Assembly (NCBI GenBank): GCA_963666115.2 | Contig: CAXXET010000003.1 | Location: 1 to 64,000 of the forward strand | Origin: Dehalococcoidia bacterium | GTDB lineage: Bacteria; Chloroflexota; Dehalococcoidia; UBA6926 | Length of the DNA: 64,000 nucleotides | Reading direction: 5' to 3' | Shown: piece by piece, positions 1 through 64,000 of the stretch | Numbering within the stretch: the first letter of the stretch is position 1 | How the letters are laid out: each line of letters starts with the position of its first letter | Notes under the pieces: generated by a model | What the model was told of the DNA's origin: nothing | The model's input: the letters and a program-made list of their open reading frames with translations, nothing else | The model's database searches: none | Made by a program: the position numbers and the translations under genes

Positions 1-266
1 GGCACCAGCGCCAGCAGCGCGGCATCGGCATCGCCGAGCCTGAAATCGACCGCCGCCAGGCCGACGTCAGACGCCTCTACACCTCCGGCGACCCCGCCGT
101 CATCGAGCGCATCCTGCGCGAATACAACGTCGGCTACGTCCTAATCGGCCAAACCGAACGCGCCTACTACCCCGAGAACGCCGTCCAGGCCCTCGAACAG
201 CACCCCCAACTCACCCTAGCCCACGAAAACGAAGCCGTCCGCGTCTACGAAGTAACCCACCGCTAA
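1..266 (+). CDS. 3' end of a membrane protein, DUF2298 (Chloroflexi YYY-type)-like; partial
   Basis: Own translation from nt 3: (W)HQRQQRG...IDRRQADVRRLYTSGD...ILREYNVGYVLIGQTERAYYP, stop TAA 264-266; resembles DUF2298 C-termini. Confidence 0.6.
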   Translation, partial: HQRQQRGIGIAEPEIDRRQADVRRLYTSGDPAVIERILREYNVGYVLIGQTERAYYPENAVQALEQHPQLTLAHENEAVRVYEVTHR

Positions 267-370
267 CCCCCCGTGCGCGCAAGGTAATCCAACGCTGACC
301 CCCCGCGTTTGGCAATTCCGGCGCAAATGCCCAATACTAATCAGAGTCGTTTCGTCGAAGAGGTACTCGC

Positions 371-652
371 TTGGCAGAAATCATCGCGATCGTCCGGGAT
401 ATCGTCATCATCGTCTGGGGCGTGCTGGGCATCGTCGCGTTCCTCGTCGTCATCATCGTCGCCGTCGGCATCTACAAGGCGCTCAAGCCCCTCCTCGACA
501 ACATTCGAGGCACGACGGGCGAAGCCCGCGTAGCCGTCCGCCTCGTCACCGACGCCATAATCCGCCCAGCCGTCCCCGTCATCAGCTTCTACACCGGCAT
601 CCGCCAAGGCCTAAAAACCCTAAGCCGCTTCCGCCGCCGCCCCAAACCCTAA
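371..652 (+). CDS. small single-pass membrane protein
   Basis: 93 aa ORF, hydrophobic N-terminal helix, GAGG upstream of TTG start. Confidence 0.65.
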   Translation: MAEIIAIVRDIVIIVWGVLGIVAFLVVIIVAVGIYKALKPLLDNIRGTTGEARVAVRLVTDAIIRPAVPVISFYTGIRQGLKTLSRFRRRPKP

Positions 653-701
653 CCCCGTCGAAGGGCGAGCGACGCGGCGGGCAAGCTGAACGCCTGGCTT
701 G

Positions 702-730
702 TTGACAGATGCGGCGGTGGTCGTTAACGT
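702..730 (+). promoter_or_regulatory. sigma70-type promoter driving a putative small RNA
   Basis: TTGACA (702-707), 17 bp spacer, TAACGT (725-730); no + strand ORF follows. Confidence 0.55.
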
Positions 731-736
731 GGACGC

Positions 737-810
737 GTTAGCACAATCAATTTGATGTATGGGCCAGGCGGGTCTCCTGAGCGTACGGAGGCCGGACCTG
801 GCTCATTTGC
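737..810 (+). ncRNA. candidate DUF3800-associated structured small RNA
   Basis: Nested hairpin GGGCCAGG..GGTCTCC/GGAGGCC..CCTGGCTC at 761-804 with G-U pairs that work only on + strand; downstream of promoter and convergent with DUF3800 ORF. Confidence 0.45.
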
Positions 811-1106
811 TATAGCGTTCCAAGCCGATCGTCAGAGATGTCCTTTGCGTTCACAAAGGCGAGTTCCCCCAGCAGCCTCCCGGCATATTGCTGACGGGGT
901 GGAAGCTTTAGCTCCCTGTCAAATGACCTGAGATATCGGAGCGCAGCCACGTGGCGATTGATCTGCTGGAATGAATCATCGCAGAGATGGAGGACCGCCA
1001 AAACGAAGAATCGGCTGCTCAGCAAGCTGCCGGAATCCTGGTCGAGCGTGTAGCCTGGATCACCGGACTCATCGACAAAGAGAAAGTCTTGCCTGGGCGC
1101 GCTCAT
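810..1106 (-). pseudogene. DUF3800 (RNase H-like) family protein, short, probably internally deleted
   Basis: N-terminal FLFVDESGDPG motif; only 98 aa, lacking the usual C-terminal Q-x-A-D type motif. Confidence 0.6.
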
Positions 1107-1210
1107 CCGATGCCCACGCCAATTGTCCGCATAGTAGATGCCACCCCCGATGCGCCTCCAAGCCCATTATCGCACACGCAGGCACGGAGAAGAGTCCGGC
1201 GTCGCCCCTC

Positions 1211-1330
1211 CCCCCCCACCCCCTTCCGTCATTCCGGCGTAGGCCGGAATCCACCCCCCAGCCCGCAGTGCCACATCCCCCCGCTTACCCTGAGCCAACC
1301 CCCCCCCTCACCCTGAGCCCCGTCGAAGGC
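1211..1330 (+). repeat. REP-like palindrome cluster (CGTCATTCCGGCGTAGGCCGGAATCC and CACCCTGAGCCCCGTCGAAGG)
   Basis: Same units recur many times in the window. Confidence 0.85.
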
Positions 1331-1360
1331 CCCCCCGCGTATACTGACCCCAGAGGCGCC

Positions 1361-3307
1361 ATGATCACACGACTTCTCCTACTCGCAGCGCTGCCGCTAC
1401 TAGTCTTCCTCCTCCTTGCCGTTGCCGCCTGCGAATCGCAGGGTGATACCGACCCGTTGCCAACCCCTGCGCCCGTGCCCACCACCATACCAATTTGGGT
1501 GGCGACCGCCACACCCACTCCGACACCTACACCCACTCCGACACCTACGCCTACTCCGACGCCCACGCCCACGCCTGAACCAACCTTTGACGAACATAGA
1601 AACGCCAGGGCAGTTGCCACCGAGGTCATCGTCGGTGAGGCTGTCGCGGCCGCCATTGACTACGAGGATGACGTTGACTTCTTCCGCTTCACTGCCACGA
1701 CGGGGCAGATCTACCAGATCGACGTGACTCTGGGAACTCTGGATGACTCGGTTGTGGTGTTGTATGACGCCGACGAATCGCAACTGACGTTCAATGACGA
1801 CCACGAGGATTCCCGCGCCTCCCGCGTAATCTGGCGTGCCCCGAACTCCGGTGACTACTACGTTTTGGTGAGAGCCGTAGGCGGCACAGGCTCCTACACC
1901 CTGACTATTTCCTCCGACATCCAGGACGACCACAGCAACGACGCGGACTCCACAACGACCATTACCGTGGGAACCGACCTCCAGGCCGCCATTGACTACG
2001 AAGATGACGTTGACTTCTTCCGCTTCACTGCCACGACGGGGCAGATCTACCAGATCGACGTGGCTCTGGGAACTCTGGATGACTCGGTTGTGGTGTTGTA
2101 TAACGCCGACGAATCGCAACTGACGTTCAATGACGACCACGAGGATTCCCGCGCCTCCCGCGTAATCTGGCGTGCCCCGAACTCCGGTGACTACTACGTT
2201 GCGGTGACAGCCTTCAGCGGCACAGGCTCCTACACCCTGACTATTTCCCTCTCCGACATCCAGGACGACCAAGGCAATGGCGCGGACTCCGCAACGACCA
2301 TTACCGTGGGGACCAATATCCAGGCCGCCATTGACTATGAGGATGACGTTGACTTCTTCCGCTTCACCGCCGCAGCCGGCCGGTTCTATCAGATCGACGT
2401 GGCTCTGGGAACTCTGGAGGACTCGGTCGTGGCGTTGTATGGAGCCGACGCATTGGTACTGGTGTCCAATGACGACCACGGGGACTCCCGTGCCTCCCGC
2501 GTCATCTGGGATGCCCCGAACTCCAGTGATTACTACGTTGAGGTACGTGCCTTTCACGGTACAGGTACAGGCTCCTACACCCTGACTATTTCCCTCTCCG
2601 ACATTCAGGACGACCACGGCAACGGTGCGGACTCCGCAACGACTATTGCGGTGGGAACCGACATCCAGGCCGCCATTGACTACGAGAGTGATCGTGACTT
2701 CTTCCACTTCACCGCCACGATGGGGCAGATCTACCAGATCGACGTGGCCATAGAAACCTTGGACGACTCGTTTGTGGCAGTGTATGACCCCGACAAATTG
2801 GAACTGGTGTCCAATGACAACCACGGAGGCTCCCTCGCCTCCCGCGTCATCTGGGGTGCCCCGAACTCCGGTGACTACTACGTTGAGGTGAGAGCCTCGT
2901 TGGACGCCGGTAGCGACACAGGCTCCTACACCCTGACTATTTCCCTCTCCGACATCCAGGACGACCACGGCAACGGCGCGGGCTCCGCAACGACCATTAC
3001 TGTGGGGACCAATATCCAGGCCGCCATTGACTACGAGGATGACTTTGACTTCTTCCGTTTCACCGCCGTAGTCGGCCAGCTCTATCAGATCGATGTGGCT
3101 CTGGGAACTCTGGAGGACTCGGTTGTGGCGTTGTATGGAGCCGGCGAATTGGAACTGGCGTCCAATGACGACCACCACGCAAATTCTCTTGCATCACACA
3201 TCCTCTGGGAGGCCCCCGAGTCCGGTGACTACTACGTTGAGGTAGGTGCCTATAGCGGCACAGGCTCAGGCTCCTACACCCTCACGGTCTCGCCAGTACC
3301 GAACTGA
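1361..3307 (+). CDS. lipoprotein with PT-rich linker and five tandem PPC-like (pre-peptidase C-terminal) domains
   Basis: MITRLLLLAALPLLVFLLLAVAAC lipobox; (PT)n; five repeats DD.GN...AAIDYEDD.DFF...GSYTLT. Confidence 0.8.
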   Translation: MITRLLLLAALPLLVFLLLAVAACESQGDTDPLPTPAPVPTTIPIWVATATPTPTPTPTPTPTPTPTPTPTPEPTFDEHRNARAVATEVIVGEAVAAAIDYEDDVDFFRFTATTGQIYQIDVTLGTLDDSVVVLYDADESQLTFNDDHEDSRASRVIWRAPNSGDYYVLVRAVGGTGSYTLTISSDIQDDHSNDADSTTTITVGTDLQAAIDYEDDVDFFRFTATTGQIYQIDVALGTLDDSVVVLYNADESQLTFNDDHEDSRASRVIWRAPNSGDYYVAVTAFSGTGSYTLTISLSDIQDDQGNGADSATTITVGTNIQAAIDYEDDVDFFRFTAAAGRFYQIDVALGTLEDSVVALYGADALVLVSNDDHGDSRASRVIWDAPNSSDYYVEVRAFHGTGTGSYTLTISLSDIQDDHGNGADSATTIAVGTDIQAAIDYESDRDFFHFTATMGQIYQIDVAIETLDDSFVAVYDPDKLELVSNDNHGGSLASRVIWGAPNSGDYYVEVRASLDAGSDTGSYTLTISLSDIQDDHGNGAGSATTITVGTNIQAAIDYEDDFDFFRFTAVVGQLYQIDVALGTLEDSVVALYGAGELELASNDDHHANSLASHILWEAPESGDYYVEVGAYSGTGSGSYTLTVSPVPN

Positions 3308-3360
3308 CAATTCCGACGGATCTTCCTACTCCCCTCCCCGCCCACCCCTCCCCAACCCTC

Positions 3361-3422
3361 GCTCACCCTAAGCCCCCCCTCCCCCCACCCCCCTTCCGTC
3401 ATTCCGGCGTAGGCCGGAATCC
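3361..3422 (+). repeat. REP-like palindrome cluster
   Basis: Near-identical to 1211-1252. Confidence 0.85.
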
Positions 3423-3511
3423 ACCCCCGCCCCCAAAATACTCAAATTGCCCTATACTTAACCCAAACCGCCCGGTGATCGGCCAAAACACCCGGGCCAG
3501 GGAGCAGCGCA

Positions 3512-3805
3512 ATGGTTGAACAAGAAGACAACGGCAATGCCCTCACCTTCCTCCTCGGCATCGTCTCAGGCGTCATCGTCGGTGTCGTCCTCGGCGTCCT
3601 CTTCACCCCACAGTCCGGCTCGGAATCGCGGAACGACATCCGTACCCGAACCCTCGGACTCCGCGAGCGCGCCCGCAACATCGGCGAAACGGGCAACGAC
3701 ACCCTCCGCGATGCCATCTCAGAGGGACGCGACGCCGCAATGCGCGCCGGCCAGGAAATGCAGGACTGGATCCGCCACACCCGGGGCGACGGCTCCGCGA
3801 CCTAG
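3512..3805 (+). CDS. YtxH-domain protein
   Basis: FLLGIVSGVIVGVVLGVLFTPQSGSESR matches YtxH pattern. Confidence 0.8.
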   Translation: MVEQEDNGNALTFLLGIVSGVIVGVVLGVLFTPQSGSESRNDIRTRTLGLRERARNIGETGNDTLRDAISEGRDAAMRAGQEMQDWIRHTRGDGSAT

Positions 3806-3806
3806 A

Positions 3807-4481
3807 CTAAACGTCCGGACTCGCGCCCGTCAGCGCCTCTCGCAGCGCCGGCTCCTCCTCCTCCCGCGTAACAGCCAAAACGACCTGCCCCGCTTCAAGC
3901 TGTAGGCCGTTCACCGGTGTCCTCACCGTCTGGTCCGTGCAGACGACGAGTATGATCTCGCTGTCCCCGGGCAGGCTCAGCCGTCCTATCTCCTGCCCCA
4001 GCAGCGGCGAGTCCGGCGTCACCTCGACCTGGCACAACTCCCGCCCCGTCCCCGTGAGCGACAGAACCTGCGTCAGCGGGCGTGACGGCATCTCCTGCGC
4101 GATCTGCGACATGATCACGTCCGTTGAGTTCACCGTCGCGTCCACGCCGAGGATGCTGAATATCTCCCGGTTCCGCGGATCGTTGATCCGCGCCACCGTC
4201 CGCGGCACCCGGAAGCGCGCCTTCGCCACCTGGCACGCGATCAGGTTGTCCGCGTCATCCCCCGTCACCGCCACGAACACGTCCGCCCTGCCCGTCCCCG
4301 CGTCCTCCAGCACGCTCACCTCGCAGCAGTCCCCCTGGTAGGACGCGCTCCCCAGGTCCTCCGCGATAACCGCGCACCGGCGCGCGTCCTTCTCGATGCA
4401 CAGGACTTCCTCCCCGTTGGCCAGCAAAGCCTGCGACAGCCCGAAGCCCACCTTGCCCCCGCCCGCGACGATCACGTACAT
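3807..4481 (-). CDS. trkA: TrkA family K+ uptake protein (RCK N and C domains)
   Basis: VIVAGGGKVG NAD-binding motif, AVTGDDADNL, TrkA-C tail. Confidence 0.88.
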   Translation of the reverse strand: MYVIVAGGGKVGFGLSQALLANGEEVLCIEKDARRCAVIAEDLGSASYQGDCCEVSVLEDAGTGRADVFVAVTGDDADNLIACQVAKARFRVPRTVARINDPRNREIFSILGVDATVNSTDVIMSQIAQEMPSRPLTQVLSLTGTGRELCQVEVTPDSPLLGQEIGRLSLPGDSEIILVVCTDQTVRTPVNGLQLEAGQVVLAVTREEEEPALREALTGASPDV

Positions 4482-4485
4482 GCCC

Positions 4486-4911
4486 CTACCCGCCCCCCGC
4501 CGTCTCGTCTCGCCCGTCGAAGATCATCTCGCGCATGAGGGAGGTCACGTAGCGAGGCGAACTGAGCGTTTCAATGCCCAGCTCGCGAAACACCTCCGCG
4601 CGGCTGTCGTCATACACCCGTGCGATAGCACGGGGAACTTTGAAAATATGCTTTGCGACCTGCGCCGCCATCAGGTTGCGATTATCGCCCTGCGTCACCG
4701 ACACGAACACGTCCGCGTTCTCGATACCCCCGCGCCGCAGCGCCGCCGAATCCAGCCCGTCTCCGATGATCGCGTTGCCCCGGAACCGCGCCGTCAGACG
4801 TTGGAAGGCGTCCTGCCGCGCGTCCATGATCGTCACGTCGTGACCCTCGTCCGCCAGGCTCCGTGCCAGCCCGGACCCGACCCGTCCGCACCCCATGATC
4901 AGGAATCTCAT
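4486..4911 (-). CDS. TrkA-N domain K+ uptake protein
   Basis: MRFLIMGCGRVG...VTQGDNRNL. Confidence 0.85.
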   Translation of the reverse strand: MRFLIMGCGRVGSGLARSLADEGHDVTIMDARQDAFQRLTARFRGNAIIGDGLDSAALRRGGIENADVFVSVTQGDNRNLMAAQVAKHIFKVPRAIARVYDDSRAEVFRELGIETLSSPRYVTSLMREMIFDGRDETAGGG

Positions 4912-5396
4912 TGCTGCTGCGTTGCCCCGTTTCGATTGATCGGCGCGCGCAGAACCCACAGGTTCGAGGGGACGTGCTGGAGCACGTGCGCCGTCGCCGA
5001 CCCCAAACTGTAATCCCCGTACCGCCTCTCGTGGTCGATGCCCATGATCACAAGGTCGGCCCCCCGTTCCACGACCTCCGTGACAATCGCCGGCCCCGCC
5101 TGCCGCGCCTGTAGCAGCTCCGTCACCACGCTCGTCTTCTTGTGCGGCCAGTGCTCCTCAATCTCCCTCAGCGCCCGCTCGCCCTCCCGGACATGCTCGT
5201 GCATCGGATCGTCCAGCGGCGCCGCGCGTGGAACCTCGATGATGTACAACACGTGGACCCGGCCCGATGACTCCCGCGCCACTTCGCCCGCCACGCGCAG
5301 CGCGGACTCATCCATTGACGACCCGACGAGCGGCACCAGGACCGTCTTGGCGGACGGCAGGTCCCCCTTCCCGCCAAACAGGCGCAGGTTCATCAT
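4908..5396 (-). CDS. universal stress protein (UspA family)
   Basis: VLVPLVGS...ADLVIMG...LGSATAHVLQHVP. Confidence 0.85.
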   Translation of the reverse strand: MMNLRLFGGKGDLPSAKTVLVPLVGSSMDESALRVAGEVARESSGRVHVLYIIEVPRAAPLDDPMHEHVREGERALREIEEHWPHKKTSVVTELLQARQAGPAIVTEVVERGADLVIMGIDHERRYGDYSLGSATAHVLQHVPSNLWVLRAPINRNGATQQQ

Positions 5397-5407
5397 GGCC
5401 GCCTCCG

Positions 5408-5773
5408 CTACGCCTCTGCCCCGAGCGACCGTCCGCCGATCAGGTGCAGGTGCAGGTGCGATACACTCATGTGCGCGTCCGGGCCGTTGTTGATGACGAG
5501 ACGATAGCCCGTTTCCGCTATCCCCTCCGAAACGGCCAGCCGGTTGGCGATGTCGAACAGCGTCCCCATGATAGGAAGCTGTGATTCCGTCAACGCCGCC
5601 GCGCACGGAATGCACTCCGTCGGGATGATCAAAATATGGACGGGCGCGCGCGGGTTGATGTCGCGTATCGCGAACACGCGGTCATCCCGGTACAGAAACT
5701 CGCCCGGTATCTCCCCGTCGCGAATCCGGCAGAATATACAGTCCGCTGTCCCCGTCACTGCCCCGGCCTCCAC
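5408..5773 (-). CDS. histidine triad (HIT/Hint) nucleotide-binding protein
   Basis: CIFC...DINPRAPVHILIIP...HLHLHLIGGR. Confidence 0.92.
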   Translation of the reverse strand: MEAGAVTGTADCIFCRIRDGEIPGEFLYRDDRVFAIRDINPRAPVHILIIPTECIPCAAALTESQLPIMGTLFDIANRLAVSEGIAETGYRLVINNGPDAHMSVSHLHLHLIGGRSLGAEA

Positions 5774-5775
5774 GC

Positions 5776-6609
5776 CTAACCCGTCAGGCTGTACGTCGCC
5801 TCCAACTCCGCCACGCGCTCTTCCCTCTTGAGCTTGTCCAGGTGCGTCCGCACGTTCCCCGCCGCCGCCCGTCGCAGCGTCTTCTTCAGGTTCCGCGGAT
5901 AGATGTCCTTGACCATGTCATCGACCTTCTCGATGCCCTTCCCCAACGACGAAACCACCTGCTCTTCGCGCTCCTGCCGGTGCGACATGTACCACGACAC
6001 AAGCCGCCGGCCCCGGGGCGGCTGCACCACCCCGCCGTGCCCCGGCGCAATCGTGTCCACGCGCAGCTTCTCCAGTTTGCCCAGAGTCTTCATGTACTCG
6101 TACAGGTCCTGCACCGACGACGACGACGACCCCAAAATCGTGTCCCCCGTGAACAGCACGCGCTCTGCCGCCAGGTGATAGCAAACGTGGTCGACGGCGT
6201 GGCCCGGCGTGAACAACGCCCGCAGCGCCACTCCCCCGCCCGTTCGCACCATCTCCCGTGACTTGAGCGGAATGACCAGCTCGTCCTGGTGCCCCAGCAC
6301 GCTCCTCATGTCCTTGACCAGCTTGGGATGGCACCGCACCGGCGCCCCCGTCGCCTCCTGTATCCGGTCGACGCCCCCCGTGTGGTCGCCGTGTCCATGG
6401 GAAAGCAGGATGCTCGCAATCTTCGGCGAGCCGAGCGCCTCCCAGTACTCCAGGATCTGTTGTGTCCATGAGCGGTCATGCTCCCCCGTATCGAGAATCA
6501 GCATCTCCTCGGACGGATCGCCGATGAAATAGATGGTCGTGCCCCCCGGGTGCATGTAGTGTGTATCCGCGATGTGGCACCCGTAAACGTGCTCGGTGAT
6601 CTGCGTCAT
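5776..6609 (-). CDS. MBL-fold metallo-hydrolase (LACTB2-like)
   Basis: SHGHGDHTGG, TPGH, FTGD, PGHG motifs. Confidence 0.88.
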   Translation of the reverse strand: MTQITEHVYGCHIADTHYMHPGGTTIYFIGDPSEEMLILDTGEHDRSWTQQILEYWEALGSPKIASILLSHGHGDHTGGVDRIQEATGAPVRCHPKLVKDMRSVLGHQDELVIPLKSREMVRTGGGVALRALFTPGHAVDHVCYHLAAERVLFTGDTILGSSSSSVQDLYEYMKTLGKLEKLRVDTIAPGHGGVVQPPRGRRLVSWYMSHRQEREEQVVSSLGKGIEKVDDMVKDIYPRNLKKTLRRAAAGNVRTHLDKLKREERVAELEATYSLTG

Positions 6610-7289
6610 GACTTCTCCTCGTACTGCCCAAAATGCAGTTCCTCGAACTCCTTGTCCAACCCCGCCAGCACAAGCACGTCCCCCCGCGCAACCTTCTCGA
6701 ACCTGTCCGGCTGGATCAGAGCCTCGTTCCGGTTGCGAATGATCAGCACCACGCTCAACTCATTCGCCTGCCGTGGATGCACCAACCCAAGCTGCTCGAT
6801 TGTCCTCCCTGCCATCCCGTCGCTCACCACCACCGTGCTGATCCCGTACTCGCGGCCCAGCTCAAAATAATCCTGCACGCCCTTGAATGACAGGCTGTGC
6901 GCCAGCCGCTCCGCCGTATCCAGTTCCGGGAACACCACCCGGTCCGCCCCAAGCTGCCGCAGCGCGTTCCCGTGCAGTTCGTCCCGAGCCCGCGCCACGA
7001 TCGCCGGCGCGCCCAGCGTCTTCAACAGCACCGTCGTCAACAGGCTCGTCTGGATGTCCCCCCCAACCGCCACGATCACCGTCTCGGACTCCGGCACCCC
7101 AAGCTCGATAAGCGCCGTCCGGTCGCTCACGTCCGCAACCATCACGTGTTGAAGCAGCGCCGCCGTCTCCCGCACCCGGTTCGGGTCCTTATCCACGGCC
7201 AGCACGTCCACGCCCTTCAACTGAAGGTCGCGCGCAACCCGTTGCCCGAACCGGCCCAGTCCCAGGACAGCTACCTGACCCTTTGCCAC
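6606..7289 (-). CDS. ktrA: KtrA/TrkA family K+ uptake regulatory subunit
   Basis: VLGLGRFG, LGADRVVFPE. Confidence 0.85.
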   Translation of the reverse strand: MAKGQVAVLGLGRFGQRVARDLQLKGVDVLAVDKDPNRVRETAALLQHVMVADVSDRTALIELGVPESETVIVAVGGDIQTSLLTTVLLKTLGAPAIVARARDELHGNALRQLGADRVVFPELDTAERLAHSLSFKGVQDYFELGREYGISTVVVSDGMAGRTIEQLGLVHPRQANELSVVLIIRNRNEALIQPDRFEKVARGDVLVLAGLDKEFEELHFGQYEEKS

Positions 7290-7319
7290 GTCACCGCTCT
7301 CCGTTGCCTTGATTCCGTA

Positions 7320-8753
7320 CTAGCCTATCCTAACTTCGCCCTGCGGGTATCGGAAACGCGCGTATCGTTGCCGGTTTGCCAGCTCCAGCGCCAGGAAGAA
7401 CGGCGCGAAACGCCCCACGAACATCGACAGGATAATCACGCTCTTCCCAAAATCGGACATCCCCGGTATCGTCCCCGTCGATAGCCCCACAAGCCCAAAC
7501 GCGGAAACCACGTCGAACAGGAACGCCACGAACTCCCCCTCCTCGATGAGGTCGATCAGCAGCGCAACCGAGTTCACCCACACGAACGCGAAGCTCGCAA
7601 TCGTGATTGCTCGTCGCACCTGGACGTCCGCGATCTCCCGCCCAAAGATCGACGCGTGCGGCAGCCCCCGGATGCTTGTCATGATCGACGTGAACATCAC
7701 CATGAACGAATTGATCTTGATCCCGCCCGTCATCGAGCCCGCCGCCCCCCCAATCAACATCAGCCAGATCAACAGGAAAAGCGTGTGGTCGTACGTCGCG
7801 TCCACCGCGAACGTGCTGAATCCCGACGTCCGGTTCCCCACCGCCATCACCAACCCGTCCCACAGCCGGTTCACGATGGGCTGCGACCCCAGCGTCGCCG
7901 GGTTCGACCACTCCGTGACCAGGATGCCGATGAACCCCGCGACCGCGACCCCCGCCATCCCTCCCACCACGATCTTCGCGTCCAGGGGCAGCGTCAGCCA
8001 CCTCTTCTGCCGGTAGATGATGATCAAAATAGCCGCCCCCGTCGCCCCCGCGAACGAAAGCAGCGTGATCGGCCCCGCCACCAGTATCGAATAGCGGTAC
8101 TCGAACAGGCTCGGCGCGCCCCCCGTGATGTCGAACCCCGCATTGTGAAACGCCGAAACCGCATGGAACGCCGCGAACCAGCCCGCCTCCCCCAGCCCGT
8201 GCCCCGCGATCACGAACCCCGGCACAAGCACAAGGAAACCGATCAACTGCAGGACAATCGAAATCCGTATGACTTCCTTCGCCTCCTGGCTCACGCTTCC
8301 AAGCGTGCCGCCCCCCAGCGTCGCCCGCAGCGACTGCCGGTCCGAAAGCGACGCCCTCCGCTCCCGACCAAAGATGATGATCGCCAGCCCCGCAACGTAC
8401 CCCAGCCCCCCGATCTCGATCAGCCCCAGGATGATCAGGTGCCCGTAAATCGACCAGTAATCGCCCGTCTCGACCAGGATGAGTCCCGTAACGAAAGACG
8501 CGGACGTCGCCGTGAAGAGCGCCGTGATGAAATCCGTCGGCGTCCCGCTCGCCGTCGCCCACGGCATCAACAGCAAAACAGTCCCAACCGCGATGATCGC
8601 CCCAAAGAACAGGGTAATCCGCACGTACGGCGTGCTAAGAAAACGAGGCAGGCTAGGCGCGCGCGGACGCGCTATCGAAATACGCCGCGACTGCCTGCCG
8701 ATGGAGCGGCGCACAAGCCGCTCGCGGGGGCGCCGCCGGTCATCAACCCCCAT
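7320..8753 (-). CDS. ktrB: KtrB/TrkH family K+ uptake permease
   Basis: ALFTATSA..VTGL, SAFHNAGF, RTSGF, GGIK, VSAFGLVGLSTG pore motifs. Confidence 0.9.
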   Translation of the reverse strand: MGVDDRRRPRERLVRRSIGRQSRRISIARPRAPSLPRFLSTPYVRITLFFGAIIAVGTVLLLMPWATASGTPTDFITALFTATSASFVTGLILVETGDYWSIYGHLIILGLIEIGGLGYVAGLAIIIFGRERRASLSDRQSLRATLGGGTLGSVSQEAKEVIRISIVLQLIGFLVLVPGFVIAGHGLGEAGWFAAFHAVSAFHNAGFDITGGAPSLFEYRYSILVAGPITLLSFAGATGAAILIIIYRQKRWLTLPLDAKIVVGGMAGVAVAGFIGILVTEWSNPATLGSQPIVNRLWDGLVMAVGNRTSGFSTFAVDATYDHTLFLLIWLMLIGGAAGSMTGGIKINSFMVMFTSIMTSIRGLPHASIFGREIADVQVRRAITIASFAFVWVNSVALLIDLIEEGEFVAFLFDVVSAFGLVGLSTGTIPGMSDFGKSVIILSMFVGRFAPFFLALELANRQRYARFRYPQGEVRIG

Positions 8754-8778
8754 AGCAGCAACCGCCTGCCCCTACCCC

Positions 8779-9411
8779 TTAGCCCCCCCCATCATCCCCC
8801 TCCTCCATCACCGCCAGCGCCCGTTCCGCAACCTGCTTGAACACGTCATACGGCTGCGCCCCCACGAAGAAGAACCGCCCGATCACGTACGCCGGAATAC
8901 CCGTCACCCCAATCTGCAGGGCCTCCTGGTACTGCCGCTCGACCTCCTCCTTGTACGTCCGGTCCTCGATGTGCTTATGCATCGTCGGCCAATCGAGGCC
9001 GACCCCCTCCGCGATGGGCTTCAAATTCTCAACCACCCCGAGATCGACCCCGTCGCCCCAGTACGCGCGGTACGCCGCCTCGTGGAACGCCTCCCCCGCG
9101 CCCGCCTGCTTCGCCGCCTCCGTCGCCTCCAGCGCAAGCCGCGTATACGGAACGCGGTCGGGCCGGTTCATCACGATGCCCGCCGCCTCCGCCGCCTGCT
9201 GCACCGGTGAGTTCGGGTTGTTGTACCGCTCCGGGCGCGGAATCCCCTCCGGCGGCAAATCCGGCCGCAGGAAAAACGCGCGGTAATCGATCTCCACCTT
9301 GAAGTCCTGCTTCAGCTTATCGACCCGATCCTGGCCGATGTAGCACCACGGTCAAATGTAGTCGTACCACACCGTCACCGGCAGAATGATCCCGCTCGCC
9401 GTCGTCGCCAT
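8779..9411 (-). CDS. DsbA/FrnE family oxidoreductase, selenoprotein (UPWC)
   Basis: Reading from ATG 9411: MATTASGIILPVTVWYDYI-TGA(9354-9352)-PWCYIG continues in frame into the 8779..9297 ORF; GVTGIP..GAQP C-terminal motifs; hairpin 12 nt after UGA. Confidence 0.88.
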
Positions 9412-9523
9412 GTCAAACTCCCATGGATTCTCCACGCCTGCCCCAATCATACCCTAGTCGCGCCCCCCACTCATTACAGGTACAATAGCCCTAGAGAATG
9501 TCGTAGAGACAAGGTGAAACTCA

Positions 9524-11014
9524 GTGACCACAGTTGACGAGACGATACAGGATGCCGCTCCTGGGACCAATGTGGAACTCAGGAGCATCGCCCAGCAGGA
9601 CTACAAGTACGGCTTCATCACCGAGATCGAAACCGATACCGTCCCCCCCGGCCTCACCGAAGACACCGTCCGCCTCATCTCATCCAAGAAGAATGAGCCG
9701 GAGTGGATGCTGGAATGGCGCCTCAAGGCATTCCGCCACTGGGAGACCCTGTTGGACAAGGAGCAGATCCCGGACTGGGCGCACATCAAGCATCCCCCCA
9801 TCAACTTCCAGGACATCATCTACTACTCCGCTCCCAAGCCAAAGGAGCAGCTCAGCAGCCTCGATGAGGTCGATCCCGAAGTCCTCTCAACCTTTGAAAA
9901 GCTGGGCATCCCCCTTGAGGAGCAGAAGCGTCTCGCCGGCGTTGCCGTGGACGCCGTCTTTGACAGCGTGTCCGTCGCCACCACCTTCAAGGAAAAGCTC
10001 GCCGAGCTCGGCATCATCTTCTCCTCCTTCTCGGAGGCCATCCAGGACCACCCGGAGCTCGTCCGCAAGTACCTCGGCTCCGTCGTCCCCTACACCGACA
10101 ACTTCTATGCCGCCCTCAACGCCGCCGTCTTCTCTGACGGCTCCTTCTGCTACATCCCAAAGGGCGTCCGCTGCCCCATGGAGCTAACCACCTACTTCCG
10201 CATCAATACCGAGAACAGCGGCCAGTTTGAGCGAACGCTGATCGTCGCCGACGAAAGCTCCTACGTCAGCTACCTCGAGGGGTGCAGTGCCCCCATCCGC
10301 GACACCAACCAGCTCCACGCCGCCGTCGTTGAGCTTGTCGCCATGGACGACGCCGAGATCAAGTACTCCACCATCCAGAACTGGTATCCCGGCGACGAAA
10401 ACGGCAAGGGCGGCATCTACAACTTCGTCACCAAGCGTGGCAAGTGCCTGGGCGCGCGCTCAAAGATATCCTGGACGCAGGTCGAAACCGGCTCCGCCAT
10501 CACCTGGAAGTACCCCAGCGTCCTTCTCCAGGGCGACGATTCCATCGGTGAGTTCTATTCCGTCGCGCTCGTCAAGGGCCGCCAGCAGGCCGACACCGGC
10601 TCCAAGATGACCCACATCGGCAAGCGCACGAAGAGCACCATCATCGCCAAGGGCGTATCAGCCGGACAGGCGGAGAACACCTATCGCGGCCTCGTCCGCG
10701 TCAACCCCGGCGCCGATGATTCCTGGAACTTCACCCAGTGCGACTCCCTCCTCATCGGCGACCGGTGCGGCGCGCACACCACCCCGTACGTCGAGGTCAA
10801 GAACAAGTCCGCCCGCCTGGAGCATGAGGCGTTCACCTCCCGCGTCAGCGAAGACCAGCTCTTCTACTGCAACTCGCGCGGCATCTCCGTTGAAAAGGCC
10901 CACTCCATGATCATCAACGGCTTCTGCGAAGAGGTCTTCAAGAAGCTCCCCTTTGAATTCGCCGTAGAAGCCACCCGCCTCCTCGAACTAAACCTCGAAG
11001 GCACCGTCGGCTAG
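9524..11014 (+). CDS. sufB: Fe-S cluster assembly protein SufB
   Basis: [34 protein letters not shown] motifs. Confidence 0.96.
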
Positions 11015-11019
11015 ACCCC

Positions 11020-12369
11020 ATGGCCACCACGACGAATCCCCTCGAAACCTATGTCGATGACTTCGCCGACGCCGCCCGTGCCTACCAGGCCGCCCGCGCC
11101 GGCAAAGACCCGGACTGGATAGCCAATATCCGCGCTGAGGCGTTGAACAGTTTCCGGGAACTCGGCCTACCAACAGCCCGCCGCGGCAACGAAGAATGGA
11201 AATACACAGACATCCGCCCCCTAATCCGCCAGGCCTTCTCACCCCCTGTCATTGAGCCCCATGTCATTCTGAGCGCAGCGAAGAATCCCTCAACTCCCCC
11301 CCCCACACCCAACCCCGCATGGCACACCATCACCCTCGTAGACGGCCGCTACTCCCCTGACCTTTCAGCTTCGGGCAGCCTCCCCAACAACGTCATCACC
11401 GGCAGCCTCGCAGAAGCCGTCCACTCCAACGCCGATGACGTCCGCGCCCACCTCGCCCGCCTTGCAGACCACACCGAACACGGCTTCACCGCCCTCAACA
11501 CTGCTCTCGCCGCGGACGGCGCAATCGTCTTAATCCCCCCCCAAACCGCCGTCGAGCAGCCCATCCAAATCGTCTACGTTTCCACCGAGCAAACGCAGGG
11601 AGCCGCCTCCCTCCCCCGCACCCTCGTCATCGCCGGAGAGGACTCCTCCGCGTCCATCATCGAAACCCACGTCTCCACGTCCGAACATCCCCACCTAACC
11701 AACGCCGTCACGGAAATCGTCGTCGGCGCGGGCGCGAACGTCTCCTACTGCAAGATTCAGCAGGAAAACGAATCCACCTACAACGTCTCGACCACCCAGG
11801 TGGAGGTCAACGAAAACGCCTCGTTCCGCTCCATGGCCATCGACGTCGGCGGACGCCTCACCCGCAACAACCTCACCATCGTCATGGCGGGCGAGGGCTC
11901 GAACAGCGACGTGCGCGGCGCATACGTCATCTCCCGTGACCAGCACGTCGATAACCAGGTCACCGTCGACCATTTGGTAGGCCACAACGACATGAACGAG
12001 CTCTACAAGGGAATCCTCGATGGCCGCGCCCGTTCAGTCTTCCACGGCAGCATCATCGTCCGCCCCAACGCTGCCAAGGTGAACGCCAACCAGGTCGACA
12101 AGAACCTGCTCCTCTCAAACGAGGCCGAAGCCGACACCAAGCCCGCCTTCTGGATCTACTGCGATGACGTTCTCTGCGGACACGGCGCGGCATGTGGCAA
12201 CCTCGATGATGACGCCATGTTCTATCTCCAAAGCCGCGGCATCGACGAAGAAGACGCCCGCATGATGCTCATTCGCGCCTACGTCTCGGAGATCGTCGAC
12301 GCCATCCGGGAGCCGTCGATTTACGACCACGTCGCAGCCCTCATCGCGGACAAACTGGATAATATGTAG
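11020..12369 (+). CDS. sufD: Fe-S cluster assembly protein SufD
   Basis: EEWKYTD, LYKGIL, NLLLS..AEADTKP, CGHGA, FYLQSRGI. Confidence 0.92.
   Translation: MATTTNPLETYVDDFADAARAYQAARAGKDPDWIANIRAEALNSFRELGLPTARRGNEEWKYTDIRPLIRQAFSPPVIEPHVILSAAKNPSTPPPTPNPAWHTITLVDGRYSPDLSASGSLPNNVITGSLAEAVHSNADDVRAHLARLADHTEHGFTALNTALAADGAIVLIPPQTAVEQPIQIVYVSTEQTQGAASLPRTLVIAGEDSSASIIETHVSTSEHPHLTNAVTEIVVGAGANVSYCKIQQENESTYNVSTTQVEVNENASFRSMAIDVGGRLTRNNLTIVMAGEGSNSDVRGAYVISRDQHVDNQVTVDHLVGHNDMNELYKGILDGRARSVFHGSIIVRPNAAKVNANQVDKNLLLSNEAEADTKPAFWIYCDDVLCGHGAACGNLDDDAMFYLQSRGIDEEDARMMLIRAYVSEIVDAIREPSIYDHVAALIADKLDNM
11261..11288 (+). repeat. REP-like element inserted in frame within sufD
   Basis: ATGTCATTCTGAGCGCAGCGAAGAATCC, same as intergenic copies, encodes VILSAAKNP. 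Confidence 0.85.
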
Positions 12370-12387
12370 AGGAGTGGAGGTGTTGCA

Positions 12388-13536
12388 ATGAGCACGGATT
12401 CCGCTCCGCTCCGTATCGCAGTCATCGGCTCGACCGGCTCGCTTGGCCGGATCGTCCTCTCGGTAGCCCGTTCGCTTGGCGACAACGTCCGTATCGTCGG
12501 CCTCGCCGCCGGTTCCAATCTTGAGCGCCTCGCCGAGCAGATTCAGGAATACCGCCCCTCCCTCGCCGGGTTCGCCCGTGGACGATGGCGCGAAGAAGTC
12601 CCGGAGGGCGTCGAGTTCAAGTCCATCAACGACATCGTGTCCTCTCCCGATGTTGACATGGCCGTCATCGCCAGCGTCGGGCGCAACAGCCTTGAAGCCG
12701 CGTGGGCTGCGATCGACGCCGGCAAGCGCGTCGCCATCGGCAACATTGACACCCTCTACATCGCCGGCTCCCTGCTCGCCCGCCGCGCCAAGGAGACCGG
12801 CGCGGAAATCTTTCCCCTCGATGATGAGCCTGTCGGCGTCTGGCAAACCCTCTGGGGTGAGACCCCGGAATCCGTCCGCCAGGTCACCATGACCTCCACC
12901 TGGGGCACCGTCCAGGCCCGACGCCTCCCCCGCCACGGCACCCAGATGCCCGCCACTATGCCCAATGCCCGTCCTGCCCGCAACGTTGGCCGCAAGCGGT
13001 CCATCGATGCGTCAACCCTCATGGTCAAGGCAACCCAGGTCGCCGTCGTCAACTCCCTCTATGACATCCCCCTCGAAAACATCAATATCCTCTTCCATCC
13101 GCAGGGCCTCGTCCGCGCACTGACCGAGTTCAAAGATGGATCGGTCAAATCCGCCCTCTTCATCCCGGACATGCGCGTCCCCGTCCAGCTTTCTCTCGCA
13201 TACCCCAACCGCTGGGCAAACGCCGAGATCAACCGCGTCGACCTTCTCGCGGAGGGACGCCTTTCCTTTGAGCCGCTCGAGTACGACCTCTTCCCCTGCT
13301 ACGGCATTGCAATAGAGGCCGCGCGGCAGGGTGAGACCTACCCCGCCGTCGTCGCTGCCGCCAACGATGCCGCCATTGAACTCTTCCTCTCCCAGCAGAT
13401 CGGCCTCACGGACATCCCCAAGATCATCGACGGCGCAGCCAACGCTCACCGCCCCCAGCCCAGTGACAGCCGTGAAAGCATCATCGAGGCCATGGACTGG
13501 GCCAAGACCTACGTTGGCGGCCAGGTGCCGCACTAA
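12388..13536 (+). CDS. DXP reductoisomerase (Dxr)-like protein with degenerate active site
   Basis: GSTGSLG, GLAAGSN, HPQ, PDMRVP, AANDAA align to Dxr, but NKES, DSEH, HPNW and NKGLE motifs are altered. Confidence 0.8.
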   Translation: MSTDSAPLRIAVIGSTGSLGRIVLSVARSLGDNVRIVGLAAGSNLERLAEQIQEYRPSLAGFARGRWREEVPEGVEFKSINDIVSSPDVDMAVIASVGRNSLEAAWAAIDAGKRVAIGNIDTLYIAGSLLARRAKETGAEIFPLDDEPVGVWQTLWGETPESVRQVTMTSTWGTVQARRLPRHGTQMPATMPNARPARNVGRKRSIDASTLMVKATQVAVVNSLYDIPLENINILFHPQGLVRALTEFKDGSVKSALFIPDMRVPVQLSLAYPNRWANAEINRVDLLAEGRLSFEPLEYDLFPCYGIAIEAARQGETYPAVVAAANDAAIELFLSQQIGLTDIPKIIDGAANAHRPQPSDSRESIIEAMDWAKTYVGGQVPH

Positions 13537-13544
13537 CGAACACA

Positions 13545-15410
13545 ATGCCTTTTGCCGCTGTCCGCCGCCCCCTCCTTGCCCTGGCGCTTGCGCTCGCCGT
13601 AATCGCCGCCCTCGCCGCGTGCAGCCCCAACGAATACAAGGGCGGACTCGATCCGACGACCCAGCCCGAATCCGCTCCCCCCGTCACCATCGTCGGAATA
13701 CCAACCCTCACTCCCACGCCGCCTCCGCCCACCCCCACACCCACGCCTGTGCCCACCGTAGTCCCGCCCACCCCTGAGCCTGAAGTGCTCAGGCTGGTCT
13801 ATTGGCAGGCCCCCACCCTCCCCTTCTCATATCTTGCGGCAGGCACAAAGGACGTGGAAGCCGCCTCGATAACCCTGGAGCCGCTCGCGCTCTACGGCCC
13901 GGACGCCAACCTCGTTCCGCGCTTGGCGAAAGAGATCCCCAGCGTCGAAAACGGCGGCGTCTCCGAAGATTCCATGACCGTCACGTGGCGCCTCAAGGAC
14001 GGCCTGCAATGGTCGGACGGCACGGACGTCACCTCCCGGGACGTCATCTTCACGTGGCAGTATTGCGCCGCCGAAGGCGCCGGTTGCATCGCGGCGGACT
14101 CATTCGAGCTTATTGACGACATCACGGCCATCGACGCCCGCGAATTTCAGATCACGTTGACGGAGGCAGCCGCCAGTCCCCAGCATGTCTTTGTCGGCGC
14201 GGGGTTGCCGATCATCAGCGCCGACCAATTCGCCGCCTGCCTTGGCCCCGCCGCCCGGACGTGCGATGAACAAAATACCGCGCCGCTCGGCACGGGGCCC
14301 TTCCGCATTGTCGAATTCGTCGCCGGTGACAACGCCTCCTCCGTCCTGTATGAGAGAAACCCCTACTACCACGGCCCCGCCCCATACTTCGATAACGTCA
14401 TCCTCACCGGAGGCGGGACTGCGGAAGAGGCGGCGTTCAAGGTCCTGTTCAATGATGTCGCCGATTACGCCTGGAACCTCCAGATTGCCCCTGATCAACT
14501 CGCGGAAGTCGCAGAGGCCGGACGCGGCCGGCTCATCACCCCCTACGCAAGCTCCGTCGAGCGCGTCGTCCTCAACCAGACCAACCCGGACCCCGCCCTC
14601 GGCGAAAACCGCTCCGAACACCTCGACGGACAGAATCCGCACCCCTTCCTCTCCTTCGCCCCCATCCGCCAGGCCATGTCCATGGCAATCGACCGCCAGC
14701 GCATCGTCGATGACTACTACGGCGTCGCAGGACGCCCCACCTGCAACATCATCGCCGCGCCCGCCCAATTCAGTTCCGACGCCAACGACGCCTGCCTCAT
14801 GCAGGACATAGCCGGCGCGCAGGCCCTCCTTGACGCCAATGGCGTCATCGACACGAACGCCGATGGCATCCGCGAACACAACGGCGTCCCCCTCCGCATC
14901 GTCTTCCAGACCTCCGCCAACGCCGTGCGCGAGGGCACGTTCGGACTCCTGCAGGAGTGGTGGCGCGAAATCGGTATCGAGAGCGAGCTTGTCACCCATA
15001 ACGCGAGCGTCTTCTTCGGCGGTGATCCGGCGGTAGAGACCGCCTCCTTCCGACGCTTCTTTGCCGACGCCCAGATGTTCACCATCGGGCCCGGCCCCAA
15101 TCCGCAAGGCCATCTGTCCGATTACCGTTGCGCGCACGTCCCGCAGCGCGCCAACTCCTGGGCGGATGCCAACACGTCCCGCATGTGCGACCAGGAATAC
15201 GATGCCCTCTACGACGCCTTGGCAGAAACCACGCCCGGGCCGGAGCGGCAGGCCGCCGTCAAGCAGTTGAACGACGTCATCGTCCAACAGGCCTATGAGA
15301 TTCCGCTCGTATGGCGGGCGCTGGTTTCGGCCACGGCCAACACCCTGCTCGGCGTGAAGCCCAACGCATGGGACACCGAACTCTGGAACATCGGAGAATG
15401 GCATCGCTAG
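13545..15410 (+). CDS. peptide/nickel ABC transporter substrate-binding lipoprotein (family 5)
   Basis: LAAC lipobox, PRLA..IPSVENGG, WSDG..VTSRDV.FTW, PLGTGPF. Confidence 0.9.
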   Translation: MPFAAVRRPLLALALALAVIAALAACSPNEYKGGLDPTTQPESAPPVTIVGIPTLTPTPPPPTPTPTPVPTVVPPTPEPEVLRLVYWQAPTLPFSYLAAGTKDVEAASITLEPLALYGPDANLVPRLAKEIPSVENGGVSEDSMTVTWRLKDGLQWSDGTDVTSRDVIFTWQYCAAEGAGCIAADSFELIDDITAIDAREFQITLTEAAASPQHVFVGAGLPIISADQFAACLGPAARTCDEQNTAPLGTGPFRIVEFVAGDNASSVLYERNPYYHGPAPYFDNVILTGGGTAEEAAFKVLFNDVADYAWNLQIAPDQLAEVAEAGRGRLITPYASSVERVVLNQTNPDPALGENRSEHLDGQNPHPFLSFAPIRQAMSMAIDRQRIVDDYYGVAGRPTCNIIAAPAQFSSDANDACLMQDIAGAQALLDANGVIDTNADGIREHNGVPLRIVFQTSANAVREGTFGLLQEWWREIGIESELVTHNASVFFGGDPAVETASFRRFFADAQMFTIGPGPNPQGHLSDYRCAHVPQRANSWADANTSRMCDQEYDALYDALAETTPGPERQAAVKQLNDVIVQQAYEIPLVWRALVSATANTLLGVKPNAWDTELWNIGEWHR

Positions 15411-15446
15411 CCCGCCAACCCTGGCGTCCGCATCCCCTCGGCAGGA

Positions 15447-16097
15447 ATGTACTACTACGATCTCCACTCCCATTCCGTCGCCTCTGACGATTCACGCGCC
15501 ACGGTAGAACAATATCTCAAGTGGATTGTCACGTTGAAAAAACGTGGCATGAAGATCGATGGCATCGTGCTGACTGAGCACCGCCAGTTCTCCCTGGACA
15601 AGGACTACTCCGCCTTGGCGGAGCAATTCGGCATCGCCGTTCTCAAGGGCGCTGAGCTCGATACCCGCCACGGCCACTTCCTCGTCTACGGCATCACGGA
15701 AAAACTCACCGAAGCCATAGACCCGACCGACGTCGCCATGGACTCGCACCGCCTCATGGACGTCGCCGACTCCTGCGGCGCAATCGCAATACCCGCCCAC
15801 CCCGGACGCGCCGGCATCGGCCTCGCCGGATACATCGCGGACGGCATAGAGTTCCCGCAGGTCAACATCGTTGAGAGCCTCAACGGCGGAAATCGCCCCG
15901 AAGAAGCCGCCGCAGCCGAGAAATTGGTTGCCGAAAAGGGCTACTCTGGTATCGGAGGCAGCGACGCCCACTTCGTCAGCGCCATCGCACGCTGCCTCAC
16001 CGCCTTTGACGGCCCGGTCTCCTCTGAGGCGGAGTTGGTAGAGGCCATAAGATCATTGGAGTTCAAAGCCGTCAGGCTGGAGGAAACACAGGAGTAG
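15447..16097 (+). CDS. PHP-domain metallophosphoesterase
   Basis: DLHSHS..SDD, LTEH, AHP, GGSDAH. Confidence 0.85.
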   Translation: MYYYDLHSHSVASDDSRATVEQYLKWIVTLKKRGMKIDGIVLTEHRQFSLDKDYSALAEQFGIAVLKGAELDTRHGHFLVYGITEKLTEAIDPTDVAMDSHRLMDVADSCGAIAIPAHPGRAGIGLAGYIADGIEFPQVNIVESLNGGNRPEEAAAAEKLVAEKGYSGIGGSDAHFVSAIARCLTAFDGPVSSEAELVEAIRSLEFKAVRLEETQE

Positions 16098-16099
16098 CC

Positions 16100-16579
16100 A
16101 TGACCACGACCACCCCCCAGCTCACCTACAACGAAGACATCCTCCACAAGGAGCAGTTCACCGGCGTCGTTGAACTCACGCCCGAACTCGTTGACCGCTA
16201 TACCGAGTTGATCGGCATCCCCAAGCCGGACACGGCGGACGATGGCCGCGTCGAAGCCCCCACCGCCATGCTCAACGTCTTCTTCACCCGCAACCAGGAG
16301 CAGGGCGCGGACGTCAAGCTGGAGGGCGCGACCGTCGGCCTCAACGCCGGCCGCGCCATTGAGCTCCACGCCCCCATCTACGTCGGCGACCGCCTCACCC
16401 GCTACGCCGTCCTCCAGGATGTCTACTCCAAGACCGGACGCTCCGGCACAATGGCCTTTGAAGTCTGGGAGATACTCTTCCGCAACGATGCCGGCGAGCT
16501 TGTCGCCCGCGCCCGCGACTCCATGGTCTTTCGCGCCCCCGGCGTCGCGCCGCCGCGCGAGGGGGAGGCCCAATCATGA
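16100..16579 (+). CDS. MaoC-like dehydratase subunit (hotdog fold)
   Basis: LNAG..IELHAPIYVGDRL...SKTGRSG.M.F...RNDAGELVA. Confidence 0.78.
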   Translation: MTTTTPQLTYNEDILHKEQFTGVVELTPELVDRYTELIGIPKPDTADDGRVEAPTAMLNVFFTRNQEQGADVKLEGATVGLNAGRAIELHAPIYVGDRLTRYAVLQDVYSKTGRSGTMAFEVWEILFRNDAGELVARARDSMVFRAPGVAPPREGEAQS

Positions 16580-17031
16580 CGGACAATCAGGTCCTCGCGG
16601 ACATCGGCGACGAGGTCCCCCCCATCGAGTGGACGCCCCACACGTCGTGGGTCAAGGACATGATGGCGCTCTCCGGCTGGCTCAATGACAATGACGCCGA
16701 GCGCGGCTCCATGTCCGGCCCCAATCGTTTCACGGACGAAGACGCCGCCCGCAGCGAGGGATTCAACAGCATGATCGTCCCCGGCAACCTCGGCATGACT
16801 GCCATGGAAACTGCCCTCCAACAGTGGCTCCCCAACGGGCGCATCGAAAAGCTCGATTGCGTCTTCCGGATGCCTGTCAACCAGGGCGAGACATACACCG
16901 CCACCGGCGTCGTCACCGACCGCCACGACGAGCCGGGCCGCGTCATCCTCGAAATCGACGTCTACCTCCTCAACGCCGACAACCTTCGTCCGCAGGGAGG
17001 CACCGCAGTTGTTATCATAAAAACGGCCTAA
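16576..17031 (+). CDS. MaoC family dehydratase subunit
   Basis: FTDEDAARSEGFNSMIVPG, FRMPV..GET; overlaps previous gene (ATGA). Confidence 0.78.
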   Translation: MTDNQVLADIGDEVPPIEWTPHTSWVKDMMALSGWLNDNDAERGSMSGPNRFTDEDAARSEGFNSMIVPGNLGMTAMETALQQWLPNGRIEKLDCVFRMPVNQGETYTATGVVTDRHDEPGRVILEIDVYLLNADNLRPQGGTAVVIIKTA

Positions 17032-17096
17032 AACGGCTTAAACGACGATAAAAAAGTTTACATTGTGAAAAAAATACTCTGCAGGAGGGATAGGGC

Positions 17097-17627
17097 ATGG
17101 CCATTTATTCAATCAACGGGATGACACCGCAGATCGATCCCACCGCTTTTATCGCCCCGTCGGCAAGCATCATAGGTGACGTCGTCATAGGCCCCAACGT
17201 AAGCGTCTGGTTCAACGCAACTCTACGTGGCGACTCCGGCCGCATCACCGTCGGCGAGAACACCAACATCCAGGACGGCGCAGTCCTCCACGAGGAAACC
17301 ACCATCGGCGCCAACTGCGTCATCGCCCACATGACCCTCGTCCACCACGTCACCACGGGCGACAACGTCCTAATTGCGAACGGCGCGAAGTGCGTAGGAG
17401 CCCCCGGCCCCGCCGAGATCGAAATCGGCGAAGGCGCAATCGTCGGCGCAGGTTCGCTAGTCACCCCCGGTACAAAAATCGAGCCCAACACCCTGGTAAT
17501 GGGCAGCCCCGCCAAGCCCGCCCGTGAAGTAGATGACCGCCTCAGAGGCGTCCAGCAAGGCCCCCTAAAAGCCTACCTAAAGAGCAAAGATGACTACCTC
17601 GGAGAAGGCTTCCAGGAGGTTCGCTAA
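17097..17627 (+). CDS. gamma carbonic anhydrase family protein
   Basis: PQIDPTAFIAPSASIIGDV, LRGD, NIQDGAVLH hexapeptide repeats. Confidence 0.9.
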   Translation: MAIYSINGMTPQIDPTAFIAPSASIIGDVVIGPNVSVWFNATLRGDSGRITVGENTNIQDGAVLHEETTIGANCVIAHMTLVHHVTTGDNVLIANGAKCVGAPGPAEIEIGEGAIVGAGSLVTPGTKIEPNTLVMGSPAKPAREVDDRLRGVQQGPLKAYLKSKDDYLGEGFQEVR

Positions 17628-17998
17628 CCCCCACCCCCATACAAGTAGTCCGTCACCGCCAAAATCGCGTTGTACAGATACGCGATGTACTCATGCAGCG
17701 GCAGGTCCAGCGGCCTGATCTCCTCCCGACGGTCCGCGTACTCCTGCGCCCCCAGCGTCTCGAACGTCGCACGTACGACTAGCTCATATATTTCACCGTC
17801 AGGGCACACCACGATAGGCCCTCGCTCCGGCGACTCCATCTCCCGCGGCTCCACCTCAATCGCCTCCAACGGCGAATCAGGAAACACCGAAGGAAACCGC
17901 TCAATCTGGTCGATAGCCGCCAGCAGCGTCTCCCGCAGATCGCCCACGCTCCTCTGCAAAACAGAATCGCTCCGCGCCCGCAAAGTCAAAACATCCAC
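17624..17998 (-). CDS. hypothetical protein
   Basis: 124 aa ORF filling the gap between gamma-CA and the tRNA promoter; no recognised motif. Confidence 0.55.
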   Translation of the reverse strand: MDVLTLRARSDSVLQRSVGDLRETLLAAIDQIERFPSVFPDSPLEAIEVEPREMESPERGPIVVCPDGEIYELVVRATFETLGAQEYADRREEIRPLDLPLHEYIAYLYNAILAVTDYLYGGGG

Positions 17999-18000
17999 CT

Positions 18001-18030
18001 TTGACCCCCCTCCCCATCAAAACGTATCAT
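18001..18030 (+). promoter_or_regulatory. promoter of tRNA pair
   Basis: TTGACC, 18 bp spacer, TATCAT immediately upstream of tRNA. Confidence 0.55.
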
Positions 18031-18051
18031 AGAAGAGCACCCCCCCGGCGC

Positions 18052-18126
18052 GGCAACGTAGCTCAGCGGCAGAGCGGGCGCTTCATAAGCGCTAGGTCAC
18101 AGGTTCGAATCCTGTCGTTGCCACCA
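18052..18126 (+). tRNA. tRNA with CAT anticodon, most likely elongator tRNA-Met
   Basis: Acceptor GGCAACG/CGTTGCC, D arm GCTC/GAGC, anticodon loop TTCATAA, GGTTCGAATCC, encoded CCA; paired 1-72 excludes initiator. Confidence 0.93.
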
Positions 18127-18178
18127 CAACACGCACAACGGCGCGCCTGAACCCCGCAAGGGGGGCAAGTCGGACGAC

Positions 18179-18255
18179 GGGCGGTTAGCTCAGCTGGTTA
18201 GAGCGCTTCCTTCACACGGAAGAGGTCACAGGTTCGAGTCCTGTATCGCCCACCA
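18179..18255 (+). tRNA. tRNA-Val(CAC)
   Basis: Acceptor GGGCGGT/ATCGCCC, stem CTTCC/GGAAG with loop TTCACAC, GGTTCGAGTCC, CCA. Confidence 0.95.
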
Positions 18256-18272
18256 CCCCCCACGGAGACCCC

Positions 18273-18995
18273 ATGCCCCGCATCAAACTCGCCAACAAAA
18301 CCGTCGAATACACCCTCCGCCGCAGCGCCCGCCGCCGCAAAACCGTCGAATTCCGCCTGGTCGGCGGCGAACTCGTCGTCTCCGCCCCCATGCGCGCCCC
18401 CATGCGTGAGCTTGAAGAAATGCTCCGCAAGCGCGCCGACTGGATCCTCGAGAACCTCGGCAAGGAAATCCAAAAGCGCGCCCCCATGCGATTCCTCACC
18501 GGCGAAACCCTCCCCTACCTCGGCCAAAACGTGCCGATTATGACCGAACATACAAACCAACTGCGTCCCCAAATCATATATGACGACTCCCACTTCCGAA
18601 TCGCCGTCCCGGACACCCTCTCAGAAGATGACCGCACAGAAGCCATACACGCCGCAATCGCCGAATGGTATCAGAACCGCGCCGCGGAGCGCGTCCCGGA
18701 AGTCGTGAAGCAATGGTGGCCCCAACTGGGCCGAGGCCAAATGTCGCGCATACTCATCCGAAATCAGCGCAAGCGATGGGGCAGCTGCTCCACAGACGGC
18801 ACTCTCCGCTTCAGCTGGCGCATAATGATGCTGGAACCCACCCTGATCGAACTAATAGTAGTCCACGAACTAGCCCACCTAACCCACCAAAACCACTCAA
18901 AAGACTTCTGGTCATTCGTCCAAACCGCCCTCCCGGACACCCCCCAAAGACGCAAAACCCTCCGGGAATCCAGCCGCGCCCTCCCCGCCCTCTGA
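18273..18995 (+). CDS. SprT/YgjP (DUF45) family zinc metallo-hydrolase
   Basis: RWGSCS, VVHELAHL.H.NHS..FW. Confidence 0.9.
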   Translation: MPRIKLANKTVEYTLRRSARRRKTVEFRLVGGELVVSAPMRAPMRELEEMLRKRADWILENLGKEIQKRAPMRFLTGETLPYLGQNVPIMTEHTNQLRPQIIYDDSHFRIAVPDTLSEDDRTEAIHAAIAEWYQNRAAERVPEVVKQWWPQLGRGQMSRILIRNQRKRWGSCSTDGTLRFSWRIMMLEPTLIELIVVHELAHLTHQNHSKDFWSFVQTALPDTPQRRKTLRESSRALPAL

Positions 18996-19011
18996 AAGCT
19001 ACAATTGCCCC

Positions 19012-20400
19012 ATGGTCAGATTCATAGCCGTAACCGTCATCCTCCTCCTCGCCGCGTGCGCCGGCCCAAACCACGTATCCGTCGATACCCCCGCAGCAAC
19101 CCCACTCTCTATCCCTCCCCTGCTTGAGCCAACGACTAAAGACGGCGTTTCCCACTACGCACTCACAATCGCCAAGTCGCAGCACGACTACAATCAGGCA
19201 GGAATGACGGACACCTACTCCTACAACGGCATGTCCGTCCTCGGCCCCACCCTTCTCCTAAGAACCGGTGACTCGGTAGCCATCAGCGTCACAAACGAAC
19301 TGCGCGAGGTCACCACTACTCACTGGCACGGCGCAGACGTCCCCGCCGACGACGATGGCGGCCCCCACAGCCTCATTGAGCCCGGAACAACCTGGGTAGC
19401 CGACTTCGACGTCATCCAGCCCGCAGCCACCCTCTGGTATCACCCCCACGCCCACGGAACCACAGCCGAGCACGTCTACCGGGGCGCAGCAGGTCTGATG
19501 ATCATCGAAGACGACAACCCCGCCGCCGCAAGCCTGCCGAAAACCTACGGCGTTGACGATATTCCCATCATCCTCCAGGACAGGGACTTCACCGGGGATA
19601 GCCAACTCGACTTCGCCATCGACCCGGACGACGACGGCAATTTCTATTCCACCCTGACCGTGAACGGCACGATCAACCCGTTCCTTGAAGTGCCGAGAGG
19701 ACTGATCCGGCTCCGCCTGCTCAACGGAAGCCAGGCGCGAATCTATGACCTCAGCATTGAGGACGCCGACATGGTCAAGATCGCCTCCGATGGCGGCTAC
19801 CTGGCCAGTCCTGTCCCCGTCGAACAGCTAGTGCTCGCCCCCGGTGACCGCGCCGAGATCATCGTCAACGTCGACGAGCAATCCGTCGCACTGCTCGACG
19901 GCGCGTTTGGCCGGGTGCTGGAACTTCGCCCGAACGGGTCAACACCCGGCACGCGTATCCTTCCGGACGTACTCGCCTCCATAGACCGAATATCCGAGTC
20001 GGAAATCGACATAGACCGGAGCTTCCGAATGGCAGACGCGCGGAACTTCTGGGAGTTCGGCCCAACCTGGGCAATCAACGGAGTCCAGTTCGACAAGGAC
20101 AGAATCGATGTAACGGTGCAATTGGGCGATACCGAGCGTTGGACCCTCTCCAGCGATGACGGCCAGCACGTATTCCACCCCCACCAGGTTCAATTCCAAA
20201 TACTATCGATCAACGGCGAGCCCCCGCCGCCGGAGGAATCAGGCTGGGAAGACTCCGTGCTCGTAGACACCAACCGCGAGGTCATCATAGCCGCGCGTTT
20301 CCACACCTACGCCGCAGAAGACACCCCATACATGTTCCACTGCCACATCCTGGACCACGAAGACCTGGGCATGATGGGCCAATTCCAAATCGTGGAATAA
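19012..20400 (+). CDS. multicopper oxidase (CueO-like), lipoprotein
   Basis: HWHG, WYHPH, HVFHPH, HCHILDHEDLGMM; LAAC lipobox. Confidence 0.93.
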   Translation: MVRFIAVTVILLLAACAGPNHVSVDTPAATPLSIPPLLEPTTKDGVSHYALTIAKSQHDYNQAGMTDTYSYNGMSVLGPTLLLRTGDSVAISVTNELREVTTTHWHGADVPADDDGGPHSLIEPGTTWVADFDVIQPAATLWYHPHAHGTTAEHVYRGAAGLMIIEDDNPAAASLPKTYGVDDIPIILQDRDFTGDSQLDFAIDPDDDGNFYSTLTVNGTINPFLEVPRGLIRLRLLNGSQARIYDLSIEDADMVKIASDGGYLASPVPVEQLVLAPGDRAEIIVNVDEQSVALLDGAFGRVLELRPNGSTPGTRILPDVLASIDRISESEIDIDRSFRMADARNFWEFGPTWAINGVQFDKDRIDVTVQLGDTERWTLSSDDGQHVFHPHQVQFQILSINGEPPPPEESGWEDSVLVDTNREVIIAARFHTYAAEDTPYMFHCHILDHEDLGMMGQFQIVE

Positions 20401-20502
20401 CGCACCCTGTACGTCTGGCGGGAATCCAGCCCCACTCGCACTCAATGAAGTAGCGCGTATGATAGTAGAAGCAAATATCGACGTCTGGAAAGGCAGCGAA
20501 AC

Positions 20503-20865
20503 ATGGGCGCAACCCACGTCACCGTCAGGATCACAAACCCCGCCGACCCGGAAAAGTTCTGGGAAGGCCTCTTCCTGGTAGACACCGGCGCGACCGATTC
20601 CCTAGTCCCCCGCCAACACCTCGAAGCCATCGGAATTGAGCCTGAAGGGCAGCGCATCTATGGACTGGCCGATGGCAGTGAACTGACCCTTGGCATTGCG
20701 CTCGCCAAAATTGAGTTCATGGGCGAGTTCGTCGGAGGCACGGTCATCTTCGGCGAGCCGGGCGCGGAGCCTCTCCTCGGATTCACCGCCCTCGAATCAG
20801 TCGGCATAGAAGTCGACCCCGTAAACCAACGCCTAAAGCGCCTCCCAGCCGTCCGCCTAAAGTAA
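20503..20865 (+). CDS. clan AA (retropepsin-like) aspartic protease
   Basis: FLVDTGAT and PLLGFTALE motifs. Confidence 0.88.
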   Translation: MGATHVTVRITNPADPEKFWEGLFLVDTGATDSLVPRQHLEAIGIEPEGQRIYGLADGSELTLGIALAKIEFMGEFVGGTVIFGEPGAEPLLGFTALESVGIEVDPVNQRLKRLPAVRLK

Positions 20866-20941
20866 TCCCCTGCCCACCCCCCATCCTTCCCCGGAAAAGC
20901 CTGCCCCCCACGCGATACGGGGCATGAACCTAATCCCCTAA

Positions 20942-21044
20942 ATGTCATTCTGAGCGTAGCGAAGAATCCAAAATCCCTACTACGCCAACCCCCCGGTCGC
21001 TCATCCTGAGCCCCCCCCCCGCTCACCCTGAGCCTGTCGAAGGG
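20942..21044 (+). repeat. REP-like palindrome cluster
   Basis: ATGTCATTCTGAGCGTAGCGAAGAATCC and GCTCACCCTGAGCCTGTCGAAGGG. Confidence 0.85.
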
Positions 21045-21059
21045 CCAGTACCCCGGCCC

Positions 21060-21119
21060 GGCAAAGTAGCTCAGCGGCAGAGTGAGGCTTCATAGGCACT
21101 AGTTCACACTTGTGCTGCC
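21060..21119 (+). pseudogene. degenerate copy of the tRNA-Met at 18052, T-loop deleted
   Basis: GGCAAAGTAGCTCAGCGGCAGAGTGAGGCTTCATAGGCACTAGTTCACA vs GGCAACGTAGCTCAGCGGCAGAGCGGGCGCTTCATAAGCGCTAGGTCACA; ends TGCC; no GGTTCGA, no CCA. Confidence 0.78.
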
Positions 21120-21173
21120 CGACAGTACCCTTTAGTACAGATTCTGCTGCCTTGAAAGTACCAACAGGCAACA

Positions 21174-23234
21174 TTACTTGAATGACCATCCCAGCCTAAG
21201 CGGCCTCCCGTGTAGGGAGCGCCCATCCACATCCATGAAAGCCTTCAGGCTGGCCGCTGGGTCAGACATCTGGACAAAGGCGAAGCCACGATTGGCATTA
21301 GTCAAGTAGTCTCTAGGCACGGTGATCTTGACAACCTTGCCTACCTCTTCAAAGACTTCTCTCAGTTGGTGCTCGTCTACCTGGTAGTCAAGATTGCCCA
21401 CGTAGATGTCTCGTGACGGTGCAATTTGCGGAGTGACGTGATCAGAAGCCGCTTCCTGTGCATGTCGCTGTCGGTCTGGCCTGTCCTCGGCTCCACTGTC
21501 CCACAACTGAACTAGTCGATCAGTTGGATTCCCCGATTGGTCGATTAGATCCAGCCACCTCAGGAGCTGTCTAAGCTTGATCGCACCCTGGTAGGGGTTC
21601 TGACGGCTCAGCCTATCGGCTATCTGTTCATATTGAGTCTTGCCAAACCGTGGCTGATTGCCCAGAGCGACAGCCGCCTCCATAACCTCTCGATGGTCCC
21701 TCTCTGCGAGATCGGGGGTTCTGATGGCAAATCTTGGTACCTCTCGCGGCCCGCTGCCCTGGCGACGCGCAATAGTCCCGGCCTGGCTACGGCTGACCTG
21801 CGAGGATAGCAACCCCTTCGTTTGGAGTCGGTCAATAATCTGCCGATACTCTTCGGTATCAACCAGATCAAGCACCTCCCAGATCTGGCTTGGAGCAATC
21901 AGTTTGCCACCCCGACCTAGCAGTACGACCAGTTTCTCTTCTCTACTCAAATTGAAAGCGCTGTAGGCGTCGAGCCATAGCTGTTCGGTGGGAGCGAACA
22001 AGTTCCTTTGGGAAAACGTAATCGCAAAACTGTCTTCCTCGGACACAATCTCAGGAGGGCCAAGCTCATGGCCGTTCATCAGGGCGTTAATCCGGCGGAT
22101 CCCCTCTCCCATCTCCTGCATATATCCTAGCTCCCTCAGCACCCTCGCGATGTAGGTGTTTCGGGAATCATGTGCCCCTGTCCCTCGCCTGAGCTCTGTC
22201 AATTTCACCGTGGAGAGCAACTGGCCAGGGTTTCGAATTTCGAGCTTATCGTTGAACGCCAAGATTTCTAGTGACCGGCCTTCTGCACTGTAGTCTCTGT
22301 GTGCGATGGCATTCACAAATGCCTCTCTACAAGCGTCCTCGGGATAGGTTGTCTGTAGTTGGAAGGTGCCGCCCGCCAAGCGTCTCTGCACGAGGAACTG
22401 CCTGACCTGCTCCCAACCGGCGCTAAGCAGTTCCAGTATATTCCCTGCCTGAGAATCGTCCTTGCTAACGTTGTAATCTTTTCCGGTCAGGAGTTCTGTC
22501 CCCGAAATCTGTTGCAGCCGAATCTCTGATCTCGGGTGCCATCTTCTTGCGTCACGAGCAAAGAGCAACAATGCAGCGCGACGCAACCTAAGCGAACCAC
22601 CTGCGTATTCGGCGAGTCCCAGAGTCTGCAGGCATTTCTCCGTGGACAGTCCAGGAGAAATGGCCTCAGCTACGCGCTGTAAGAGATCATCTCGGAGGTC
22701 GGCCACAGTTGCACCGTCCACCCATTGCCTATCATATTCTCTAGATATTTGTTCGTGGCGCTCGAACCGAATCTGTTCGCTGGAAACGGGAATCGTGTCG
22801 GAATCCCTACGCTGCAAGCATCTGCCGTCACTGGTCAAGTGAACGAATCCAGTTCCTTTCTGCACATCAAAGATCAGAACAGTCATGCCGCCCAGTTCAA
22901 GCTGGCGAACCCTGACATCCGAAAGCGGCGTGTCAGGATGAACGTGCGTTGACGGGGCTTGCTTCAGAATCTCAATACCGTCGTCCGCATAGTTGAGGCC
23001 AGTAACGGTGCCATCGTCTTCGGCGCCTACCACTAGTGTCCCGCCATCGGCATTGGCAAACGCCACCAGCGTTTCCCCTACGTCCCGGGCGACAAGCTTG
23101 ACCTGGCGCCGCCTGTTTCTTTCTGGGCCCTCAAGTGCGCTCTTGAATTCCCGGAAGTGACTTTCTCCTTGAGCGAGGTCGTTCCGCAGCCGCTCGTCGG
23201 CGAGGAGTAGATGAGTATCGCCTTGGCCCAGCAT
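21174..23234 (-). CDS. Schlafen/AlbA_2 domain + HATPase_c_4 (RecG C-terminal-like) + C-terminal RRM fusion protein
   Basis: GESHFREFKS..VAFANADGGTLVVG; REAFVNAIAHRDYS..IRNPG..SRN..EMGEGI; C-terminal IYVGNL and RGFAFVQM (RNP2/RNP1); start may be TTG 23267. Confidence 0.85.
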   Translation of the reverse strand: MLGQGDTHLLLADERLRNDLAQGESHFREFKSALEGPERNRRRQVKLVARDVGETLVAFANADGGTLVVGAEDDGTVTGLNYADDGIEILKQAPSTHVHPDTPLSDVRVRQLELGGMTVLIFDVQKGTGFVHLTSDGRCLQRRDSDTIPVSSEQIRFERHEQISREYDRQWVDGATVADLRDDLLQRVAEAISPGLSTEKCLQTLGLAEYAGGSLRLRRAALLLFARDARRWHPRSEIRLQQISGTELLTGKDYNVSKDDSQAGNILELLSAGWEQVRQFLVQRRLAGGTFQLQTTYPEDACREAFVNAIAHRDYSAEGRSLEILAFNDKLEIRNPGQLLSTVKLTELRRGTGAHDSRNTYIARVLRELGYMQEMGEGIRRINALMNGHELGPPEIVSEEDSFAITFSQRNLFAPTEQLWLDAYSAFNLSREEKLVVLLGRGGKLIAPSQIWEVLDLVDTEEYRQIIDRLQTKGLLSSQVSRSQAGTIARRQGSGPREVPRFAIRTPDLAERDHREVMEAAVALGNQPRFGKTQYEQIADRLSRQNPYQGAIKLRQLLRWLDLIDQSGNPTDRLVQLWDSGAEDRPDRQRHAQEAASDHVTPQIAPSRDIYVGNLDYQVDEHQLREVFEEVGKVVKITVPRDYLTNANRGFAFVQMSDPAASLKAFMDVDGRSLHGRPLRLGWSFK

Positions 23235-23404
23235 CTGTCTACTCCTTCGGTCAATAATCGTTCCCAACTAAGTTAGCTTGCTTTGGACAGGGTGGCAACA
23301 ATACTTAGTACGCCTGGGACGCCCGATACTTTGCACAGCCAGGTGTTGGTCGCATGGCAGCGTGAAGGCCAGCCCTAGTCTCTCCCGCAAAAGCAGGCAC
23401 CCAC

Positions 23405-23456
23405 CCCGCTCACCCTGACCTCAACATATGTCTTCCTGAGCGCAGCGAAGAATCCC
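23405..23456 (+). repeat. REP-like cluster (degenerate)
   Basis: CCGCTCACCCTGA.. and ATGTCTTCCTGAGCGCAGCGAAGAATCC. Confidence 0.75.
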
Positions 23457-23457
23457 C

Positions 23458-24735
23458 CTAAACCTCAGTCCCCAAAGCCTCCAAAGCCTGCCGCACAATC
23501 GCCCGCCGCAAATCCTTCTCCTCCTCCGCGTCCAACTCCGCGTCGCCCAAGGGATACACGATGCCCTTCCCCTGCACCACGCGGTTGGAGCCGACCATCT
23601 TCGCCACCGGCGTCACCGCCGTCACCTGCGCCACGGGGATGCCCGCCTTTTCCAACTCCGTCGCGATCGCAGCGCCGCTGCGAGTGCTCGTCCCTCAAGT
23701 GGACGTCAGGATCACGGCATCGACCCCCGCGCTCTTCAGATTCTCCGCGATCTCCTGCCCGATCCGCCGACTGTTCGCAAGCGGATTCGCCAGGCCGGTC
23801 ATGGACAGGAACTGCTCATAGACCTTGCCGACCTCACCCGCCTTCTCCAGCTCCTTCAGAACATCGACGGGCACCAGCCGGTCCGGGTCGTTCAGCACGT
23901 GGCGATTGTCGTACCCCCGGTGATAGACCTCGTAGTCCTCCCCCTCCAGGTTATCGACGGTCGCGATGTCATACGAGCCCCAGATCGTCGACGCAATGGC
24001 GGGCATATTGTCCGGGTTGCCCGCCGGAACAAGCCCCCCGTCCGTCACAATCGCCACCGTCGCGTTGCTCAAATCTGCAACGGCGGGCGGCGCGGGAATC
24101 GGCTCGAATCCCGTCTGCGTCAACTCCGTCTCATACGGCTGCCCCTGCGTCTTGGCGACGATCATATTCGCCAGCCGCACCGCCGCAGGTTCCTCGACAA
24201 TCTCGTCGCGCATGATCCCGCGCGGGATGTAGCCCCACTCCGCCGGCCTGCCCACGTCCTCCCCGGACGCTGTGACCTTCGCGATGGCAGCCATCCTGGT
24301 CAGAACGTTCCGCATGTCCGCAACGTTCTCGCCGGAATCGACGATGTACAACTCCTGCCGGTACAAATCGACGCCCGGGTTCTCAACGCCCATCCCCGTC
24401 ACAACGGGAATCCCAAGCTCAGCCTGCACCGCCGCGCACAACGCCCCCGCCGCAACGCCGTAGCGCCCTGCCACGAAGCACGGGCCCGCCACGAACAGGT
24501 CGGCCTCGGAATCGCGCACCTCATTGACGACGAGTTCCATGACGGCTTCAAGGTTCTCAGCGGCGTAATTGTCGCCGCAGACAATCGTCTTGACGACCGT
24601 CGAATCGTCGCCAAGCACCTGCTCCAGCAGACGCCCCGGCCCGACCGCCTCGTTGCGCGTGTCCGGCCCGACGCCCGCCTCCTCTTCGCCGCCCAGTCCG
24701 CCAAAGAACTGGTTCAGATAATGAACGACCTTCAT
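23458..24735 (-). CDS. grdB: glycine/sarcosine/betaine reductase selenoprotein B family
   Basis: MKVVHYLNQFFGG..CGDNY..AGRYG..VDAVILTST-TGA(23697-23695)-GTSTRSGAAIATELEKAGIP joins ORFs 23695..24804 and 23458..23655. Confidence 0.92.
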
Positions 24736-24781
24736 CTCAGGCCTCCCCTGTTCCTCTCCTTGAACTCGCCCCGTTGCCGGC

Positions 24782-26044
24782 TCAGTACACCACCGCCCGC
24801 ACAACCGACGCCCCTTGCTGATTCGTCACGCCGCACAGCGCCTGCGCCGGTATGTGCCTCATCTGTGCAAGCTCCTGCGCGGCGGTGGGAGAACCGGCGA
24901 TCACGCGCTCAACCGGCTCAGCGTCCCAACCGATGTCCCCGCCTCCCCCGTACACAATCGCGTCAACCTCAGGATAGTTGAACAGCATTGCCGATTCCGC
25001 GCGCCGATCCCCGGACGAGTCCGAAACCTGAACGACGGTCTTCATGCCCAGCGCCTCGCAGATACGAGCAGTCTCGCCCATGTCCACGTGCGGCGCGCCG
25101 CCCCCGTACTTGGTCAGCACAACACCGTCCGCGTTCAGGTTCCACTTGGCCTGGTGCGCCGCCAGCAGGCAGTTCCTGTTGCGGTCTGCCTCAAGAGACG
25201 CCGCGACCGTCGCAACCGTCCCCACAAAGTTGATCTCGCCCGCCTCGTGCCGCCGGTACAGCTCCTGGATGATCGGATGATTCTGGTAGAAATAGCTCTC
25301 GACCCGCATCACCCAGTACGAGCACACAACCGCCCCGTCCATCCACTCATTCGGATGCATCGTCAGCGGAACCATCCCCTCTGTGTTGCTCCCATAGAGG
25401 ATGCGCTCATCCTCTTCCACCACCATCTGGTGCCCGTGAATCTGCCCGATGTACGCGATGCGCGGCAGCCCGTCCCGGTTTGTGGACGGCCCGTCGAGGT
25501 CGAACTCCTCTGTCGAATCGGCGGCCTGTCCGATGCCCGCGCTGCCAAGGAACACCGCCGCGCGCGCAGACGCCAGCCGCAGCGCGTTTAGCTCAACGTG
25601 GCGCGGCGTCCCCGGGATCATTCGTGGAACGATGACGACGTGATGCAGGTTTCCATAAGGCGAATTCGCAGCTGCCTCTCCGTGCATCTCCATCATCTTC
25701 GATGCAATGCCCGGTTCCTGCTGGGCATCGACAACCGTCAGCGCCGCGCCTCTCAGCACGTGCGTCGTTCCCTGCCCCGCCACGGCCATCGGCCCCAGCA
25801 GTCCCGGGAAATCGGTCCCTGTGCCCGGCTCCTTGGCGCGCGGCTCCAGGATGTCAAACACGACGCCAATACGGCACGGCTGACCGGGATTCGCCACCTC
25901 GATGTCGACGCTCTGGATGCGGCGGTCCTGGAGGATGGACTCCTGTAGCTCATCCGCGTCGACCGTCAGAACGCCGCCGTCAAGCGATGTCCCCGACCCC
26001 AGTTTCGCGTCGCTCACGTCATGGATTGCGAGAGTGAGTTTCAT
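24782..26044 (-). CDS. glycine/sarcosine/betaine reductase component B proprotein family (GrdE/GrdI-like)
   Basis: DILEPRAK..DFPG..GQGTTHVLRG, HPNEWMDGAVV, QNHPII, ADGVVLTK.G.G.P; directly upstream of grdB. Confidence 0.88.
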   Translation of the reverse strand: MKLTLAIHDVSDAKLGSGTSLDGGVLTVDADELQESILQDRRIQSVDIEVANPGQPCRIGVVFDILEPRAKEPGTGTDFPGLLGPMAVAGQGTTHVLRGAALTVVDAQQEPGIASKMMEMHGEAAANSPYGNLHHVVIVPRMIPGTPRHVELNALRLASARAAVFLGSAGIGQAADSTEEFDLDGPSTNRDGLPRIAYIGQIHGHQMVVEEDERILYGSNTEGMVPLTMHPNEWMDGAVVCSYWVMRVESYFYQNHPIIQELYRRHEAGEINFVGTVATVAASLEADRNRNCLLAAHQAKWNLNADGVVLTKYGGGAPHVDMGETARICEALGMKTVVQVSDSSGDRRAESAMLFNYPEVDAIVYGGGGDIGWDAEPVERVIAGSPTAAQELAQMRHIPAQALCGVTNQQGASVVRAVVY

Positions 26045-26150
26045 CCCAATCCCCCCCTGTGATATGGGCGCCAAAATAAGCCCTCTCACGTTGACACACA
26101 ATAGGCGTCATTGCTAGCCTCTGTCAATGACATAACGTGAAGGAGTTGAC

Positions 26151-27602
26151 ATGAACCATCCCGTTGTCAGGGAAATCAGGTTCTTCCTCGCCCACACGCC
26201 CGGCCTTGTGCGGCACGGCTCCAAACCCACAAGGGAAATCCACGCGAATCACAGCGTCTGGCAGGACATTCAGGGCAGTCTCCGCTCCTTCGATGACGCC
26301 GCAGCATACGCCCCCCACCAGGTTCTGCTCGGCAACATGAAGCCGGACGATCTCACCACTGCTGCCGCGCCCTGGTACGAGAACATGCTTGCCGAGTATT
26401 CGACGAGCGGCCCGCACGGCGAACTCGTCAATGAGGACCGGTTCCACGGGCTCCTCAAAGCCGCAGATGAGTTCGATCTCGTTCTGCTCGAAGAGGGCTA
26501 CGCTGCCCGCGTCGCAGCCGAACTCCGCAGCCATCCCCGCGTAACCGCTGAGGAAATCGAGCGCATCCAGGGCGTCCCCTACTCCCGCATTGAGGAGCGG
26601 CTGTCCTCCCGCGAGGGCGCGATTCCCCTGCTGACGCGCGACGGTGAGACCGTCGGCCTCGTCCAGACCGACTACGTGGACGACCCGTCGCTCGCCCCGG
26701 ACATCCTCCTTGAGAACCTTGCCGTCAAGGCAACCGCCACCATGGCCCTCCGGTCCGTCCTTGCAGAGTCCGGTACGGACCCCGCAGCTCTCCAATACGT
26801 CATCGGCTCCGGCGAAGAGGCCATCGGCGACCGCTACAATCGCGGCGGCGGCAATCTCGGCAAGGCCGTCGCCGAAGCAGCGGCATGCGTCAACTCCACC
26901 GGCGCGGACGTCAAGGCATTCTGCTGCGCCCCAGTCCATGCGATGGTTGTTGCCGGCGGCCTGATCACGTCCGGCGTGTTTCCGGAGGTGGCCGTCGTGG
27001 GCGGCTGCTCGCTCGCCAAGCTGGGCATGAAGTTCCGCGGCCATCTCGCGAAGGAAATCCCCGTCATGGAGGATGTGCTCGCCGGTTTCGCAGTCCTCAT
27101 GGGCCCGGACGATGGCGCGAGCCCCGTGCTGAGGCTCGACAGCGTTGGCCGCCACACCGTCGGCGCAGGTTCCGTCCAGCAGGCCATCGTCGAAGCCCTC
27201 GTCTCTGACCCATTGGACAGGCTCGGCCTGAAGTTCAACGATGTTGCCAAGTACGCCACGGAGATGCACAACCCGGAGATCACGGACACGGCGGGCAGCG
27301 GCAACGTCCCGCGCACCAACTACCGCCTCATCGCTGCCCTTGCCGCCCAGCGCGGCGAGATCGACAAAGGCTCAGAGCCGCGAGACAAGTTCGTCGAAGA
27401 GCACGGGATGCCCGGTTTCTCCCCCACCCAGGGCCACGTCGCCTCCGCAATGCCGTTCATGGCGCACGCTGTCGACGACCTGCGCGCAGGCGACTACCAG
27501 TACTCCATGTTCCTGGCAAAGGGCAGCCTGTTCCTTGGTCGCATGACCCACATGTCCGATGGCGAGTCCTTCATCTTGGAGGCGAACTCAGGCAAGGGGT
27601 AA
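26151..27602 (+). CDS. grdC: glycine reductase complex component C beta subunit (FabH-like)
   Basis: HTPGLVRHGSKP, LLENLAVKAT, SGEEAIGDRYNRGGGN, AKLGM, GMPGFSPTQGH, KGSLFLGRMT..SDG.SF. Confidence 0.9.
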   Translation: MNHPVVREIRFFLAHTPGLVRHGSKPTREIHANHSVWQDIQGSLRSFDDAAAYAPHQVLLGNMKPDDLTTAAAPWYENMLAEYSTSGPHGELVNEDRFHGLLKAADEFDLVLLEEGYAARVAAELRSHPRVTAEEIERIQGVPYSRIEERLSSREGAIPLLTRDGETVGLVQTDYVDDPSLAPDILLENLAVKATATMALRSVLAESGTDPAALQYVIGSGEEAIGDRYNRGGGNLGKAVAEAAACVNSTGADVKAFCCAPVHAMVVAGGLITSGVFPEVAVVGGCSLAKLGMKFRGHLAKEIPVMEDVLAGFAVLMGPDDGASPVLRLDSVGRHTVGAGSVQQAIVEALVSDPLDRLGLKFNDVAKYATEMHNPEITDTAGSGNVPRTNYRLIAALAAQRGEIDKGSEPRDKFVEEHGMPGFSPTQGHVASAMPFMAHAVDDLRAGDYQYSMFLAKGSLFLGRMTHMSDGESFILEANSGKG

Positions 27603-27673
27603 TCCATATCAAATTGGCGTATTATGTGCGGTAGCGGGGATAAACCCATCGCGCGATAGAGGGAGAAGGTGAC

Positions 27674-28138
27674 ATGGATCTTGCGGGAAAGCGAGTGATC
27701 ATCGTCGGAGAGCGGGATGGCGTGCCCGGCCCCGCCATTGAGGCATGTGTCCGCAGCGCCGGCGCGGAGCCGGTCATGGTGCAGACGCAGTGCTTCGTTT
27801 GAACCGCCGCCGGAGCGCTTGACCTGGAAGGTCAAGAGGGAATCAAGGCGACGGTCGATACGCACGGCGCGGATGATATGGTCGTGCTGCTCGGCTCGCC
27901 CACGCCGGAGAGCGCTGAAGTGTACGCGCGAACCGTGACGGAGGGCGATCCGTCCTGGGTTGGCCCGCTTGCCGGCATCGCGCTCGGCCTCCCTGTCTTC
28001 CACGTGCTCGAAGAAGAGGTCAAAAGCCAGTTCGACGCGAACATATATGAGGAGCAGGTCTCCATCATGGAGTCCGTCCTGGACACAGACGACATCATCG
28101 ACGCCATGCGCCAGGTCAGAGACGCCGTCGGCGTCTAA
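27674..28138 (+). CDS. grdA: glycine reductase selenoprotein A (CFVU)
   Basis: MDLAGKRVIIVGERDGVPGPAI...QCFV-TGA(27800-27802)-TAAGALDLE...TVTEGDPSWVGPLAG; not called whole in ORF track. Confidence 0.93.
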
Positions 28139-28145
28139 CCCTTGC

Positions 28146-28170
28146 CGTCATTCCCGCGAAAGCGGGAATC
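28146..28170 (+). repeat. REP-like palindrome CGTCATTCCCGCGAAAGCGGGAATC
   Basis: Variant of the CGTC-tagged hairpin family. Confidence 0.8.
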
Positions 28171-28196
28171 TATGCGGGAATCTAAAGGAGCACAGA

Positions 28197-28445
28197 ATGA
28201 CAACCCAAACCAAAACCATCGTCCTCTACACCAAGAAGGAGAACTGCCCTGACTGCGAGGTCGCCAAGCGCTTCCTCGCCGACCACAACGTCGGCTACGA
28301 ATCTCGTGACGTCGTAGAAAACCGTGATTACATGCTCGAACTCGTCCAAAACTACCGCAGCATGTCCGTCCCCACCCTCGTCGTAGACGGCCAGGCCGTC
28401 ATAGGCTTCAAAAAAGACGAATACGAAAAACTCCTGGGGCTGTAG
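28197..28445 (+). CDS. glutaredoxin/NrdH-like redoxin
   Basis: LYT..NCPDC, SVPTLVVDG..VIGF; AAGGAG RBS. Confidence 0.9.
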   Translation: MTTQTKTIVLYTKKENCPDCEVAKRFLADHNVGYESRDVVENRDYMLELVQNYRSMSVPTLVVDGQAVIGFKKDEYEKLLGL

Positions 28446-28877
28446 GCGAGCAGGTCCTGGGGGCCTGTAAGCCGGGTTCTGTACCCGGTTGGCGTCGCCG
28501 CCGGCCGGGCGATGGCCATCCATCTGGGCGTCGGCTTGCGCCGCCGCTCGAGCAGCCTACCCGAGGACGGGGTGGGCGTTCCCCTGCCCGCCTTTCGACG
28601 CGCGTCCTTCTATTTGGCCTTGCTCCAGGTGGGGTTTGGCCGCCGGCGCGTCACCGCGACCGGCCGGGCGCTCTTGCCGCCCGATTTCACCCTTGCCTGT
28701 GCCCAATGACGGATCATCAGGCCATCGGCGGTATGTTTCTGTGCCGCTATCCGTCGCCCCGCAGTCATCCCGCGAAACGCCTGGGCGTTACCCAGCACCC
28801 TGCCCAAGGAGCCCGGACTTTCCTCCCAGCCCGCCGAAGCGGCCTGCGCGGCCATCCGGCCCCCGGCCCTGCTCGCC
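28445..28877 (-). ncRNA. rnpB: RNase P RNA (class A)
   Basis: Minus strand GAGGAAAGTCCGGGC (28825-28811) and ACAGAACCCGGCTTA (28482-28468); complementary termini; ends approximate. Confidence 0.93.
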
Positions 28878-28928
28878 TGCCACAGTATACGCCCCCACCC
28901 TAACCCCGCCGGAGAGTGAGCCCCCACT

Positions 28929-28955
28929 TGTCATTCTGAGCGCAGCGAAGAATCC
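28929..28955 (+). repeat. REP-like element overlapping aroKB stop
   Basis: TGTCATTCTGAGCGCAGCGAAGAATCC. Confidence 0.85.
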
Positions 28956-30622
28956 AAAAACACCCTTAACACCTCATCCGACACAACCTGCCCCACGTCT
29001 CCCCGCAGCCGCCCCCGCCCAATGCCGTCGCACAAGATCCACCGCGTTTGCCCCGCCGCCACCTTCTTATCCACGGCCAGCGCGGCCCGGATGTCGTCCA
29101 TATCCAGACCCGGCGGCGCAGTCGTCGGCAATCCATATGCCTCCAACAGATCGATCTGCCGCTGCCGTTCTGCCGCCGTAATCGACCCTACCCTCTCGGC
29201 CAACTGCGCTGCGAAGCTCATTCCAATCGCGACGGCCTCCCCATGCAGGATGCCCGTGTACTCCAGCGTAGTCTCCACAGCGTGCCCCAGCGTATGCCCC
29301 AGATTAAGCCGCGCCCGCAGCCCCGTCGTCTCGCGCTCATCCAGCGAGACGACGCGCCCCTTGATCGCGGAGCACCGCAGCACGGCATATGCCCGCTTGT
29401 CCTCGTCGCCCGCCATGATCGCCTCCGCGTTGGCCTCAAGAAAATCAAATAGCTCCGCATCGAAGATCGCGCCCGTCTTGATGACCTCCGCCCACCCCGC
29501 CGTCAGGTGGCGCGGCAGCAGCGTATTCAGCGTCCGCGTATCCGATAGAACGAGCCGCGGCTGGTAGAACGCCCCCACGAGATTCTTTCCCGACGGCAGG
29601 TCAATCGCCACCTTCCCGCCGATTGAGGCGTCAACCATCCCCAGCAGCGTCGTCGGAACTTGAACAAATGCCACCCCGCGCAGGTAGCTCGCTGCCACGT
29701 ACCCCGCCAGATCACCCACAACGCCGCCGCCAAGCGCGACAACCACGTCACGTCTCTCGATCCGATGGCCGCTCAGTTCCGCAAACAACTCGCCCGCCTG
29801 CGCCAGGTTCTTGGATGTCTCTCCCTGCGGAATCTCCAGCAACAGCGGATCAAACCCCGCCTCCGCAAGGCTGCCCAGCGCAGTCTCTCGCCATTGCCCG
29901 GGTATCCCGCTATCCGTGATCACGCACGCCCTGCCCGATAAACCGGCCTCACTCATGCGCCGCCCCAGCGTTTCAAGCGCGCCCGGCGCAACCACAATCG
30001 GGTACGTCGCTGTCTCAGTCCGCACGGTAAACGCAACATCGGAATCGTCGTTGCCGTCCGGCTCCAAGATCTGCCCGTCCGTGACGCGCCTCCATCCATC
30101 CTCCGCGCCCCGCTGCGCCTCGATGGCCGCGTCCTCCATCGTCAGCCGGTCCGTAGCGACCGTCCAATCCGCGATGGCATACGCCGCCTGCCTGCCTGAT
30201 TTCAGCGCCGCAATGCGCCCAAGAGGGTCGCCGGCCGCAAGCAGCGGACGTTCAGTCGCATCCGACTCTTCCGACTGCATCCGCGCAAGGATGGTTGACG
30301 GCTGAGCCTCCAGGCAGACAACCGCGCCGGTCCTCTGCATAACTGCGCGATTCTCCGGGTCAAGAACGATGCCACCGCCCGTCGCAACAACCATGTTCGG
30401 CCACTGCGAAACCTCACGCAGCACCTCGGATTCCAATTCCCGGAAGACGGATTCTCCCTCCGTGGCGAAAATCTCAGGAATGGTCTTGCCGGCGCGTGAC
30501 TCTATGAGCTCGTCAGTGTCGGCAAAGTCGATGTGCAGATTGACAGAAATCTGCCGAGCGACGGATGACTTTCCCGTATAGGAAAACCCAATCAAATAGA
30601 TAGTGCGGCGTGGAGACGACAC
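28931..30622 (-). CDS. aroKB: bifunctional shikimate kinase / 3-dehydroquinate synthase
   Basis: LIGFSYTGKS..ATGGG..RPLL; GETSK, GGGVVGDL, PTTLLGMVDASIGGK, NLGHTLGHA. Confidence 0.93.
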   Translation of the reverse strand: MSSPRRTIYLIGFSYTGKSSVARQISVNLHIDFADTDELIESRAGKTIPEIFATEGESVFRELESEVLREVSQWPNMVVATGGGIVLDPENRAVMQRTGAVVCLEAQPSTILARMQSEESDATERPLLAAGDPLGRIAALKSGRQAAYAIADWTVATDRLTMEDAAIEAQRGAEDGWRRVTDGQILEPDGNDDSDVAFTVRTETATYPIVVAPGALETLGRRMSEAGLSGRACVITDSGIPGQWRETALGSLAEAGFDPLLLEIPQGETSKNLAQAGELFAELSGHRIERRDVVVALGGGVVGDLAGYVAASYLRGVAFVQVPTTLLGMVDASIGGKVAIDLPSGKNLVGAFYQPRLVLSDTRTLNTLLPRHLTAGWAEVIKTGAIFDAELFDFLEANAEAIMAGDEDKRAYAVLRCSAIKGRVVSLDERETTGLRARLNLGHTLGHAVETTLEYTGILHGEAVAIGMSFAAQLAERVGSITAAERQRQIDLLEAYGLPTTAPPGLDMDDIRAALAVDKKVAAGQTRWILCDGIGRGRLRGDVGQVVSDEVLRVFLDSSLRSE

Positions 30623-30631
30623 GCGAAATCC

Positions 30632-31864
30632 CTAGACCGTTGGCGCGGGCGCATGGCTCGGCCCGGCCGTTTCCATGTACGCCTGCACGTTCCTAACCGT
30701 CTCATCTCGATGGTCGCCGCCGAACTTCTCCAGCACGGCGTCTGCCAGCGCAATGCACACCATCGCCTCGCCAATCACCGCGCACGTCGGCACGAACGTG
30801 ATGTCGCTGCGCTCGTAATGCGCCCGCTCCACCTTCTCTCCCGTCCGCAAATCAACCGTCTCCAGCGCGTTCATAATCGTCGCGATAGGCTTGACCATCG
30901 CCCGCACCACAACCGGCTCGCCCGTCGTCATGCCGCCCTCCAACCCGCCTGATTTGTTGGAGCGCCTCGGCCACGGGCGTACCCACGTCCCGTCAGGATT
31001 CCTGTCCCACTCATCAATGGGTTTCACCACGTCGTGCACGGTCGAGCCGCGCATCGCCGCCTGGTCAAATCCCGCGCCGAATTCGACGCCCTTGACGGCG
31101 TTGATGCTCATGACTGCGGCGGCCAACCGCGTGCTCAGCTTCCGATCCCATTGGATATGCGACCCCAGCCCAATCGGCGCTCCTGTCGCGACAACTTCAA
31201 ACACGCCGCCCAAACTGTCTCCGTCCTGCCGTGCGGCGTCGATGGCCTCGATCATCGCCTCCGTCGCCGCCGGATCCGCGCACCGAACAGGCGACTCCTC
31301 CAACTGCACCCAGTCAATCGCCTCCTGCGGCGCGGCTACAACCCCCCCGATGCCCACAACGTGGCTGTGTACTTCTATGCCGATCTCCTCCAGGAATCGC
31401 CGCGCCACCGCCCCGGCCGCCACGCGTGCCGCGCTCTCCCGCGCGCTTGAACGCTCGAGGATATTCCGCGCGTCATCGTGCGAGTACTTGGTAATCCCCG
31501 GCGTGTCGGCGTGACCGGGACGCAGCTTGGTGATCGGCTCATAGGGAACATCTGACGGCTCAATGGACATCTCATCCACCCATGGCACACCGTCTGGCCC
31601 CGTGCCTGTCGAAAAGTCGCGGTTCTCGACGAACATGGCAATCGGCCCGCCAAGCGTCAGCCCGTGCCGCACCCCCGACGAAATCCGGGCGCGGTCCGTT
31701 TCGATCTGCTGCCGCGCCCCGCGCCCATACCCGCGCTGCCGCCGCGCCAAATCCTGCCGGATATAATCCTCGGACAACGAAACGCCCGCCGGTATGCCCT
31801 CGACGATTGTCGTTAGGCCCGGCCCGTGCGACTCTCCCGCCGTCAGGAAACGAAACTGTCCCAT
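30632..31864 (-). CDS. aroC: chorismate synthase
   Basis: TAGESHG, RPGHAD, ERSSARE, GGLEGGMT. Confidence 0.96.
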   Translation of the reverse strand: MGQFRFLTAGESHGPGLTTIVEGIPAGVSLSEDYIRQDLARRQRGYGRGARQQIETDRARISSGVRHGLTLGGPIAMFVENRDFSTGTGPDGVPWVDEMSIEPSDVPYEPITKLRPGHADTPGITKYSHDDARNILERSSARESAARVAAGAVARRFLEEIGIEVHSHVVGIGGVVAAPQEAIDWVQLEESPVRCADPAATEAMIEAIDAARQDGDSLGGVFEVVATGAPIGLGSHIQWDRKLSTRLAAAVMSINAVKGVEFGAGFDQAAMRGSTVHDVVKPIDEWDRNPDGTWVRPWPRRSNKSGGLEGGMTTGEPVVVRAMVKPIATIMNALETVDLRTGEKVERAHYERSDITFVPTCAVIGEAMVCIALADAVLEKFGGDHRDETVRNVQAYMETAGPSHAPAPTV

Positions 31865-31911
31865 TGAGTGTCAGCAACTCCTGTGCTTATTGATGTTGGT
31901 CACTATCCAGA

Positions 31912-32751
31912 TTACATCAGCGCTTTCAACGCCGCCGAATACATGATGTCCTCCGGCGCCTCCCGATCCGTCCAAAACTCGAACGACGCCGCCCCCTGGT
32001 ACACCAGCATCCCAATCCCGCCCAGCACGCGCGCCCCGCGCTCCCTGGCCAACTCCAACAGCGGCGTCTCTCGCGGATTGTAGACGAGGTCGCATACGAG
32101 AACGCCCCGCCCCAGCAACTCCCCAACCGGCGGCGCGCCGTCCGGTTCAGGCCCCCCCGCCATGCCAATCGATGTGCAGTTCACTATCAGGTCGAATGAG
32201 CCGTCGCCCGATAAGTCGCCGAAGCTTTCCCCCCGCGTCTCAACCGCCGTCGCCTCGGACACGTCACGCGCCAGCTCCTCTGCCCGTTCCGTCGTTCGAT
32301 TCACAATGACCAACTCCGAAACGCCCTCCCACGCAAGGCCGTATGCCACGGCCCGCGCCGCGCCCCCCGCGCCAACAACCAACGCCCGTTTCCGCGCCGC
32401 CGTAAAACGCGCCTCCTCCTCCAATGATCGTGTGAATCCCGCCGCGTCAGTATTTGCCCCGATCAAAAAACCGTCGCGGTTGATGATCGTATTCACCGCG
32501 CCAATCGACTCCGCCACCGGCAGAATCTCATCCAGCAGCGGCATGACGGCCTGCTTGTGCGGCACAGTCACATTCGCGCCCAACACATCCCCCGACCGCA
32601 GCGACTCCACCCGGGTCGCCAGTTCATCCGCCGGAGTCACCCACGTCTCATACCGCGCGTCAATCTCCAGTTCGTCGAACGCCGCCTGCTGAAACGCCGG
32701 CGAAATAGAGTGCCCCAGCGGATACCCAATAATCCCCACCCGCGATGTCAT
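31912..32751 (-). CDS. aroE: shikimate dehydrogenase
   Basis: GYPLGHSISP, NVTVPHK, GAVNT, NTD, GAGGAARA. Confidence 0.95.
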   Translation of the reverse strand: MTSRVGIIGYPLGHSISPAFQQAAFDELEIDARYETWVTPADELATRVESLRSGDVLGANVTVPHKQAVMPLLDEILPVAESIGAVNTIINRDGFLIGANTDAAGFTRSLEEEARFTAARKRALVVGAGGAARAVAYGLAWEGVSELVIVNRTTERAEELARDVSEATAVETRGESFGDLSGDGSFDLIVNCTSIGMAGGPEPDGAPPVGELLGRGVLVCDLVYNPRETPLLELARERGARVLGGIGMLVYQGAASFEFWTDREAPEDIMYSAALKALM

Positions 32752-33164
32752 CTGGCCCCACGACTCCTCTGCTCATCCAAATACGCCTGCAGCACAACCG
32801 CCGCCGCAACCGAATCAGGCGGGCTCGATGATCCACCCTCGCGCATCACCCGTTCGGCAGACACAGTGGACAGCCGTTCGTCCCTGCCCTCAACCGGCAC
32901 GGACAACCCGCGTTCGCACGCCCGCCGCACCCCCTCCGCCCACCGCGCCATCTCGCCCATCCGCCCGTCCATCGTGCGTGGAATCCCGACAATCACGCGC
33001 TCCACCCCATACTCCGCGACAACACTCCCCAATCGCTCGACAAACAATGCCTCATCCGCCCCCGGCAGCAAACCAAGCGGCTGCGCGATAGTCTGCGTCG
33101 GATCGGACACGGCAACCCCGCTCCTCGCCTTCCCAAGATCAACCGCAATAACTCGCCCGCTCAT
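32748..33164 (-). CDS. ruvX: Holliday junction resolvase-like RuvX/YqgF
   Basis: IAVDLGKARSGVAVSDP, VGIP, DERLST, D..AAAVVLQAYL. Confidence 0.9.
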   Translation of the reverse strand: MSGRVIAVDLGKARSGVAVSDPTQTIAQPLGLLPGADEALFVERLGSVVAEYGVERVIVGIPRTMDGRMGEMARWAEGVRRACERGLSVPVEGRDERLSTVSAERVMREGGSSSPPDSVAAAVVLQAYLDEQRSRGAR

Positions 33165-33240
33165 ACCCCAAGCATAGCCCACCCTATCCCCATTTAGCCC
33201 CACTCCCCATTCACTCCGCCCCCGTTCATCCTCCCCTATG

Positions 33241-33288
33241 CCGCTCACCCTGAGCTCCCCTCCGGTCACCCTGAGCTTGTCGAAGGGC
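33241..33288 (+). repeat. REP-like tandem CACCCTGAGC(TTGTCGAAGGG)
   Basis: Two units of the CACCCTGAGC family. Confidence 0.8.
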
Positions 33289-33323
33289 GCCCCACCCCGC
33301 TAAGCTCAAACAAAGGGGGAATC

Positions 33324-34007
33324 ATGCCAGACACCTACATGGTCGCAGGCGCCGCATCCGGCGTCGGAATGCACGTCACCCGCAAGCTGCTTGACCGCGG
33401 CGAGAACGTGCGCGCATTCGTCAGGAACGGGCGCAAACTCCGGGACATCTTCGGAACGCCGGACAACCTCGGCATCTTCGTCGGCGACATTGCCGATCAC
33501 GCTGCCGCATTCGAGGCCGCTGAGGGCGCGCACTACGTCATATCCACCGTCGGCGCGAAATTCCCGGACGGCGAACCGGAGAGAGTCGACTACCAGGGCG
33601 TGCACACGCTTGTGAACGCCGCTGCGGAACACGGCCACATCCGCCAATTCGTCCTCGTGTCCTCTATTGGTGTCACGCAGACCGACCATGATCTGAATAA
33701 GCGATTTAAGAACGTTCTCCGATGGAAGATGTTTGGCGAGAACTACCTGCGCGGCAGCGGTCTTTCCTACGCCATCGTCCGCCCCGGCGGACTCTCCGAC
33801 GATGCCGGTGGCGCGAAATCCATTGAGATCGGCCAGGGCGACTCAATCCACGGCGCTATCAGCCGCGAGACCGTCGCCAACGTCTGTATCGCCATCTGTG
33901 ACGCCGCGGAGCACGTGGTCCGTGAAGTGACATTCGAGGTCATCGAGGGCGAAGGCCCGCCCCCTGCGGACCTGGCCAACATCTTCGACAACCTCAAGCG
34001 AGATTAG
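33324..34007 (+). CDS. NAD(P)-binding atypical SDR family oxidoreductase
   Basis: VAGAASGVG, VDYQG, FVLVSSIG, YAIVRPGGL, ISRE.VA. Confidence 0.85.
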   Translation: MPDTYMVAGAASGVGMHVTRKLLDRGENVRAFVRNGRKLRDIFGTPDNLGIFVGDIADHAAAFEAAEGAHYVISTVGAKFPDGEPERVDYQGVHTLVNAAAEHGHIRQFVLVSSIGVTQTDHDLNKRFKNVLRWKMFGENYLRGSGLSYAIVRPGGLSDDAGGAKSIEIGQGDSIHGAISRETVANVCIAICDAAEHVVREVTFEVIEGEGPPPADLANIFDNLKRD

Positions 34008-35152
34008 CCCTCGATCACCAAATACCGCGCAAACTGCTCCATCGTCATCCCATCCCGCAGGTAGGGGTGGGTGTACAAGGGCAGCAGTTTCTCCTCCAAC
34101 TCCGACAGTGTCTGCGTTTGGTTCGGGTCGTCCGGGCGCACGCTCATCAGGTAGTTGCCCTCAGGCAGATGCCCCATCGGCAGGATGGCGTGCAGAAGCT
34201 CATGCGTGAGAACCTGGCCGAAGTACTCGTTCGGCGCGGAAACGTAGATTGCGGAATACATGCGGCCGTCATCGTCATGCTGGATGCTGCATCCCAGCCG
34301 TCCATGGCAGTTCACGGGGTTTTCCACGCCGAGATACAGCGCCAGGTGGGCCGTATCCTCCGATTGCGCCTCCTCCACCGCCACGCCCAGCTTTTCCGTA
34401 ACCCAGGGGATATAGGGAGTCAACTTGTCGCGCTCGAATGCCCCCTCGGCAATGTAATACGTCACGGGGTTGGGCATCCACCGCACGTGGCGTCCCAGGG
34501 ACGTGAACCGCCCCCCGCATGAAACGTCGCTTGCCTCCCGCAGGTCTCTGCTCTCCGTAAAGCACTCCCACGTCGAGCGATCCACCCGCATGCGGTCGGC
34601 CACCGGAACCACGTCATACATGGTGACCGTGACGCCGCACTCCGAGATTCCTTCAATGATCGCCAGTCCAAGCGCATGAACGTCGGTCCGTTGCAGCTCC
34701 TCCAAATCCTCAACACCCTCGTAGCACCCCATGGAAAACTCCGCAAAGTCGATGAACGAGTCATCGCCTTCCACGAAACGCCGTAGCGCTGACAGCCCCA
34801 ACCTCGCCCGCTCAGTGTTGATCCGCTCAAAAGCCTCATCCAGTATCTCCTCCGTTGTCGGCGGCTCAGGCGTCGGCGGCGGTGTGTTGGTAGGCGGTGG
34901 TGGCGGAACGGGCGTGTCTGCCGGTGTGGGCGGCGGCGCAGGTGTAGCGGTCGGCGCAGGTGGCGGCGCCGGTGTAGTCGTCGGCGCCGGTGGCGGAACG
35001 GGTGTATCGGTGGTCGGCGGCGGTGATGGCGCCGGCGTGCTGGTCGGCGCAGGCGGCGGTACGGGCGTATCCGGCTCCTCGGGTTCGGAATCGCACGCCG
35101 CAACAATCACCGCGACTGATAGAATCAACAGGAGTGCCGCTATGCGATTCAC
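34004..35152 (-). CDS. Pro-rich lipoprotein with C-terminal zincin-like metallopeptidase domain
   Basis: VAAC lipobox, PPPAPT repeats, HELLHAILPMGH followed by YLMS (Met-turn-like); start GTG inferred. Confidence 0.7.
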   Translation of the reverse strand: MNRIAALLLILSVAVIVAACDSEPEEPDTPVPPPAPTSTPAPSPPPTTDTPVPPPAPTTTPAPPPAPTATPAPPPTPADTPVPPPPPTNTPPPTPEPPTTEEILDEAFERINTERARLGLSALRRFVEGDDSFIDFAEFSMGCYEGVEDLEELQRTDVHALGLAIIEGISECGVTVTMYDVVPVADRMRVDRSTWECFTESRDLREASDVSCGGRFTSLGRHVRWMPNPVTYYIAEGAFERDKLTPYIPWVTEKLGVAVEEAQSEDTAHLALYLGVENPVNCHGRLGCSIQHDDDGRMYSAIYVSAPNEYFGQVLTHELLHAILPMGHLPEGNYLMSVRPDDPNQTQTLSELEEKLLPLYTHPYLRDGMTMEQFARYLVIEG

Positions 35153-35215
35153 GTTCGCCCTCCCTTTCCGCCGCCCGGCCAGCCGCGCTCCCATAATTCT
35201 ACAGGCTTGCGTCTC

Positions 35216-35257
35216 TTGACATCCCCACCCTTTCTGACTAGTCTGATAACTAGTCAG
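35216..35257 (+). promoter_or_regulatory. TA operon promoter with palindromic operator
   Basis: TTGACA (35216-21), 17 bp spacer, TAGTCT; inverted repeat CTGACTAGT/ACTAGTCAG (35234-35257) overlaps -10. Confidence 0.7.
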
Positions 35258-35284
35258 TTTTCAAATCAGTCAAAGGGGGGTGCC

Positions 35285-35569
35285 ATGACGTTCTACCCTA
35301 CGGATGACAAGCCGAATACGTGGCAGGTGCAAGAGGCAAAGGCGCGTTTCGGCGAGTTCCTCGAAACAACCATTGCCGATGGGCCGCAAATCGTAACGAA
35401 GCGCGGTATTGAGGCAGCGGTGCTGGTGCCCATTGACCAGTGGCGCAAAATTGAGGAGTCCAATAAGCGCACGCTCAAGGACCTCCTGTTGGCGCCGGAA
35501 CCAAGAACCGATGAACTCGTGCCCCCGAACTTGGGTTTCTTCCGGCCTCAACCCGTGTCTTTCGATTAG
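35285..35569 (+). CDS. Phd/YefM family antitoxin
   Basis: WQVQEAKARFGEFL....GPQIVTKRG..AAVLV. Confidence 0.9.
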   Translation: MTFYPTDDKPNTWQVQEAKARFGEFLETTIADGPQIVTKRGIEAAVLVPIDQWRKIEESNKRTLKDLLLAPEPRTDELVPPNLGFFRPQPVSFD

Positions 35570-35578
35570 TTTGTCGCC

Positions 35579-35989
35579 GTGTTTCTCCTCGACACGAATG
35601 TTGTCTCGGAGTTGCGCCGTGCTAGGCCCAATCCGGTCGTGGTGCGCTGGTTGGAACGCGTTCCGTCCCACAGCCTTCACGTGTCCGCAGTAACCATTGG
35701 CGAAATCCAGGCCGGGGTCGAAAACAAGCGGGCGCAGGATCCCGCAAAGGCGCTCGAAATAGAGGAGTGGCTGCATGAGGTGATGGGAACCTTCGGTGTC
35801 GTCAACGCGGACGCCGCCGCCTTTCGTGAGTGGGCGCGGCTGATGCACAGGCAGTCGGACAACCTGCTGAAAGACGCCCTCATCGCCGCCACCGCCCTCG
35901 TCAACTCCTTGACGGTCGTCACCCGTAACGTCCGCGACTTCCAACAGTTGCGCATGCAGATTATCAACCCGTTCGACAACACCGCCTAA
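35579..35989 (+). CDS. vapC: VapC family PIN-domain toxin
   Basis: FLLDTNVVSE, D.LIAATA....LTVVTRN.RDF. Confidence 0.92.
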   Translation: MFLLDTNVVSELRRARPNPVVVRWLERVPSHSLHVSAVTIGEIQAGVENKRAQDPAKALEIEEWLHEVMGTFGVVNADAAAFREWARLMHRQSDNLLKDALIAATALVNSLTVVTRNVRDFQQLRMQIINPFDNTA

Positions 35990-36049
35990 CCGCCCGTAGC
36001 CCGCCCAACCGCGCTGCCATAATTCAACAGATTGAGGAGTCGTGACGAT

Positions 36050-36847
36050 ATGGACTTGGGTTTGGATGGCCGCGGCGTGCTGGTCGCCGGGGGAAGTCGC
36101 GGGATTGGCGCAGTCGTGGCCGGGGCGTTCGCAAGTGAGGGAGCGCGCGTCGCCATCGCCGCGCGAACGCAGGACGTTCTACAGTCCGCCGCGCAGCGCA
36201 TCTCGGAAAAGGCAGGCCGGACGATCCTGCCGGTCGTCATGGACGTCACGGATGAGGATTCAGTCCGCGCCGCCGTGGAAAGCGTCACGGCCGAGTTCGG
36301 TCGTCTGGACATCGTCGTCAATTCGGCAGTCGACGTCGTGGGCGGCCTCCCCGGCGCCCCGTCGGAGCTCGACGCGGCAGCGCTCGGCGGCGCGCTCGAT
36401 GTCAAGGTGCTCGGGATGCTGCGGATCATTCAGGCCGCCCTGCCCCACATGAAGGCTGCGGGCTACGGACGGCTCATCGCGGTTGGCGGCGCGTCCGCCC
36501 GCCAGATTGGGGCGGCCAGCGCGAGCATCCGCAATTCCGCACTCGCTGCCCTGTGCAAGAACGTTGCAACGGAGGTGGGGCCGCACGGCGTCACCGTCAA
36601 CGTGATTCACCCGGGCGGCGTGCTCACGGAGCGCAACCGGGGGCGCGTGGAGGAAGAGCAAGCGCGAAACGGCGGCACGTTTGAGGAGGCGGAGGCGCGC
36701 CTGGCGGCCAACGTGCCGCTGGGCCGCATGGTTCACCCGGAGGACATCGCCGCGCTTGCCGTACTCCTCGCATCCCCCCACGCCGCAGCCATCACCGGCC
36801 AGACCATCGCCGTAGACGGAGGCGCAACACGCGCAATCACCTACTAA
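36050..36847 (+). CDS. short-chain dehydrogenase/reductase
   Basis: GGSRGIG, GRLDIVVN, GVTVNVIHPG, ITGQTIAVDGG. Confidence 0.9.
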   Translation: MDLGLDGRGVLVAGGSRGIGAVVAGAFASEGARVAIAARTQDVLQSAAQRISEKAGRTILPVVMDVTDEDSVRAAVESVTAEFGRLDIVVNSAVDVVGGLPGAPSELDAAALGGALDVKVLGMLRIIQAALPHMKAAGYGRLIAVGGASARQIGAASASIRNSALAALCKNVATEVGPHGVTVNVIHPGGVLTERNRGRVEEEQARNGGTFEEAEARLAANVPLGRMVHPEDIAALAVLLASPHAAAITGQTIAVDGGATRAITY

Positions 36848-36852
36848 TCCCC

Positions 36853-39540
36853 CTACCCTCCCAGCACTATCCCCGCCACCGCCGCCAGCGCCTCATCCAA
36901 CTTGCTCGCATCGCGCCCCCCCGCTGAGGCAAAATCCTTGCGCCCCCCGCCGCCCCCGCCAACAATCTTCGCTGTCGTCGTCACGATTCGCCCCGCGTCA
37001 AAGCCGCCCCCCCGCGCCACAATATCCTCGCTGATCGCGCACACGAACGACGGCCTCCCGTCCACCTCCGCCCCAAGTAAAACAACCCCTGATCCCAACG
37101 CCGCCCGTGTCCTGTCCGCAACGTCCCGCAGCAGGTCCGCGTTCGCAATGCCCTCTGCCCGCGCCGAAAGCAGCGTCACCGGCGGCTCTCCCACCTGCAC
37201 CGCCTGCGGCAGCAGCGACTCAATCTGCGAACGCGCCCGTTCCCGCTCAAGCTCCTCGGTTCGACGACGCAGTCGTTCGGATTCCGCCGCCTGGTCCGCT
37301 ATCCGCGTCTCGATCTCCTCCACAGGAACCGTCAACTGCCGTGACAGCCGTTCGAGCACGGACATGCGGTCGCGCAGGAGTTGGTCCGCATTCGAGCCCG
37401 CCACCGCCTCCACACGCCGCATCCCCGCCCCGATGGAGCTTTCGCCAACGATGTAGATAAACCCGACTTCCCCCGTCGCGTGAACGTGCGTGCCCCCGCA
37501 CAACTCATGGCTGAACGGCGCGTCGTCGCCCTCTCCGTCGATGGATACCGTCCGCACCTCGCTGCCGTACCGGTCGCCGAAGAACGCCAGCGCCCCGGAC
37601 GCCAGCGCGTCTTGTATCGGCTGTGTCTCCGACTCCACAACGATGTTGCGAATCACCCGGGCGTTTACCGCGTGCGTGATCGCCGCAATCTCATGCTCGT
37701 TCAGCGATGCCGTATGCGAGAAATCAAACCGCAGATGATCCGGCGACACATACGACCCCGCCTGCCGCACGTGCCCGCCAAGCGTTGAACGCAGCGCAGC
37801 ATGGAGAAGGTGCGTCGCCGTGTGATGCCGTGTCGACTGCCCCCGCGCCGTCGGATCAACCTCAAGCGTCACCGCGTCCCCAATGCTGATAGTCCCTTCC
37901 TCCACTACGCCAATATGCACAATGAAATCAGGCCGCTCCCCAACAGGCCGCTGCGTGTCCGTAATCCGCACAAGCCCCGCAGGCCCGCGTATCGCGCCAA
38001 CGTCGCCCACCTGCCCGCCGCCCTCCGGGTAGAACGGTGTCCGCGCCGTCACGATCTCCACCTGCTGATGCTGCGAGGCCGACTCCGCCACGCCGCCGCC
38101 CACAATCAGTCCCGTAACGTTGCTCTCATCGCGCGCAGCCTCATAGCCGGTGAACTGTGTCGTCAGGCTCGAAAGCAGCCGGTACGCCTCCGATCCCTCG
38201 TCGCCGCCGCCGAACGTCGTCGCCGCCCTGCCCCGCGCCCGCTGCGCCTCCATCTCCTGCTCGAAACTGTCGCGGTCGACGCTCATCCCCCGATCCAGCG
38301 CGATCTCCTCCGCAAGCTCCACTGGAAAGCCGTAGGTGTCATACAGCCGGAAGAGCGCGTCGCCCGGCACAACGGATTCGCCCTCTGTCTCCATCCGCGC
38401 CGTCACTTCATCCAGCAGCGCAGTCCCCACGGAAAGCGTCCGCTGGAATTGTTCTTCCTCCCGCGTCACTGTCTGCACAATGTGGTCGCGAGCATCATTG
38501 AGCGCCGGATACGCGGGCGCCATCAACGGAATCACCGCCTCCGTGATGATCCGGCCCAGGAACGGCTCGTTCACGCCCAGGCTCTGCGCGAACCGGATGC
38601 CCCGCCGCAGCATCCGCCGCAGCACGTACCCGCGTCCCTCGTTCCCCGGTGTCACGCCGTCCATGATCAAAAACGCGCCGGACCGCGCGTGTTCCGCCAT
38701 CACCCGCAGCGCCCGATCCGTCTCCCCGTCCGTCCCGTATTCCGTTCCCGCAATAGACGCTGCGGACGCGATGAGCGGCTGGAACAAATCGGTCGAATAA
38801 ATATTCTCCGCGCGCTGGATGATCGCCGCCAGCCGCTCCAGCCCCATGCCCGTGTCGATATTCTTCTTCTCAAGCGGCGTCCGTGAGCCGTCCTCTGCCT
38901 GGTCGAACTCCATGAAAACGAGGTTCCATATCTCCACGAACCGGCCGCATTCGCAGTTCGGCCCGCAGTCCTCCTCCTCGCACTGCGCCCCCGGCCCCAG
39001 GTCGTAGTGAATCTCGGAGCATGGTCCGCACGGCCCGCTCGTCCCCGCCGGCCCCCACCAGTTGTCGGACGCCCCAAACCGCCGGATGCGTTCCGCCGGC
39101 ACCCCCGTCTGCTCCCAGAGTCGCGCCGCCTCATCGTCGTCCGTGTAGACCGTTGCCCACAGCTGATCCGGGTTCAGCCCCAGGTGCTGCGTACACAGTT
39201 CCCACGCATGCTCGATTGCGCCCTGCTTGAAATAATCCCCGAACGAGAAATTGCCAAGCATCTCGAAGAACGTCAGGTGAGTCGTATCCCCAACCTCGCC
39301 GATGTCCGTCGTCCGAAAAGACTTCTGCACCGTCGTCAGCCTCTGGTTGGGCGGCGCCGATTGCCCCAAAAAATACGGCTTGAACTGCACCATGCCCGCC
39401 GTCGTGAACAACAGCGTCGGATCATCCTGCGGCACAAGCGACGACGACGGCATCCGGGAGTGCCCCTTCGACTCGAAAAAGCTCAAAAACAGCTCCCGCA
39501 GCTCCGGCCCCGTCCAATACCGCAAACCTTCACCCGTCAT
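36853..39540 (-). CDS. alaS: alanine--tRNA ligase
   Basis: DPTLLFTTAGMVQFK, HLTFFEMLGNFSFGDYFK, DTGMGLERL, HTATHLLH, ELCGGTH. Confidence 0.97.
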   Translation of the reverse strand: MTGEGLRYWTGPELRELFLSFFESKGHSRMPSSSLVPQDDPTLLFTTAGMVQFKPYFLGQSAPPNQRLTTVQKSFRTTDIGEVGDTTHLTFFEMLGNFSFGDYFKQGAIEHAWELCTQHLGLNPDQLWATVYTDDDEAARLWEQTGVPAERIRRFGASDNWWGPAGTSGPCGPCSEIHYDLGPGAQCEEEDCGPNCECGRFVEIWNLVFMEFDQAEDGSRTPLEKKNIDTGMGLERLAAIIQRAENIYSTDLFQPLIASAASIAGTEYGTDGETDRALRVMAEHARSGAFLIMDGVTPGNEGRGYVLRRMLRRGIRFAQSLGVNEPFLGRIITEAVIPLMAPAYPALNDARDHIVQTVTREEEQFQRTLSVGTALLDEVTARMETEGESVVPGDALFRLYDTYGFPVELAEEIALDRGMSVDRDSFEQEMEAQRARGRAATTFGGGDEGSEAYRLLSSLTTQFTGYEAARDESNVTGLIVGGGVAESASQHQQVEIVTARTPFYPEGGGQVGDVGAIRGPAGLVRITDTQRPVGERPDFIVHIGVVEEGTISIGDAVTLEVDPTARGQSTRHHTATHLLHAALRSTLGGHVRQAGSYVSPDHLRFDFSHTASLNEHEIAAITHAVNARVIRNIVVESETQPIQDALASGALAFFGDRYGSEVRTVSIDGEGDDAPFSHELCGGTHVHATGEVGFIYIVGESSIGAGMRRVEAVAGSNADQLLRDRMSVLERLSRQLTVPVEEIETRIADQAAESERLRRRTEELERERARSQIESLLPQAVQVGEPPVTLLSARAEGIANADLLRDVADRTRAALGSGVVLLGAEVDGRPSFVCAISEDIVARGGGFDAGRIVTTTAKIVGGGGGGRKDFASAGGRDASKLDEALAAVAGIVLGG

Positions 39541-39627
39541 AACGTGCCATTCTCTCCATATCGGTGTCGTGTCATCCCATTGTAGCCGAGCATCCCGCCG
39601 CCCCCCCGTTCACCCTATACTCAATTC

Positions 39628-41013
39628 ATGGACTACTCCCAAGCCGTCGCCTGGCTCCTCAACATGACCAATTTTGAGCGCCCCGTCGCGCCCCCGGACC
39701 CCGCCGACACCACCAACCCCCACACCCCCATCGCAGCCCGCCGCTGGAACCTCGACCGCGTCCATGAACTCCTCCGCCGCCTCGATAACCCACACCTCGG
39801 CCCCGTCACCCTCCACGTCGCGGGCACGAAGGGCAAGGGCAGCACCTGCGCCCTGCTCGCCGCCGCTCTCACCACCTGCGGCTACCACACCGGTTTATTC
39901 ACTTCCCCCCACCTCCACACCATCCGCGAGCGCATCGCCGTCAACGGCTACCCCTGTTCGGAGCAGGATTTCATCGACGCCGCCGCCATCGTCAAACCCG
40001 CCGTGGACGCGGTAAACGACGACGGTTCGTTCGGCAGCATCACCACGTTCGAGGCGCTAACGGCGATGGCGTTCGTCGCCTTTCGAGCGCAGAACGTCGA
40101 AGTGCAGGTCATCGAGGTCGGTCTCGGTGGCCGACTCGACTCCACAAACGTCGTCGAACCCGCCGTCACGGGCATCACGTCCATCAGCCTCGACCACGAG
40201 GCCTTTCTCGGCTCGACGATCCGTGAAATCGCAACGGAAAAGGCGGGCATCATCAAACCCGGCATCCCCGTCGTCTCCGCCCCCCAGGAGTCCGACGCCG
40301 CCGACGTTATTATCGCCAGGGCTGATGAGCTTGCCGCCCCCCTCACCCTCCTCCGCCGCGACATCTTCTGGCGGCGCGAGTTTGCCAGCGCGTCCGGCCA
40401 GGATTTCAAAATGTGGGGCAGCATCGGCGACCGCCCAATTGAACACAACCTCCGCACAAGCCTGCTCGGCGAGCATCAGCTTGAGAATGCCTCCCTCGCC
40501 ATGTCCATGCTGGAGCGCCTCCGCGACCTCCACTACCCAGTCCCCTACGATGACACCTACACCGGTTTCAGCGGCGTCCGTTGGCCCGGCCGCATGGAAA
40601 TCCTCAGCGAGTCGCCCCTGATCGTGGCGGATGGTGCCCACAACCCCTATTCCGCAACGCGGCTGGCTGAGACAATAAGGGAGACGTTTCCGGGACGTGA
40701 GGTGCAGCTTGTGCTCGGCGCCGCATCGGACAAGGACGTAAGCGGCATTGCGCGGGAGATCGGCGTCGTTGCAACAGGCGCGTTCGCAACATCCTCCCGC
40801 AGCCCGCGCTCCATGTCCCCGGATGACGTAGCGGATACACTATGGGAGGCGGGAGTTCCCGTGCGGCCGGAAAAGACAGTCGCGGCGGCCATCGAACGCG
40901 CGAAACTGGAGGGCGGCCCCGGGTCGCTCATTCTCGTCACGGGGTCGCTGTTCGTCGTGGCTGAGGCGCGGGAGCACGTGCTCGGCGTCGCGCCGGACGA
41001 GTCCGCCTACTGA
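39628..41013 (+). CDS. folC: folylpolyglutamate synthase/dihydrofolate synthase
   Basis: HVAGTKGKGST, TSPHL, EVGLGGRLDSTN, WPGRME, DGAHN. Confidence 0.95.
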   Translation: MDYSQAVAWLLNMTNFERPVAPPDPADTTNPHTPIAARRWNLDRVHELLRRLDNPHLGPVTLHVAGTKGKGSTCALLAAALTTCGYHTGLFTSPHLHTIRERIAVNGYPCSEQDFIDAAAIVKPAVDAVNDDGSFGSITTFEALTAMAFVAFRAQNVEVQVIEVGLGGRLDSTNVVEPAVTGITSISLDHEAFLGSTIREIATEKAGIIKPGIPVVSAPQESDAADVIIARADELAAPLTLLRRDIFWRREFASASGQDFKMWGSIGDRPIEHNLRTSLLGEHQLENASLAMSMLERLRDLHYPVPYDDTYTGFSGVRWPGRMEILSESPLIVADGAHNPYSATRLAETIRETFPGREVQLVLGAASDKDVSGIAREIGVVATGAFATSSRSPRSMSPDDVADTLWEAGVPVRPEKTVAAAIERAKLEGGPGSLILVTGSLFVVAEAREHVLGVAPDESAY

Positions 41014-41061
41014 GCGCGGGCATCTCGGCAGAGAAGAGACGGAGAGGAAGGAGAACAGGGA

Positions 41062-42321
41062 ATGGCAGCGCAGGACCGCACAGCGGATCAGCGGGTGGTC
41101 GTAACGGGCATGGGCGCCCTCACACCCCTCGGCAACTCGATTGACGAATACTGGAACGGCCTCGTCTCAGGAACAAGCGGCATCAACTATATCGAGAGCT
41201 TCGACGCGTCGGAGTTCCCCTGCGTCGTCGCCGGTGAAGTCCACAATTTCGACGCCAGCGAGTACATGCCCGCCAAGCAGGTGCGCCGGCTCGCCCGCTT
41301 CTCACAGCTCGCCGTCGCGGCCTCCCGACAGGCCATCGATGACGCCGGCATTGACCTTGAAACCGCGGACGTGGAGCGCATCGGCGTCCTCCTCGGCAAC
41401 GGCATCGGCAGCTACCCGGACACCGAGGAGCAGAGCAAGGTCTTCTATGAGCGCGGATGGAGCAAGGTCAGCCCCATCTATATGTCCAAGATGCTCCCCA
41501 ACATGGCCGCCGCGAACGTCGCGATGGCCCTCGGCCTCGTCGGCTATAACAACACCGTCATCACCGCATGCGCCGCCGGCACGCAGGCAATCGGCGACGC
41601 TGCCGACATGATCCGCGCCGGCCGCGCCGACGTCATCATCTCCGGCGGCTCCGAATCCTCCATCTGCGCCCAGGGCCTTGCCGCCTTCTGCGCCATGCGC
41701 GCCCTCTCCCAGCGCAAGGACGACCCGCACGGCGCGTCACGCCCATTCGATTCCGACCGCGATGGCTTCGTGCCGACGGAGGCCGCTGGCATTCTCGTCC
41801 TTGAATCGCTCTCACACGCCCAGGCGCGCGGCGCGACCATCTACGCCGAAGTCGCCGGCTACGGAGCCTCCAATGACGCCTTCGATTTCGTCCAGCCGCG
41901 CGATGACGGCGCGGGAGCGGCCAGGACAATGCGATGGGCCCTCGACGACGCCGGCATCGACCCCTCAGAGATCAGCTACATCAACGCCCACGGCACGTCG
42001 ACCCCGCTCGGCGACGCTGCGGAAACCACCGCCATCAAGGCCGTCTTCGGCGACCGCGCCTATGAGATTCCGGTCAGTTCCACCAAGTCCATGATCGGGC
42101 ACGCCCTAGGCGCGGCGGGCGGCGTGGAGGGCATCGCAGTAGTCAAGTCCATCCAGACCGGCAAAATCCACCCCACCATCAACCTCCAAACCCCTGACCC
42201 CGCCTGCGACCTCGACTACGTCCCCAACGAAGCGAGAGACGCCGATGTCCGCGTAGCCCTATCCAACAGCTTCGGCTTCGGAGGCCAAAACGCCTGCGTA
42301 GTCTTCACCAAAATGAACTAG
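41062..42321 (+). CDS. fabF: beta-ketoacyl-ACP synthase II
   Basis: RVVVTGMG, TACAAG, YINAHGTST, KSMIGH, NSFGFGG. Confidence 0.95.
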   Translation: MAAQDRTADQRVVVTGMGALTPLGNSIDEYWNGLVSGTSGINYIESFDASEFPCVVAGEVHNFDASEYMPAKQVRRLARFSQLAVAASRQAIDDAGIDLETADVERIGVLLGNGIGSYPDTEEQSKVFYERGWSKVSPIYMSKMLPNMAAANVAMALGLVGYNNTVITACAAGTQAIGDAADMIRAGRADVIISGGSESSICAQGLAAFCAMRALSQRKDDPHGASRPFDSDRDGFVPTEAAGILVLESLSHAQARGATIYAEVAGYGASNDAFDFVQPRDDGAGAARTMRWALDDAGIDPSEISYINAHGTSTPLGDAAETTAIKAVFGDRAYEIPVSSTKSMIGHALGAAGGVEGIAVVKSIQTGKIHPTINLQTPDPACDLDYVPNEARDADVRVALSNSFGFGGQNACVVFTKMN

Positions 42322-45300
42322 GCATTCACGTCCGTCCGCGTATCCCCTGCCGCAAGCGCGTCCATATACGCCAGGACCATGTCGCGCGTGCGGTAGCGCC
42401 CGAACTCCTTGCGGTCGTTTCGCTCCACGATGGGGAACGTGCTGAGAATGTAATCGGCGTTGTCCTTCGAGATGCCGTAGAGGTGGAAGTAGAGCGCGTC
42501 GAGGCGCGCCCGCAGGTGGCGGCGCTCCTCCTCGTCCCACGTGAACGGCGCCCCGTCGTAGCCCAGGTCCTTGGCAAACGGCGCCATGTCATGCGCGGTA
42601 TACGTCAGCCGCAGCACGTGGTCCCGAACGAGGTCGCGGGCGGTCATATCGCCAAACTGCCGGTCATAGCCATCAGGAGCAATGACGGGCAATTGCTCAA
42701 GGATGTATAGATTCAGCGTCTGCCCCTGCAATTTCTGTCTTGTCACAAAGTCAAAGCCGACTGCGTTTAGGTTGGCCGCAAGCAGCCACTCCTCCCTATC
42801 GTGCACCTCTGGCCGTAGAATCGGCACTTTATTGCCAAATCCGACGGTCGGAAAGAGGGCCGCGATAAATGTACGGATATTCGTTGGGGCGGTTATTTCC
42901 TTGAACCCCATCACCCATTCGACGTCTGAACCCCAATCGCACTCAGATGCTGGCACCCAAAACTGAGGCGCAGGCAACCAATCAGGGTTGACGTGTTCAT
43001 CGAGAGTTGCGTCACGCGGTTGGGCAGGGCGATTCAGGTTCTCAGGGTTCACGACCACGCTCGCCGCGCGGTGGTCATAAGCCTGCACCATCTTGCCCTC
43101 ATACAGTGGCAGGTAAACCTCCTCGCCTCTCTGCCACCGGTTGCCGTTCACAGGGTAGAAACCCTCGGCCTGCAACTGAGTCGCTGTCCTGAAGAGACGG
43201 GAGTCGTTGGTCATGTCAAACATCCGCACGTAGCGCACGGGCCATGCCTTTCGCTCCTCGCCGCCTGAGCGATCAACAAGAACCGGATGCCGCTCATAGA
43301 TGCCCCGCGTGATCTCGGCATCGCGTCTGGTGCGAAATATGGGCGCGGTGCCCGTATTCGGATTTACCCGTGCGAAATCAGCAGGCGCAAGCGGGAACGA
43401 GCCGTCAGGGTCATCAATGGTCTCCGTGTGGTGCAGAAAGAACGCTGCCCGAGCCTCAGGGAATGTCCGGCTCTCGCCGCCGAATACCAGGGCGCAGAAC
43501 TTGAATGAGGCGTGAACATCCTTGAAGAAGATCTTCCTGTTCTCAAAATCGTACAGCCCGCCAAGCCGTCCGCTCGTGGCAATCCGCTTGAAGAAATCGG
43601 CGGCATTCTTATCCCCGTAGATGCCTGAGGGAGTCAGCAGGCCGACAATGCCGTCCGGCTTCACAAGGCTCATCGCACGCTCCACGAAGAGCGAATACAG
43701 GTTGATATCGCCCTGCCCCAGCAGCGGATAGTGGCCCGAACTGCGAACGACCGCGCTGAGAATATCTGCGCGCTCCTTTGCGGCATCGAATTCGTCCGCA
43801 AGCGGGGATTCCTGTTCCCGCAGCCGCTCGATGGCGGCTTTCCGCGCCGCCGCGGTCGGCGCGCGCGCCGCCTCCGGCATCCGCGTCGCGAACCATTCGA
43901 CCTCCTGGAGCTTGATGCGCTCCCACGGCGGGTTGCCGATCACCGCGTCGAAGCCGCCCTGTAAATCCGGCTCATGCCAATTTCTCCAAACGGTGGGAAA
44001 GGCCGTCTCCCAGTGAATGAATCCCTCGTCGGCTGCAACCGCCCGCGATTCATGCCACATGGCCTTGATGTCTTCGGGGGCAGGGTCGCTGTCCTGAGGC
44101 GGCTTCGTCAGAAACTCATATTCGCCCTTGCGGGCCGTTCTCAACGCCTCGGACAACTGCTCCCCGTAGTGAGCGCGTTCACCCCTGGTCAGGCGCGTGT
44201 TCTTCCAGTCTGCGCCTGAGAAGTAATCGAGCATTCCGCGAAGGTCTGCCGTCGCGGCTTCGGAGCGGCTGAACCACCCCGCTGATTCATAAACACCCCC
44301 AATATCAAGGTCCTCGGCTGTCTCAACATCGCGCGTGGCGCTGGAGGACTCGCGCTCTGCCCTCCCGACTGCATCCCGCGCATTCACTTGTCCTTTATCG
44401 CCCACGCGCGCCATCCCTTCGCTCACGCGCAACCCCAGCAGGGAGTCGCCGCGACGCAGATGATGGTCCAGGAAGGACAGCGGTACGCCCACCGTGAAGC
44501 TGTGCAGCCACAACGACACCTTGGCAAGTTCCACCGCCAGGGGATTCTTGTCCACCCCGTAGATGCAACTCTTGAGCACCAGTCGGCGGATGAGCGCCTG
44601 GTCGGTCAACTGCGATTCGTCAAGCGCCCAATTCGACTCGCGCGCTCCCCTGAGGATCCGTTCGCGCATGTCGTCGATGCGCGCGACGAGCGGCGAGACA
44701 TACGCCGCTTCCGGCCAATCCGGCACGGCCGGCGCGTACTCGACCAGGTCGGCGATATAATCAGTCAGGTAGTCGGCGGCTGAGACGAGAAAATGCCCGC
44801 TGCCCATCGCAGGGTCCAGCACTCTGAGTTGCAGTGCCGCCTCCGCAGGATCGATCTTTCTGAGCTCTTCATCCCGCGAAATGATGCCGTTGCTCTCCTT
44901 CGCCAACCGCTTTGCCTCGGTCTCAAATGTGTCCAGTCGTTCCTCGATCAGCGGCCCAAGGGTGCGATCGACAACAAGATCAACGAGTTCCTGCGGTGTG
45001 TAGTAGCTGCCGGAGTCCTTGCGGGCATAGGGATTCGGACGAATGGTAACGACGCCGTCGGCGTCTCGCTTCGGTTCTCGTTCCAGCAAGCGCTCGTAAA
45101 TCGACCCAAGTTGCTGAACGGACAGGTCGCGGTAATTCACGAACTGCGGCGCGCCGCCGGAATCTGTCGTGTGAGAGAGGCGATAGACGATTTCGGCCAC
45201 AACGCTGTCCGGAAGCTGCAAAGATTGCAGGAGGCGGGCCCCACGATTCTCCTGGGGGTAAAACAGGCCGCCGTTGTACGCGGGCAAGCCGATGGATTCA

Positions 45301-46493
45301 TCCCCCTTGTCAATCTGGCCAAAGAGCCTCGCCAAAGCGCTGTAGTACGTGTCGGCCTGCCCGGAAAACGCCGCTCCTTCCCGTTTCTTTACGGCGACGT
45401 CGTCACGTACAACCCTGCGTAAGCTGTAATTCCCATAGCGATCGTCGTTGACGGGCAATAGGCCGCGGTCCTCCGCATACAGTACGAAGAGCAGGCGATA
45501 CAGGAGAACGAGGGCGCTATCGCGGATGTCAGTGAGGTCGGCGTCCGGCGCCTGCTCGGCAAGCGCGCTGACGAGCCGCGGAAATGCGTCGTCGAATACG
45601 ACCCTGGACAAATCCTCGGCAACGCGCTGCTCGTACCGCCTGCCCTCCTCGATGGCCGCGACAAGGAAGCTTGTGGTCGCGCCCCGCTGCGGCGAAAATG
45701 ATTCCCGCCGAAAAAACAGGTGAAAGAGACGAACCACGTCGCGCGCAGCGGAATCGTCGGTGTCATCGCCAAACAGGGAAGTCTGGATTCTCCCGTCGCC
45801 GTTCGGCTCCTGGAAGGCCTCCCGGAGATTGACCTCAAAATACGCGGTGGCGCGGGGACGTGTCTCGTAATCGTAAAGTCGCCACACACCGCCGTCCGTC
45901 AGCATCCCCCACCGTATGCCGCCCTCCGGCAGCCTATCGTCAGCTTGCCTGAGGTAATGAAGAATCTGGCCGTGAGGAGTGCGGCGAAGTACGCGCCGGG
46001 TCGTTCGCCTGCTGCCGTCCGGTCCGTTGACTGACGCGTCCCCGTCGAAGAGCGGCATGACCCGTCCGTTGGGGTCGTCCCGTTCCTCCACGTCCTCTGA
46101 CTCTGATGCCCGTGCGTCCAGGTTTGTGCCCGCCCGCTTGCTTTCCTCTACCACGACGGCATCCCGGAAACGGTCATCGGCGTTGCCCCGCCCGGCCGCC
46201 GCCGCGCGGGTTTCCTCGTTGTCATACAGCAGCAAGTCCGGGTAATCGCGCCCCCCGGCCATACTCTGTTGGGGAAGACTGTGCTCCCATCCCAACAGCC
46301 GCAGAATGGGGATGATCAACTCCTGCTCGGTTGTGGCCTCATTAGGCTCAAAATGCGACTGGAACCTGCGGAAGAGTCCTCTCAGTTCTTTCTCAAAGTC
46401 AGCGAGGCCGGCCTCAGATTCTCGCCATTCCGACGTTCCCCTGATGCCTTCGCGCAGGAAGTAATCGGTAAATAACTGACCGCTCATGGTCAC
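42318..46493 (-). CDS. type IIG (Eco57I-like) fused restriction endonuclease / N6-adenine methyltransferase
   Basis: PD..(E)ESK nuclease-like N-terminus, GSYYTP, LDPAMGSGHFL (motif I), GNPPW (motif IV), C-terminal TRD; 1391 aa. Confidence 0.88.
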   Translation of the reverse strand: MTMSGQLFTDYFLREGIRGTSEWRESEAGLADFEKELRGLFRRFQSHFEPNEATTEQELIIPILRLLGWEHSLPQQSMAGGRDYPDLLLYDNEETRAAAAGRGNADDRFRDAVVVEESKRAGTNLDARASESEDVEERDDPNGRVMPLFDGDASVNGPDGSRRTTRRVLRRTPHGQILHYLRQADDRLPEGGIRWGMLTDGGVWRLYDYETRPRATAYFEVNLREAFQEPNGDGRIQTSLFGDDTDDSAARDVVRLFHLFFRRESFSPQRGATTSFLVAAIEEGRRYEQRVAEDLSRVVFDDAFPRLVSALAEQAPDADLTDIRDSALVLLYRLLFVLYAEDRGLLPVNDDRYGNYSLRRVVRDDVAVKKREGAAFSGQADTYYSALARLFGQIDKGDESIGLPAYNGGLFYPQENRGARLLQSLQLPDSVVAEIVYRLSHTTDSGGAPQFVNYRDLSVQQLGSIYERLLEREPKRDADGVVTIRPNPYARKDSGSYYTPQELVDLVVDRTLGPLIEERLDTFETEAKRLAKESNGIISRDEELRKIDPAEAALQLRVLDPAMGSGHFLVSAADYLTDYIADLVEYAPAVPDWPEAAYVSPLVARIDDMRERILRGARESNWALDESQLTDQALIRRLVLKSCIYGVDKNPLAVELAKVSLWLHSFTVGVPLSFLDHHLRRGDSLLGLRVSEGMARVGDKGQVNARDAVGRAERESSSATRDVETAEDLDIGGVYESAGWFSRSEAATADLRGMLDYFSGADWKNTRLTRGERAHYGEQLSEALRTARKGEYEFLTKPPQDSDPAPEDIKAMWHESRAVAADEGFIHWETAFPTVWRNWHEPDLQGGFDAVIGNPPWERIKLQEVEWFATRMPEAARAPTAAARKAAIERLREQESPLADEFDAAKERADILSAVVRSSGHYPLLGQGDINLYSLFVERAMSLVKPDGIVGLLTPSGIYGDKNAADFFKRIATSGRLGGLYDFENRKIFFKDVHASFKFCALVFGGESRTFPEARAAFFLHHTETIDDPDGSFPLAPADFARVNPNTGTAPIFRTRRDAEITRGIYERHPVLVDRSGGEERKAWPVRYVRMFDMTNDSRLFRTATQLQAEGFYPVNGNRWQRGEEVYLPLYEGKMVQAYDHRAASVVVNPENLNRPAQPRDATLDEHVNPDWLPAPQFWVPASECDWGSDVEWVMGFKEITAPTNIRTFIAALFPTVGFGNKVPILRPEVHDREEWLLAANLNAVGFDFVTRQKLQGQTLNLYILEQLPVIAPDGYDRQFGDMTARDLVRDHVLRLTYTAHDMAPFAKDLGYDGAPFTWDEEERRHLRARLDALYFHLYGISKDNADYILSTFPIVERNDRKEFGRYRTRDMVLAYMDALAAGDTRTDVNA

Positions 46494-46531
46494 TAGTGTG
46501 GCGCGCCCATGCCCCCCTGTCTATCGCCGCC

Positions 46532-49250
46532 TTAGCCCCGCGCCTCATTCAAAAGCCGCCGCAAAACCGTGTGCAGTATCCCCCCGTTCCGGTAATAGTC
46601 CGCCTCCACCTGCGTGTCGATCCGCACCGTCGCTGCGAACGTCGTCTCTGACCCGTCCTCGCGACGCACCGTAACGTCGATATCCTGCCCCGGCTCGATA
46701 CCGTCATCAAGGCTGCCGATCGTCACCGTCTCCCGGCCCGTGATTCCGTGTGCCGCCGCGTTCTCACCCTCGTGGAACTGGAGCGGCAGCACGCCCATCC
46801 CCACTAGGTTGGAGCGGTGAATCCGCTCGAACGACTCCGCAATCGCCGCCCTCACGCCGAGTAGGTACGGTCCCTTCGCCGCCCAGTCGCGGCTTGAGCC
46901 GGAACCGTACTCCTTGCCGCCGAAGATGACCGTCGGCACGCCCTCCTGCTGGTAGCGCATAGCAGCATCGTAGATCGGCATCTGCTCGCCCTCGGGCAGC
47001 TTCAGCGTGAACCCGCCCTCCACGTCGTCCAGCATCTGGTTCTTGATGCGGATATTCGCGAACGTGCCGCGCATCAAAATCTCGTGGTTGCCGCGCCGTG
47101 ACCCATATGAATTGAAATCCGCCTGCAGCACGTCGCGCCCCTGCAAAAACTGCCCCGCCGGGCTCCGCGCCGCGATGTTTCCCGCCGGCGAAATATGGTC
47201 AGTCGTCACGGAATCACCGAGCACTGCCAGCACCCGCGCATCTTGAATCACAGGCAGCGCGGGAGGATCAAGCGGGAAATCCTTGAAGAACGGCGGCTCT
47301 TGCAAATACGTTGAGTCCAGTTCCCACTCATACAGCTCGCCGGCGGGCGCCTCAAGCTCCTTCCACTGCTCATCCCCGTCGAAGATCGCCCCGTACTGCT
47401 GCTCGAACATCTCCGGGTTGACGTTGTTGGAGATCGCCTGCTGAATATCCCGCTGCGACGGCCAGATGTCACGCAGGAACACGCCGCGCCCGTTCGGGTC
47501 CGTCCCCAGCGGCTCCGACGTGAAATCGATGTCCATCCGACCCGCCAGCGCGTACGCCACGACCAGCATCGGCGACGCCAGGTAATTCGCCTTGACGTGC
47601 GGATTCACCCTGCCCTCGAAGTTCCGGTTGCCGGACAGCACAGCCGCCGCCACCAAATCGCTGTCCTCAATCGCGTTCGCAATATCCTCCGGCAACGGCC
47701 CCGAGTTCCCGATGCACGTCGTGCATCCAAACCCAACGGCGTGGAATCGCTGCGCCTCCATGAACGGCACAAGCCCCGCCGCCTCAAGATAGTCCGTCAC
47801 AACCTTCGACCCCGGCGCCATCGACGTCTTCACCCACGGCTTGGTCGTAATCCCCGCCGTGGACCGCGTTCTTCGCCAGGATCCCCGCCCCGATCATCAC
47901 CGAGGGGTTGGACGTATTCGTGCAGGACGTGATCGCCGCGATGACCACCGAGCCGTGCTGAAGCTGAAACGCCTCTACGCCGTGCCCGACAACCGCAGTC
48001 TTCTCGGCCTCCTCCCCGCTCAACCCGAAACCGCGTTCTGCCGGCGGCAGCGTCAGGTGCTCCTGGAAACTCGACTTCACACTGCCAAGCTCCACCCTGT
48101 CCTGCGGGCGCTTCGGCCCCGCCAACGACGGCACCACTGTCCCCAAATCAAGCTCCAGCGTGTCGGAATAAACCGGACCCGGCGTATCGTCCGTCCTGAA
48201 CAGCCCCTGCGCCTTGGCATACTTCTCTACAAGCTCAATCAGTTCCGGGCTCCTGCCCGAAAGCCGCAGGTACGCCAGCGTCTCGTCGTCAATCGGGAAA
48301 TAGCCCATCGTCGCGCCGTACTCCGGCGACATATTCGCAATCGTCGCGCGGTCCGCCACCGGCAGCCCCGTCAGCCCTGACCCATAGAACTCAACGAAGT
48401 CCCCGACCACCCCGTGCGCCCGCAGCATCTCCGTCACCGTCAGCACCAGGTCCGTCGCCGTCGCCCCCTCCGGCAGGTGGCCGGACAGCTTGAATCCCAC
48501 CACGCGCGGCGCAAGCATGTAATACGGCTGATCCAGCATCACGGCCTCCGCCTCGATGCCCCCCACGCCCCAGCCCAGCACGCCAAGCCCGTTGATCATC
48601 GTCGTGTGCGAGTCCGTCCCCACCAACGAGTCCGGGAACGCCACGCGCTCCCCGTCCTCATCCTCCTTCGTCATCACAACGCTGCCCAGGTACTCGAGGT
48701 TCACCTGGTGGACGATGCCCGCCCCCGGCGGCACAACCCTAAAATTATCAATCGACCCCTGCGCCCACTTCAGCAGCTTGTACCGCTCCCCGTTCCGCTC
48801 ATACTCTTTCTGGACGTTCCCGCTCAGCGCATACGCCGTCCCAAAGAAATCAACCTGCACCGAGTGGTCGATCACCAAATCGACCGGCACCACCGGATTG
48901 ATGACGGACGGGTCTGCCCCCGCCCGCGCCATCGCGCTCCGCAGCGCCGCCAGGTCGACAACCGCCGGCACGCCCGTGAAATCCTGAAGGATCACACGCC
49001 CCAGCTTGAGCGGCACCGTGATCTCCCCCGGCTCCGCCTGCCACCCCGCAAGCGCGCGAACGTCCTCCTCCAAAACGTCATACCCGTTCACGTTCCGCAG
49101 CAGGCTCTCCAGCATCACCTTAATAGAGAACGGCAGCCGCGAAACCTCCCCGACCCCCTCCCGCTCCAGCGCATTAACATCGTAATACGCCACCGCCCCG
49201 GCCCCAGTCTCCAAAACCCGCCGCGCCCCAAAAACATCCTGCTTAGTCAT
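46532..49250 (-). pseudogene. acnA: aconitate hydratase A split by a +1 frameshift near 47861 (pseudogene or sequencing error)
   Basis: [24 protein letters not shown] in 47784..49250 and GCTTCIGNSG, GSGSSRDWAAKG in 46532..47833; removing one base restores [15 protein letters not shown]. Confidence 0.88.
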
Positions 49251-49318
49251 CGAAATTCATCCTGTCGTTACCCGCCCAAACCACCTTATCCACAGGGGCA
49301 AAGTGTAGCAGAATACCC

Positions 49319-49571
49319 GCGCCCCCCTTCCGTCATTCCGGCGAAAGCCGGAATCCATCGGGTTCCCCTCCCGTCATTCCCGCGCCCCCTCCGTCATTCC
49401 GGCGAAAGCCGGAATCCATCGGGTTCCCCTCCCGTCATTCGCGCGCCCCCTCCGTCATTCTGGCGTAGGCCAGAATCCACCCCGTGGCCCGAAGGGCCAC
49501 AACCCCCGTTCACCCTGAGCCTGTCGAAGGGTGGGCGCCCCTCATGTCATTCTGAGCGCAGCGAAGAATCC
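49319..49571 (+). repeat. REP-like cluster with about 61 bp tandem units plus all three repeat families
   Basis: CGTCATTCCGGCGAAAGCCGGAATCCATCGGGTTCCCCTCCCGTCATTC twice plus a variant, then CACCCTGAGCCTGTCGAAGGG and TGTCATTCTGAGCGCAGCGAAGAATCC. Confidence 0.9.
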
Positions 49572-50461
49572 TCCGCCTGCCCCCCGGAAAGGAAAGCCCT
49601 AAGCACGGGAATAACACGCTCAGGCGCTTCTTCGGCGATGAAGTGCCCACAGTCTTCGAATTCGTGCGCGGTGAAATCGGAAAGCTCGGACTTCCATCGC
49701 TCAAGCTCCTTCCGGCGAAATGCGATGTCCTTCATGCCCCACAGGATCAACGCCGGCTTGCCCGTAAACGCCGCCCGCTCGTCCCAAATCGACCGCATCC
49801 ACTCGGTCGCCCTGAGAATATGCCCCGGAAACGCCGCGCTTGCCGCCCGCGCTGAACTCGATGGTTGAGCGTTCCGATAGTGCGCCATCATCTCGGGCGT
49901 CATGGCCGCCTTGTTCCCAATCGCCATCGTCATCACCCGGTTCACGAAGAAGTTGAACCGCTTGATGAGAAACTGCCCCAGCGGGCTCCGCATCGTCGAG
50001 CTGAAGAAGATGTAGTACGGGTCGCGGGAGACGGGCCAGCACCACGTATTCGTAATGACGAGCTTGCCGACCCTTTCGGGTTGCCGCCGCGCGAAATCAA
50101 GGCCAATCGGGCCGCCCCAATCGACCATGAACAGTGTCGCGTCTTTAATATCGAGGCTCTCAAGGAGCTGGGTTAGGCGCTCAGCGTGGGCGCCGGGGAA
50201 GTAATCCTCGCGTCGGTCGCTGCGTGACGAGAGGCCGAATCCGATGTGGTCAGCCGCAATGCACCGGTACTCAGATCGCAATCCATCGATAAGGTGGCGA
50301 AACTCAAACGACCACGTGGGGTTGCCATGCACAAACACGATAGCCGGGCCCTGCCCTTCATCGACATAGTGCATCTCGTGGCCATCGGAAGTCGTGAAGA
50401 ATCGACTCGTAAATGGATAGAATTCGTCCGAAACCCAATCCGGTCGCCTGCTGTCCCCCAT
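49547..50461 (-). CDS. alpha/beta hydrolase, haloalkane dehalogenase-like
   Basis: MHYVDEG, HGNPTWSF, DHIGFGLS, DWGGPIG, GHFIAEE. Confidence 0.88.
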   Translation of the reverse strand: MGDSRRPDWVSDEFYPFTSRFFTTSDGHEMHYVDEGQGPAIVFVHGNPTWSFEFRHLIDGLRSEYRCIAADHIGFGLSSRSDRREDYFPGAHAERLTQLLESLDIKDATLFMVDWGGPIGLDFARRQPERVGKLVITNTWCWPVSRDPYYIFFSSTMRSPLGQFLIKRFNFFVNRVMTMAIGNKAAMTPEMMAHYRNAQPSSSARAASAAFPGHILRATEWMRSIWDERAAFTGKPALILWGMKDIAFRRKELERWKSELSDFTAHEFEDCGHFIAEEAPERVIPVLRAFLSGGQAEDSSLRSE

Positions 50462-50485
50462 ACGCCCCCATCTCCCCTTAATACC

Positions 50486-51526
50486 CTAATACCCTCGCCC
50501 ATGATCATACACATTCACCATCTCCCGCCCCCCCAAATACCGCCCCAGGTTCTCCAAAAACACCTCCACCACACGCTCATCCCGGTCCGACGACCCCGCC
50601 CCGGAGTGCCCGGTAATCAGCACGTTCTCCATATCCCACAGCGGGCTCGAATCCGCCAGCGGCTCAGTAGCAAACACGTCCAAATAAGCCCCCCCGACTC
50701 GCCCCGACTCCAACGCCGCAATCAGCGCCCCCTCATCCACAAGGTCGCCGCGCGCCACGTTGATGAACCGCGCCCCCTCCTTCATCGCCGGAAATTCCGA
50801 CGCGCCAATCATCCCCACCGTCTCCCGTGTCCGAGGAGCGCACAAAACGACGTAATCGCTAGCCGAAAGCGCCCCGGCCAGCCCATCCCGCCCAACAATC
50901 TGCTCGAACGGCCCCCCGTCCGACCCACCTCCTGGCCGCGTCCGCCGCACGCCAATAACCCGCATCCCCATCGCCCGGCACCGTTCCGCGATCGCCGTCC
51001 CAATCTTCCCCGCCCCAACGATTGTGACGACCTTCCCCCCAACATCCTCGGGCGTATACCGATGCCACTCATGCCGACCCTGCCGCCGAACCGCCTGCGG
51101 AAACCCCTTAGCCAGCGCGATGATTGCCCCGATCACCGTCTCGCTCAAAGGCCGGGCATGAACCCCGGACGACGACGTAATCACCACCCCCGCATCCAAA
51201 AGCCCCGGCGCGCGTTCCACATAATCAATCCCCGCCGCCTGAGAATGAATCCACCGCAGCCTCGGCATAGACTCCGGCACATCAGGCGGCAGCCGCAGCG
51301 TCAAAAGAACCTCAGCCTCCCCAACCACCGGCAGCAACTCCTCAGGAAACGGCGGCCACAGTTGAGTTGGCGCAGCCAACGCCGAAACCTCCCCGTTCAA
51401 CAGCCTCACACGCGGGTCCGCCCCGGCAATCCGCCCCAAAAGCCCATCCCCCAAAGCCCACCCCACCAAAACAGCGACCTCACCACTCAGGACTGCGGCC
51501 TCATCACCACGTTCAACATTTGCCAT
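50486..51526 (-). CDS. D-2-hydroxyacid dehydrogenase family
   Basis: GAGKIG, FINVARG, LDVF..EPL, ITGH. Confidence 0.88.
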   Translation of the reverse strand: MANVERGDEAAVLSGEVAVLVGWALGDGLLGRIAGADPRVRLLNGEVSALAAPTQLWPPFPEELLPVVGEAEVLLTLRLPPDVPESMPRLRWIHSQAAGIDYVERAPGLLDAGVVITSSSGVHARPLSETVIGAIIALAKGFPQAVRRQGRHEWHRYTPEDVGGKVVTIVGAGKIGTAIAERCRAMGMRVIGVRRTRPGGGSDGGPFEQIVGRDGLAGALSASDYVVLCAPRTRETVGMIGASEFPAMKEGARFINVARGDLVDEGALIAALESGRVGGAYLDVFATEPLADSSPLWDMENVLITGHSGAGSSDRDERVVEVFLENLGRYLGGREMVNVYDHGRGY

Positions 51527-51540
51527 ACGTCATCCTACCC

Positions 51541-51566
51541 CCGCTCACCCTGAGCCTGTCGAAGGG
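51541..51566 (+). repeat. REP-like element CCGCTCACCCTGAGCCTGTCGAAGGG
   Basis: Exact family copy. Confidence 0.85.
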
Positions 51567-51660
51567 CGCCCCCACCCTCCACACCCGCAGTGGCAACCAC
51601 AAAAGATGACGCTAAACCGCCGCCGCGCTATCATAGTGCTAGCGCCACAAGGAGTTCGTC

Positions 51661-51942
51661 ATGGCATCTGTCCACATACGTCGGTTGAATGATGAGGTCG
51701 TTGCCCGTCTGAAGCGTCAGGCGGCGATAAATAATCGCTCGCTCGAGGGCGAGATGCGCCACATCCTTGAGCAGGCGGTCGGCGGCGCCGAAGATAGAGC
51801 CGAGAAAACTAGGCGCTTCCTTGAGTCGATTCGGAAGTTAGACGCCGAGATCGACTGGGACAGCCTCCCGCCCCAGACCCCGTCAGAAGTCCTCATCAGA
51901 GAGGCGAGGGACGCCGGCTACGGACCGTCTAGATGCGTCTAG
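51661..51942 (+). CDS. FitA-like ribbon-helix-helix antitoxin
   Basis: MASVHIRRLNDEV..RLK.QA..NNRSLEGE.R.IL. Confidence 0.85.
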   Translation: MASVHIRRLNDEVVARLKRQAAINNRSLEGEMRHILEQAVGGAEDRAEKTRRFLESIRKLDAEIDWDSLPPQTPSEVLIREARDAGYGPSRCV

Positions 51943-52358
51943 TAATCGACGCAAGCGTTTCCGTTAAGTGGTTAGTGCCGGAGGAGGACTCGGCCATCGC
52001 CCGCAATCTACTGGGCGACGGGCACGAAATGCTCGCGCCAAGCTTCATGGCCCTTGAAGCAGGAAACACCCTGTTGCAGAAGGTGCGCCGGGGCGTATTC
52101 GATCAGAGTCAGGCATTCAGGCGATCCCAGGAGATATTCTCTTTGCCTATTGAGTGGAAAGACACTGCGGCGTTGACTCCGGAGGCCATCCGTTTGGCAT
52201 TGGAACTGAATCACCCCGTGTATGACTGTATCTACCTGGCTCTGGCGCGCCAAGCAGACGCGGTCGTCGTCACAGCAGACTCCCGGTTCGTCAACGTCAC
52301 CACGAGGACACCCTATGAGGGAACCGTAATCCCACTAAATCGCCTCGCCACCACATAA
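51933..52358 (+). CDS. vapC: VapC family PIN-domain toxin
   Basis: LVIDASVSVKW, VYDCIYLALA, VTAD.RF. Confidence 0.88.
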   Translation: MRLVIDASVSVKWLVPEEDSAIARNLLGDGHEMLAPSFMALEAGNTLLQKVRRGVFDQSQAFRRSQEIFSLPIEWKDTAALTPEAIRLALELNHPVYDCIYLALARQADAVVVTADSRFVNVTTRTPYEGTVIPLNRLATT

Positions 52359-52494
52359 AGCTCAGCCCCCCATCAACGTCAACCCCCGCCCCCATCCTAC
52401 CCAATCCCTCCTCCCATTCCGAATCCCCGTCCACCTCCGAATCCCCCGCGCAGGCGGGGCCCCCACACCCCCCATCGCGCCCCCACCGTACGCC

Positions 52495-53451
52495 CTACAA
52501 AACCCATTGCGAGATAATCAGGAATGCAAGTGGAACGACGACAAAGCCCGTGACAAGCGCGCCTATAAACGGCACGGCATTTGATGTGCGGTCATTGAGG
52601 TCAGAGGGATCGTTTCGGTTCGGCCCAAGTGGAGTGGCATTCCGAAACGTCAGCCCATGGACCAACCACAGAATGAGAAGCAGGAATAGGTACAATAGGA
52701 TGACAAATACAACTTCTACGAGAGTTAGGCCTTCCAGCCTCTCGATCGTAAATATGTGGCCGATGTAAGAGAGCAGCAATAGCGCCCACAGGGCGTAGTA
52801 CATCGACCAAAGGGCGCGGGCCGTCGAATAGGCCATCTGGCTCGGATCATGCGTCGCGAAACCCACAGTGCGCCGGAGAAGGCGATATGGCAGGAAACCG
52901 GCGGAGATCAATACGAGCAGGACGAGCATGAAGATCGATAGCCCGAATCCGCTGTAGAACAGCAAGTTTTGTCGCACGTGAACCGCAACATCCAGCGTAG
53001 GAGTGCTTACGGGCCTTACAGGCTTCCTTGTCAGCGCAAGGAATCGCTCATCTACTACATCCGGATCGAACTCCAAGGGCACCTTCTTTTCGAGCTGCGC
53101 TTGGACAAGTCCATCACGTGTAGCGCGTGCATCAATGATAAGTTCGAACACGTTTGGAGACACTTCATCAAAGCTCCACCCTCGTTCACGAACGGTGTCC
53201 TCTGGATAAGTCCTCACCCAAGCCGACACCAGATCGTCGTCTCTCGGCGCACTAGTGTCGGTCGCTCCACACTCAATTGTGAATCGGTCTCCCGAAGCGG
53301 CCGTGTACGCGTCAGGACAAGAGAGCGATAGACTCCCGTCTTCCACGGTTCGCAGGCCTGACGGCCCATCACCCCACGGCCTAAACGTAAGGCCTATTGC
53401 CGTTGACAGCAGCAGAACCACAGCGAGAATCGTCCAGCGATTGAGCAGCAT
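52495..53451 (-). CDS. hypothetical membrane protein
   Basis: N-terminal signal/TM plus about four C-terminal TM helices; atypical base composition. Confidence 0.65.
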   Translation of the reverse strand: MLLNRWTILAVVLLLSTAIGLTFRPWGDGPSGLRTVEDGSLSLSCPDAYTAASGDRFTIECGATDTSAPRDDDLVSAWVRTYPEDTVRERGWSFDEVSPNVFELIIDARATRDGLVQAQLEKKVPLEFDPDVVDERFLALTRKPVRPVSTPTLDVAVHVRQNLLFYSGFGLSIFMLVLLVLISAGFLPYRLLRRTVGFATHDPSQMAYSTARALWSMYYALWALLLLSYIGHIFTIERLEGLTLVEVVFVILLYLFLLLILWLVHGLTFRNATPLGPNRNDPSDLNDRTSNAVPFIGALVTGFVVVPLAFLIISQWVL

Positions 53452-53465
53452 AGGCACAGTATACA

Positions 53466-53541
53466 GCCCCCCCTCCGTCACTCCCGCCCCCTCCGTCATT
53501 CCCCCACTCCCCTCCCGTCATTCTGGCGAAGGCCAGAATCC
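53466..53541 (+). repeat. REP-like cluster
   Basis: Repeated CCCTCCGTCA(C/T)TCC units ending CGTCATTCTGGCGAAGGCCAGAATCC. Confidence 0.8.
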
Positions 53542-53639
53542 ATCGGGAATCCCTCTCCCTTTGAAACGCTTTCCCGTATGCGATATGCTTATGGACGCCA
53601 TAAGCAAACTAGATACGCTGAATCGGAAATCCTGCACCA

Positions 53640-53888
53640 ATGCAAGAAACGACCACAGAAACCCACCCCACCCCCCACTTCGCCGCCCAATGGGACGCCG
53701 GCCAAACAGGCTGCGGCGAAGTCCTCATCCAACTCCGCCTCCGGTTCCGCCCCCTCCAGACCGGCCAGCTCTTCCGCCTCATCTCCCATGACATCGCCGC
53801 CCCCCTGGAAATCCCAGCCTGGTGCCGCGTCACGGGGCGGCGTCTGGTGCATGGAGAGCACCCCGAATACTGGATCGAACAGAAGTGA
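53640..53888 (+). CDS. TusA/SirA family sulfur carrier
   Basis: WDAGQTGCGE...L..GQ.FRLIS.D..AP.EIPAWCR.TG. Confidence 0.82.
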   Translation: MQETTTETHPTPHFAAQWDAGQTGCGEVLIQLRLRFRPLQTGQLFRLISHDIAAPLEIPAWCRVTGRRLVHGEHPEYWIEQK

Positions 53889-53976
53889 CACTGACCCCTT
53901 TACTCTGAGCTTATCGAAAGGTCACCCTGAGCTTGTCGAAGGGCAAATGGGAAAAACGCATGGAGGTAGTTTAAAA

Positions 53977-54339
53977 ATGTCGAACAAAGTCTGCATAAGC
54001 CTCACCCACGCCGGTGACGATCCCGACCGCACAACCGTCGCCTTCGTCCTCGCCAACGCCGCCCTCGGCTCCGAAAAGGACACCGTCGTCTTCCTCAGCA
54101 CGGAGGGCGTCCGCGTCTCCCAGCAAGGCTACGCCGACGACATCAACGAAGAGGGATTCGCTCCCCTCGCCCAGCTCATGGCCAACTTCGCCGAGGGCGG
54201 CGGACGCATCCTCGTCTGCGCCCCCTGCTTCAACAAGCGCGGCCTCGACCTCGAAAACCTCGTGGACGGCGCAATCGTCGTCGGCGGCGCAACCCTCATC
54301 GAGTTCATCTCCGAAGGCGCCCCTGTCATCTCCTACTAG
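53977..54339 (+). CDS. DsrE family protein
   Basis: RTTVAFVLANAAL..VFLSTEGV..ILVCAPCF.KRG..GGATL. Confidence 0.85.
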   Translation: MSNKVCISLTHAGDDPDRTTVAFVLANAALGSEKDTVVFLSTEGVRVSQQGYADDINEEGFAPLAQLMANFAEGGGRILVCAPCFNKRGLDLENLVDGAIVVGGATLIEFISEGAPVISY

Positions 54340-54369
54340 ACACAGCCGCCCCCTGCGCGTAAGGATTCG

Positions 54370-55956
54370 ATGACGATCATGGACGCGACGACACAGCACG
54401 CCCACACCCCGGACACCACGCTCGATGGCGGCAGCCTCGACTGCGGCGGCGGCCTCCTGTTGCTCATCCGCCGCGCCATCGACCCCCTCCCCCCCGGCGC
54501 CCTCCTCGAAATCCTCTCCACCGAGCCCACAGTAGAAGTCGAACTCCCAGCCTGGAGCCGCATGACAGGCAACCAACTAATCTCCTGGACAAAGACAAAC
54601 AACCAACGCAGCTTCCTCGTAAGCAAAGGCCCCCTCCGTCACCCCGCCCCCTTCCGTCATTCCGGCGAAGGCCGGAATCCATCCGGAACCCCCTCCGTCA
54701 CCCCGCCCCCCTCCGTCACTCCGCCCCCCTCCGTCATTCCGGCGAAGGCCGGAATCCATCCGGACTCCCCCGCTCACCCTGAGCCTGTCGAAGGGCGCCC
54801 CCTCCCCTCCCTCGCCGTCATGGGCATCGGAAGCTGGCCCCGCCCCCCCTGGATGCTCCGCGCCATCCATGACCACGTCGAAAACCGCATGACCAACGAA
54901 GAGTTCACCGAAACCGCCAACGATGCCGTCCGCCTAGCCATCCAGTCCCAGCGCCGCGCAGGCGTCGAAGTCCTCACCGACGGCGAACAGCGCCGCGACA
55001 ACTACGTCAGCTTCGTCGGCGGCCTCCTGGACAACTCCCAGCTCATCCCCCTCACAGACCTCGCCGCCATGGTCGACGATTCCGAAGAGTTCGAGCGTGA
55101 GCTTGCCGCCCTTGACGTCCCCGCCTCCAGCGTCCGCCACCCCGTCGTCTATGGCCGCCTCCGGCGCGCCGCCCCCCTCGCCGTGCATGAGCTAGAATTT
55201 GCCAGGCAGGTTGCCGACGGCCTGCCCGTCAAGATCGCCCTGCCCGGCCCCTATCTCCTCACCCGCACCATGTGGCTGGACTGCCTCCGCGAAAGCCCCT
55301 ACACCACCCGCGAACAACTCGCCGAAGACGTCGTCCGTGTCCTCCGCGAAGAGACAAAGCATCTCCTCGCCGCCGGCGCCTCCATCGTCCAGTTTGATGA
55401 GCCTGTCCTGACCGAGGTCGTCCACGGCTCCGCCCGCGCCCGCCGCAGCTTCATGTGCGGCGCCCTCAGCGAGCGCTACGACACCAAAACCGAACTCGCT
55501 TTCGCCCGCGAACTCCTCGACGAGGCAACGCGCGGCCTCCCACGCGAACGACTCGCCATGCACGTCTGCCGCGGCAACTGGACCGCCGACGAATCAGCCG
55601 CCCTCACCGGCGACTACGCCCCCCTCATCGACCTCCTGTCCGCCGTCGATGTCGGCACGCTGTTCCTCGAACTGAGCACCGAGCGCGCCGGCGAGATCGA
55701 CGTTCTCGCCAACCTCCCCGATGACAAGCGCATCGGCGTCGGCATCGTCAACCCCAAGTCCCCCCAGGTCGAAGACCCCGACCTGCTGGACGCCCGCATC
55801 CGCCGCGCCATCAACACCTTCGGCGCAGACCGCGTCCTCCTAACCCCGGACTGCGGCTTCGCCACCTTCGCAGACAACCCCGTCGCCTCCGCCCAAATCG
55901 CCGAAGCCAAACTCCACGCCATCACCCAATCCCGCAACCGCGTAACCCCCGCATGA
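54370..55956 (+). CDS. TusA-like domain fused to cobalamin-independent methionine synthase (MetE C-terminal)-like zinc enzyme
   Basis: LDGGSLDCGGGLL..ELPAWSRMTG; IGSWPRP, TDGEQRRD, QFDEP, HVCRGN, PDCGF. Confidence 0.85.
   Translation: MTIMDATTQHAHTPDTTLDGGSLDCGGGLLLLIRRAIDPLPPGALLEILSTEPTVEVELPAWSRMTGNQLISWTKTNNQRSFLVSKGPLRHPAPFRHSGEGRNPSGTPSVTPPPSVTPPPSVIPAKAGIHPDSPAHPEPVEGRPLPSLAVMGIGSWPRPPWMLRAIHDHVENRMTNEEFTETANDAVRLAIQSQRRAGVEVLTDGEQRRDNYVSFVGGLLDNSQLIPLTDLAAMVDDSEEFERELAALDVPASSVRHPVVYGRLRRAAPLAVHELEFARQVADGLPVKIALPGPYLLTRTMWLDCLRESPYTTREQLAEDVVRVLREETKHLLAAGASIVQFDEPVLTEVVHGSARARRSFMCGALSERYDTKTELAFARELLDEATRGLPRERLAMHVCRGNWTADESAALTGDYAPLIDLLSAVDVGTLFLELSTERAGEIDVLANLPDDKRIGVGIVNPKSPQVEDPDLLDARIRRAINTFGADRVLLTPDCGFATFADNPVASAQIAEAKLHAITQSRNRVTPA
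54631..54796 (+). repeat. REP-like cluster in frame as interdomain linker of the TusA-MetE-like gene
   Basis: Two CGTCATTCCGGCGAAGGCCGGAATCC plus CACCCTGAGCCTGTCGAAGGG, read as RHSGEGRNP, VIPAKAGIH, HPEPVEG. Confidence 0.85.
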
Positions 55957-57368
55957 CCTACATACCGTACTCCCCCCCCCGCCCCCGCAACCTCCCCCTC
56001 TCCATCTATATCCACGTCCCCTTCTGCCGCTTCAAGTGCTTCTACTGCGACTTCAACACCTACGCCGGCATCGAAAAACTCATCCCGGACTACGTCGCCG
56101 CACTCACCATTGAAATCCGCCGCTGGCAGAACGCCCTCGAACGCGCCGGCATCCGGCCCCGCATCGAGACAATCTTCTTCGGCGGCGGCACACCCTCCCT
56201 CCTCCCCCCCGCCCAACTCGAAAAAATACTCCGTGCCTTCGTCTCCACCCTGAACTTCCGCCGAGACATCGAAATCTCCATGGAAGTCAACCCGGAAAGC
56301 GTCACCCCCGGCTTCGCCCGTGACGTCATGTCCCTCGGCGTCAACCGCTTCAGCATGGGCGCGCAGAGCTTCAACCCCGCGGAACTCCGCATGCTCGGAC
56401 GCCTCCACGACGAAACAGGCGTCGAACGCGCCATGAACGCCCTCCGCGCCGCCGGCGCCCGCAACGTCAACCTCGACCTCATGTACGGCCTGCCCCGCCA
56501 GACCCTCAAAACGTGGGAATCCAGCCTGTCCAGCGCCTTGGCCCTTAGGCCGGACCACCTCTCCCTCTACGCCCTCACCGTCGAAGAATCGACCCCCTTC
56601 CACGGCTGGGTAGAGTCGGGCCGCCTCCCCTCCCCCGATCCCGATCTCGCCGCCGACATGTACGAACTCGCCGAAAGCCGCCTAGCGCAAACCCGCCTGG
56701 AGCAGTACGAAATCTCCAACTGGGCAAGGCTCGGGCAGCAATGTCGCCACAACCTCGCCTACTGGCTCAACGCGCCCTTCCTCGGATACGGCCCCGGCGC
56801 CCATTCCCACATGTTCGGCGCCCGCTTCTCAATCATCCGCCAGCCCCGCGCATACATCGACCGCATGGTTGAACTCGTAAAGCAGCCCCTCCCGGAATCC
56901 CCCCCGCTGCCCTCCCTGGCCCACGTCGCCGAAATCGACCAAAATGCCCCCTTCAACGAAATGGACGCCCTCGGCCAAACCCCCTCCATCTACTACGAAG
57001 CCGCCCTACGCCAAATCGCCCCCATAGACGCCATCGACCCCTACACCGGCTCGATGCGCCAGGCCGAAACCCTCGTCCTCGGCCTGCGCCTAAACCGCGG
57101 CGTCAACGAACAGGACTACGCAAAACGATTCGGCGCGACGCCCACAGAACTCTTCGGCCCTGCAATCGAACAATCCATCGCCGACGGCCTCCTCGAACGA
57201 ATCGACCCCAGGCCCACCGGTTACGCCTTCCGCCCGGCCGATCCCGACACCCCCCGAGGCCGCGAAAACGCCGCCCGCGGCAAACGCGATGCCCTCACCC
57301 TACGCCTAACCCCAAGAGGCCGCCTCCTCTCCAACGAAGTCTTCCTCCGCATAATGACCACCCCCTAA
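55953..57368 (+). CDS. hemW: radical SAM heme chaperone HemW (HemN-like)
   Basis: IYIHVPFCRFKCFYCDF, FGGGTPS, DLMYGLP, YEISNW, CRHNL.YW. Confidence 0.92.
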   Translation: MTYIPYSPPRPRNLPLSIYIHVPFCRFKCFYCDFNTYAGIEKLIPDYVAALTIEIRRWQNALERAGIRPRIETIFFGGGTPSLLPPAQLEKILRAFVSTLNFRRDIEISMEVNPESVTPGFARDVMSLGVNRFSMGAQSFNPAELRMLGRLHDETGVERAMNALRAAGARNVNLDLMYGLPRQTLKTWESSLSSALALRPDHLSLYALTVEESTPFHGWVESGRLPSPDPDLAADMYELAESRLAQTRLEQYEISNWARLGQQCRHNLAYWLNAPFLGYGPGAHSHMFGARFSIIRQPRAYIDRMVELVKQPLPESPPLPSLAHVAEIDQNAPFNEMDALGQTPSIYYEAALRQIAPIDAIDPYTGSMRQAETLVLGLRLNRGVNEQDYAKRFGATPTELFGPAIEQSIADGLLERIDPRPTGYAFRPADPDTPRGRENAARGKRDALTLRLTPRGRLLSNEVFLRIMTTP

Positions 57369-57369
57369 C

Positions 57370-57628
57370 CCCCTCCGTCATTCCGGCGAAGGCCGGAATC
57401 CACCCCCCACCCCCTCCGTCATTCCGGCTTCCCCCTCCGTCATTCCGCCCCCCTCCGTCATTCCAGCTTCCCCCTCTGTCATTCCAGCTTCCCCCTCCGT
57501 CATTCCGGCGAAGGCCGGAATCCATCGCCCATGTCATTCTGAGCGCAGCGAAGAATCCAAAGCCTCAATTGTGCAGCCCCCGTTCACCCTGAGCCCCCTC
57601 CCCGCTCACCCTGAGCCCCGTCGAAGGC
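57370..57628 (+). repeat. REP-like cluster with short tandem CCCCTCCGTCATTCC units
   Basis: Six CCCTC(C/T)GTCATTCC units, one TGTCATTCTGAGCGCAGCGAAGAATCC and two CACCCTGAGCC units. Confidence 0.88.
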
Positions 57629-57699
57629 CCCCCCCAATAGCCATCCCGCCCCCGCCCCCCTATACTGCCAACACACGTCCACACGCAGCAGGAACCCAT

Positions 57700-57753
57700 A
57701 TGCACGTCATCGGCGCCGCAGGACACATCGACCACGGCAAATCCACCCTCATC
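57700..57753 (+). pseudogene. selB 5' fragment, copy 1 (18 codons, with upstream promoter copy from about 57630)
   Basis: Encodes MHVIGAAGHIDHGKSTLI; upstream CCCCAATAGCCATCCC..TATACTGCCAAC as before intact selB. Confidence 0.85.
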
Positions 57754-57826
57754 TCCACCCCCCACCCCCGTCATTCCCACCAACCGCGTACAATGGTGTT
57801 GACAGCAAACCATCGTGAGGTCAGCC

Positions 57827-58069
57827 ATGAAAGTATCGAAGCGCGGCCAGGTGAACATAGACAGTACCGCAAATCATCAGGCGCGCCACGCATCGGATGA
57901 GCCGCGTGAGGAACTCACTGCCCGCTCCCGCAAAATGATGCAAATCATGGAAGAGCGGAAAAAGGCCGGACTCACGGGCGTCGATGTTGTCGCGGGCATC
58001 CTCGGCAAGAACGCGCTGGGAGAAGGTGTCAGCGTCGATGACTACATCGAGGAGATCCGCCGCAGATGA
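57827..58069 (+). CDS. AbrB/VapB-like antitoxin (possibly degenerate)
   Basis: MKVSKRGQV start and VDDYIEEIRRR end, ATGA overlap with a PIN toxin start. Confidence 0.6.
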   Translation: MKVSKRGQVNIDSTANHQARHASDEPREELTARSRKMMQIMEERKKAGLTGVDVVAGILGKNALGEGVSVDDYIEEIRRR

Positions 58070-58122
58070 TAACGGCGGTGGATACCAACGTCTTCTTGGA
58101 CGTGCTCATCCCCGAACTGCAA
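58066..58122 (+). pseudogene. truncated VapC toxin (N-terminal about 19 codons)
   Basis: MITAVDTNVFLDVLIPELQ then runs into the selB upstream repeat. Confidence 0.7.
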
Positions 58123-58197
58123 GGCCTCCCCCAATAGCCATCCCCACCCCCACCCCCCTATACTGCCAACACACCCCCAAACGCAGCAGGAACCCAT

Positions 58198-58251
58198 ATG
58201 CACGTCATCGGCACCGCCGGGCACGTCGACCACGGCAAACCCACCCTCATC
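58198..58251 (+). pseudogene. selB 5' fragment, copy 2 (18 codons, with upstream promoter copy from about 58121)
   Basis: Encodes MHVIGTAGHVDHGKPTLI; same upstream sequence as copy 1. Confidence 0.85.
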
Positions 58252-58394
58252 CCCCGCCCCCCCATCCGTATCCCCCGCGAAGGCGGGGGTAGCCCACCCC
58301 AACCTCCGTTTTTCCCGCGAAAGCGGGAATCCAGCAGGCGCGGGCCTGTTACCAGTTAAGGGTGGGATGCCGTAGCGCGTCTCGGTAGCAGCTT

Positions 58395-58838
58395 GTGAAC
58401 AAAACAGTCAAGAGGGTGCTGATTTTGCTGGGCGTGGGAGCCCCTGTGATAGCACTGGGTATCGTGTTGAGCAACGTCCCCGTAGATTACCAGCCTTCGC
58501 CGGATACTCCTTCGTGTGATGAACGTTGGACGGTGAAAGGCACCGGGAGCATGGAGCCGGTATTGACAGGAGGGGATGAGGTGTGTTTAGACACGAACAT
58601 CACTCCCGAGGACCTTCATCGCTGTGACATAATTGTCTTCAGAGCGCCCAGTAAGTATATCGCGCACCGCATCGTCGCGAAAGAGAATAGAGAGGGTAAG
58701 TGGCGCTATTGGACACGCGGCGATTTCCAGCCGACTGACCCTTCCCCCGTGCCGTTCGTGAACGTGCAAGGTAAGGTTGTCAACGCGCACAGAGATGAAG
58801 GGTCGAAGGCGCGAAGCCTGTGCGAACAAACCGGGTAG
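58395..58838 (+). CDS. S26 family signal peptidase-like protein (Ser/His type)
   Basis: N-terminal TM, GTGSMEPVL..GD, DIIVF, HRIV, TRGD. Confidence 0.72.
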   Translation: MNKTVKRVLILLGVGAPVIALGIVLSNVPVDYQPSPDTPSCDERWTVKGTGSMEPVLTGGDEVCLDTNITPEDLHRCDIIVFRAPSKYIAHRIVAKENREGKWRYWTRGDFQPTDPSPVPFVNVQGKVVNAHRDEGSKARSLCEQTG

Positions 58839-59063
58839 TTGTCAGGAAGAAGCCAGGCCAACGCTAGGCTAGGTCTAGCTTGCGTTGACGCACTCTTGAG
58901 CCGACGGTCGCTCTGCATCGCGTTCGTGGCGTTGGCAGCGTCCGAGCGTGCGAGCCCCCACCGCTCGCCCGCCAGAGACTTCTGCGCGTCAAGCATCCGC
59001 TCCAAAACTACGTCGAGGGCGACATGGCTGCATTCCGGGCATACAATGGGCGGGAGGCGAGCA

Positions 59064-59735
59064 ATGGCACTCGATATCCACAAGCTGATGCAAGGATTGG
59101 CCAGCCAACGCCCGCTCTTTCATTCGGAGGCGGACTTCCAGCACGCCCTCGCGTGGCACATTCGGGAGGCCCACTCCGAAAGCGCGCCCCGACTCGAATA
59201 TCCCGTCCCCCCTGAGACCACTGCGGACGACGGGAGAAACAAAAGTCCCATCTATCTCGACATCTGGCTCCCCGGGTATCAGACTGCAATCGAGCTGAAA
59301 TACCGCACGCGCAAGCCGGACCCGAATCAGGATTCCCTGGACTATCAGGGAGAGATATTTCGCCTGAAGAGCCAGGGTGCGCAGGACATTGCCCGCTACG
59401 ACTTCCTACGGGACATACACCGCCTGGAGCGTATCGCGCGCCATCAAAACACCCCAGCCAAGGTCGGGTACGCAGTTTTCCTGACCAACGAAAAACTCTA
59501 CTGGGAGCCCCCAGGTAATGTCGGAACCATCGACGCCGACCTTCGCATACACCAAAGCCAGAAGTTGAAGGGAACGGTCGCTTGGGCGGAAGGCGCCAGC
59601 GATGGAACAAAGAAAGGCAGAGAAAAGCCGATCCCGCTCAAGGGACCCTACCAACTGGACTGGCGTCACTACTCGGATGTAGAAGGCACATACGGCAAGT
59701 TTTGGTATCTAGCCGTCGAAATCAGACCAACCTAG
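59064..59735 (+). CDS. hypothetical protein, PD-(D/E)xK nuclease-like
   Basis: FHSEADFQHALAW..LEY..YLDIW..AIELKY pattern; GGAGG RBS. Confidence 0.62.
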   Translation: MALDIHKLMQGLASQRPLFHSEADFQHALAWHIREAHSESAPRLEYPVPPETTADDGRNKSPIYLDIWLPGYQTAIELKYRTRKPDPNQDSLDYQGEIFRLKSQGAQDIARYDFLRDIHRLERIARHQNTPAKVGYAVFLTNEKLYWEPPGNVGTIDADLRIHQSQKLKGTVAWAEGASDGTKKGREKPIPLKGPYQLDWRHYSDVEGTYGKFWYLAVEIRPT

Positions 59736-59821
59736 CCCTGCTTGCCTCCCCGCTCACCCTGAGCCCCGTCGAAGGGCGCCCCCCAATAGCCATCCCCTCC
59801 CCCGCCCTCTATACTGCCAAC

Positions 59822-61675
59822 ATGCACGTCATCGGCACCGCAGGACACGTCGACCACGGCAAATCCACCCTCATCCACGCCCTCACCAGCATCGATCCCG
59901 ACCGCCTCCGTGAGGAAAAGGAGCGCGGCATGACCATCGATCTCGGCTTCGCGTGGCTCCGACTCCCCTCCGGCGAAGAGATCGGCATCGTCGATGTCCC
60001 CGGCCACGAGCGCTTCATCAAGAACATGCTCGCCGGCGTCGGCGGCATCGACCTTGCCCTCCTGGTAATCGCCGCCGATGAGGGCGTCATGCCCCAAACC
60101 CGCGAACACCTGGACATCCTTGACCTCCTCCGCGTCGAGCGCGGCATCGCCGTCGTCACCAAGTCCGATCTCGTCGAACCCGACTTCCTCGAACTCGTCC
60201 GCGAAGAGGTCACCGAGACTCTTGCCGCCACCACTCTCGCAGGCGCCCCCGTCGTCACCGTCTCATCCCAGACCGGCGACGGCCTCCCCGAACTCATTGC
60301 CCTGTTGGACTCGCAGCTACAGGAAACCCCGCAGCGCCCCGACCGTGGCCGCCCCCGCCTCCCCATCGACCGCGCATTCGCCATCTCCGGCTTCGGCACC
60401 GTCGTCACCGGCACCCTCATCGACGGGTCGATCAACGTCGGCGCGGAACTCGAAATCGTCCCCGGCCGCAAACACGTCCGCGTCCGCGGCCTCCAATCCC
60501 ACAAGCAGGCCGAAACCACCGCCGAGCGAGGCTCCCGCACCGCCGTCAACCTGACAGGCGTGGACGTCGATGAAGTCGCTCGCGGCCAGGTTCTCACCAC
60601 GCGCGGCTGGCTGCGAACGACAACCGCCGCCGATGGCCATATCCGCATGGCCGCCAACGCCCCCGGCCCACTCCGCCACAACATGACCGTCACCGTCCAC
60701 TGGCTCGCCGCCGAATCCCTTGCCCGCGTCCGCCTGCTCGATGCCGACCGTCTCCACCCCGGCGGCTCCGGCTGGGTGCAGATCGTCCTCGAAACTCCCC
60801 TGCCCCTCATCAAGGGCGATTCCTTCATCCTCCGCTCCAACGTCGGCACCCTCGGCGGCGGCGAGATCATCGAAACCGACGCCCGCAGACACAAGCGCAA
60901 CGACGCCAAACTCATCGCCCGCCTTGAGGCCCTCAGCGCCCCCGACCCCTCCGAGGTCATCCTCCGAACACTGGACTCCGCCGGCCCCCTCAACCTCGCC
61001 GAACTCGCCCGCCGCTCCGCCCTCTCCGAGGACGACGCCCGCGCCCACGTCGCCCGGCTGGCAGACGAAAGCCTCCTCGTGCAAGTCGGCGATGGCGCAA
61101 ACCGCCTCCTCTACTCCCTCGACGGCTGGAGCGCCGTCAAGGCCGCCGCCGCCAAGCAGCTGGCCGCCTACCACACGTCCTTCCCCCTCCGGCGCGGCGC
61201 GTCGCGCGAGGAGCTCCGCAGCCGCCTCCGCGCCCAGCCCGAAAACTTCCCCGAAATCCTTGCCCTCATGCAGGCCGCCGGCGTCCTGGTCGATGAGGGC
61301 GCAACCGTCCGCCTCCCGGACCACGTACCCGCCCTTACAGCCCCCCAAAAGGCCCTTACGGACGCTTTTAAGAGGTTACTTCGTGAAAAACGTCACCGCC
61401 CTCCAACAGGGGGGTCCATCGACCCTGAGCTATTGGGCTTCTTGACAGATTCGGGGGAGGTAGTCCAAATCGGGGACGGAATCGTGTACGACGCCGAGGT
61501 CTACCAAAACATCACAAACCAGGTCGTCGCCCACATACAAAAACACGGCAAAATAACTGTCTCCGAGACCCGCGATTTGCTAAACAGCAGTAGGAAATAT
61601 GTGCTGCCCCTACTCCAGAGCATGGACGCCCGACACCTAACTCGCCGTATTGGAGACGACCGCGTCCTGGCGTAG
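59822..61675 (+). CDS. selB: selenocysteine-specific translation elongation factor
   Basis: IGTAGHVDHGKS, EKERGMTIDLGFA, DVPGHERFIKNM, C-terminal wHTH SRKY..P.L..D..TRR.GD.R. Confidence 0.95.
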   Translation: MHVIGTAGHVDHGKSTLIHALTSIDPDRLREEKERGMTIDLGFAWLRLPSGEEIGIVDVPGHERFIKNMLAGVGGIDLALLVIAADEGVMPQTREHLDILDLLRVERGIAVVTKSDLVEPDFLELVREEVTETLAATTLAGAPVVTVSSQTGDGLPELIALLDSQLQETPQRPDRGRPRLPIDRAFAISGFGTVVTGTLIDGSINVGAELEIVPGRKHVRVRGLQSHKQAETTAERGSRTAVNLTGVDVDEVARGQVLTTRGWLRTTTAADGHIRMAANAPGPLRHNMTVTVHWLAAESLARVRLLDADRLHPGGSGWVQIVLETPLPLIKGDSFILRSNVGTLGGGEIIETDARRHKRNDAKLIARLEALSAPDPSEVILRTLDSAGPLNLAELARRSALSEDDARAHVARLADESLLVQVGDGANRLLYSLDGWSAVKAAAAKQLAAYHTSFPLRRGASREELRSRLRAQPENFPEILALMQAAGVLVDEGATVRLPDHVPALTAPQKALTDAFKRLLREKRHRPPTGGSIDPELLGFLTDSGEVVQIGDGIVYDAEVYQNITNQVVAHIQKHGKITVSETRDLLNSSRKYVLPLLQSMDARHLTRRIGDDRVLA

Positions 61676-61682
61676 GGAGCAT

Positions 61683-62891
61683 ATGATGCCTATTGACCGC
61701 CTGCAACTCTCCCGCCAGGTCGGCGAACTCGCCGATTACCTTGACGCCCAACGCGGCGAATTCAGCCGCCGCCTTGCCCGCGCTATGCAAGCTGCCACTA
61801 CACACTCCGAGCCCGACGCCTTCAGCCGATTGACGGACAAACTCGAATCACAGCGTGGCGTCTATTCATGGCTCGTCCCGGGAGTAGCCGAACCGCTTAC
61901 AAATACATACGAACCCACTGCCCCGCCCCGCGACTACATCGTGTTGGCAGTTGACGGTTCCCAGATTGAAATAGACCGCGATTCCCCATTCGATGCCTAT
62001 TTGATCAACGTGGGGCGAGTATCCATCCGCTACGGCCAATCATCCGATGCTGTCATTGATAGCCAGGCTCACACATACTACAAGCCGGAAGATCTTGTTC
62101 TCGGTGGGCGCCGCCGCCCTGGCCGTGAACATGTAATCGGCTCATCTGTAATTGCCGCCCGCCGCGACACCGCCGAGGTCAGCGCCCTCGCGGATATGGC
62201 GGAAACGCTACCTGAAAACATTCCCGCCATCGGCCTGCTCGACGGCTCGCTGACACAATGGCGTATCTCAGAAGCGGACAATATCGCCGAACCCGAACTC
62301 CGCACGCAATATCTCGATGCCCTCTCCCGTCTTGCCGAGGTTTCCAAACAGCGTGACTTTGTAGTCGCCTCCTACATTTCCCGCCCGCGTGCCCGCGAAG
62401 TCGTGAACGCCCTTCGAATTGCGATATGCCCATTCGACACTCCAAATTGCCGCCTATACTGCCAAGACAAGGCAGAAGGAGAACGACCATGTGATGAAGT
62501 CGCCCGCGTGCGTGACCGTGACATATTCGAAGAAGTGCTAAACACGTCAGGAGCGCGTTCGGGCATATTCCGCAGTACGTCCGATGAAATTGCAGGATAT
62601 GGAGATCACATTCCCCATTTCTTCTACATGGCCGCCGAAAATGAGCTTGCCCGTATTGAGCTCCCGCAATGGTCCCTAAGCCAAATCGACCTATTGCACA
62701 GCCTGCTGTGGGACCAAATCCAACTTGGCAACGGCTATCCGCTCGCCCTTGCCGAGGCGCATGAAGAGGCAGTCGTCCGCGCAGACGACCGCGCCCTTTT
62801 CCGCCAGCTATTAGAGGACGAAGCGATACGAAATTCCGCGCCCAACCGCGCGTCTGCAAAGACGACGGCCAAGCGCCAACGTTCGCTATGA
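61683..62891 (+). CDS. nurA: NurA domain nuclease
   Basis: AVDGSQI, LLDGSL, ASYISRP, ARIELPQW, GYPLALAEAHEEAVV. Confidence 0.88.
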   Translation: MMPIDRLQLSRQVGELADYLDAQRGEFSRRLARAMQAATTHSEPDAFSRLTDKLESQRGVYSWLVPGVAEPLTNTYEPTAPPRDYIVLAVDGSQIEIDRDSPFDAYLINVGRVSIRYGQSSDAVIDSQAHTYYKPEDLVLGGRRRPGREHVIGSSVIAARRDTAEVSALADMAETLPENIPAIGLLDGSLTQWRISEADNIAEPELRTQYLDALSRLAEVSKQRDFVVASYISRPRAREVVNALRIAICPFDTPNCRLYCQDKAEGERPCDEVARVRDRDIFEEVLNTSGARSGIFRSTSDEIAGYGDHIPHFFYMAAENELARIELPQWSLSQIDLLHSLLWDQIQLGNGYPLALAEAHEEAVVRADDRALFRQLLEDEAIRNSAPNRASAKTTAKRQRSL

Positions 62892-62921
62892 TTAACGAGC
62901 GCCAAGCGATACAATTCCACC

Positions 62922-63560
62922 ATGACAACCAATAATGCCGAACACAACATGAATAGCAGCGTGCAGCTCAGCCGCATCGGCGAGGTCATCGCGGCAAACA
63001 CAGGCAGCTTCATAGCAGAAGCCCAACTGCTGCACACGCCCCCCGCGCTGGGGTCGGTCGCCGTAATCGCCGATTCCGGCATAGATACCCTTGCATTTGT
63101 CACGTCGGCGGAAACAACTCCCAAGGATGCGGGCCGGCGTCCAACGGCGCGGGGCGGCGAATACGAATCCGAAGATGAGTTCTACGAACGGCACCCTGAA
63201 ATATCCCGCCTAATTCGTACGACGTTTTCCGCAGTCATCGTCGCGCACCGAGTAGACGGCCAACTCTATGCCTACCTGCCGCCCCGCCCTCCCCGCCTGC
63301 ACGCATTCGTATATCCGGGCAGCGTCGACGACATTATCAACTTGGCCGCCGATCCGCTAACACTGCAAAACGTCGCCTCCGCGCGCCCGGACGCCACAAA
63401 TGATTTTCTGCCCGCCGCCATCCGCACGTTGGCAAGCGCAGCAGGCTCCGCGCAAATGCAAGAAAAATATCTAAGAGAAACAGGACGCCGCCTGGTCCAC
63501 CTAATGCGCGACGATATACCAGGCTTACAAGCTGTTTTGGCAAAGGTCAGGCCGGCGTGA
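62922..63560 (+). CDS. HAS-barrel domain protein (NurA/HerA-associated)
   Basis: IGEVI...F.A......PPALGS.V, YLPPRPPRLHAFV; adjacent to nurA. Confidence 0.7.
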   Translation: MTTNNAEHNMNSSVQLSRIGEVIAANTGSFIAEAQLLHTPPALGSVAVIADSGIDTLAFVTSAETTPKDAGRRPTARGGEYESEDEFYERHPEISRLIRTTFSAVIVAHRVDGQLYAYLPPRPPRLHAFVYPGSVDDIINLAADPLTLQNVASARPDATNDFLPAAIRTLASAAGSAQMQEKYLRETGRRLVHLMRDDIPGLQAVLAKVRPA

Positions 63561-63561
63561 C

Positions 63562-64000
63562 ATGGACATTTCACACATTCGCACCATCCTGGAAATCATA
63601 AAGCGCGGCAGCTTTTCAGAGGCCGCCTCCGAGCTAAACATCAGCCAGCCCGCCGTCAGCCTCCACGTCCAGCGCCTGGAGCGAGAGCTTGGCGCGCGCC
63701 TGCTGGATCGCGGCGGCCCCCGTATCCGCCTGACCCCGCACGGGGAGGCTTTCGTCCGGCACGCCAAGCGCATCGTGGCGGCGTACACGGAGATGCGCGA
63801 GGACATCGCGCGTCTCGCCCACGACCTCACGGGATCGTTGCGCCTCGCCGCAAGCACCATCCCCGGCGAGTTCCTCCTTCCCGGCCTTTTGGCCGATTTT
63901 GCCGCCCTCCACCCAAACGTCGCCGTCAACCTTGCGGTGAGTGACACGGAAGCAGTAATTGGTGAGTTGGAGAATGGCACGTGTGATGTGGGCTTCACCG
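63562..64000 (+). CDS. LysR family transcriptional regulator (selenium-metabolism-associated type), partial
   Basis: Own translation: MDISHIRT..GSFSEAASELNISQPAVSLHVQRLERELGARLLDR...LAASTIPGEFLLP; runs off window. Confidence 0.85.
   Translation, partial: MDISHIRTILEIIKRGSFSEAASELNISQPAVSLHVQRLERELGARLLDRGGPRIRLTPHGEAFVRHAKRIVAAYTEMREDIARLAHDLTGSLRLAASTIPGEFLLPGLLADFAALHPNVAVNLAVSDTEAVIGELENGTCDVGFT

Follow-up and report, generated by a model that had tools for sequence, protein, structure and literature searches.

A gene on the reverse strand of a Dehalococcoidia bacterium genome bears on what activates the Schlafen-ATPase ("Schlatpase") proteins, a very common group. It lies within a 64,000-nucleotide stretch (contig CAXXET010000003.1, positions 1 to 64,000; hereafter the window) and encodes a Schlafen/AlbA_2 domain, a GHKL ATPase and a C-terminal RRM, with a decayed tRNA-Met copy beyond its stop codon. 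The initial annotation of the locus proposed a candidate RNA-sensing or RNA-regulated antiphage tRNase and took the tRNA-like piece for either a decoy or antitoxin RNA or merely an integration scar. The reading favoured here, held with little more than even confidence, is that of an ATP-gated Schlafen RNase with an RNA-sensing or RNA-recruiting tail, horizontally acquired and serving in a conflict role, beside which the tRNA piece is a scar.

Gene Structure and Domain Architecture

The open reading frame (ORF) spans positions 21174-23267 of the reverse strand and comprises 697 aa when counted from the TTG codon. The true start is likely the ATG at 23234, since a Shine-Dalgarno sequence lies 7 nt upstream and both the 686-aa database call (P0001) and the starts of homologues agree with it. 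Two residue numberings are therefore in use: the Pfam ranges 35-161, 330-418 and 621-691 refer to the 697-aa ORF, and the feature residues refer to the 686-aa protein. A consensus scan of positions 20800-23600 yielded promoter and terminator counts not above those of shuffled sequences, with no terminator between the stop codon and the tRNA piece.

21174..23234, reverse strand: coding sequence of the Schlafen-GHKL-wHTH-RRM protein, 686 aa plus TAA stop; ORF open to the TTG at 23267
23242..23248, reverse strand: Shine-Dalgarno sequence GAAGGAG, read from the sequence, 7 nt before the ATG at 23234
22785..23165, reverse strand: SLFN_AlbA_2 (predicted nuclease) domain, residues 24-150 of 686 aa, with E24-x4-E29-x-K31 and VAFANADGG
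22014..22280, reverse strand: HATPase_c_4/GHKL ATPase domain, residues 319-407 of 686 aa (Pfam)
21486..21998, reverse strand: helical/winged-helix region, residues 413-583, from secondary structure and the alignment to 3lmm (464-619 columns)
21429..21485, reverse strand: disordered linker tethering the RRM, residues 584-602, pLDDT below 50
21186..21407, reverse strand: canonical RRM, residues 610-683, with RNP2 IYVGNL and RNP1 RGFAFVQM

Every motif quoted in the initial annotation (ESHFREFKS, AFANADGG, IYVGNL and RGFAFVQM) is found in the ORF translation, and the three-domain architecture that it described is real, with all Pfam matches above their curated cut-offs. In ORF numbering, these are SLFN_AlbA_2 (PF04326) at residues 35-161 (E 8.5e-19, 68.7 bits against a cut-off of 25.3, profile positions 1-117 of 118), HATPase_c_4 (PF13749) at residues 330-418 (E 2.2e-20) and RRM_1 at residues 621-691 (E 2.1e-17, 63.2 bits against a cut-off of 20.7). 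The order of PF04326 followed by PF13749 in one polypeptide defines the protein as a Schlatpase supradomain.

The SLFN active-site signature is described as E(x)4(D/E)xK, a SAFAN "Schlafen box" and a downstream Gly/hydrophobic stretch (bioRxiv 10.64898/2026.05.29.728809). Here, ESHFREFK and VAFANADGGTLVVG provide the Schlafen nuclease motif and the SAFAN-type box, and the E(x)4ExK, VAFAN and Gly-rich elements, which match the signature as defined for RzAgo, are invariant or at least 90% conserved in an alignment of 69 homologues (E24, E29, K31, N61, G64 and G65 invariant; D63 in at least 90%). The domain is predicted to carry out divalent-metal-dependent cleavage of tRNA or rRNA. The nucleotide-binding motifs of GHKL ATPases comprise an N-box whose Asn is preceded by a Glu, together with Gly-rich boxes. 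These are intact in EAFVNAIAHRDY, with E304 and N308 invariant, and in the equally invariant G337 and G376-E377-G378; H312, R313 and Y315 are invariant across the 69 homologues as well.

The AF2 model of the protein (pLDDT 85.7, pTM 0.77) has a single disordered stretch, the linker at residues 584-602, where pairwise identity falls to 0.11 with 66% gaps. Upstream of the linker, the two halves of the helical/winged-helix region show mean pairwise identities of 0.53 and 0.30, the second half being the most variable folded part. Downstream of it, the RRM contains the DSSP elements E610-613, H621-628, E634-638, E652-656, H659-668 and E680-683 and superposes on solved RNA-bound RRMs at an rmsd of 1.1-1.9 A in a structure search with the model. 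RNP2 and RNP1 place aromatic residues on the RRM sheet, and IYVGNL and RGFAFVQM fit their consensus. Residues N614, R649, G650 and F653 are conserved in at least 90% of the 69 homologues. With a mean pairwise identity of 0.43, the domain is fairly conserved and does not show the hypervariability of many phage sensors; it is predicted to bind single-stranded RNA.

Relationship to Known Schlafen Systems

The top solved structural match is DIP2311 of Corynebacterium diphtheriae (PDB 3lmm; E 6e-19, 17-20% identity), a structural-genomics AlbA_2-HATPase_c_4-wHTH protein that aligns over the first ~460-620 columns. As DIP2311 lacks the RRM tail and has no known function, the match establishes membership of the fold only. 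PADLOC returned matches to pAgo models only, and these were limited to the SLFN-ATPase part (model PDLC02394 aligns to residues 51-416 with E 4.7e-19, covering model positions 45-432 of 1121). A prokaryotic Argonaute was rejected, as the PAZ/MID/PIWI core is absent and Pfam finds no Argonaute domains.

Bacterial Schlafens were shown to be tRNA-cutting immune effectors only in 2025-2026 (bioRxiv 10.64898/2026.05.29.728809; PMC13462974). The SLFN-pAgo protein RzAgo of Runella zeae is described as an ATP-driven tetramer that cleaves tRNA and protects against phage, and ATP-driven oligomerisation that activates the nuclease is known for RzAgo only (bioRxiv 10.64898/2026.05.29.728809). Both proteins share the N-terminal order of PF04326 and PF13749 together with the E(x)4(D/E)xK and SAFAN-type motifs. 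However, the protein in the window (686 aa, compared to 1,071-1,187 aa) carries neither a PAZ, MID or PIWI core nor guide-dependent sensing, and a wHTH region with a tethered RRM occupies the sensor position. A second relative, RorSlfn5, is likewise encoded by a single gene and joins a Schlafen effector to a C-terminal module of sensor type; it is a bacterial Schlafen with an Ig-like domain, is triggered by phage T5 (bioRxiv 10.1101/2025.07.24.666596) and cuts tRNA anticodon loops (PMC13462974). RorSlfn5 thereby sets a precedent for variable tails that decide the trigger, although its tail is a protein-sensing Ig-like fold, whereas the tail here is an RNA-binding domain.

The CRISPR-associated Schlafen CbCash, a tRNA endonuclease reported to cause growth arrest, has two acidic catalytic residues five positions apart (E17/D22), comparable to E24/E29 here, but is regulated by cA4 via a Csx15 domain and has neither a GHKL ATPase nor an RRM (PMC13462974). 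The mammalian tRNA/rRNA endoribonucleases SLFN11 and SLFN13 share the catalytic C-lobe fold and motif and are regulated by a nucleotide-binding domain and oligomerisation (PMC13462974; bioRxiv 10.64898/2026.05.29.728809). They combine a two-lobe SLFN core with an SF1 helicase-type ATPase, in contrast to the single lobe, GHKL ATPase and RRM found here.

A Clade With RNA-Binding Tails

The terminal RRM had been regarded as unusual in the initial annotation. This holds within the family, where more than 90% of the C-terminal tails of Schlatpases are HTH (bioRxiv 10.64898/2026.05.29.728809), but not within sequence databases, where the architecture is common: among the 120 best 90%-identity clusters, 99 consist of RRM-tailed members, and at least six phyla are represented by such proteins. 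A literature search found no paper describing them. The preprint on RorSlfn5 lists 55 architectures in its Supplementary Table 2, and the term "RRM" occurs 0 times in its main text (bioRxiv 10.1101/2025.07.24.666596). In the source annotations, homologues appear as "putative DNA binding domain-containing protein," "ATP-binding protein" or "RecG."

In a maximum-likelihood tree of the SLFN-GHKL core (68 rows, tails annotated from Pfam), all 23 RRM rows fall into one clade (UFBoot 100/SH-aLRT 99), which also holds 2 CSD-tailed, 2 LOTUS-tailed, 8 "mid, no RRM" and 2 other rows; the 30 generic rows lie outside. The few other annotated tails in this clade, cold-shock domain (CSD) and OST-HTH/LOTUS, are RNA-binding modules too. 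Among three un-annotated sibling tails searched with Pfam, one (P0144) contains a weak RRM (E 3e-4, 21.0 bits against a cut-off of 20.7), one (P0133) yields a non-significant winged-helix match alone (E 0.24) and one (P0131) yields nothing; by eye, the latter two might be guessed to be LOTUS-like. A similar set of modules is found in eukaryotic MARF1, an NYN RNase with RRM and LOTUS domains that belongs to a germline context and has no ATPase. Its RRM and OST-HTH/LOTUS modules sit on an RNase as do the alternating tails here, but its nuclease fold is unrelated, and the parallel, one of substrate recruitment, is no more than an analogy.

A Horizontally Acquired Cassette

The gene has a GC content of 0.554 in a genome of 0.634, and its GC3 of 0.595 sets it apart from its neighbours (0.71-0.84), in line with the atypical composition claimed in the initial annotation. 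It lies in an insert with the following boundaries:

20866..23453, strand not applicable: whole 2.6-kb insert, bounded by the aspartyl-protease gene and the end of grdB
20942..21048, forward strand: left cluster of REP-like dispersed repeats, from sequence comparison
23397..23455, forward strand: right cluster of REP-like dispersed repeats, from sequence comparison

The REP-like bracketing noted earlier is borne out by the similarity of the two clusters (positions 20942-20969 and 23428-23455 at 89%; 21010-31 and 23397-418 at 91%), whose repeat families are dispersed across the 2.07-Mb genome (CTGAGCGYAGCGAAG in 87 copies and CTGAGCCTGTCGAAGGG in 33 copies). In relatives, the syntenic gap lacks the insert and contains 42 to about 160 bp of REP-like repeats instead, and the gene is found in just one of 21 other same-genus genomes. 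Due to this distribution, the absence of the insert from the syntenic gap and the atypical GC3, the gene is identified as a horizontally acquired accessory cassette in a recombination hot spot where REP-like repeats abound.

Homologues occupy varied surroundings. In the same-genus genome G021, the gene (86% identical) is flanked on one side by GmrSD_N, with Vsr farther upstream, and on the other by a large serine recombinase; a search for the far end of this island via a tRNA-Val repeat found none, and no att repeats were found at loci L044 and L048. Among 33 RRM loci, 10 were too short to judge. At the 23 scored loci, with genes called by a crude longest-ORF rule and scanned with Pfam only, not PADLOC, raw counts gave mobile or defence neighbours at 9 and housekeeping, metabolic or unknown neighbours at 14, the latter including L008, L009 and L011, the three nearest genome loci from outside the genus. 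Recombinases, integrases, restriction-modification (RM) and toxin-antitoxin (TA) genes occur at some loci, and recombinases are the only neighbours that recur. Since mobile or defence genes accompany the homologues at only 9 of the 23 loci, an anti-phage role is plausible but unproven.

The Decayed tRNA-Met Piece

18052..18126, forward strand: intact tRNA-Met (CAT), called by ARAGORN, of which the piece is a paralogous copy
21051..21108, forward strand: decayed tRNA-Met piece (positions 1-50) with 9 nt of native upstream flank, from alignment to the intact tRNA-Met

A decayed tRNA-Met copy on the strand opposite the gene is indeed present, 65 nt from the stop codon and not about 55 nt as first estimated. 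Of the native tRNA locus it preserves the 5' two-thirds, with 6 substitutions and 1 deletion, and it has neither the T arm nor the 3' acceptor strand. A functional tRNA was rejected: only positions 1-50 are present, ARAGORN calls tRNAs at 18052 and 18179 only, and Rfam gives no match to the piece at E<=10.

It is barely credible that the piece serves the nuclease as a functional RNA, whether as a decoy, as an antitoxin or as an antisense element within the 3' UTR. Such a role would suit its position close to the stop codon on the opposite strand, the fact that tRNAs are known substrates of the family, and the tRNA genes or fragments that also lie antisense to the gene in G021 and at locus L061. 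However, the piece is missing downstream of the G021 copy, where the alignment ends ~10 nt after the stop, and its 50 nt have decayed while the intact tRNA-Met is identical in the host genome and G021. Its fold is no better than that of shuffled sequences (z 0.25 and 0.12), and the sequence on its left matches that found upstream of the native tRNA-Met in 8 relatives. Furthermore, homologues show no consistent association with tRNA-like sequences, as tRNA genes occur at 3 of the 33 RRM-bearing loci and differ in identity (Met/Val, Leu, SeC), side and distance. Rfam misses the fragment in the host itself and is therefore blind to such pieces, for which reason downstream regions were compared by BLAST with the 47 tRNAs of the genome; this yielded tRNA-like fragments at 1 of 33 loci and at none of 33 CDS controls. 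An Rfam scan of 12 homologue loci (E<=1) detected only true tRNA-Leu (L044) and tRNA-SeC (L061).

Since the piece is decayed and is not conserved in homologues, the decoy or antitoxin RNA suggested in the initial annotation gives way to its fallback of a scar, and the piece is no partner RNA. It is a relic of the native tRNA-Met locus without function, either carried along or left by the rearrangement. Had an integrase simply duplicated an att site at the tRNA, one would expect either a 3' fragment or one from the 5' end lying upstream of the intact gene. The fragment found here is a 5' one located 3 kb downstream, so that this model was set aside and a rearrangement or recombination scar is preferred. 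At L061, the homologue is bracketed by 112-nt direct repeats holding tRNA 3'-end fragments, an independent case of scar-type tRNA remnants beside a homologue.

Function of the Schlafen-RRM Protein

An RNA-directed and RNA-regulated nuclease, probably acting on tRNA, is the best mechanistic reading of the protein, as its motifs are invariant among the 69 homologues and its relatives cleave tRNA. The same domains might belong to a housekeeping or stress RNA-processing or decay enzyme, or to a post-transcriptional regulator, with the tail targeting the RNase to cellular RNAs, for instance under cold or nutrient stress. This somewhat unlikely alternative gains from the metabolic, housekeeping or unknown neighbours at 14 of the 23 loci, from the moderate conservation of the RRM and from the use of RRM and CSD as typical modules of general RNA metabolism. 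No match to a defence-specific PADLOC family was obtained, and plasmid and phage collections contained no RRM-type member: 2 and 14 records matched, respectively, all of them distant RRM-less Schlatpases that reached neither the RRM nor 80% query coverage. Yet a housekeeping enzyme would hardly be expected to show so patchy a spread (2 of 22 genomes of the genus, including the host), atypical composition or repeated association with recombinase, integrase, RM and TA genes, and the prokaryotic Schlafens characterised so far are described as defence effectors (bioRxiv 10.64898/2026.05.29.728809; PMC13462974; bioRxiv 10.1101/2025.07.24.666596). It is improbable that the protein is a nucleic-acid-binding regulator without nuclease activity, a "putative transcriptional regulator/RecG-like" protein, as AlbA_2-HATPase_c_4-wHTH proteins were formerly annotated, to which the RRM would add RNA binding. 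The source annotations and the winged-helix region fit this idea, as does the report that some mammalian Schlafens lack the catalytic residues (PMC13462974), but 69 diverse homologues all keep the acidic and Lys residues of the nuclease motif and the SAFAN-type box unchanged, which argues for retained catalysis.

In the favoured reading, the protein would be a stand-alone Schlatpase in which a Schlafen/AlbA_2 metal-dependent endoribonuclease is fused to a GHKL ATPase, followed by a winged-helix region and a canonical RRM on a flexible tether of ~20 residues. Single-lobe SLFN domains may come together in pairs to form an active nuclease, which would cut tRNA and perhaps further RNA species. Its substrate, its gating by ATP and its oligomerisation are read from relatives whose identity in the common region is only about 30% or lower. 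The RRM, whose place is occupied in sister lineages by a cold-shock domain or LOTUS domains, would confer binding of single-stranded RNA, and the tail could either sense a trigger RNA or recruit substrate RNA. Biologically, a conflict role (anti-phage defence or abortive infection) is most likely, because the gene is a horizontally acquired accessory cassette in a REP-rich recombination hot spot.

More tentatively, and with rather low confidence, the whole clade might constitute a single-protein RNA-sensing abortive-infection system, in which the interchangeable RRM, CSD or LOTUS tail detects single-stranded RNA (or ssDNA) accumulating in the course of phage infection and in turn elicits ATP-dependent Schlafen assembly and tRNA cutting.

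Implications

At the C-terminus of the clade, an RRM, a cold-shock domain or LOTUS can stand in the same place although these RNA-binding folds are unrelated, which points to RNA as a regulatory or targeting ligand. If the clade does detect nucleic acid that accumulates during infection, it would represent bacterial Schlafens triggered directly by nucleic acid via a classical RNA-binding domain, a counterpart to ssDNA sensing by human SLFN11. The tRNA fragment is of no comparable significance and illustrates how cassettes travel via hot spots associated with tRNA genes and REP-like repeats. The clade offers a compact single-gene model for testing RNA as the ligand of Schlatpases and links them to mammalian Schlafens through the coupling of nucleic-acid sensing to tRNA cleavage.

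Domain Architecture and Conservation of the Schlafen-RRM Protein

The open reading frame (ORF) at 21174–23267 (−) was confirmed in the window, and its database call, P0001 (686 aa), is 100% identical. The database start, ATG at 23234, is preceded by GAAGGAG 7 nt upstream and coincides with the N-termini of homologues in a 69-sequence alignment. The combination of Schlafen/AlbA_2, HATPase_c_4, and RRM domains, proposed in the initial annotation, was borne out by three Pfam matches (ORF residues, all well over the curated cut-offs):

35–161, (−), SLFN_AlbA_2, E = 8.5e-19
330–418, (−), HATPase_c_4, E = 2.2e-20
621–691, (−), RRM_1, E = 2.1e-17

The only part detected in the NCBIfam scan was the RRM, as a match to the bacterial “Rbp_regulator” that lies under the cut-off.

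Conservation was assessed across 69 full-length homologues, 43–87% identical to P0001, whose residue numbers are used here. In the E(x)4ExK motif, E24, S25, F27, R28, E29, and K31 are invariant, as are F59, N61, A62, G64, and G65 of the VAFANADGG box, with D63 conserved in at least 90%. These residues match the active-site signature that the RzAgo (SLFN-pAgo) preprint gives for SLFN-pAgos, consisting of E(x)4(D/E)xK, a SAFAN box, and a Gly/hydrophobic stretch (bioRxiv 10.64898/2026.05.29.728809). Residues E304, N308, H312, R313, Y315, G337, and G376-E377-G378 of the GHKL ATPase are also invariant, and conservation reaches at least 90% for N614, F628, R649, G650, and F653 of the RRM. A confident AlphaFold2 model (pLDDT 85.7, pTM 0.77) places the SLFN domain, a linker domain, the GHKL domain, a helical winged-helix region (413–583), and a disordered stretch (584–602) in this order. 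The top solved Foldseek match is DIP2311 (3lmm; E = 6e-19, 464–619 alignment columns), and the RRM superposes on RNA-bound RRMs with an rmsd of 1.1–1.9 Å.

Mean pairwise identity by segment
SLFN: 0.58
Disordered linker (584–602): 0.11 (66% gaps)
GHKL: 0.65
First winged helix: 0.53
Second helical part: 0.30
RRM: 0.43

A Schlatpase Clade With Exchangeable RNA-Binding Tails

The SLFN+GHKL unit has been named “Schlatpase” in the RzAgo preprint, which reports it in 60,692 of 103,533 prokaryotic SLFN proteins, with tails that are more than 90% HTH, followed by TPR and Ig-like domains (bioRxiv 10.64898/2026.05.29.728809). The Schlatpase-RRM architecture is undescribed in print but frequent in databases. 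Literature searches pairing HATPase_c_4 with RRM gave no paper at all, and none of those found by pairing Schlafen with RRM or “RNA recognition motif” describes such a fusion. The term “RRM” is absent from the main texts on RzAgo, on the CRISPR-associated Schlafen CbCash (PMC13462974), and on RorSlfn5 (bioRxiv 10.1101/2025.07.24.666596). Contrary to the rarity implied by the initial annotation, domain HMMs found all four modules in 99 of the best 120 clusters at 90% identity; seven N-terminally short calls keep the RRM and 14 lack it. At 50% identity, 217 of 1.84 billion representatives matched at E ≤ 1e-30, and the best 150 of these include 16 complete four-module proteins and 27 fragments with the family’s RRM tail. 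The tail also occurs in 27 of 80 metagenome loci (20 intact, seven split or cut), and 88% of an 83-member ESM-Atlas cluster carry RRM_1. The source names of members are Dehalococcoidia, Chloroflexota, Binatia, Bryobacterales, Lacibacter, Bradyrhizobium oligotrophicum, and Streptomyces sp. R02, and their sole annotations are “ATP-binding protein,” “RecG,” and “putative DNA binding.”

A maximum-likelihood tree of the SLFN-to-GHKL core (68 rows, restricted to sequences that have both domains and a length of 480 aa or more) unites all 23 RRM rows in one clade of 37 (UFBoot 100, SH-aLRT 99), outside of which lie 30 generic Schlatpases. The other annotated tails of this clade are likewise RNA-binding, with a cold-shock domain (CSD) in P0138 and P0140, three OST-HTH/LOTUS domains in P0136 and P0143, and a weak, divergent RRM in P0144. 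Two further tails have no annotation, and three siblings stop directly after the helical region. The tree needs eight changes of the RRM label, only three of which are forced by well-supported branches, so that swaps or losses of tails have happened several times. In one 701-aa protein, P0059 (65% identity across 72% of the query), HTH_11 and WYL replace the SLFN domain, and the GHKL, helical, and RRM parts are retained; it may reflect a genuine domain swap or be chimeric and, coming from a single 5.3-kb contig, was given little weight.

Insertion Site and Distribution Within the Genus

The following features define the site in the window:

18256 onward, junction region where tRNA-Val is adjacent to a segment at 18293–18999
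19012–20400, (+), multicopper oxidase gene
20503–20865, aspartyl-protease gene
21051–21108, tRNA-Met fragment
21174–23234, (−), Schlafen-RRM gene
23458–24738, (−), grdB (PF07355, E = 2.4e-128)

The Schlafen-RRM gene is compositionally foreign: its GC content is 0.554 as compared to 0.634 for the genome, and its GC3 of 0.595 contrasts with 0.71–0.84 in four neighboring genes, in keeping with the deviating style noted initially. Its distribution is patchy. Among 21 other genomes of the genus (40 other genomes searched), only G021 carries a copy, with 86% amino-acid and 80% nucleotide identity. Beyond this copy, the 40 genomes gave matches at E ≤ 1e-10 only in G032, which encodes two distant Schlatpases without an RRM, and in G024, where the match is a lone RRM. 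The distance from the aspartyl-protease gene to the grdB end (23454 onward) is 2,588 bp in the window and 42 to about 160 bp in six relatives (G002, G004, G005, G006, G017, and G020). The insert is missing from the syntenic gap in relatives, which at four loci (L018, L020, L021, and L023) holds only the same REP-like elements, and different genes adjoin grdB in five others, e.g., a multicopper oxidase at L017. Since the gap is short or differently filled among relatives, it represents a variable hot spot. The REP-like clusters previously seen to bracket the gene are genuine; their repeats D5 and D9 belong to dispersed families that number 87 and 33 copies, respectively, in a genome of 2.07 Mb. 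Within the window, two REP-like motif classes lie exclusively on the + strand (8/8 and 6/6 copies; 0 on the − strand).

The multicopper oxidase gene is accessory too, with DNA matches in G003 and G013 only among the 21 genomes; in G003 it directly abuts grdB, so the hot spot takes other cargo. Reading the in-frame TGA of grdB (23695–23697) as selenocysteine (U348) adds 78 residues before a TAG ending at 23458, and the genome encodes a tRNA-SeC (contig C6:144464–144561). Between tRNA-Val and the segment homologous to 18293–18999, four relatives (G003, G008, G013, and G018) hold 6.6–19 kb of variable DNA; as the two are adjacent here, the window genome seems to lack an island linked to the tRNA, or to carry it elsewhere.

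The G021 copy does not occupy the syntenic site and lies ~100 kb from the grd genes of that genome. The order there is a Vsr endonuclease, a GmrSD_N restriction-type gene, the Schlafen-RRM gene, a large serine recombinase, and tRNA-Val plus tRNA-Met, the tRNAs being convergent with the Schlafen-RRM gene and 1.9 kb from its stop codon. Non-coding similarity to the window is limited to ~10 nt past the stop codon and to parts of the 5′ leader in patches. The recombinase frame (L010:8317–10017, +) enters the antisense strand of tRNA-Val (9960–10036, −) by 58 nt, and the element boundary may lie inside this tRNA gene.

Origin of the tRNA-Met Fragment

The decayed tRNA-Met copy reported beside the stop codon is real, although it lies 65 nt away rather than about 55. 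It comprises 9 nt of upstream flank and tRNA-Met positions 1–50 with six substitutions and one deletion, lacking the T arm and the 3′ acceptor strand. Neither ARAGORN nor Rfam at E ≤ 10 detected it, and it folds no better than shuffles on either strand (z = 0.25 and 0.12). The 9-nt flank agrees with that of its own genome’s tRNA-Met and not with that of G021, and the native tRNA-Met locus of eight relatives aligns from 21 nt upstream (window 21039). The left side is therefore native tRNA-Met context, with a breakpoint in the tRNA near position 50. Intact tRNA-Met is identical between the window genome and G021 (75/75 nt), while the fragment has accumulated seven differences in 50 nt, which reflects relaxed constraint. 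Of the initial suggestions, a decoy or antitoxin RNA versus an integration scar, these features point to a scar. A simple integrase duplication does not account for this arrangement, in which a 5′ fragment shares the orientation of the intact gene and lies 3 kb downstream from it. Either a truncated tRNA-Met copy may have traveled with the cassette, or a serine-recombinase-type insertion may have split the tRNA gene, followed by recombination via the flanking REP-like repeats. Of the 47 tRNAs that ARAGORN found in this genome, only two carry the CAT anticodon (C3:18052 and C4:358234). Bacteria normally require three such tRNAs (initiator, elongator, and tRNA-Ile2), and one may be unassembled in the nine contigs.

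Across 33 RRM-bearing homologue loci (six genomic, 27 metagenomic), ARAGORN and BLAST of the flanks revealed no consistent tRNA link. tRNA genes occur at three loci (L010, Met/Val at 1.9 kb; L044, Leu just upstream; L061, SeC at 2 kb). When 400-nt flanks were compared with the genome’s 47 tRNAs (E ≤ 0.005; the window’s own fragment scored 4e-6), matches were found in 1/33 downstream flanks (L061), 3/31 upstream flanks (L061; L044, a true tRNA; L048, a 15-nt match), and 0/33 coding-region controls. At L061, 112-nt direct repeats (412–523 and 2704–2815, 94% identical) surround a frameshifted RRM-Schlatpase homologue; the tRNA matches are the repeat ends, an antisense piece resembling a tRNA 3′ end. 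The repeats, which enclose no integrase, resemble tandem att-type scars and constitute a second, independent mobile-element signature, with a different tRNA and its 3′ end. A third copy (39 nt) lies at 3600–3638. Because tRNA identity, side, and part vary by locus, the pattern indicates islands at tRNA genes and not a cognate RNA, and we regard a functional role for the tRNA-like piece as very improbable.

Genomic Neighborhoods and Proposed Function

Context within 5 kb was judged at the 23 of 33 RRM loci with enough flank, ten short contigs being dropped (L028, L030, L036, L048, L065, L067, L071, L072, L074, and L075). Neighboring ORFs were called by a greedy longest-ORF rule and assigned by Pfam (E ≤ 1e-5; E ≤ 1e-3 for L010). 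Nine loci have mobile or defense genes:

L010: Vsr, GmrSD_N, serine recombinase
L012: DUF4062, serine recombinase, tyrosine integrase
L013: DDE transposase, AAA_14/DUF4143
L025: HipA_C, two integrases
L026: PIN_10/DUF433, MazF/PemK, two Gp49+HTH_37 pairs, M78/HTH_3, ResIII
L027: 1,359-aa Eco57I-type methylase, conjugative-transposon DUFs
L040: C-5 methylase, HNH, DndB
L041: PRTase-CE + metallo-beta-lactamase
L045: integrase, PHP + AAA_21

An all-against-all BLAST of 167 neighbor proteins revealed no conserved partner gene, recurring neighbors being limited to integrases (L025 and L045) and serine recombinases (L010 and L012), and no RRM-type member was found in the plasmid and phage collections searched.

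RzAgo is described as undergoing ATP-driven tetramerization, cleaving tRNA, and protecting against phages (bioRxiv 10.64898/2026.05.29.728809), CbCash as a tRNase activated by cA4 (PMC13462974), and RorSlfn5 as a Schlafen with an Ig-like domain that phage T5 triggers (bioRxiv 10.1101/2025.07.24.666596). A BREX survey records BREX-linked Schlafen-histidine-kinase-wHTH genes from at least 1,017 taxa. We lean toward a Schlafen endoribonuclease gated by ATP, with a tethered RRM that would bind single-stranded RNA to sense a trigger or to recruit substrate. The gene would be carried by a small mobile cassette and probably serves in conflicts with phages or with mobile elements of other kinds. The other 14 of the 23 loci have housekeeping or unknown neighbors. 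An RNase of cellular RNA metabolism or stress is a less likely reading. A non-catalytic regulator is more doubtful still, set beside the invariant residues of the putative active site. Most interesting is that a single Schlatpase clade has repeatedly exchanged RRM, CSD, and LOTUS tails, a point that can be tested directly.

Follow-up and report, generated by a model that had tools for sequence, protein, structure and literature searches.

Three selB starts with foreign genes between them in a sponge-symbiont genome look like duplication and insertion scars at a gene-swapping hotspot

The window analysed here is a stretch of 64,000 nucleotides from contig CAXXET010000003.1 of a Dehalococcoidia bacterium (GCA_963666115.2). 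The host is a sponge-symbiont bacterium, and its genome of 2.07 Mb lies in 9 contigs and is estimated to be 100% complete. Between a hemW-like gene and selB, the selB promoter and codons 1-18 are present in three copies, c1, c2 and c3 (57626-57753, 58121-58251 and 59773-59875), with foreign genes in between. The features of this region are as follows.

55953-57368, plus strand: hemW-like radical SAM gene (Pfam Radical_SAM, HemN_C), the left border of the variable gap
57369-57625, no strand assigned: REP-like array of three types (CCGTCATTCC-hairpin units; GTCATTCTGAGC type; CACCCTGAGCC..GTCGAAGG type)
57626-57753, plus strand: dead copy c1, with -35 box at 57638-57643 and -10 box at 57661-57666
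57673-57753, plus strand: leader (57673-57699, 27 nt), ATG (57700) and codons 1-18 (57700-57753) of c1
57754-57778, plus strand: joint J1, a copy of chromosome 57399-57426
57779-58120, plus strand: cargo 1, with a decayed AbrB-type vapB (57827-58069) and vapC (from 58066)
58121-58251, plus strand: dead copy c2, with -10 box at 58159-58164 and leader at 58171-58197 (27 nt)
58198-58251, plus strand: codons 1-18 of c2, with ATG at 58198
58252-58362, plus strand: joint J2, a REP doublet (58252-58331) and a 31-mer (58332-58362)
58395-58838, plus strand: cargo 2a, signal peptidase I of archaeal/SipW type
59064-59735, plus strand: cargo 2b, PD-(D/E)xK-like gene of a large uncharacterised family
59745-59772, no strand assigned: REP element before the live promoter, of a genome-wide family (repeat family D13)
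59773-61675, plus strand: live copy c3 and selB, with -10 box at 59810-59815, no leader, and selB at 59822-61675

A search of the host genome with the live selB unit returned exactly three places (E values 1e-48, 9e-21 and 8e-19), in line with the original observation of three copies of the selB promoter and 18-codon start, separated by different genes. Only the last copy is intact, as had also been claimed; in c3, the ATG at 59822 opens a gene for a SelB of 617 aa that has the complete set of domains. The selB match of c1 and c2 ends after ...ACCCTCATC (codon 18; CTCATC), and a possible further 7 nt with one mismatch can be read from the alignment of c2. The right ends of the dead copies are sharp and equal at CTCATC and their left ends are different, that of c2 lying inside the 3' end of a REP element. 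In c1 and c2, 27 nt ending in GCAGGAACCCAT stand between TATACTGCCAAC and the ATG, and c3 has none; the alignment agrees with the claim that both dead copies stop at the same codon and carry a longer leader. The arrangement TAGCCA-17/18 nt-TATACT is kept in all three copies, and 4 promoter-like sites were counted across the region, against 0.5 expected in shuffles. The longer upstream stretch of c1 and c3 that had been included in the repeated unit does not belong to it, being a genome-wide repeat element with hundreds of blastn matches. Compared with c3, c1 has 2 changes in 54 coding bases, both amino-acid changing, and c2 has 3; pairwise divergence among the copies is 9-27%. The lineage-specific bases CCAATAGCCATCCC are common to c1, c2 and c3, and AACCCAT to c1 and c2, both being present in none of the 20 genus loci read. 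Because bases common to all three copies are missing from those 20 loci, we infer that the copies arose within this lineage.

The composition of the cargo is foreign, with a GC of 0.55-0.59 against 0.64-0.69 in the flanks and a GC skew near 0 against -0.25 to -0.5. Cargo 1 had been read as an antitoxin plus a truncated vapC, and tblastn matches to the relative G021 bear this out (43% over 81 aligned positions of its AbrB-type VapB, E 2e-15; 52% over the first 21 residues of its VapC). The N-terminal half of the antitoxin looks decayed, and vapC is cut off after about 18 codons, where c2 begins. A Pfam search of cargo 1 gave no match; at the nucleotide level, relatives of it at 78-79% occur elsewhere in G006, G017, G020 and G021. 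Of the two genes of cargo 2, the first agrees with its predicted identity as an S26 peptidase, and the second is a candidate PD-(D/E)xK-like protein. Cargo 2a scored 58.2 bits against TIGR02228 (cut-off 51.85) and below the cut-off of the Pfam S26 family. Cargo 2b encodes 223 aa and has 2712 homologues (best identity 56%); its residues D66, E77 and K79 are invariant. Its predicted model (pLDDT 89) matches mostly the restriction-endonuclease fold, including BglII, at Z scores of 6.2 or lower only, and it had no Foldseek match at E 0.001 or better and no match in Pfam, PADLOC, PHROGs or PDB sequences. Cargo 2 was found in none of 21 relatives, nor was a donor strain found with cargo 2 beside a single selB start.

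The upstream neighbour of selB is hemW in 19 relatives within the genus (G015, G011, G004, G003, G013, G007, G021, G014, G016, G009, G002, G005, G019, G008, G010, G006, G017 and G018 among them) and in the sister-genus genome G022. The two genes are 52 nt to 4.4 kb apart. The gaps of the genus hold different toxin-antitoxin and restriction-type genes, and the cargo differs among at least 13 relatives. The hotspot proposed at selB is thus real as far as the gap is concerned, which captures varied genes across the genus, but not with the selB start as its attachment site; that reading is unsupported, a single selB start being present in 21/21 other species of the genus, whether their gaps are cargo-bearing or empty. 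The variation in copy number expected among relatives is likewise not seen, and a lenient search found no decayed selB-start copy in the gaps of 14 relatives. More widely, the selB G1 box is carried by 296/401 class genomes and 283/401 phylum genomes. Among box-carrying genomes, a tandem second G1 box on the same contig occurs only in the host genome (G000) and in G330, a member of another family, and the phylum sample adds no tandem selB-start copy. Among 2.9 million viral contigs the G1-box pattern was found in only 1, where it belongs to a full host selB. In G330, 11 nt of the region upstream recur at the joint, and the right end of the dead copy is no more than 3-4 nt (one codon) away from the selB point at which c1 and c2 stop. 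We put the probability of this coincidence by chance at roughly 0.5-5%, depending on the assumed length distribution, as an estimate and not a computed value. The end point in G330 is not predicted by a non-specific process.

That REP-like hairpins adjoin the joints, as originally predicted, was confirmed. The array at 57369-57625 corresponds to repeat families D2, D3 and D11. REP-like elements have hundreds of blastn matches and 79 strict hairpin matches genome-wide, also occur across the genus, and share the properties of REP/BIME sequences, namely short palindromic units, many copies and an intergenic position. The REP/BIME-associated RAYT (Y1 HUH) transposase, searched for with PF01797, had no match in this genome estimated to be 100% complete. 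The element at 59745-59772 is 95% identical over 39 nt to 57597-57635. At J1, the 16-mer TCCACCCCCCACCCCC, followed by CCGTCATTCC, occurs only at 57399 and 57754 on both strands of the 2.07-Mb genome, so that its second copy stands 355 nt upstream in the same hemW-selB gap. J1 is a novel joint (57753|57399) in which a segment end is followed by the segment start, as in a tandem duplication; the joint of G330 has the same make-up. To judge from its letters, it is the joint of a tandem duplication or of a circularised local fragment, and not the arm of an element. The REP doublet of J2 recurs at G000:C6:380715-380793 (86%), and the 31-mer together with the REP 3' half has a perfect 46-nt match at G000:C1:16918-16963, which precedes a hicB-like gene. 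J2 and the upstream region have only an 11-nt C-rich word in common, too little to show a duplication joint at c2|J2. Neither joint provides an element-side arm unrelated to the host, J1 being a host 16-mer and J2 a host REP doublet.

Consistent with the prediction, the window has no integrase. In the whole host genome, tyrosine recombinases (PF00589) were found only at C4:393394 and C6:475347, which are XerD and XerC-like; no serine recombinase (PF00239), no HUH/RAYT (Y1 transposase) and no recombinase reaching integron-integrase cut-offs was detected, and a six-frame search of the genome found no integrase or integrase remnant besides XerC/XerD. The suggestion that a recombinase or HUH enzyme acts on the array in trans finds no support here, XerC/XerD being all that the genome encodes. 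In most members of the genus, two tyrosine recombinases are likewise the full set, and none adjoins selB. No Ku was found in the host genome, so any circularisation by end joining would take place without an obvious enzyme.

Two further foreign inserts in the same genome lie between duplicated host sequences. One, of 3.3 kb with MT-A70 and DndB/DpdB-like genes, has a 119-nt duplicate of the start of trmI at its flank; the other, of 1448 nt with an NYN gene, lies between ftsZ and ispH and is bordered by 84-nt repeats that are 100% identical. These sequences are unrelated to selB, one of them being a terminator region, and the duplications have end points other than that of selB. A single trmI start copy is present in 20/21 relatives with a match and a single ftsZ/ispH unit in 21/21; the empty sites at both loci are collinear, 4/5 relatives giving a single alignment and 1/5 several pieces. 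Neither the selB array nor trmI has a second, upstream copy of the cargo.

The array does not look like a new site-specific cassette system; it looks like duplication and insertion scars at a gene-swapping hotspot. More specifically, we see about an even chance that it consists of stacked scars of recombinase-independent insertion-duplication in a flexible, REP-rich intergenic islet. A short promoter-proximal selB piece (REP element, promoter, leader and about 18 codons) would have been duplicated at least twice, and foreign or pangenome DNA would then have occupied the space between the copies. Each event may have been a local tandem duplication, the join later taking up DNA (route a), or a circularised piece of a related strain's DNA, carrying cargo and the selB start, may have integrated by a single (Campbell-type) crossover (route b). 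The second duplication, of 57399-57753, would have broken at the edge of a REP element on either side, at the 3' edge of the first hairpin and at the 5' edge of the doublet after c2. Only products with one intact selB behind a complete promoter would survive, which would explain why every copy has a promoter and a start codon; the equal right ends of c1 and c2 would follow if c1 is a copy of c2. Each dead copy would leave a full selB promoter reading into co-oriented cargo. Points against insertion-duplication are that cargo fills both inter-copy spaces and is absent upstream of c1, that the end point in G330 nearly coincides with that of c1 and c2, that neither a donor strain with cargo 2 nor Ku was found, and that J2 has so little in common with the upstream region.

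It is unlikely, in our judgement, that the copies are decayed tandem remnants of integrase-borne islands that targeted the 5' end of selB, immediately past the G1 motif, and supplied a replacement promoter and first codons, their integrase genes having been deleted. Such islands would account for direct repeats of a target-gene 5' end with a sharp, common right end at CTCATC and differing left ends, for the foreign cargo, and for the nearly identical end codon of the dead copy in G330. The truncation of vapC at the edge of c2 indicates that deletions occurred, and the upstream part of c3 diverges more from c1 and c2 than these do from each other, as an element-supplied copy would. Integration into a gene 5' end is documented for dusA, where, as outlined by Farrugia et al. 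(2015, PMC4482086), islands and prophages with a dedicated integrase use one site in over 200 bacteria. There, too, DNA enters the 5' end of a housekeeping gene, the displaced old 5' end lies upstream and the working one at the gene. The selB array differs in that no integrase lies inside or beside it and none, nor a remnant, was found genome-wide; J1 duplicates sequence of the host chromosome, and the site is single in 21/21 genus relatives, a second selB start being near-unique among the sampled genomes. The tandem G1 box in only G000 and G330 among the class and phylum carriers, the solitary viral contig, the lineage-private bases in the non-coding parts of all three copies and the same pattern at two unrelated sites, one a terminator region, also argue against such islands. 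In the accretion of ICEs with integrase-less cis-mobilisable elements (ICESt1/ICESt3), an att core is recognised by an integrase in cis or in trans. The tandem cargo blocks split by repeated gene ends, some without a recombinase, are alike, but accretion needs an integrase and this genome has none. An integron was rejected, as no recombinase reached the IntI cut-offs and the repeats between cargoes are gene starts, not attC.

We consider it quite improbable that the selB G1-box coding sequence (about codons 17-20) is a recurrent site of breakage or recombination at which repair by unequal joining to upstream sequence, or by capture of DNA, gave duplications with a fixed 3' end and variable 5' ends. 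Three joints from two families do lie no more than about 10 nt apart, J1 and the joint of G330 connect to upstream local sequence, and the live copy retains the site, so that events could repeat. However, c1 may be a copy of c2, leaving only two independent joints; a tandem copy occurs in only 2 of the sampled genomes, and the end points at trmI and ftsZ/ispH are different ones. We know of no nuclease or element that targets this sequence, and none was found here. An assembly artefact joining strain variants would suit a 9-contig assembly of metagenome-like source in which no run contig bridges a whole copy with both its flanks, but it is very improbable, since the copies, differing by 9-27%, are too dissimilar to be collapsible repeats, the sequence at every junction is unique, 57970-58120 and 58328-59215 are found as exact pieces in run X4, and second-study runs hold cargo 2 pieces and one contig across the leaderless joint.

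Recombinase-independent insertion-duplication has partial precedents. Campbell-type insertion-duplication, known mainly from laboratory plasmids, uses a circular molecule with a short homologous segment. It gives the same order of homologous segment, inserted DNA and homologous segment, and leaves the gene intact only if the segment has promoter and start; the difference is that the circles would here need a natural source, which for this symbiont is hypothetical. Shyamala, Schneider and Ames reportedly found in 1990 that tandem duplications of enteric bacteria can be joined at REP elements. The duplication of 57399-57753 likewise has its breakpoints next to REP element borders, but the REP families are others, there is no RAYT gene, and the segments measure only 70-360 nt. 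Transferred genes are known to be switched on when a tandem duplication captures a promoter for them, as introduced in PMC11111574 with the cases of Anderson and Roth 1978, Blount et al. 2012, and Li and Bock 2019. Going by that introduction, such promoter capture resembles the array in setting a host promoter and gene start before a foreign or silent gene, with no recombinase and with microhomology sufficing, but in plain capture another copy of the cargo stays upstream of the dead start, and selB and trmI have no such copy. As a tentative extension, which we hold to be rather doubtful, accessory toxin-antitoxin and defence genes in streamlined, integrase-poor sponge symbionts may enter mainly in a recombinase-free manner, by circularised fragments using short homology or by template switching at replication forks, leaving 70-160-nt target duplications on both sides of the insert. 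A dead gene start would give the newcomer a host promoter, selB, trmI and ftsZ/ispH would be outputs of one process, and the end point in G330 could mark a preferred break at the G1-box sequence. If the reading of the selB array holds, a gene start repeated on both sides of cargo is no proof of an integrase or a cassette system; in the annotation of metagenome-assembled genomes, such a pattern is readily labelled as att sites. The locus alone opens no long-standing question. With three clean cases, for two of which relatives show the empty site, the genome lends itself to a study of how foreign genes settle in small, integrase-poor symbiont genomes.

The leaderless geometry proposed for the live selB was borne out by comparison within the genus and by the genome-wide distribution of TANNNT. 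The TATACT of c3 (59810-59815) starts at -12 relative to the ATG at 59822, with no leader between -10 box and ATG and no Shine-Dalgarno sequence, as in leaderless genes, whose -10 box ends 6-7 nt before the start codon. The leaderless arrangement is real, its geometry is the genome's own leaderless type, and the leader-bearing form of selB is ancestral. The live selB would have lost a 27-nt Shine-Dalgarno leader and would now be expressed as a leaderless mRNA; if so, the locus is a dated natural example of a housekeeping gene passing from Shine-Dalgarno-led to leaderless expression. A contig from run X2, an independent sample, spans the leaderless joint (59805-59979) with 3 other letters and no gaps. 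Across 2011 long ORFs, TANNNT stands at -12 from the start codon in 59 cases, against 5-25 at every other offset, and the live selB matches this offset exactly.

The gap between hemW and selB in this Dehalococcoidia bacterium (G000; 2.07 Mb, nine contigs, with the window at C3:1-64000) measures 2453 nt and contains the selB promoter with the first 18 codons three times. A search of the whole genome returned no selB-start copies beyond these, so the triplication in the original prediction is real. Parts of the region are also present in sequencing runs of sponge metagenomes.

Features of the hemW-selB region in the window (REP, genome-wide short hairpin repeats)
55953-57368, hemW, left border of the gap
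57626-57753, copy 1, dead selB start
57754-57778, J1, sequence right after copy 1
57779-58120, cargo 1, decayed AbrB-type vapB and the first ~18 vapC codons
58121-58251, copy 2, dead selB start
58252-58362, J2, sequence right after copy 2
58252-59744, cargo 2, REP doublet at its head, signal peptidase I gene and gene for a 223-aa protein
59773-59875, copy 3, live selB start
59822-61675, selB, right border of the gap

Every copy retains the arrangement TAGCCA-17/18 nt-TATACT, and in a promoter scan 2.7 kb of the region gave four promoter-like sites vs 0.5 in shuffles. The selB match of copies 1 and 2 ends after ...ACCCTCATC; copy 3 alone runs on as a 617-aa SelB with the full set of expected domains. 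Since tRNA-Sec and SelA are also encoded in the genome, selB is presumably in use. Across the 54 coding bases, copies 1 and 2 differ at five positions, each difference being private to one of them and copy 3 agreeing with the other every time, a pattern that fits a similar age of the two dead copies and their drift away from live selB.

The 25 nt of J1 open with TCCACCCCCCACCCCC, a 16-mer with only two genome-wide occurrences, one at 57754 and the other in the REP array immediately 3' of hemW (57399), and CCGTCATTCC comes next at both sites. J1 is therefore the start of a second copy of 57399-57753. It represents a duplication joint or the point where a local fragment was closed, rather than an arm of a foreign element. 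The interior of this second copy is replaced by cargo 1, up to the REP 3' end before the copy 2 promoter. J2 is a REP doublet that recurs on another contig (C6:380715, 86%) and in other species. If the junction between copy 2 and J2 predates the duplication of 57399-57753, the right breakpoint would be the left border of the doublet and the left breakpoint would lie where the first REP hairpin ends on its right; in that order of events, the equal ends of copies 1 and 2 would need one original truncation only.

Self-comparison of the genome revealed two further low-GC inserts flanked by duplicated host sequence.

G000:C6:267271-271502 (L195:772-5003), trmI insert, 119-nt gene-start copy and cargo
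G000:C9:38288-39903 (L198:389-2004), ftsZ/ispH insert, 84-nt repeats and an insert with an NYN gene

At trmI, the gene-start copy (119 nt, 86.6%, frameshifted) lies 3.3 kb upstream, directly after a 5S rRNA gene, and an MT-A70 methylase and a 769-aa DndB/DpdB-like protein, co-oriented with trmI, are encoded between the two copies. The trmI start is single-copy in relatives (20 of 21 with a hit), and the hypothetical empty site is collinear with four of five relatives as one piece and with the fifth as three pieces. At ftsZ/ispH, 84-nt direct repeats that are 100% identical and have the ftsZ terminator inside them enclose a 1448-nt low-GC insert with an NYN-domain gene. This unit is single-copy in all 21 relatives, and the empty site is collinear in the five loci examined (four in one alignment, one in two). 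Across the genus the unit shows 81-93% conservation, an unusual level for intergenic DNA. The sequences duplicated at the three loci have no relation to each other, and one does not come from a gene start; the process is therefore general rather than site-specific. A locus on contig C1 represents a fourth, less clear case, with 73-nt REP-composite flanking repeats at 97% identity. Two tRNA gene copies (G000:C8:229885-229966 and 231884-231965; 98.8% identity, 2 kb apart, same strand) possibly flank a further small insert in the same manner.

Taken together, the data show local duplication joints, breakpoints at REP borders, no recombinases and, at the sister loci, empty sites in relatives. Two routes could produce such a layout. 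A tandem duplication might be followed by DNA uptake at or near the joint; alternatively, a circularised fragment consisting of cargo and 80-160 nt of target might integrate by a single crossover. The one-step route accounts more simply for the fact that the first copy never carries the insert (copy 1, G330 below and trmI), although the donor or circle is hypothetical. The survivors are those events that left the neighbouring genes intact. The promoters of the dead copies are complete and face co-oriented cargo (three of three genes at selB, two of two at trmI), an arrangement similar to the capture of promoters by duplication that PMC11111574 describes, and we infer that the dead copies may donate promoters to the cargo. 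The locus represents a variant of processes of duplication and insertion that are already known; it is of interest because long duplications recur on both sides of foreign genes in a symbiont poor in integrases, and for a natural leader-to-leaderless switch at selB.

A comparable, independent selB-start duplication is found in G330, a genome of another family.

G330:C1:24644-24900 (L036:1500-1760), minus strand, tandem selB-start copy

The dead copy there reads TAGAAT, 9 nt, ATG and 17-18 codons and then passes into ATGGTTATCAGA, which repeats native sequence 45 nt upstream of the gene's own start; 3' of it follow ~100 nt of REP-like hairpin repeats that are found elsewhere in G330, and then the live gene with a shorter -10-to-ATG spacer. 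This, too, is a duplication joint, as at J1. The dead copy ends no more than 3-4 nt from the corresponding position in G000, a coincidence that a non-specific process does not predict. On a minority reading, the nearly equal end points would reflect a site-specific preference for breakage or recombination where selB encodes its G1 box; the unrelated duplicated sequences at trmI and ftsZ/ispH argue for the general process. In a third family, contigs C47 and C119 of G335 (L035, L040) carry an identical selB start but differ upstream of it, where one contig is full of hairpin repeats; this reflects either strain variation or an unresolved selB-start duplication.

The original prediction had further proposed a gene-capture hotspot that uses the selB start as its attachment site. 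The hotspot part holds for the hemW-selB gap, whose length and genes vary across the genus: it spans 52-74 nt in five genomes, 130 to 1106 nt in six and 1.7 to 4.4 kb in eight. Depending on the species, the gap encodes RHH-PIN, AbrB-PIN and HigBA-like pairs, NYN-domain genes, a PD40 propeller protein, an Eco57I/MmeI-like methylase, DUF559 and a methylase-HNH fusion (higBA and AbrB assigned by eye, the remainder Pfam hits), and no integrase was seen among the listed ORFs. The attachment-site part does not hold, as selB has just one start in each of the 21 genus relatives, and a lenient search for decayed extra copies in the hemW-selB gaps of 14 relatives found none. Variable contents beside a single start indicate that cargo accumulates without duplication of the selB start.

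Wider surveys point the same way. A 30-nt degenerate pattern for GTAGH(V/I)DHGK matched in 296 of 401 genomes of a class sample and in 283 of 401 of a phylum sample, tallies in which four genomes flagged as unpublished are included. More than one match occurred in six genomes of the class sample, where G330 alone, besides G000, has two of them together on the same contig and strand; the double matches in G044, G206, G230 and G335 are paralogues or duplicate strain contigs. In the phylum sample multiple matches were confined to G000 and to the paralogue case G044. Second selB starts would be expected far more often if an element family used this site. Among 2.9 million viral contigs, the single match was a full selB of an unrelated low-GC organism (L044:5092-7360), and an IMG/VR contig with phage structural genes and an excisionase-like ORF ends 650 nt before this selB; the phage-like contig abutting it was not counted as evidence for a phage that targets selB. 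A metagenome scan with GACCACGGNAAANCNACNCTNATC gave 120 loci from many GTPase families (CysN, TypA, IF2, SelB), the pattern being too loose, with none of this genus and no dead copy among them. Among the short contigs assembled in four runs, none spans a whole copy, and none has an informative skip or circle junction; the joints listed for them are REP cross-matches or selB of other species. A literature search found no report of selB as an integration site, 'selb' occurring only in author names.

Six-frame searches of G000 detected two tyrosine recombinases, XerD and a XerC-like protein, and no serine recombinase or Y1/RAYT transposase; Ku was not found in the genome. Most genus genomes have only the two Xer genes, and none across the genus has an extra integrase adjoining selB. 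The results do not support an undescribed cassette system that would act through an integrase or the REP hairpins.

The predicted rewiring of selB initiation fared better. Between TATACTGCCAAC and the ATG, copies 1 and 2 have 27 nt with an AGGAA motif; in copy 3 the ATG lies immediately 3' of GCCAAC. A contig from another study's run covers the TATACTGCCAAC|ATG joint. TATACT of live selB thus stands at -12 to -7, and among 2011 long ORFs of G000, TANNNT starts at -12 in 59 cases vs 5-25 at every other offset, beside a separate, larger class with Shine-Dalgarno-like motifs at -14 to -10. Of 20 genus loci read, 18 have TATACT followed by ~33 nt including GCAGGAA before the ATG and none has the leaderless spacing; the form in copies 1 and 2 is therefore ancestral and that in copy 3 derived. 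This geometry gives good support to the prediction that live selB is leaderless, having switched from a leader-bearing form.

The cargo has a GC content of 0.55-0.59 and no GC skew, compared with 0.64-0.69 and a strong C excess in the flanks. Cargo 1 is recognisable by comparison with the intact vapB-vapC pair of a relative (G021). The signal peptidase I of cargo 2 is of the archaeal/SipW type, and the 223-aa protein belongs to a large unnamed family (2712 homologues, best 56% identity) with an invariant D...ExK motif and weak but consistent matches to the restriction-endonuclease fold. The selB cargo had no match in PADLOC, PHROGs or PDB sequences, and the region gave no hit in Rfam or tRNA scans. 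Cargo 2 was not found in any of 21 other genus species; pieces of it, about 90-97% identical, are present in sponge runs from another study. We considered whether the two ends of cargo 2 share an inverted repeat and discarded the idea, since one end only (the 31-mer) recurs. A 46-nt stretch (REP 3' half and CAGCAGG...TTAAGGG) is identical at window 58318-58363 and G000:C1:16918-16963, ~30 nt 5' of two unrelated cargo genes, the signal peptidase of cargo 2 and a hicB-like gene at the C1 locus with the REP-composite repeats. Also on contig C1, an insertion sequence with terminal inverted repeats (GAGACCTTTGC...) and a short TTTCG duplication sits in a REP hairpin loop (G000:C1:16964-18175), and it targets REP loops. 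At window 54370-55956, a 528-aa ORF has a TusA-like domain (30-86) and a MetE-type catalytic domain (152-503) joined by translated REP elements (..VIPAKAGIH..PAHPEPVEGRP..), representing either an in-frame REP linker or two genes with a REP spacer that is stop-free by chance.
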